From an uncultured Candidatus Altimarinota bacterium (GTDB lineage: Bacteria > Patescibacteriota > Gracilibacteria > BD1-5 > UBA6164): a DNA stretch of 24,606 bases. Numbering within the stretch: the stretch's first letter is position 1; each line of letters opens with the position of its first letter. The notes under the pieces were generated by a model, which saw only the letters and a list, made by a program, of their open reading frames with translations, did not search any database and was not told the origin of the DNA. The stretch lies in contig CALLPO010000043.1 of assembly GCA_938015605.1 (NCBI GenBank), positions 1 to 24,606 on the forward strand. The letters run 5' to 3'. Positions 1-24,606 of the stretch are shown here, in pieces. The position numbers and the translations under genes were made by a program.

Positions 1-123
1 TGTTTCTTTCCAATTTTCTGGAACAGTTCCAAGAATTACCAGTTGAAAAAATAGTATTACTGCAACTATTGGTATTAAATCTCTAAAAGATTCTCTCAGA
101 AATTTTAAAAACATTTTAATCAT
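1..123 (-). CDS. DUF1538-like membrane protein, N-terminal part (runs off window start)
   Basis: ATG at 123 with AAGGAG upstream. MIKMFLKFLRESFRDLIPIVAVILFFQLVILGTVPENWKET resembles the 'S.RDL.PI..VI.FFQ' start of DUF1538 proteins. Only 41 codons are visible. Confidence 0.6.
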   Translation of the reverse strand, partial: MIKMFLKFLRESFRDLIPIVAVILFFQLVILGTVPENWKET

Positions 124-167
124 TTTCTCCTTTTTTATTAAATAAAAAATATAAATATATTGGGGTA

Positions 168-551
168 TTAATTGTTTTCAACTTTTACATCCATTAATCA
201 TAGAAGTCTATCTTCCCATATTGGTTTTTGTATTTGAATTGATGGGTCTTCTATTGCTCAATTCAAAAGTGATAAAACATGTCATATAATAATGTGAGAT
301 TCTCAATAATTTTGTTCTTGTATAGATTTTCTGTAATTTTTATTATAAAATTTCATTGTAATCTTATTATGAATATCTACAGGAATCCCTTTGTTTTTCC
401 AGTCTATTCATTCTTTCATAGCACCTTTCTGTATAAGTACTGCTAATTTATCATTCATTTCTCTTAATATTTTACTTGTTTCTGGATTGCTATCATCCCA
501 ATTTGCTGCACTTTCTGGTAAGCTTGAATCTATTTGTGGAATAGCACTCAT
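168..551 (-). CDS. Hypothetical protein, 127 aa (MSAIPQIDSSLPESAANWDD...MDVKVENN)
   Basis: Open ATG-TAA in code 25 with 5 in-frame TGA. Fills the gap between neighbours. No motif recognised. Confidence 0.7.
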
Positions 552-702
552 ATTTTTTATTAAATTGTAATATATTTATAATTTAATTTTATCATTTATT
601 TTCTATATTTCAAAATATTCTTTCACATTTAATTTGAATTAAATACTAAAAACAGTATAAAATATAAAGATATTTTATATGAAGATAATTTACATAAACA
701 TT

Positions 703-2829
703 ATGAATAAAGTAAAATTGCTAGTAATTATTTTTATTGTATCAATAATTACTGGGTGTAGTGATAAATCTTGAACAAATACTATTTCAAGTGAAGATAA
801 TATTAGTGACAAATTAGTTGTAAATAATAGTATTTTTGAGGAGTCTAAAAATACTATTACAGATGGCAATAATATAGATGATGACAAAAAAATAGAAGAT
901 AATAAAAAAACTGTATTAATAGATACTGATTGATGGAATCCAGTATCTAATTTTTCATGAAGTGTAGATAATGTATTTTATGATGAGGGAGACTTTGGAA
1001 CTGGAAGTTCTGATTTAGCTACTGATGTTGGTGAATATACTTCAGTGAGTAATTATCTTGAAGGAAGTTCTTGATCACTAGATGAACAAGCTGCAAAAAA
1101 TAAAATTGAATCTAAAGTAATGCTTGTATTAGATGTATCAGGAAGTATGGCTGGTCAAATTGGATGAGAAACAAAAATCACTACGGCTCGTAGTGTGGTC
1201 AAAAAAGTAACCCAAGATTATGATGAAACTACTCAGATTGGATTAATGGCTTATGGACATAATAGAACAGGTGATTGTTCTGATATAGAAACACTAGTAT
1301 TTCCTGCAAAAAATAATGCATCAAAAATTGCATGAGTGGTTGATTGATTAACACCAACTTGAATGACTCCAATGTGAGCATCTGTACAAAAAGCTGCTGA
1401 GCAAATGAAATATAGTGAAGAAAAAACAAGTATTGTATTGGTGACTGATGGAATTGAAACATGTGATGTAAATATATGTGAACTCTGAAAAAAACTTGAG
1501 AAAGAAGGGATTGATTTTACAGCACACGTAATTAGTTTTTGAGTAGATGAAAAGGACACAAAAAATATGCAATGTTTAGCTGAATCTACTGGTGGGAAGT
1601 ATTTAACTGCAGATAATGCAGAAACACTTTGAGATGCTCTTGGAGAAGCAGTATCTTCTTCTACTTGTAAAAGTTCTGAGGATACTAAAATTAATCTATT
1701 ATTCCCTGAAACGGTTATTTCAGGTGATATAGTAAGAGTGAAATTTGAACTAGAAGGATGAAACCAGTATGATAAAATTTGATTTATTGGTGAATGAGAA
1801 GATGTAAAAATTACAGATTATATATATCCAAAAAACTTTATTCAAAGAAAATGAGAAGCTTATACTTATGCTAACATAGATATACCTGAAGTTTCATGAG
1901 AATATTCATTTGTATATGAAAATGAATGCTGAGAAACAATTGTAGAAAAAAAAGTTGTAGTTGAAGAAGCTTGAGTTGTAGTCTATGCTCCAAAAACAAT
2001 GGTAGCATGATCTCAACAAAAAGTAAGATGGAATAGAAACACTAATGCTAAATATGACAAAATTGGTTTTTATGTATGATGAGAAGAACCAAAAGTTTTG
2101 AATCCAATATATCCTTCATCTACACTTTTAAGAAAGTGAGAAACAAAATTTAGGACTACTATTGATGTGCCTGAAATCCCAGGGGAGTATGAATTAGTAT
2201 ATCAAACAGATGAAGAAAAAGAGATTCTCTTTAGACAAACCATACAAGTTGAATTACCAAGAATTGTACTCTATGCTCCAGATACAATGGTAGCTTGATC
2301 GGATCAAAAAATTAGATGGAATAGAAATACAAATGCTAAATATGAACAGTTTTGATTCTACACATGATGAGAAGAACCTAAGATTATCAATCCTCTATAT
2401 CCATCAAGTACAAACCTTGTAAAATGAGAAACAAAATTCAGAGCATATATCGAAGTTCCAGATACTCCTGGTGAATATGAATTAGTCTATCAGACACTTA
2501 CTCAAAAAGATATACTTTTACGTAAAAAAGTAACAATAACTAAACCTCAGATCTCTCTTGATTTTGATAAAAAAATAAAAGTTGGTGAGAAATTGAAGGT
2601 AACAGGAACAAGAGATACAAATTGAAAATATGATCAAATATGATTTTATACATGATGAGATGAACCTAAATTACTTAACAGTATGTATATGAATTCATGA
2701 ATAGGAGAATGGTCTGATATAAAAATTTCTCTTGATACTCCGTCAGAACCTGGTACATATAAAATTGTGTACAGATCTAAACAAGACAAAAATATTTTAT
2801 TTAGTTGAGAAATTGAAGTAATTCAATAA
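703..2829 (+). CDS. Lipoprotein with von Willebrand factor A domain and four C-terminal Ig-like repeats, 708 aa
   Basis: Lipobox IITG-C after MNKVK plus a hydrophobic stretch. MIDAS motif LVLDVSGSM, then LMAYGH, GMTPMG, LVTDGIETC, CLAESTGGKY. Four ~96-aa repeats follow. Alternative in-frame ATG at 679. Confidence 0.9.
1978..2553 (+). repeat. Two closely related 288-bp (96-aa) tandem Ig-like units, with more diverged copies on each side (~1690-1977, ~2554-2826)
   Basis: TATGCTCCA at 1984 and 2272, exactly 288 nt apart. Shared YAP.TMVAGS.QK.RWNRNTNAKY...GFY.GGEEPK and PGEYELVYQT. Confidence 0.85.
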
Positions 2830-2865
2830 AATCTATACTAATATTATTATCAAACAAAAAACTCC

Positions 2866-4542
<1,677 letters not shown>

Positions 4543-4564
4543 ATTAATTTTATTACAAAAAAAT

Positions 4565-5059
4565 ATGAATAGTTTATATTTAGCTTATACTTGATTCAAT
4601 TGAGACTGAAAAATAGCAGAAGATCATGAGATACTTTTTATATATTGAAAAGATGAAGAGGATGTAATGATTAAACTTATGAAACAATCTAAACTTCCTG
4701 AATGATTTCACCTAGATTTTCTATTAAAATATTCTGTGATTGATGGTTATGAAATACAAATCAAAAATACAGTGCAAACAAGTAAGAAAGAGAAGTTATA
4801 TTTTGGTTATATGTGAGCAGAGGCTGAATGAAGGTTTATTGAAGATCATGAACTTTTATTTGTAGTTTCTGAAAATGAAGATGATGTAAAAGCTCAATTA
4901 AAAGATAAAACTAAGCTTTGAATTGATCCACATGTTGATTATAAGCAACAAATAGTAGAAATTGATTGAAAGTACATACATTTAAAAAAAAATTGATGAA
5001 ATGATAAAATTAAAAAAGTGCTTTGATATACAATATTTGAAGAATATTTTAATTCATAA
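4565..5059 (+). CDS. DUF1543-like protein with two internal repeats, 164 aa
   Basis: Code-25 ORF with two similar halves (LYLAYTG...AEDHEILFIYGKDEEDV; LYFGYMGAE...EDHELLFVVSENEDDV...HVD...IDG). This matches my recollection of the DUF1543 pattern. Confidence 0.65.
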
Positions 5060-5073
5060 TTAAGTGTAAAAAT

Positions 5074-5256
5074 ATGGAGATTGAATTCATTAAATATTTA
5101 GCTTTTATTTTCACTATGGTACTATCTATGTGATTATTGTCTTTGTGGTTAAAATCTAACAAGATTAAAAGAAAACAAAAAGAGCATGAAGATCAGGAAC
5201 TAGAAATACAAAAAGAAAAATATAGACAAGCAGTGAAAGAAAAACAAAACAAATAA
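5074..5256 (+). CDS. Small single-pass membrane protein, 60 aa
   Basis: MEIEFIKYLAFIFTMVLSMGLLSLWLK followed by a Lys/Glu-rich tail. 14-nt and 22-nt gaps to neighbours. Confidence 0.7.
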
Positions 5257-5278
5257 TTAAATATAATAACGGAGTTAT

Positions 5279-5935
5279 ATGAAAAAAACAAAAACAGAGT
5301 TAAGAATAATGTGAATTAAATCAATGTTACTTATTTTTGTACCATTGATGTTAATCTTATATATTCCATATTTATTATTCATTATTATTTACCTCCTAGT
5401 AACTAAAAAATTAAATATTAATAAGTACATGAATACTTTTTGATTAGTCGATTATTGGGAAGAAAATTGATTTCATACAGGTGATATTAATCTTAAACCT
5501 AAAGACATAACACCAACTTCTACTATTAATAAGATTACAGAAGTATTACAAAAAGAAAAGTTAGAGAAGATGAATAATTATGAAGAAGACAGATATAATA
5601 CACCTACAGAACAAGAAGAAGTAATAGTTGAAGATTATCCAAATATATTTGAGCAATCAACTACTAATGAAGTTTTTCAAGAAGAAGATAAATCAAATAG
5701 TGATTCTTTCAATGATTTTATTATAATCAATGAAGAAGAGTCTACTAGAAATGAAATTACTGATAACAGTTTGAAAAAAGAAGAGGTTACTGAAATTTCA
5801 AAAGATGAATTAACTGAAAAACCTAAAGCTGTAACAAAGAAAAGTAATTTCTTTGAAAAAAAGAAATCAAAACTGTTTGATAACTCTGAAAGTTCTAAAC
5901 TAAAAAGTAGTGGAAGTAATAATTTTTTAAAATAG
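5279..5935 (+). CDS. Membrane-anchored hypothetical protein with acidic low-complexity C-terminal region, 218 aa
   Basis: GGAG upstream of ATG. Hydrophobic segment MLLIFVPLMLILYIPYLLFIIIYLLV. In frame with the supplied 5570-5935 fragment. Confidence 0.8.
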
Positions 5936-5942
5936 ATTGTAA

Positions 5943-6866
5943 ATGTTAGCTAGAAGATTAAAAAAATGAGACACTATTTGAATTACAGCCCCATCAAATC
6001 CTTTATCAGTAAAAGATAAACAATATTTGGACAATTTCATTATTAAAATGAATGAATATTGATTAGCAGTTGTAGTATGTAAAAGTATTTATACAAATAT
6101 CTGACATGAATCAAGATATACAGATTATAAAGAGAGAACAGATGATTTGAATAAGATGTTTTTAAATGACTCAATTGATGCCATCTGGTTTCTACAATGA
6201 GGTGATACAGCAAATGGAATGTTAAATTATATTGATTATGACTTAATAATAAAAAATCCTAAAATACTATTATGAAAGAGTGATATTGATGTATTACTAC
6301 TTGCAATTAACTCTATGACTTGATTAGTTAGTTTTCATTGATGTGATGCTAAGCTATGAGACAATAAGGAATTTTGATTAGAATACACACAAAAATGGTT
6401 TAATAAGCGATTATTACATTGAAATAAAACTTTTGTTGCTAGTTGAGAGGAATGGAGTACAATTGTTCCTTGAATGTGTGAAGGTAGGATTTTAGGTTGT
6501 AATATAACCTCTCTACTTGAATTAGCAGGTACTATATATTTTCCAGATTTTACTAATGCAATACTTTTTATTGAAACCTACAAAACTCTTGATTCACTTC
6601 TAATAATGAAACTTAATCACTTAGAACAATTGTGAGTTTTTACTAAAATCAACGGAATTGTTATAGGTAGTAATTTTTGATATGAAAGTAATAAATTCAC
6701 TCCAGAGTGAATAATTAAAAGCTTTGCTGAGAAATATTCACTTCCAACCCTAAAGACTAATGAATTTTGACATTATCAACCGCATGCTTTTATACCTATA
6801 TGATCTAAAATAAAACTGAATTCTACTAATAAGACAATAGAAATTATAGAAGATTTTATAAAATAA
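5943..6866 (+). CDS. Peptidase S66 family LD-carboxypeptidase (LdcA/MccF-like), 307 aa
   Basis: LKKGDTIGITAPS, QGGD, LLGKSDID (Ser nucleophile), EGRILGCN, LFIET (Glu), FGHYQP (His), IPIG. Confidence 0.9.
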
Positions 6867-6876
6867 TAAACAGAAT

Positions 6877-7227
6877 ATGTACACTTATCTACACAATCCA
6901 AGATGCTCTAAATCAAGAACTGGATTAAAAAATATGAAAGAAGGAAAGAGAAAATATGAATTAAGAGCATATCTAATAAATCCACTTGATTATGATGATT
7001 TAGTTGATTTACAAAAAAAATTAAATATACCAGCAATTGAATTTACAAGAACTTGAGAGAAAGAATTTTCTCAAGCATGACTTACAAAAGACTCAAGTGA
7101 TGATGAGATTTTAAAAGCTATGGCTAAATTTCCAAAACTTATGGAAAGACCAATTGTGTATGATGAAAGATGAGCAGTCATTGGAAGACCCGAGGAGAAT
7201 ATAATTAATTTTATTAAAAAGAAATAA
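6877..7227 (+). CDS. arsC: ArsC-family (glutaredoxin-type) arsenate reductase, 116 aa
   Basis: HNPRCSKSR, then PKLMERPIV and IGRPEE. Confidence 0.88.
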
Positions 7228-7517
7228 TGAAAAAAATAATAGTTAAAGATTCTAGTTGAAAAATTATTAAAGAACTAGATCAAAATATCAATAAAACACT
7301 TATTAAGCAACTTACAGATGAGTGAGTTGAAGTTATGTCAGCTTGTCATCATTGAATCTGTTGAGCATGTATTTATTGAATAGAGCAATGAGTTGAAAAT
7401 ATCAATAAAAGCTTTAAAGGTGAACCTTGATTCCCACTGTGAGATGAAGAAGTTATGACTTGTATTGCATGAGTAAATTGAAAAAACAATGATATTGTAT
7501 TAGTATCTAATACTTAA
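7227..7517 (+). CDS. [2Fe-2S] ferredoxin, 96 aa
   Basis: SACHHGICGAC...MTCIA, i.e. Cx4Cx2C...C, with both motif Gly encoded by TGA. Start overlaps the arsC stop (TAATG). Confidence 0.9.
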
Positions 7518-7530
7518 TACTCTGCTATAG

Positions 7531-7571
7531 AAATAAATGTACAATTTAAATTTTGTACATTTATTTTTTTT
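7531..7571 (+). terminator. Intrinsic terminator-like inverted repeat closing the metG...ferredoxin run
   Basis: Perfect 14-bp arms AAATAAATGTACAA (7531-7544) and TTGTACATTTATTT (7553-7566), 8-nt loop, T run to 7571. Confidence 0.7.
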
Positions 7572-7612
7572 GTTATACTGTGTATAAATAAATGTACACG
7601 TATCTTGTACAT
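7571..7612 (+). promoter_or_regulatory. Extended -10 element plus downstream palindrome (possible operator) for the TSP3/DUF2339 operon
   Basis: TGTTATACT at 7571-7579. ATGTACA-N7-TGTACAT at 7592-7612. Confidence 0.45.
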
Positions 7613-7641
7613 AAAAACTTATTTATTAGAGACCAAGCAAT

Positions 7642-9465
7642 ATGAAAAAAATTATATTTACACTTATCATGATATTACTTACAAGTAATAGTTCATTTGC
7701 TAGATGATTGTATGAGAAAGAACTTCCATCTAAATTTAAAAAAGAATGTTTTGAATATTCTTCAAGTTATAACTTCTTAAAAAAAGATGAAGCTAAATAT
7801 AAGGTTGAATTAAATAAGACTTGAACAGTTGCTGTCAAAGATTGATACTTAATTCCTATTATTCCATATAAAATAGTTGGAGAAAATTATAACTACACTT
7901 CTGACTTATTTCCTACAGTTTCATATTTTAATGATAATAATGAAGCTACATTTAATGAATTAGATACAGAAAAGAACACAGAACTTTTAATTGCATTCGA
8001 TTCTCTTTTAAAAAGAAATACATTTGGTTTGAATTTTAAACATACTGCTGAATGATATGCTCCTGAACTATTTATATCTGAGGATTGATCAAAATTTTCT
8101 CCTGTAACATTTTCAAGTTTATACGACTTTGATATTAAGTTTCTTAAAATTGCATTTACAAAAAAATCTGAATGATCAAAGAGAGAGAAAATTAAAATAA
8201 CAGAGCTTAGTTTTGTGAAAGAGCATAATATAAATATTATGAGAGTTTCTGGCTGAGGAAGAATTGATTTTTATAATAGCTATACATGTGATGATTATGT
8301 AAACTTAAATACTATTCATGTTCCTTTTGAAATTGATATTAATACACCAACAGTTAAGATAGAGTTAAAAGAGAATATTGATTACAATCCTAATATTGAT
8401 ACAGATGCTGATGCAGATAATATTCAAGATTATCAAGATAACTGTATTGAAACTTTTAATCCATTGCAAACAGATTCTGATGCTGATGGTAAATGAGATA
8501 AGTGTAGTGATATAGATAATGACTGAGTTGTCGGAAGTAAAGATAACTGCCCAACTATAGCTAATCCCGATCAGCTTGATATTAATTTAAATAATATCTG
8601 AGATGTTTGTGAATTTGATAAAGATCAAGATTGAATATTTGATTCAGTTGATAATTGTATAAATACTCCAAATCAATTACAAAAAGATACAGATCATGAT
8701 TGAATTTGAAATTTGTGTGATAATTGTAAAATTTTCAATCCAAATCAAGAAGATTTAGATTGAAATAATATTTGAGATGTTTGTGATGAGGAAAAAAGAA
8801 TTTTTGCAGCAAATGATGATGATGTTGATGGTATAATTAATTGAGAAGATAATTGTCCACTTATTGTGAATGCATGACAAGAAGATTTTGATAAAGATTG
8901 AGTAGGTGATCTTTGTGATAACTGTAAAGAAATTCAAAATACTAATCAATATGATTTTAATAAGAATAATGTTTGAGATATTTGTGAAGACTCAGATGGA
9001 GATTGAATAAATTGAATGGAAGATAACTGTATGAATGTTGTTAATAAGGACCAAAAAGATTCAGATAATAATGGTATTTGAGATGTATGTGAAGATAAAG
9101 ACCATGATAGAATATGGTTTGCTGCAGATAACTGTCCTTCAGTATATAATCCTATGCAAAAAGATGTGGATGAAGATGGTATTTGAAATGCATGTGATAA
9201 AGATGATGGTAGGACTTTAGAGTCTAATAAAAATTTCTTTGTCTTAATAATAGTAGTACTTATTGCTTTGTTTTGTATAGCAATATATGTAATGATCAAA
9301 AAAGTTAATTCAGGTGAGACTGAAGATTCAAAGTTTAAGAAAAAAACAATTAAAAAGCCTAAAAAAAATAATACCAAGAAAAGTTCAAAGAAAAAATCTG
9401 ATGTAGCTTGAAATGAATTATTTGAAAGCTACACTGCTAGAAAAAGAAATGAGGACAATAAATAG
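7642..9465 (+). CDS. Surface protein with thrombospondin type-3 Ca-binding repeats, 607 aa
   Basis: Signal peptide MKKIIFTLIMILLTSNSSFA. Eight DNC..N..Q.D.D.(D/N)G.G(D/N).C units. TM helix FFVLIIVVLIALFCIAIYVMI, then a Lys-rich tail. Confidence 0.9.
8398..9204 (+). repeat. Thrombospondin type-3 repeat array (8 DNC...C units, 16 Cys)
   Basis: Direct translation, e.g. DIDNDGVVGSKDNCPTIANPDQLDINLNNIGDVC. Confidence 0.9.
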
Positions 9466-9507
9466 TCGTAATTAGGTTTTAAAATATTATATCTCTAAAA
9501 TATTATT

Positions 9508-12500
9508 ATGTTTAAACTTCTTAATAGAATTGCTTGGGTATTATCATTAGCTTTAGCTTTTCCTATATTTAGTATGTTCTGGGGAATGTTTTGATGATAT
9601 GGACTTTCTATATTATGGTGAGTTGTTCCATTAACTTTTATTATTAAGAAATTTATTTTATCTGAAGATTTTATTACTACACGACTAGAGTATTTTCAAT
9701 CTAAATTAATAGAAAACATTTGAGAAATTAAGAGTATTTCTATAAAAGAAAAAGAGTCTATAGAAGAAATAGATGATATTGTAACAACATTTAAAACAGA
9801 GTCTATCCAAGATTCTATTGAGACTAAAGAAAAAGAATATAATAGTATTACTCAAATGTGAGACAATTGAGTTGAAGTTATAGATACTCCTCAATATGAA
9901 GAAGTTTCGGATGAACAATTACATTATAATTTAGCAAAACAAGAAGCAAAAATTGAAAAAGTCGATGACACTCCATGAATATTAGATATCTATTTAGAAC
10001 AAGCATCAGACTATATTAAAGAATTCTTTGCTACTAATACGCTAGCTAAGATTTGAGCTATTCTTATATTTTTAGCAGTTGTATTCTTTTTAAGAGGAAT
10101 TGCTGAAACATTCTGGGAAGTTATTTGACCTGTTGGAAGATTATTGATTGGTTTTGTGATTGCTTTTACTGTCTTTTGAGTATGAAGTTTCTTACATGCC
10201 AGATGAAATAAAAATGAGGGTTTAATACTTATAGGTTTATCTATCCTTATTAACTATTGAGTAATACTTAGTGGTAGATACCTTATTTGAGAAAGTAGTT
10301 TATGAGAAGATTGATTTCTTACAGAGGGTATAACTTTCTTACTACTAATATTAAATACTGTTTTTTGAGTTGTTACATCACTTGTTTACCAATCTAGAAC
10401 ACTTCTTATTTTCTCTTTTATCTTTGCATACATCAATCCATTTATCATTTGAGCAAATAGTTCAGGTACTCCTTACACACTTATTTGATATTCACTTATT
10501 GTTTCATTGTGAGGTTTATTCTTAGCTCAAAATTGATCCACCAAATCATTAGTTCAGCATGAAATTAATGAACATAATTATAATATTCTTTTGTATATTA
10601 CTTTTATTTTAGGAAGTTTACTTATTCTTGTTGCACCATTCACAACAAATATTGATTGGATAGCTAAAATTATTTCAAGTGTAGTATTAAGTATTGTTAC
10701 TATTTATACTTTCTGGAATGCTAAATTGGATAAGTCATCTAGACTTAACCTAGGAGTTACAGGATTATTTATTATTGCATATGTCTTTATTGTACTATTA
10801 CTAATGTCTTGATGATCACATCAATGAATTCTTGATACAAGTTCATCATTTATTGTTTATACATTAATTTTATTAGGTTTTTTCTGATTTACAAGTGTGT
10901 TGTTTAAAAATGATAGTTCAAATCCAATTCTACAATTCTTATTATTCATCCCATTACTTATATGTTTAGGTTTAATTCTTAGTGGACATGCATTTTCAGT
11001 TATATGATTATTAATAGTAGTCTTAGGACTCTATTTGATAAGTTTTTGAACACTTCAAAAACACTTTTCAACAGTATTATCATATGCTTACTTTATTTTA
11101 ATTGGTGTATTTATCCTTGTTGCGGATATTAGTCTTGTTGTTGAATCAAGTGCCCATGAAATGTCTGTTTTCCTTACAGTTCTATCTGTTAGTTTTATAT
11201 TCTTGTTTACTACTTATTATTATTCTCTTCAAAATTACCTTTCGCACTTATATAGTATTTGAACAGTATTTGCTATATTACTTTTAGCTCCAATTATGGT
11301 TGTTGTTTCTTCAATAAATTGATTAAAGACTTGAGATATTATTCAGTCATGATTGGTAACAACATCACTTCATGTAAATTTATCTATAGCAAGTATTGTT
11401 TTATTTGCTTTAGCTAATTGGATTTTACCATTTATAAACAAGAACCTTCTTAATAATACTAAAAATATTACTAATCTTGTTGTTTGAAGCCTAGCTTGAG
11501 TTTTATTTATAGCGTATGAACTTTATAATTTTTGAAATGCATACTTTCCTTGAGTTGCACAATGAATTGCTTTCTTGAGTTTGGCAGTTATTTATTTTGT
11601 ACAGAGTTTCCTTGTTGTTCAAAAAATATGAAATCTTCAATCTATCACTTCAGATTCTAGCGACAATAATGCTTCTCTAAAAAATGTTTTTTATACCTAT
11701 GCTTGAATTAGTTTATCACTTTTCTCACTGGCAATAGCATTTCTATTTTCTAAATACCCTGAAATAATATCTACTGTATGGTTGTTTGAAGCTACAATCT
11801 TGTATTATTTCTATTCACAAACAAAACAGTGGAAAATTTTAACTGCTTGAAATGTATTATTTGTAATTTGAATTCTTAAACTGTGATTTCTTGTAGATAT
11901 TGTTGATAGTTGAGATTATAAATTTTTAGTGAGTTTCTCAATAATTGCAGCAAGTTTACTTCTAAATGTTTGGTTTATAGATAAGCTTAAAGATATTACA
12001 TGAAAAACTATTCATTATGTGTTTCATGTTATTTGAATAGGGATTCTTGGGTTACTATTATCACAAATTATTGTGAGTAGCTGACATGGTTGGAGTAGTT
12101 TCTGAATAAGTATATTTTTGACTGCAATTTGAGTAGTATATTCTCTACTAAAAACTGATTTTTTAAAATGATTTTTTATTTTTCTTCTCATTTGATTTAG
12201 TGTTTTCCATATAGCATCAATAGAGTTCATTTTTAATAAACTTGAAAGGGATGATATTAGTTACTTCAAAGCTCTACAATATATAGTTACCACTATTGTT
12301 ATTTCTAATTATTTCATCTGGAATAGGAAAATTAACACACACTATAAAAAAATTATTATATCTATAATAGGGGTCTATACTTTCATTATTTCTAATATTT
12401 ATATTCTAGATATCTTTGGTGATATTTTTGGTCATTTTTCTCTTACAATTTACTGGTGAATAATTGCTTCTGTTCTCTTATTCTATTGAATAGCTAATGA

Positions 12501-13260
12501 TATGGTTAAACTTAGAACTATTGGTTTATATTTTATTATTCTAACCTCAGTTAAGATATTTGGTTTTGATGTTTGGCAATTAGACAACACGAGTTCAAGA
12601 GTTGTTGCTTTGATGTGACTAGGAATACTCTTTATTGCTATATCAACACTCTATACAAAAAAGTATTGAAACAACATCCTGAATGAATTAAGTCCTGATA
12701 ATTTAAAAGATGATGATGAAGATATTCAAGATCACAAAGTATTGTTAGATACTGATTCTGACAATAATTCTAGTGATAATACTATTAATACTAAAACTGA
12801 TAACACTGATAAAATAATTAGTAACAAAAAAACTAATAAAACTGTAGTTAAAAAAGAAAAAAACAAACAAGAAAAATCATCAAAAAAGAAAGAAAAAAAA
12901 TCAGATAACTCAGTCACTAGTAATTCGAATGAACAATTACATTCTAACCAAGAAGAGTTTTCAAATGACTTCATGAAAAAACTTTCTAAAGTAAACGTTG
13001 ATGATATTAAGGTTGTACGTTTCTTCCCAAAAAATCTAGATAACTTTACTATTAGAGCAAAGAATCTAATGAGAGTTTCTAAACTTGTAATTAAACAAAC
13101 TTGAAAGAATTCATTTGCAGCCTGAGAGCTAGAATGAATCTATAATTATGTTATAAAAAATTATAAATCTAAACTTTCTAGAAGAGAGTTTGATAAACTC
13201 AGAACTACACTCAAAGATTTTATTGATGATGGTTGAGAAGTTGAAATTATAAAAAAATAA
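9508..13260 (+). CDS. DUF2339-family polytopic membrane protein, 1250 aa
   Basis: One code-25 ORF that joins the supplied fragments 10591-10812 and 12742-13104. Family-like NTLAKIGAILIFLAVVFFL...IGPVGRLLIG and LRTIGLYFIILTSVKIFGFDVWQL...RVVALMGLGILFIAISTLY. Many hydrophobic helices. Confidence 0.85.
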
Positions 13261-13284
13261 TTCCTGTGAGGGAATTATTTTTTT
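13251..13284. terminator. Bidirectional intrinsic terminator
   Basis: AAAAAAATAATTCC-TGTGAG-GGAATTATTTTTTT between convergent genes. Confidence 0.85.
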
Positions 13285-13285
13285 A

Positions 13286-13423
13286 TTACACTATATTTTC
13301 AACATTGCTTTTAGTTATCCTTTGTTCTGCATCTACTTTCTCTTTTAACGCTAACATTCAATCAAAGTTGTAAGAACCATCTGGATTTACAGTGCCATTT
13401 TCTAAATCATTTGAATAAGACAT
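13286..13423 (-). CDS. Small hypothetical protein, 45 aa (MSYSNDLENGTVNPDGSYNFDGMLALKEKVDAEQRITKSNVENIV)
   Basis: ATG-TAA in code 25. Ends right at the terminator. Protein-like composition. Confidence 0.5.
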
Positions 13424-13489
13424 ATTTTTATGCTTAAGAAATATTATAAAATTAATATATGAAAACGATATGTATTTGCAAACATTTTT

Positions 13490-14068
13490 TTATTTAAATT
13501 CAAGAGATTCTTTAAATTTTTTTACAAATCGTTCTATATTTGTAGAAATATCTGTAACAGTTATTTCTATTTCTCAATATCAAATTTGAGTTACTTTAAT
13601 ATTCATTGGATTAATATCATAATGTTTTTTTCAACGACTTATTGTATGTAATGATGCTCAAGTTCTTTTTTCTACATGTGAACATATTATACTGTAGAGT
13701 TCTTCAACCTTATAATAATATGACTCCAATTCATCATATAAGGAATTTCAATCAACATTTCATACTTTAGCTGTATATCATTCTTTTTTTGAATCACCCT
13801 CACAGTACTTTAATAATTCTGAATCAATATTGTGAAATTTTACCCTTACTTTTTTTATTAAAAAGTTAGAGGATCTTATTTTAATACCTGTTGAAAGTAA
13901 TATATTAACAATATCATTTGAAACAATATTCTGTATATTTTGATATAGTTTTAAATTTTCCTTTGCTAATGTAGGTTTGTATAGTTTATATATTCACGTA
14001 TTATCCTTTTGAACTGTACTATCTCATTTTGATATTTTAATATCCCAAATAGTTTCTAATCAAGACAT
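13490..14068 (-). CDS. Hypothetical protein with protein-kinase-like motifs, 192 aa
   Basis: Open in code 25. HYDINPMN (HxDx4N) at 13601-13624 and VTDIS 22 residues after the Asp. ORF is likely real; the function is inferred. Confidence 0.65.
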
Positions 14069-14202
14069 AATATATTAAAGTTATATATAATTTAAAGTCA
14101 ATATAATGTTTTTGAAATCTTTTGCAAATCTTTTCTTTGATATTTTGCATAAAATCAGTATAAATAGTGTAATATTTATTTCTGAAAAATCATTGTATAA
14201 AA

Positions 14203-15516
14203 ATGCTAAATAAACTTAAAAGATTAGTAGCTCTTGATAATCCATTAAGACTCTTATATCATAAAATTAGAGCAGTTATAGCTAATGTAAAATATGGTTT
14301 TCCACATAAGGAAATGACCATTATTTGAGTTACTGGTACAAATTGAAAAACTACTACTTGTAATATCATTGCTAAATGATTAAGAGAAGCAGGGAAGAAG
14401 GTATTTATGTTTTCAACAGTGAATATCATTGTTAATGATGAGGAGCATACAAATACTTCTAAAATGACTTCACCAGATGTTTTCACTCTCCAAGAATGGT
14501 TATCATATGCAAAGAAGCAATGATGTGAAATTGCTGTAATTGAAACAGCAAGTCATGGTATTAAGATGAATAGAATTTGGGGTATTAATTATGATATTGT
14601 ATGTCTTACAAATATTTCTCAAGATCATCTAGACCTTCATGGGACAATGCATGATTACGTTCAAACAAAATTGAAAATTTTTAAGAATCTAATGTTTTAC
14701 TCTAGAAAAAAAGGAGTTAAAAAAACATGAGTAATTAATATGGATGCTAACTATGCAGATCTTTTTTTAGCTGAGACATATGATACACTTTTTACATATT
14801 GAAAAGACTACAAAGCAAACTTACAACCAAATAAAACTACCACTAGTATTGATGGGACTGAATTTGATTTAAAAATACCTTGAGAGAATATTCATATTAA
14901 GACTTCACTCATCTGAGATTTTAATGTATACAATATAATGTGTGCAGTATGAGTCTTTACAAGTTTTGGTTTTTCTAGAGAACTCATTGAATCATCAATT
15001 GCTAAAGTAACAGGTATTCCATGAAGAATGGATTCTATTTCTAGTGAAGACTGATTTAAGGTCTATATAGATTATGCACATACAGAAGATGCTCTCAGAA
15101 ATGTACTTGAAACTTTTAGAGGACTTAAATGAGTTAAGAGAATTATCACAGTTTTTTGAGCTACTTGAGATAGAGATAAGTCTAAAAGACCAATAATGGC
15201 ACAAACAATTTCTGAATTATCAGATATTGTTATATTGACAGAAGATGATAATTATTCAGAAGATGTACAGGATATTATTAAAGATATGCTTCCTTGAATT
15301 GAAAGAAAAGAATGAGAGGATTTTTGGATTATTGCAGACAGAAAGGAGGCAATCAGGACTGCAATATTATCTGCTAGAAAATGAGATATTGTATTATTAG
15401 CAGGGAAGTGAGATGAGCACTCTATTATCAGAAATCACTGAGCTGATGACTGGCATGATAAAACAATAGCACAAGAAATTATTAAAGAAATATGAGAAAA
15501 TAAATTAGTAAAATAA
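14203..15516 (+). CDS. murE: UDP-N-acetylmuramoyl-tripeptide synthetase (MurE family), 437 aa
   Basis: IGVTGTNGKTTT, MTSPD, ETASHG, TNISQDHLDLH, GIPGRM, IDYAHTEDAL, VFGATGDRDKSKRP, LLAGKGDE. Confidence 0.93.
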
Positions 15517-15525
15517 AGATATTTA

Positions 15526-16983
15526 ATGGCATTATATTTAAAATACAGACCTAAAGATTTTGAGAGTCTTGTGTGACAAGATTTTGTAAAAGAAACTCTA
15601 CAAAAAGCTGTTGAAACTGATAAAACAGTTTGAGCATATTTATTGTGTGGACCAAGAGGAACAGGGAAGACCAGTACTGCAAGAATCTTTGCAAAAGCTG
15701 TGAACTGTGAAAAACCAACAAAAGGGAATCCTTGTAATACTTGTCCTATTTGTAATGCAATTAATACTGAAAGCCTGGTTGATGTTATTGAAATAGATGC
15801 AGCAAGTCATACTTGAGTTGATAATATTAGGGAAATTATAGAAAAAGCACAATTTAGACCTACTAATGCCAAATATAAGATTTATATTATAGATGAGGTA
15901 CATATGCTTTCTAAGTGAGCATTTAATGCTTTATTAAAGATACTTGAAGAACCACCTGAGTATGTTAAATTTATTCTAGCAACAACTGAAACACACAAAG
16001 TTCCAGAAACTATTATTTCAAGATGTCAGAGGTATGATATGAAGAGTATCAGTTTAGATGATATTAAATCTAGACTTACCTTTATTGCAAAAGAAGAAAA
16101 GATAAAAATAGATAAGCAATCTCTTGATTATATTTCTCAAAATGCTTGAGGAGCTCTCAGAAATGCTATTTCACTATTTGAACAATTAGCTACAGAGAAT
16201 AAAATTGAATTCAAAGACATTATAAAGAATCTTTGAATAGTTGAGGAAGATATTCTTTCAAACTTTCTTGATAAACTTATCAGTAAAGATAATAGTGTAG
16301 TTTGAGATTTTGAACAACTTATATCTGATGGGAAAAATGTTAAGCTATTTTTTAAAGAATTATTATTCTATACTAAAAAAGTTTCTTTAAATCTTATTAA
16401 AAATTCTAAAGATATTTCCTCTTATCTTCACATCTTAGATGTTTTAGATTCTACTTACTCTAAAACTAAAGTTTCTCTTGATGAAAATACTACTTTTTTA
16501 ATTTGAATTCTTAAAATTATTACTGATTACAGCCCTGTAATAAGTGTAAGTAATGGTTGAGCTAAGATTTCCACTCAATCAGCTGTACAGGTAAAAAATG
16601 CAGATAAAACACCTAAAGCACATACACCAAAAAAAGAAATACCTACTCAAGAAATTTCAGCAACAGATGTTTGAGATATATTTTGAGATTCAGAACCAAC
16701 AACTCCAAAAACTACAATAGAAACTCTTTTGCCAGAAACAAAAGCTACTAGTGATTTTAATACTACTGAATATCTTTCTCATTTAAAAAAGAACTGAGCT
16801 AAAGCTATGGTTACTTTAAGTATTAAATGAGCATCAATTTCATTAAATGATAAAAACCTTGAGCTTAAATTCAAAACTAAATTTGCTTTAAACTCAGTAA
16901 ATAACCCTGATACTATTGCTTTATTAAATAAAGGATTAATAGATATGGGTATGAGTGATGCTACTGTAAAATTAATTGGTTAA
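15526..16983 (+). CDS. dnaX: DNA polymerase III subunit gamma/tau, 485 aa
   Basis: [19 protein letters not shown], zinc-module Cys, [45 protein letters not shown]. Confidence 0.97.
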
Positions 16984-17010
16984 AAAAGAGCAAGTAAATT
17001 GCTCTTTTTT
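16982..17010. terminator. Bidirectional intrinsic terminator between dnaX and patatin
   Basis: Perfect AAAAAAGAGCAA-GTAAA-TTGCTCTTTTTT, touching both stop codons. Confidence 0.88.
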
Positions 17011-17791
17011 ATAATTCTAATTTTTTAGCATCCTTATATCCAATATTAATAAACTCATCTACTTTATTGAAATCAATAATATCAAGTTTTCAAAAGTCAG
17101 GCCTTACTAATTGAATATCTTTTCAATCTGTTAAAATACTTTGGTCCTCATTTACTTTCATCATAAGTATGACAGAACGCTTAATTATTTCAAAATTATT
17201 TTTAAAAAATCCAGATTTAAAGTTCATTCACATGATATTTTTGGTTTCATGTATTGTTCATGTGTTTATTTTAAGTGCAGATACAGCAATTACATTCTTT
17301 CAATCAAGTACTTGTATAGGGAGATTCATCATTATTCACCCATCTACATAATCCTCTCAATCAATTTTTTGAGGTTTAAATATTCATGGAAGACTAATAC
17401 TCGCTCTAAGAGCTTCTGTTATTTTTCCACTTGTAAATATTCTAGATTCAGCTTTTTCAATGTTTGTAGCTACAATTTTAAGGGAAATTTTTGTATCTTC
17501 AATTTTAGTATCTCTAAAAATTTCCTCCAGCTTCTTTTTGATTTTATTTCACTTCAAAAGTCCAGTTTTAAATTCTGGATCAACAAGTTTAAGTAAATTG
17601 AGTTCATTTGCAAAATCTTGCATTTCTTGGCTATTTTTTCAAATAGCCAGCATTGCTGCAACTATTGCTCACATAGAAGTACCAGAAACCTCATTAATTT
17701 GAGTTTTCTGCTCTTCTAAGTATTTAATTACTCAAATGTGAGCCAATCATCTTGCAGCTCAACCTCATAGAGCTAAGGAGTAGTTTTTCAT
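17009..17791 (-). CDS. Patatin-like phospholipase (RssA/NTE type), 260 aa
   Basis: LALGGGAARGLAHIG, GTSMG nucleophile elbow, RASISLPGIF, YVDGG. Several motif Gly are TGA. Confidence 0.92.
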
Positions 17792-17807
17792 AGTTATAGC
17801 TTATTTA

Positions 17808-19685
17808 TTATAAACTTTTAGTTTTAACTTCTTCTATCATCCTAGTAGTAAACTCTTCTAAGCTTTCACTAGTTTGTTCCTTAGTTTTGTAATTTCTTAC
17901 AGCAACTGTTCAAGCTTTTTCTTCTTCTTCTCAGATAACAAGAATATAGTTATTATGCATTTTTTCAGCATTTCTTACTTTTTTATTAAGTCAATCAGAA
18001 GAGTAGTCTCAAGTAACTCTTAAATCAGCATCTCTGAGTTCTTGCTCAACTTTTTTAGCATACTCGTCAAATTTCTCAGCAACTGGAATGATTTTAATTT
18101 GCCTTGGAGCTAACCAAAGTGGAAAAGTTCCTGCAAAGTGTTCTATAAATACTCACATTCATCTTTCAAAACTTCAAGTAATGGCTCTATGAATTACAAC
18201 TGGTCTTTCTTTTTCATTTTTCTCATTTGTATATTCTAGTTCAAATCTTTCTGGAAGATTAAAATCACATTGAATAGTAGCTAATTGCCATTCTCTTCAG
18301 ATAGCATCTTTGAACATAAAATCTAGCTTTGGTCCATAAAATGCAGCTTCTCATTCAACTCTTTTGTATGGAAGTTCATTTTCCCTAGCAGCTGAGTCAA
18401 GTGCTTCTTCTGCTTGTTCCCAAACATCATCACTTCCAAGATATTTAGATTTATCTTCTCATCTTACAGATAAACTTACCCAATATTCTTTAGTCATTCA
18501 CATGGTAGTGTAGAACTCTTTGATAATATCTGTAATAATTTTTACTTCATCCTTAATTTGTGATGGCCTACAAAATAGATGCCCATCATCTTGAGTAATA
18601 GCTCTTACTCTTGTAAGTCAAGAAAGTTGTCCTGATTTTTCATCTCTGTATATAGTTGCTGGTTCAAAATATCTAACAGGCATATCTCTATATGAGAACT
18701 GATTGTCAGCAAAGATTTGCATATGGTGAGGACAATTCATAGGTTTCATTATGAATTTGTCTTCTTTTCATTGAACTCTAAAAAGCTCATCACCAAACTT
18801 AGCTGCATGACCTGAAGTTTCGTATAATGCTTCTTTTGCAATATGAGGAGTCCAAACTCTATCGTATCATTTTCTCTTATGCATATCCCAAAGATAGTCT
18901 TCAAGTTCTTTTCTAATGATCATTCCAGCTGGTTGCATAAGGGGGAGACCTGGTCCTATTAAATCTGAAACAGTGAATAATTTTAATTTAGCTCATAGAA
19001 TTCTGTGATCTCTTTTTTTAGCCTCTTCAAGCATTTTTAAATGAACATCAAGTTCTGCCTTATCATTAAAAGCATAAGCATAAATTCTAGTTAATTGCTG
19101 ATTTTCAGCATTTCCAAGCCAATAAGCTCAAGCTACTCTTGCAAGCTTAAAAGAATTTGCATCAAGTTCTCTTGTATTTTCTACATGAGGCCCAGTACAC
19201 ATATCAATAAATTTAAGATTTTTTACTTGATCTCAGTCTAATTCTTCAAAGCTTTCATAACTATTATTCTTAGTATAATCTTGAAGGGAAGAGTAGTAGT
19301 CAGAATTTTTTCATTTTGAAGTATTGAAATAAAAACTAATTTTATCAGAGATTTTTTCTTTATTTTTAAAATCTCAAGATTCAATTTTGTCAACAAGTTC
19401 ATTTTTAAATCATTCTCACATTGTGTCTAGAATTTCTCTTGCTTGCTTAAAATCAACTTCAAATTTCTTGAATTCTTGACCTTGAGAAATAATTTTCTTC
19501 ATTGTGTTTTGAATTTTTTTCAAATCTTTATCAGAAATGATATCTTCACCAAAATCAAAATCATAGTAAAAACCATCATCTGTATCTGGTCATGTAGCAA
19601 TTTTAGCTTCTGGATAGAGTTGTTTTACAGCTTGTGCCATAATGTGTGACAATGAATGTCTTTTTGTAGATAGTGGGTATTCCAT
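17808..19685 (-). CDS. thrS: Threonine--tRNA ligase, 625 aa (lacks the N-terminal TGS domain)
   Basis: [82 protein letters not shown]. Confidence 0.98.
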
Positions 19686-19705
19686 GGGGGATTAATTATT
19701 TAATT

Positions 19706-19819
19706 AAAAAACTTCTATTTAATTAATAGAAGTTTTGTGTATATTTTTTATTTTCAGCACAAAATCAACTATTTTAGAATAGAAGTTGAAGTTAAGGTTA
19801 CAAGTTGTGCTAGGTACAT
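19706..19819 (-). promoter_or_regulatory. Leader-peptide transcription attenuator of thrS
   Basis: Thr-containing leader ORF with mutually exclusive 1:2, 2:3 and 3:4 helices. 12-bp terminator (19708-19719 with 19725-19736) and U tract, about 20 nt before the thrS ATG. Confidence 0.75.
19769..19819 (-). CDS. Putative thrS leader peptide MYLAQLVTLTSTSILK (16 aa; Thr at 8, 10, 12)
   Basis: ATG TAC CTA GCA CAA CTT GTA ACC TTA ACT TCA ACT TCT ATT CTA AAA TAG. AAGG lies upstream of the ATG. Confidence 0.7.
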   Translation of the reverse strand: MYLAQLVTLTSTSILK

Positions 19820-19846
19820 TATGCCTTGTTTAGAAAGTACTTATGT

Positions 19847-19874
19847 ACTATATTAATTTAGGTATTTTTGTCAA
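19847..19874 (-). promoter_or_regulatory. Sigma70-type promoter for the thrS leader
   Basis: TTGACA (19874-19869), 16-bp spacer, TATAGT (19852-19847). Confidence 0.65.
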
Positions 19875-19940
19875 TGATATTATATAAAATTATTAATGAA
19901 TATGTTGCTATTAATTATTTTTTTATGTTATTATACATTT

Positions 19941-20720
19941 ATGAACAACAAAGTAGTATATAAATCAAGACAAGAGGCAATTCTAATAGATGAATTGGCT
20001 AGTTCATCTATGATTTCAAAAGAACAGTTACTTGAAATAAAAGAGCATTACAATAAAAATGTACCTTACCACAATTTTTTACATGCATTAGTTGTAGCAG
20101 GGAAGGTACTAGAGCTTCCTACAGAGGATTATAATATTATTGAGGTAAGAAGTTTATTTGTTGCTGCTTTATTTCATGATGCTGGACATAATTGAACTGC
20201 AGAAGATTTAGATGAATTTAGGTCTTTGGATATTGCATTTGAAAACATAGAAAAATTTGAAACAAAATATAATTATGAATGAATAGATTTTCCTATAGTG
20301 AGAAAAGCAATTATTTGAACTGTTTTTAAAAATAGAGCTATTAATACAGGTAAATATGCCAGACTAATGGCTGATCTTGATAATCACACTCTTGGTTTAG
20401 ATTTTGCTGATTTTTTGTATTATACAGATTTTTGAATGGCTGTTGAAATATGAGAACAAACTAATTGAAAAACTGACATACAAAAATGGTTTCAAAATAT
20501 TAGTTATTTTAAATTCTTAATGTGAATTAATAAAAAAATATTTTTGGTTCAGGATTTTCAAAATGATTTATTACAAAATTGTTTACTGAATATTGAAAAA
20601 TATATCAACATTTCACAAAATGACTTCCAAACATTAAAATGAGATAAGTTAATTGATTTATTTAATGTTTGGAAAAATAATGATATTACTCTTGAAGAAT
20701 TTAGAAGTGAATTCTTTTAA
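19941..20720 (+). CDS. HD-superfamily phosphohydrolase with class-I cyclic-nucleotide phosphodiesterase-like motifs, 259 aa
   Basis: NVPYHNFLHALVV, AALFHDAGHNG, LMADL. Start placed at 19941; the in-frame ATG at 19896 looks like promoter sequence. Confidence 0.8.
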
Positions 20721-20800
20721 TATTAGTTTTTTACAAGTAAGTCGTAGTTTTTAATATTATTCAGATAATTTATTTTCAATAAATGATTAATGTTATTTTC

Positions 20801-20829
20801 TTGTTTATTTGTTAATAGAATGTTATTAT
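20801..20829 (+). promoter_or_regulatory. Putative sigma70 promoter of pilT-cyclase
   Basis: TTGTTT, 17 bp, TATTAT with extended TG. AGGAG RBS at 20856-20860. Confidence 0.45.
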
Positions 20830-20864
20830 AACTATATAAGCTAATATTTATTAAAAGGAGACAT

Positions 20865-21905
20865 ATGTTAATTTGAAAGATCCTAAAAAAATGACTAGAG
20901 TTAAATGCTTCAGATATTATTTTATCACCTTTATCTAAGCCATCAATTAAGGTCAACTGAGAAGTAATTCAAGATGAAAGTTTTGAAATTTTTGAAAGGG
21001 AAGTACTTGATAATGAAATCATGAGTATAATGTCAGAAAAGCAAAGAAGAGAATTTGTTGACACTAAAGAACTTGATTTTGGTATAGATATGAAGGGGTA
21101 TTCTAGATTTAGAGTAAATGCTTTTATTCAAAGAGATTGATATGCTGTTGTATTTAGACCTATTAAATCTGAATTACCTACTTTTGAACAACTATGAGTA
21201 CCACAACAAGTGCTTGATTTTGTAGAAAAAAAACATGGACTTATACTTGTGACTTGATCAGTAGGGTCTTGAAAATCTACTACTCTTGCAGCATTATTAA
21301 AACATATAAATCAAAATCATAAAAAACATATTATTACAATTGAGGATCCAGTTGAATTTATACATAAAAATGATAAAAGCCTTGTTGAACAAAGAGAAGT
21401 TTGAACAGATACTCATAGTTTTGATAATGGTTTAAAATATGCCTTAAGACAAGCTAGTGATGTAATACTTGTTGGGGAAATGAGAGACTTAGAAACATTT
21501 AGATTAGCTCTAAGAGCTGCTGAAACTGGGAATTTAGTTTTAGCAACCCTCCATACATCTGGTGCAGCGAGAACGGTTTCAAGAGTAATTGATATGTTTC
21601 CATGAGACGAAAAAGAACAAATTAAACAACAATTAAGTGAATGATTAATTGGAGTTGTGTGGCAAGATTTATTAAAAAGAGCTGATGGTAAATGAAGAAT
21701 TCCAGCATGTGAAGTACTTGTTAATTCTACTAGTGTTTCTAATATGATTAGAAAATGACTTACTCATCAAATTGATTGAGTTATTGAAACAAGCAGAGCT
21801 GAATGAATGGTTCCTATGAAAAAATCATTAGAAAAGTTATTTGGAATGGGATTAATATCAAAAGACAACTATGAGTATAATTTAAAATATCTTTCAACTA
21901 AATAA
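20865..21905 (+). CDS. pilT: Type IV pilus retraction ATPase PilT family, 346 aa
   Basis: [61 protein letters not shown]. The AIRNLIRE box is degenerate (SVSNMIRK). Confidence 0.95.
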
Positions 21906-21906
21906 T

Positions 21907-22701
21907 ATGAATTCAAATTTAAAGGATGCATTAATTATCAATCAACTTATAGAAGATAATAATGATTTTTGAGATAAAATTAGAGATGTTGATGACAACA
22001 ATATTTATAAATTATTTAAAAGGCTCTATGTTAAAAAAAATATAATTGAAGCAGATTTAACCAATTTGCAGGATAATTTTAATAAATTTATACCTGAAAA
22101 ATTTCTAACAGAGATATGAAAAAAGTCTAGTTGAAGAATCAATATTGGAACATCTGTGGAAAAATTTTTACATATAATGTTTGTTGATATTTCAGGTTTT
22201 ACAAAAATGAGTGAAGAGCTATCTTCTGCTAATACTCTTATATTATTGAACATATATTTTGATGCAATCGTAGAAATATCTAAGAAAAATTGATGATATG
22301 TTGATAAATTTTTATGAGATTGAATAATGCTTGTTTTTGATTGTAAAAGCAGTGATTCTGCAGTTAAAACTGCAATAGAAATTAGACAGTTTATGGATAA
22401 AATAAACCTTTCAAAATTACGTAAAGATATTACAGTTTGAATCTGAATACATTCTTGAAAAGCAATTTTATGAACAATTGGATCAAGACATAGAATGGAT
22501 ATTACTATTATTTGAGATAATGTAAATATTGCATCAAGGCTTGAAGATATGACAAGACGTTTGGATGATTGGATTATTATTTCAAAAAATACTTATGATC
22601 TGATTGATAAGAAAAAAGATCTTTCAATCAGTAATCTCTGAGAAAATGAAATTAGAGGTAGGGATTCAAGGATACATTTATACTGAATTTCTGAAGAATA
22701 G
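21907..22701 (+). CDS. Class III nucleotide cyclase, predicted adenylate cyclase, soluble, 264 aa
   Basis: MFVDISGFTKMSE (metal Asp), YVDKFLGDGIM (Lys ATP selector, second Asp), GIGIHSG, DITIIGDNVNIASRLE (Thr selector, catalytic Asn/Arg). Confidence 0.93.
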
Positions 22702-22753
22702 TACTTCACATAATATTATTTAAGAGAATTTTTAATATTAGCATGAAATATAT

Positions 22754-22790
22754 AAAAAAACTAACATCTATATTGGATGGTAGTTTTTTT
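22754..22790. terminator. Bidirectional-type intrinsic terminator after the cyclase
   Basis: AAAAAAACTAACATC-TATATTG-GATGGTAGTTTTTTT, one mismatch. Confidence 0.8.
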
Positions 22791-22963
22791 ATTGCCTTAA
22801 AGTAGGAGAGAGGTAGTTACTAAATTAATTATTATAAATAATAGTAATTTAATTAACTAAATTAATTTAATGAACAAATATATGGTTAGTTAAATTAATA
22901 CACTAAAACAAGATTTAGCACAAAAGCAAGAAAGCTTACTTATCAAGAAAGACTCACAATATA

Positions 22964-22991
22964 ACTACACATAAGTTATATTATGTTAACT
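22964..22991 (+). other. dif site (XerC/XerD recombination site)
   Basis: ACTACACATAA-GTTATA-TTATGTTAACT. Compare E. coli dif GGTGCGCATAA-TGTATA-TTATGTTAAAT and B. subtilis ACTTCCTAGAA-TATATA-TTATGTAAACT. Lies in a gene-free gap. Confidence 0.8.
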
Positions 22992-23145
22992 ATAATAAAT
23001 AACACTAATTATACCCTTTATTTGACAATGTATACAATATTTGTACTAGAGATTCACAACTACTTATTACCTATTAAATAATGTGTACATAAATTATTTC
23101 TTTATTTAATTATTATAATTGTTTTAATAGAAAATTAATTCAATT

Positions 23146-23169
23146 AAAAAAAGAAGTAAAACTACTTCT
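23146..23169 (-). terminator. Intrinsic terminator overlapping the Nudix stop codon
   Basis: AGAAGTA-AAAC-TACTTCT with a 7-U tract on the minus strand. Confidence 0.6.
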
Positions 23170-23830
23170 CCTCTGTTTTATCTTTGATGATAGTTAAAAA
23201 ACTCTTAAAGTAATTTTTATATTCTTTTATGTAAAAATGTAAATCTTGAGTGAATGTATCTGGAAATTGTTTCATCTCATCCTCTAATTCATTTATTGAA
23301 TAGAAAAGGACTCATTTAGCTTCTTTATCAACATTTTTAACAGATCATCAATACACTCATATGTAGATATGAATTTTATTTGAGATAGTTATTTTTTCCC
23401 CTTTAATCAATTTTTCTATATTAATTATTTTAGTATCAACATGTTCCACAACTGCTGTTGAGCTTATATATTTACTTAATAGATTATAAGTTTTAAGAAA
23501 ATCTTGATGATTATTTAAGACTATTGAAGGAACTTTTAATTCTTGAACACTTTCAACCATAGCAGTAAAATCAGCTGTATCACCACTTACTACATGTCAT
23601 CAAATAGATTTATCCAAAAGGTTTGCATTATGTCCCTTATTTGAAGATCTTTTTTGAAGTATTAACTCTCACGATTCATTGAATAAGAAAATATTAATTA
23701 CTTCTATAGCCTTTGTGGGTTCTCAGTTAGTTTTAAATTCATTAACTTGTTCCTTATAAAATTCATCTCTATCCATTGGTATAGAGATGAATGGATTCTT
23801 TAAATCAAATGTATTTACAGTTTCGGACAT
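23162..23830 (-). CDS. Nudix-fold hydrolase (IPP isomerase type 1-like N-terminal motifs), 222 aa
   Basis: IFLFNESGELILQKRSSNK...DKSIGGHVVSGDTADFTAMVESVQEL. Confidence 0.85.
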
Positions 23831-23841
23831 TCATAAATTGG

Positions 23842-24039
23842 TTATATTCCGTCTTTAACACTCATGATATAACTATTTGTTGTTTCTAAGTTACATTGTT
23901 CTGAGAATTTTTCACTCATAATAGGATTATGAATAATGTTAGCACAATATTCTATATTTTCTGGTACAAAAGAATTATAAGCATATAAATCTGCTTGAGG
24001 AGCTATGTTCACTAAGGCAAAGAAAAGTAAAAAGTCCAT
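23842..24039 (-). CDS. Small hypothetical protein, 65 aa
   Basis: In the supplied track. Short hydrophobic N-terminus, two Cys, ends 11 nt before the Nudix start. No homology recognised. Confidence 0.45.
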   Translation of the reverse strand: MDFLLFFALVNIAPQADLYAYNSFVPENIEYCANIIHNPIMSEKFSEQCNLETTNSYIMSVKDGI

Positions 24040-24157
24040 TGATTTAACAGTTATTATTAATATACTTATTGTATAAGAAAAAAGATATTTGTAAAACTAT
24101 TTTGTTAAAAACTTATAAATGAGCCTTATTTAAAGGCTATACTATATTGAACTCTAG

Positions 24158-24606
24158 ATGAAGCACCTCAAAATAAAAATTGATAAACTGGAATTTGTGG
24201 AAGAAACTATATTGAAAGATGTAGATTTTGTGATTAATGAAAATGATAGAATTTGTATTGTTTGAAATAATGGAAGTGGTAAAACTACTCTTATGAAAAC
24301 AGTCTTGTGAGAAATCAAAAGTTTTGACGGTTTTATTGAGAATGTTGGAAATCTAACACTCGGTTACCTACATCAGATATATTCTGATAATGAGGAAAAA
24401 CTAGTTAATCAAGAGCTTAAAGAAGGCTTTATAGATGTTATTATAAAAGAAAAAGAACTAAAATTTCTTGAAGAAGAGATGACTAATGATCCAGATAATA
24501 TGCAGTTAGTTGAAGATTATTCTGTTTTACTAGAGCAATTTAGCATTATTGGATGATATGACTATAATAATAAGATTCACCAAGTTGCTAATGGTATGTG
24601 AATACT
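24158..24606 (+). CDS. ABC-F family ATPase, N-terminal part (runs off window end)
   Basis: ILKDVDFVINENDRICIVGNNGSGKTTLMK, LGYLHQ, and the ABC-F arm ending GGYDY. Confidence 0.9.

Follow-up and report, generated by a model that had tools for sequence, protein, structure and literature searches.

The known controls of thrS, the gene for threonyl-tRNA synthetase (ThrRS), are a translational operator in E. coli, which mimics the anticodon arm of tRNA-Thr and is bound by ThrRS, and the T-box of the Firmicutes. Hardly any work exists on gene regulation in the Patescibacteria (candidate phyla radiation), since most of these bacteria have not been cultured. A survey of attenuators in amino-acid and synthetase operons by Lopatovskaya et al. 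2010 (PMID 20198868) predates the genomes considered here and might list thrS in other phyla; with that survey outside the scope, no leader-peptide attenuator of thrS was found in Rfam or in the full-text literature. Attenuators of this kind are described for other synthetase genes. In E. coli, pheST is preceded by a leader-peptide (pheM) attenuator rich in cognate codons, with alternative hairpins and an intrinsic terminator (PMC1262725). Classical attenuators have been predicted by comparative genomics for trpS and leuS of Streptomyces (PMC1262725), and a His leader attenuator has been predicted in the same way for a paralogue of hisS in Bacillus (PMC2965389). The full-text literature yielded no leader-peptide attenuator in Gracilibacteria or in the candidate phyla radiation, and the first-pass annotation, which knew of none in Patescibacteria, was borne out on this point.

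The DNA analysed here, a stretch of 24,606 nucleotides referred to as the window, comes from a Gracilibacteria genome and carries upstream of thrS an element that is very likely a ribosome-mediated (leader-peptide) transcription attenuator, which senses charged tRNA-Thr and controls thrS. Genetic code 25, in which TGA encodes glycine, is needed to read the window, and table 11 gives only fragments in the region. The features of the locus, listed in the direction of transcription, are as follows.

19847-19874, minus strand: sigma-70-type promoter, TTGACA (19874-19869), 16-nt spacer, TATAGT (19852-19847), 11 of 12 matches.
19812-19826, minus strand: helix P0, 3 bp between AGG (19826-19824) and CCU (19814-19812), detected by covariation.
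19769-19819, minus strand: leader ORF of 16 codons plus TAG, ATG at 19819-19817 and TAG at 19771-19769, encoding MYLAQLVTLTSTSILK.
19805-19811, minus strand: outer part of segment 1, AGCACAA (codons 3-5), which pairs with 19762-19756 in the MFE and masked folds.
19798-19796, 19792-19790 and 19786-19784, minus strand: Thr codons of the leader ORF, ACC (codon 8), ACT and ACT.
19778-19789, minus strand: inner part of segment 1, the ORF end UCAACUUCUAUU, which pairs with the stop-codon region in the MFE fold.
19756-19773, minus strand: segment 2, AAUAG (which holds the stop codon UAG) followed by UUGAUUUUGUGCU, from folds and duplex energies.
19725-19739, minus strand: segment 3, CACAAAACUUCUAUU, partner in the antiterminator and 5' arm of the terminator, from duplex energies and masked folds.
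19706-19736, minus strand: intrinsic terminator, 12-bp stem (19736-19725/19719-19708) with a 5-nt loop and a U run (19711-19706), from the MFE fold.
17808-19685, minus strand: thrS, the regulated gene, encoding a threonyl-tRNA synthetase of 625 aa, from the code 25 ORF and Pfam.

The thrS ORF contains 22 in-frame TGA codons, read as glycine with table 25, and its product was identified as ThrRS by the Pfam domains tRNA_SAD, tRNA-synt_2b and HGTP_anticodon. Pfam detected no TGS domain in this ThrRS (17808-19685, minus strand), whose N-terminus opens directly on the editing-domain motif RHSLSH; the TGS domain that is usual at this end seems to be absent. A divergent HD/phosphodiesterase-like gene begins at 19896, so that 19686-19895 constitutes a divergent control region of 210 nt. 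The assembly (1.16 Mb, 167 contigs, 80.6 % complete) carries tRNA-Gly(UCA) and tRNA-Thr(GGU). Threonine synthase (TIGR00260) was not found in this 80.6 %-complete assembly, and the organism may depend on imported threonine, in which case raising ThrRS when charged tRNA-Thr drops would be the main response of the cell to scarcity. Relatives found by exact-word matches are metagenome-assembled genomes of Candidatus Gracilibacteria, and the runs listed as containing the locus are all DNA runs, from marine metagenomes, with no RNA run among them. Exact-word matches in a Flavobacterium record and in a record labelled as Saccharibacteria lie inside coding regions and were discarded as chance.

The promoter TTGACA-16-TATAGT is the top promoter-like site within 15000-24606, and transcription of the leader and thrS would start near 19840, about 20 nt 5' of the leader ORF. 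Of 84 related loci, 71 have a promoter with at least 10 of 12 matches whose -10 element ends 26-32 nt 5' of the leader start. The leader in the window has three Thr codons only, none of them adjacent. Helix 1:2 consists of an outer helix, AGCACAA (19811-19805) with TTGTGCT (19762-19756), and an inner helix, TCAACT (19789-19784) with AGTTGA (19770-19765); the outer part of segment 1 is nearly invariant in sequence among related loci, and the inner part, UCAACUUCUAUU, resembles the terminator 5' arm. The alternative partners of segment 2 are segment 1 and segment 3, the pairing with segment 3 being the antiterminator. The terminator is built of an A-tract, a hairpin and a T-tract, a form often seen at the ends of genes in this genome, and its end at 19706 is followed after 21 nt by the thrS ATG, a gap too short to hold a promoter for thrS alone. 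Folding of 19845-19686 yielded helix 1:2 together with the 12-bp terminator as the MFE structure (-23.5 kcal/mol; z = -3.1 against 200 dinucleotide shuffles), and the duplex energies in the window are -10.3 kcal/mol for 2:3 and -10.6 for the terminator arms. The sequence AACTTCTATT is repeated in the leader and the terminator arm. The first-pass annotation had proposed the promoter, a leader ORF with ACC, ACT and ACT at codons 8, 10 and 12, both pairings of helix 1:2, and a terminator 3:4 followed by U's; the promoter (19874-19847, 11 of 12 matches) and the leader ORF with its Thr codons are present as proposed, both pairings were recovered in the MFE fold at -23.5 kcal/mol, and the terminator occupies 19736-19708 in that fold, with the U run extending to 19706.

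In the proposed mechanism, plentiful charged tRNA-Thr would allow the ribosome to reach the UAG inside segment 2 and to cover this segment, upon which the terminator 3:4 would form and RNA polymerase would stop at 19706. When charged tRNA-Thr is scarce, the ribosome would stall at the Thr codons, first at the ACC of codon 8, which is nearly invariant and is rare in the genome, and would cover segment 1 (AGCACAA and the ORF end) while segment 2 is left free; free segment 2 would pair with the emerging terminator 5' arm, and the polymerase would read through into thrS. In a leader that is not translated, helices 1:2 and 3:4 would both form and transcription would terminate. Behind this scheme stand the observed anatomy, conservation, covariation, link to threonine genes and thermodynamic plausibility of the attenuator. 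We infer that termination, ribosome stalling and transcription-translation coupling actually take place there.

The upstream regions of thrS were fetched from 30 relatives, and the same leader was evident at once in 11 of them. A covariance model built on the 5' part of the leader, designated R1, matched exactly once in each of 81 family genomes out of 96 (~85 % of the family), spread over 26 of 29 genera, a recurrence that places the arrangement far beyond chance. Samples of three families of the order gave matches in 57 of 65, 6 of 66 and 0 of 19 genomes, and in a class-wide sample R1 matched only in the own family (8 of 10). The model also gave a second, weak match in the own genome (C144:9736-9827, E = 0.04), which lacks a Thr-rich ORF and was put down to chance. 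The comparative set comprised 87 loci, corresponding to 85 distinct leaders, from relatives that are not independent samples. In 83 of the 87 loci tblastn placed thrS downstream of the leader and on its strand; two more have thrS on that strand at 2.2 and 4 kb, and the remaining two loci are at contig ends. All 85 loci that are long enough to show it thus have thrS downstream. The distance from hairpin to thrS ranges from ~20 nt to more than 100 nt, and sometimes whole genes lie between them.

Some of these intervening genes belong to threonine metabolism. In genome G105 (locus L076) the first gene after the leader is a threonine synthase equivalog, thrC (TIGR00260, 186.9 bits against a cut-off of 167.1), and a NUDIX gene and then thrS, ~4 kb downstream, come next; in genus g14 (L079, L080, L082, L085 and L086) the leader is followed by ThrH, a homoserine kinase/phosphoserine phosphatase (NF010109, 256.5 bits against a cut-off of 133), and then by thrS. 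The position of the leader ahead of thrC and thrH is independent functional evidence for a response of the element to threonine, and in some genomes the attenuator is, judging by gene order, also in control of threonine-biosynthesis genes. Other genes between leader and thrS encode NUDIX hydrolases, S51 peptidases, and VKOR-like and response-regulator-like proteins. MazF/PemK-like, DUF559 and KilA-N genes lie between the attenuator and thrS in L032, L034 and L109, and are apparent selfish insertions in the attenuated leader region. An ORF of 127-128 aa, for which no family was found in Pfam or NCBIfam, occupies the same position in L060 (genome G002, of the genus of the window), L013 (G021) and L099 (G020). 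In L060 and L013 this ORF is followed by a conserved hairpin-like sequence of ~55 nt (GAYTGTGTCAGGGTCTAATCC ... CACAATC), which gave no Rfam match, and the ORF and the hairpin-like sequence may together be a small mobile or regulatory module.

Thr leaders were also seen where the sequence is unrelated. Two other families of the class were sampled through 14 regions upstream of thrS, and eight of these have leaders of the same design (for example MRQLTTTRTTTTD, MRVLRMTTTTTTTD, MKQARQLTTTTTTGTTP, MHLGTTTTTTTSQ and MLNIITTTTGTNTTQ), with a hairpin and a T run after each, which shows the strategy to be wider than the homologous family and to be maintained despite sequence turnover. The loci L140-L145, L149, L152 and L153 (families f14 and f21) have 7-8 Thr in 13-17 codons and are missed by R1. 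In the second family, a GC-rich member has MVAQPDTTKTTSRTRATV and a terminator. A crude scan of the own genome found no leader-peptide attenuator other than that of thrS, and candidates upstream of valS and leuS were rejected, as they look like the ends of neighbouring genes.

The leader is a reading frame in all of the relatives. It spans 14-25 codons, with ATG or GTG as start and TAG or TAA as stop in 87 of 87 loci; no leader uses TGA as stop, and in several codon 5 is itself a TGA, which is read through only under code 25. Every one of the 85 distinct leaders is open in frame 0, whereas the other two frames are open in 4 and 48 of the 85. The anchor position is a Thr codon in 86 of 87 loci, mostly ACC, a codon that makes up only 4.9 % of the Thr codons of the genome. 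The region beyond it varies in length by whole codons only, and mostly by Thr codons; Thr accounts for 34 % of the residues after the anchor, against 5.7 % in the long ORFs of the genome, and its runs reach 7-8 per leader, as in MSLAQLDTTTTTTTSKN and MLAQLVTTTTTTSLTRGIC. The positions of the peptide that are not Thr vary (Q, G, L or R at position 5; V, E, D, G, M or N at position 7), and silent positions within the helices are conserved across leaders, a pattern that indicates selection on the RNA and the Thr codons, not on the peptide product. The conservation of a Thr-rich upstream ORF in relatives, which the first-pass annotation had made a check of its reading, was thus found for start, stop and terminator in 87 of 87 loci and for the anchor Thr in 86.

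In every species the ORF end is similar to the 5' arm of the terminator, and the stop-codon region to its 3' arm, and these similarities covary, as would be expected if segment 1 and segment 3 both paired with segment 2. The repeat AACTTCTATT, to which the first-pass annotation had drawn attention, is the signature of this double pairing in the window and covaries across species. Mean duplex energies were compared, free of any alignment, between cognate and non-cognate segment pairs from the 87 loci, with the following results.

2:3 duplex: cognate -10.6 against non-cognate -7.6 kcal/mol, cognate better in 78 of 87 loci.
1:4 duplex: cognate -6.6 against non-cognate -4.7 kcal/mol, cognate better in 69 of 87 loci.
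3:4 duplex: cognate -11.5 against non-cognate -5.7 kcal/mol, cognate better in 87 of 87 loci.

All 87 loci have a terminator, consisting of a hairpin and a U run, past the leader; the median distance from stop codon to hairpin is 37 nt, and compensatory changes were found at 11 of 20 consensus pairs. A conserved motif after the stop codon, GAUUUUUGU, is complementary to ACAAAAAC, likewise conserved, ahead of the terminator stem, and this complementarity lengthens the antiterminator to ~15 bp in many species. Covariation in the outer 1:2 helix is mixed, with 20 of 44 variant loci compensated.

The effect of ribosome position was modelled by folding the transcript up to the terminator loop with a 31-nt footprint masked, to see whether the 5' arm would already be taken up when the 3' arm has yet to be transcribed; such folding treats by thermodynamics, and only approximately, what is a kinetic process. 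Across the 87 loci, the mean probability that the 5' arm is paired was 0.83 for a ribosome with its A site on Thr codons 8-11, 0.24 for one with its A site on the stop codon, and 0.63 without a ribosome. Pairing was higher in the stalled state than at the stop codon in 85 of 87 loci, and a clear switch was predicted in 68 of 87; the corresponding probabilities in the window were 0.80-0.81 for a stalled ribosome, 0.02 for one at the stop codon and 0.28 for the free transcript. Equilibrium folding at full length gave a less clear-cut picture: in the window, a stall on codon 8 lowered the terminator to a probability of 0.16, and stalls on codons 10 and 12 left it at 0.95. The restriction of the effect to codon 8 fits the invariant ACC placed just after AGCACAAC, since a ribosome waiting there covers that strand. 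The antiterminator 2:3 and the stall/stop switch proposed in the first-pass annotation thus hold up in these models, the former at -10.3 kcal/mol in the window and with the cognate pair better in 78 of 87 loci, the latter with the predicted direction in 85 of 87 loci by ribosome-mask folding. Covarying helices, which it had suggested looking for, are also present: P0, the terminator stem and the cognate 2:3, 1:4 and 3:4 duplexes covary.

The upstream ORF and hairpin might act on translation or mRNA stability instead of termination, as a processing or stability element or by re-initiation at thrS. The hairpin in the window ends just 21 nt 5' of the thrS ATG, as such a role would have it, and leader genes have been proposed to raise, by re-initiation, the translation of downstream genes (PMC4833913). 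We regard this reading as very unlikely, because a U run follows the hairpin in all loci, the distance from hairpin to thrS extends from ~20 to more than 100 nt with whole genes sometimes intervening, and the covarying likeness of segment 1 to 3 and of segment 2 to 4, together with a stop codon within segment 2, is what a termination switch needs.

Even less likely is a structured RNA that binds a ligand, tRNA or ThrRS, in the manner of a riboswitch, a T-box or an E. coli-type operator, and in which the ORF would be incidental. It would account for the strong nucleotide conservation of the 5' part and for the covariation of helix P0, and the motif CUUGUAA resembles the anticodon loop of tRNA-Thr(UGU). 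Rfam gave no match in the whole window at gathering thresholds and none in 19600-19950 at E = 10, a range in which the covariance model of Thr_leader (RF00506) also found no match even at E = 10. The T-box (RF00230) had no match in the window, and none of 31 relatives scored above the gathering cut-off, which together with the empty Rfam search at E = 10 counts against a ligand-binding RNA. Sub-threshold T-box-like matches of 26-33 bits (gathering score 93) were noted at G010:C4:177990-178145 and in three other relatives. The UGU of the supposed anticodon mimic is not conserved, the codon being also GAA, GAU, AUG or GGA, and CUUGUAA was rejected as a mimic on the ground that the triplet varies among relatives. 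Features of an E. coli-type thrS operator were not seen in the element, in which the anticodon-like UGU varies and which a terminator, joined in some genomes by whole genes, separates from the thrS start. A ligand-binding RNA also sits poorly with a variable region whose changes in length keep the frame and consist mostly of Thr codons, and with leaders of other families that are unrelated in sequence yet have the same Thr runs. Least likely of all is an independent micropeptide gene, conserved as an ORF with its own promoter and terminator and unrelated to thrS control, since its non-Thr residues vary freely while synonymous sites in the helices are conserved instead, it always lies upstream of thrS or threonine genes, and no thrS promoter fits in the 21 nt past the terminator.

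The attenuator reading leaves the initiation site of the leader to be described. The AAGG ahead of the leader, taken for a ribosome-binding site in the first-pass annotation, was ruled out as a Shine-Dalgarno sequence: Shine-Dalgarno-like motifs are found upstream of 2.2 % of 456 long ORFs of the own genome against 3.1 % at control positions, so there is no genome-wide enrichment, and its AGG is a strand of the covarying helix P0. G is depleted ahead of the start codons of these 456 ORFs, and translation in this Gracilibacteria genome appears to be initiated without Shine-Dalgarno pairing. Helix P0 places the start codon of the leader in a 9-nt loop, abuts helix 1:2, and ends 11 nt upstream of an invariant CUU|G. 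In a MAFFT alignment that was not fitted to structure, P0 is paired in 87 % of cells, and sliding the partner by one to three columns left 11-54 % paired. Cells with changes on both strands number 33 against 11.3 +/- 2.4 in shuffled alignments, a value that none of 500 shuffles reached, and the variants are AGG/CCU, AGC/GCU, AAG/CUU, AGA/UCU and AGU/ACU, with ACC/GGU in the second family. It is conceivable, though we consider it rather doubtful, that P0 serves as a device for timing or gating, peculiar to these bacteria that lack Shine-Dalgarno sequences, either as a pause-type hairpin or by display of the start codon; suppression of late initiation is a further candidate role, and all three are speculation. 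If such a role were real, the attenuator would rely on a structured initiation site, which is undescribed for classical attenuators.

From a conserved attenuator of the leader-peptide type it would follow that in Gracilibacteria the coupling of transcription to translation is close enough for the ribosome to steer RNA polymerase. Leaders that never stop at TGA, and sometimes read through it, are an independent cis-regulatory confirmation of code 25. The leader of the window has no TGA and is thus directly testable in an E. coli reporter or a cell-free system. Taken together, the locus very probably represents a Thr leader attenuator in a bacterial group for which none was found described, and on the evidence of the alignment the novel addition is the covarying helix P0 around the leader start codon.

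The element comprises, in silico, a leader ORF, a cluster of cognate codons, a terminator, an exclusive antiterminator and cognate target genes, and by those defining features that can be tested in silico it is, at the level of sequence, a classical attenuator. Among its closest counterparts is pheST with pheM, also a leader-peptide transcription attenuator before a synthetase gene. It differs from pheST in sensing Thr and not Phe, in belonging to another phylum with code 25 and no Shine-Dalgarno signal, in having no sequence relationship, and in the extra covarying helix round the start codon. The predicted classical attenuators of Streptomyces trpS and leuS and of the Bacillus hisS paralogue resemble it in preceding synthetase genes outside the Proteobacteria, but they concern other amino acids and lineages, and none is on thrS or in Patescibacteria. 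With E. coli thrL (RF00506) it shares a leader rich in Thr codons and the 1:2 / 2:3 / 3:4 logic, and it likewise precedes threonine-biosynthesis genes in G105 (thrC) and genus g14 (thrH), whereas thrL combines Thr codons with Ile codons and regulates thrABC instead of thrS. As with the E. coli operator and the Firmicutes T-box, thrS would be regulated through its 5' leader by the status of threonine or tRNA-Thr, but the sensor is predicted to be the translating ribosome and not ThrRS or uncharged tRNA. The Gracilibacteria attenuator would thus be a third evolutionary solution for the control of thrS, beside autorepression by ThrRS and T-boxes.
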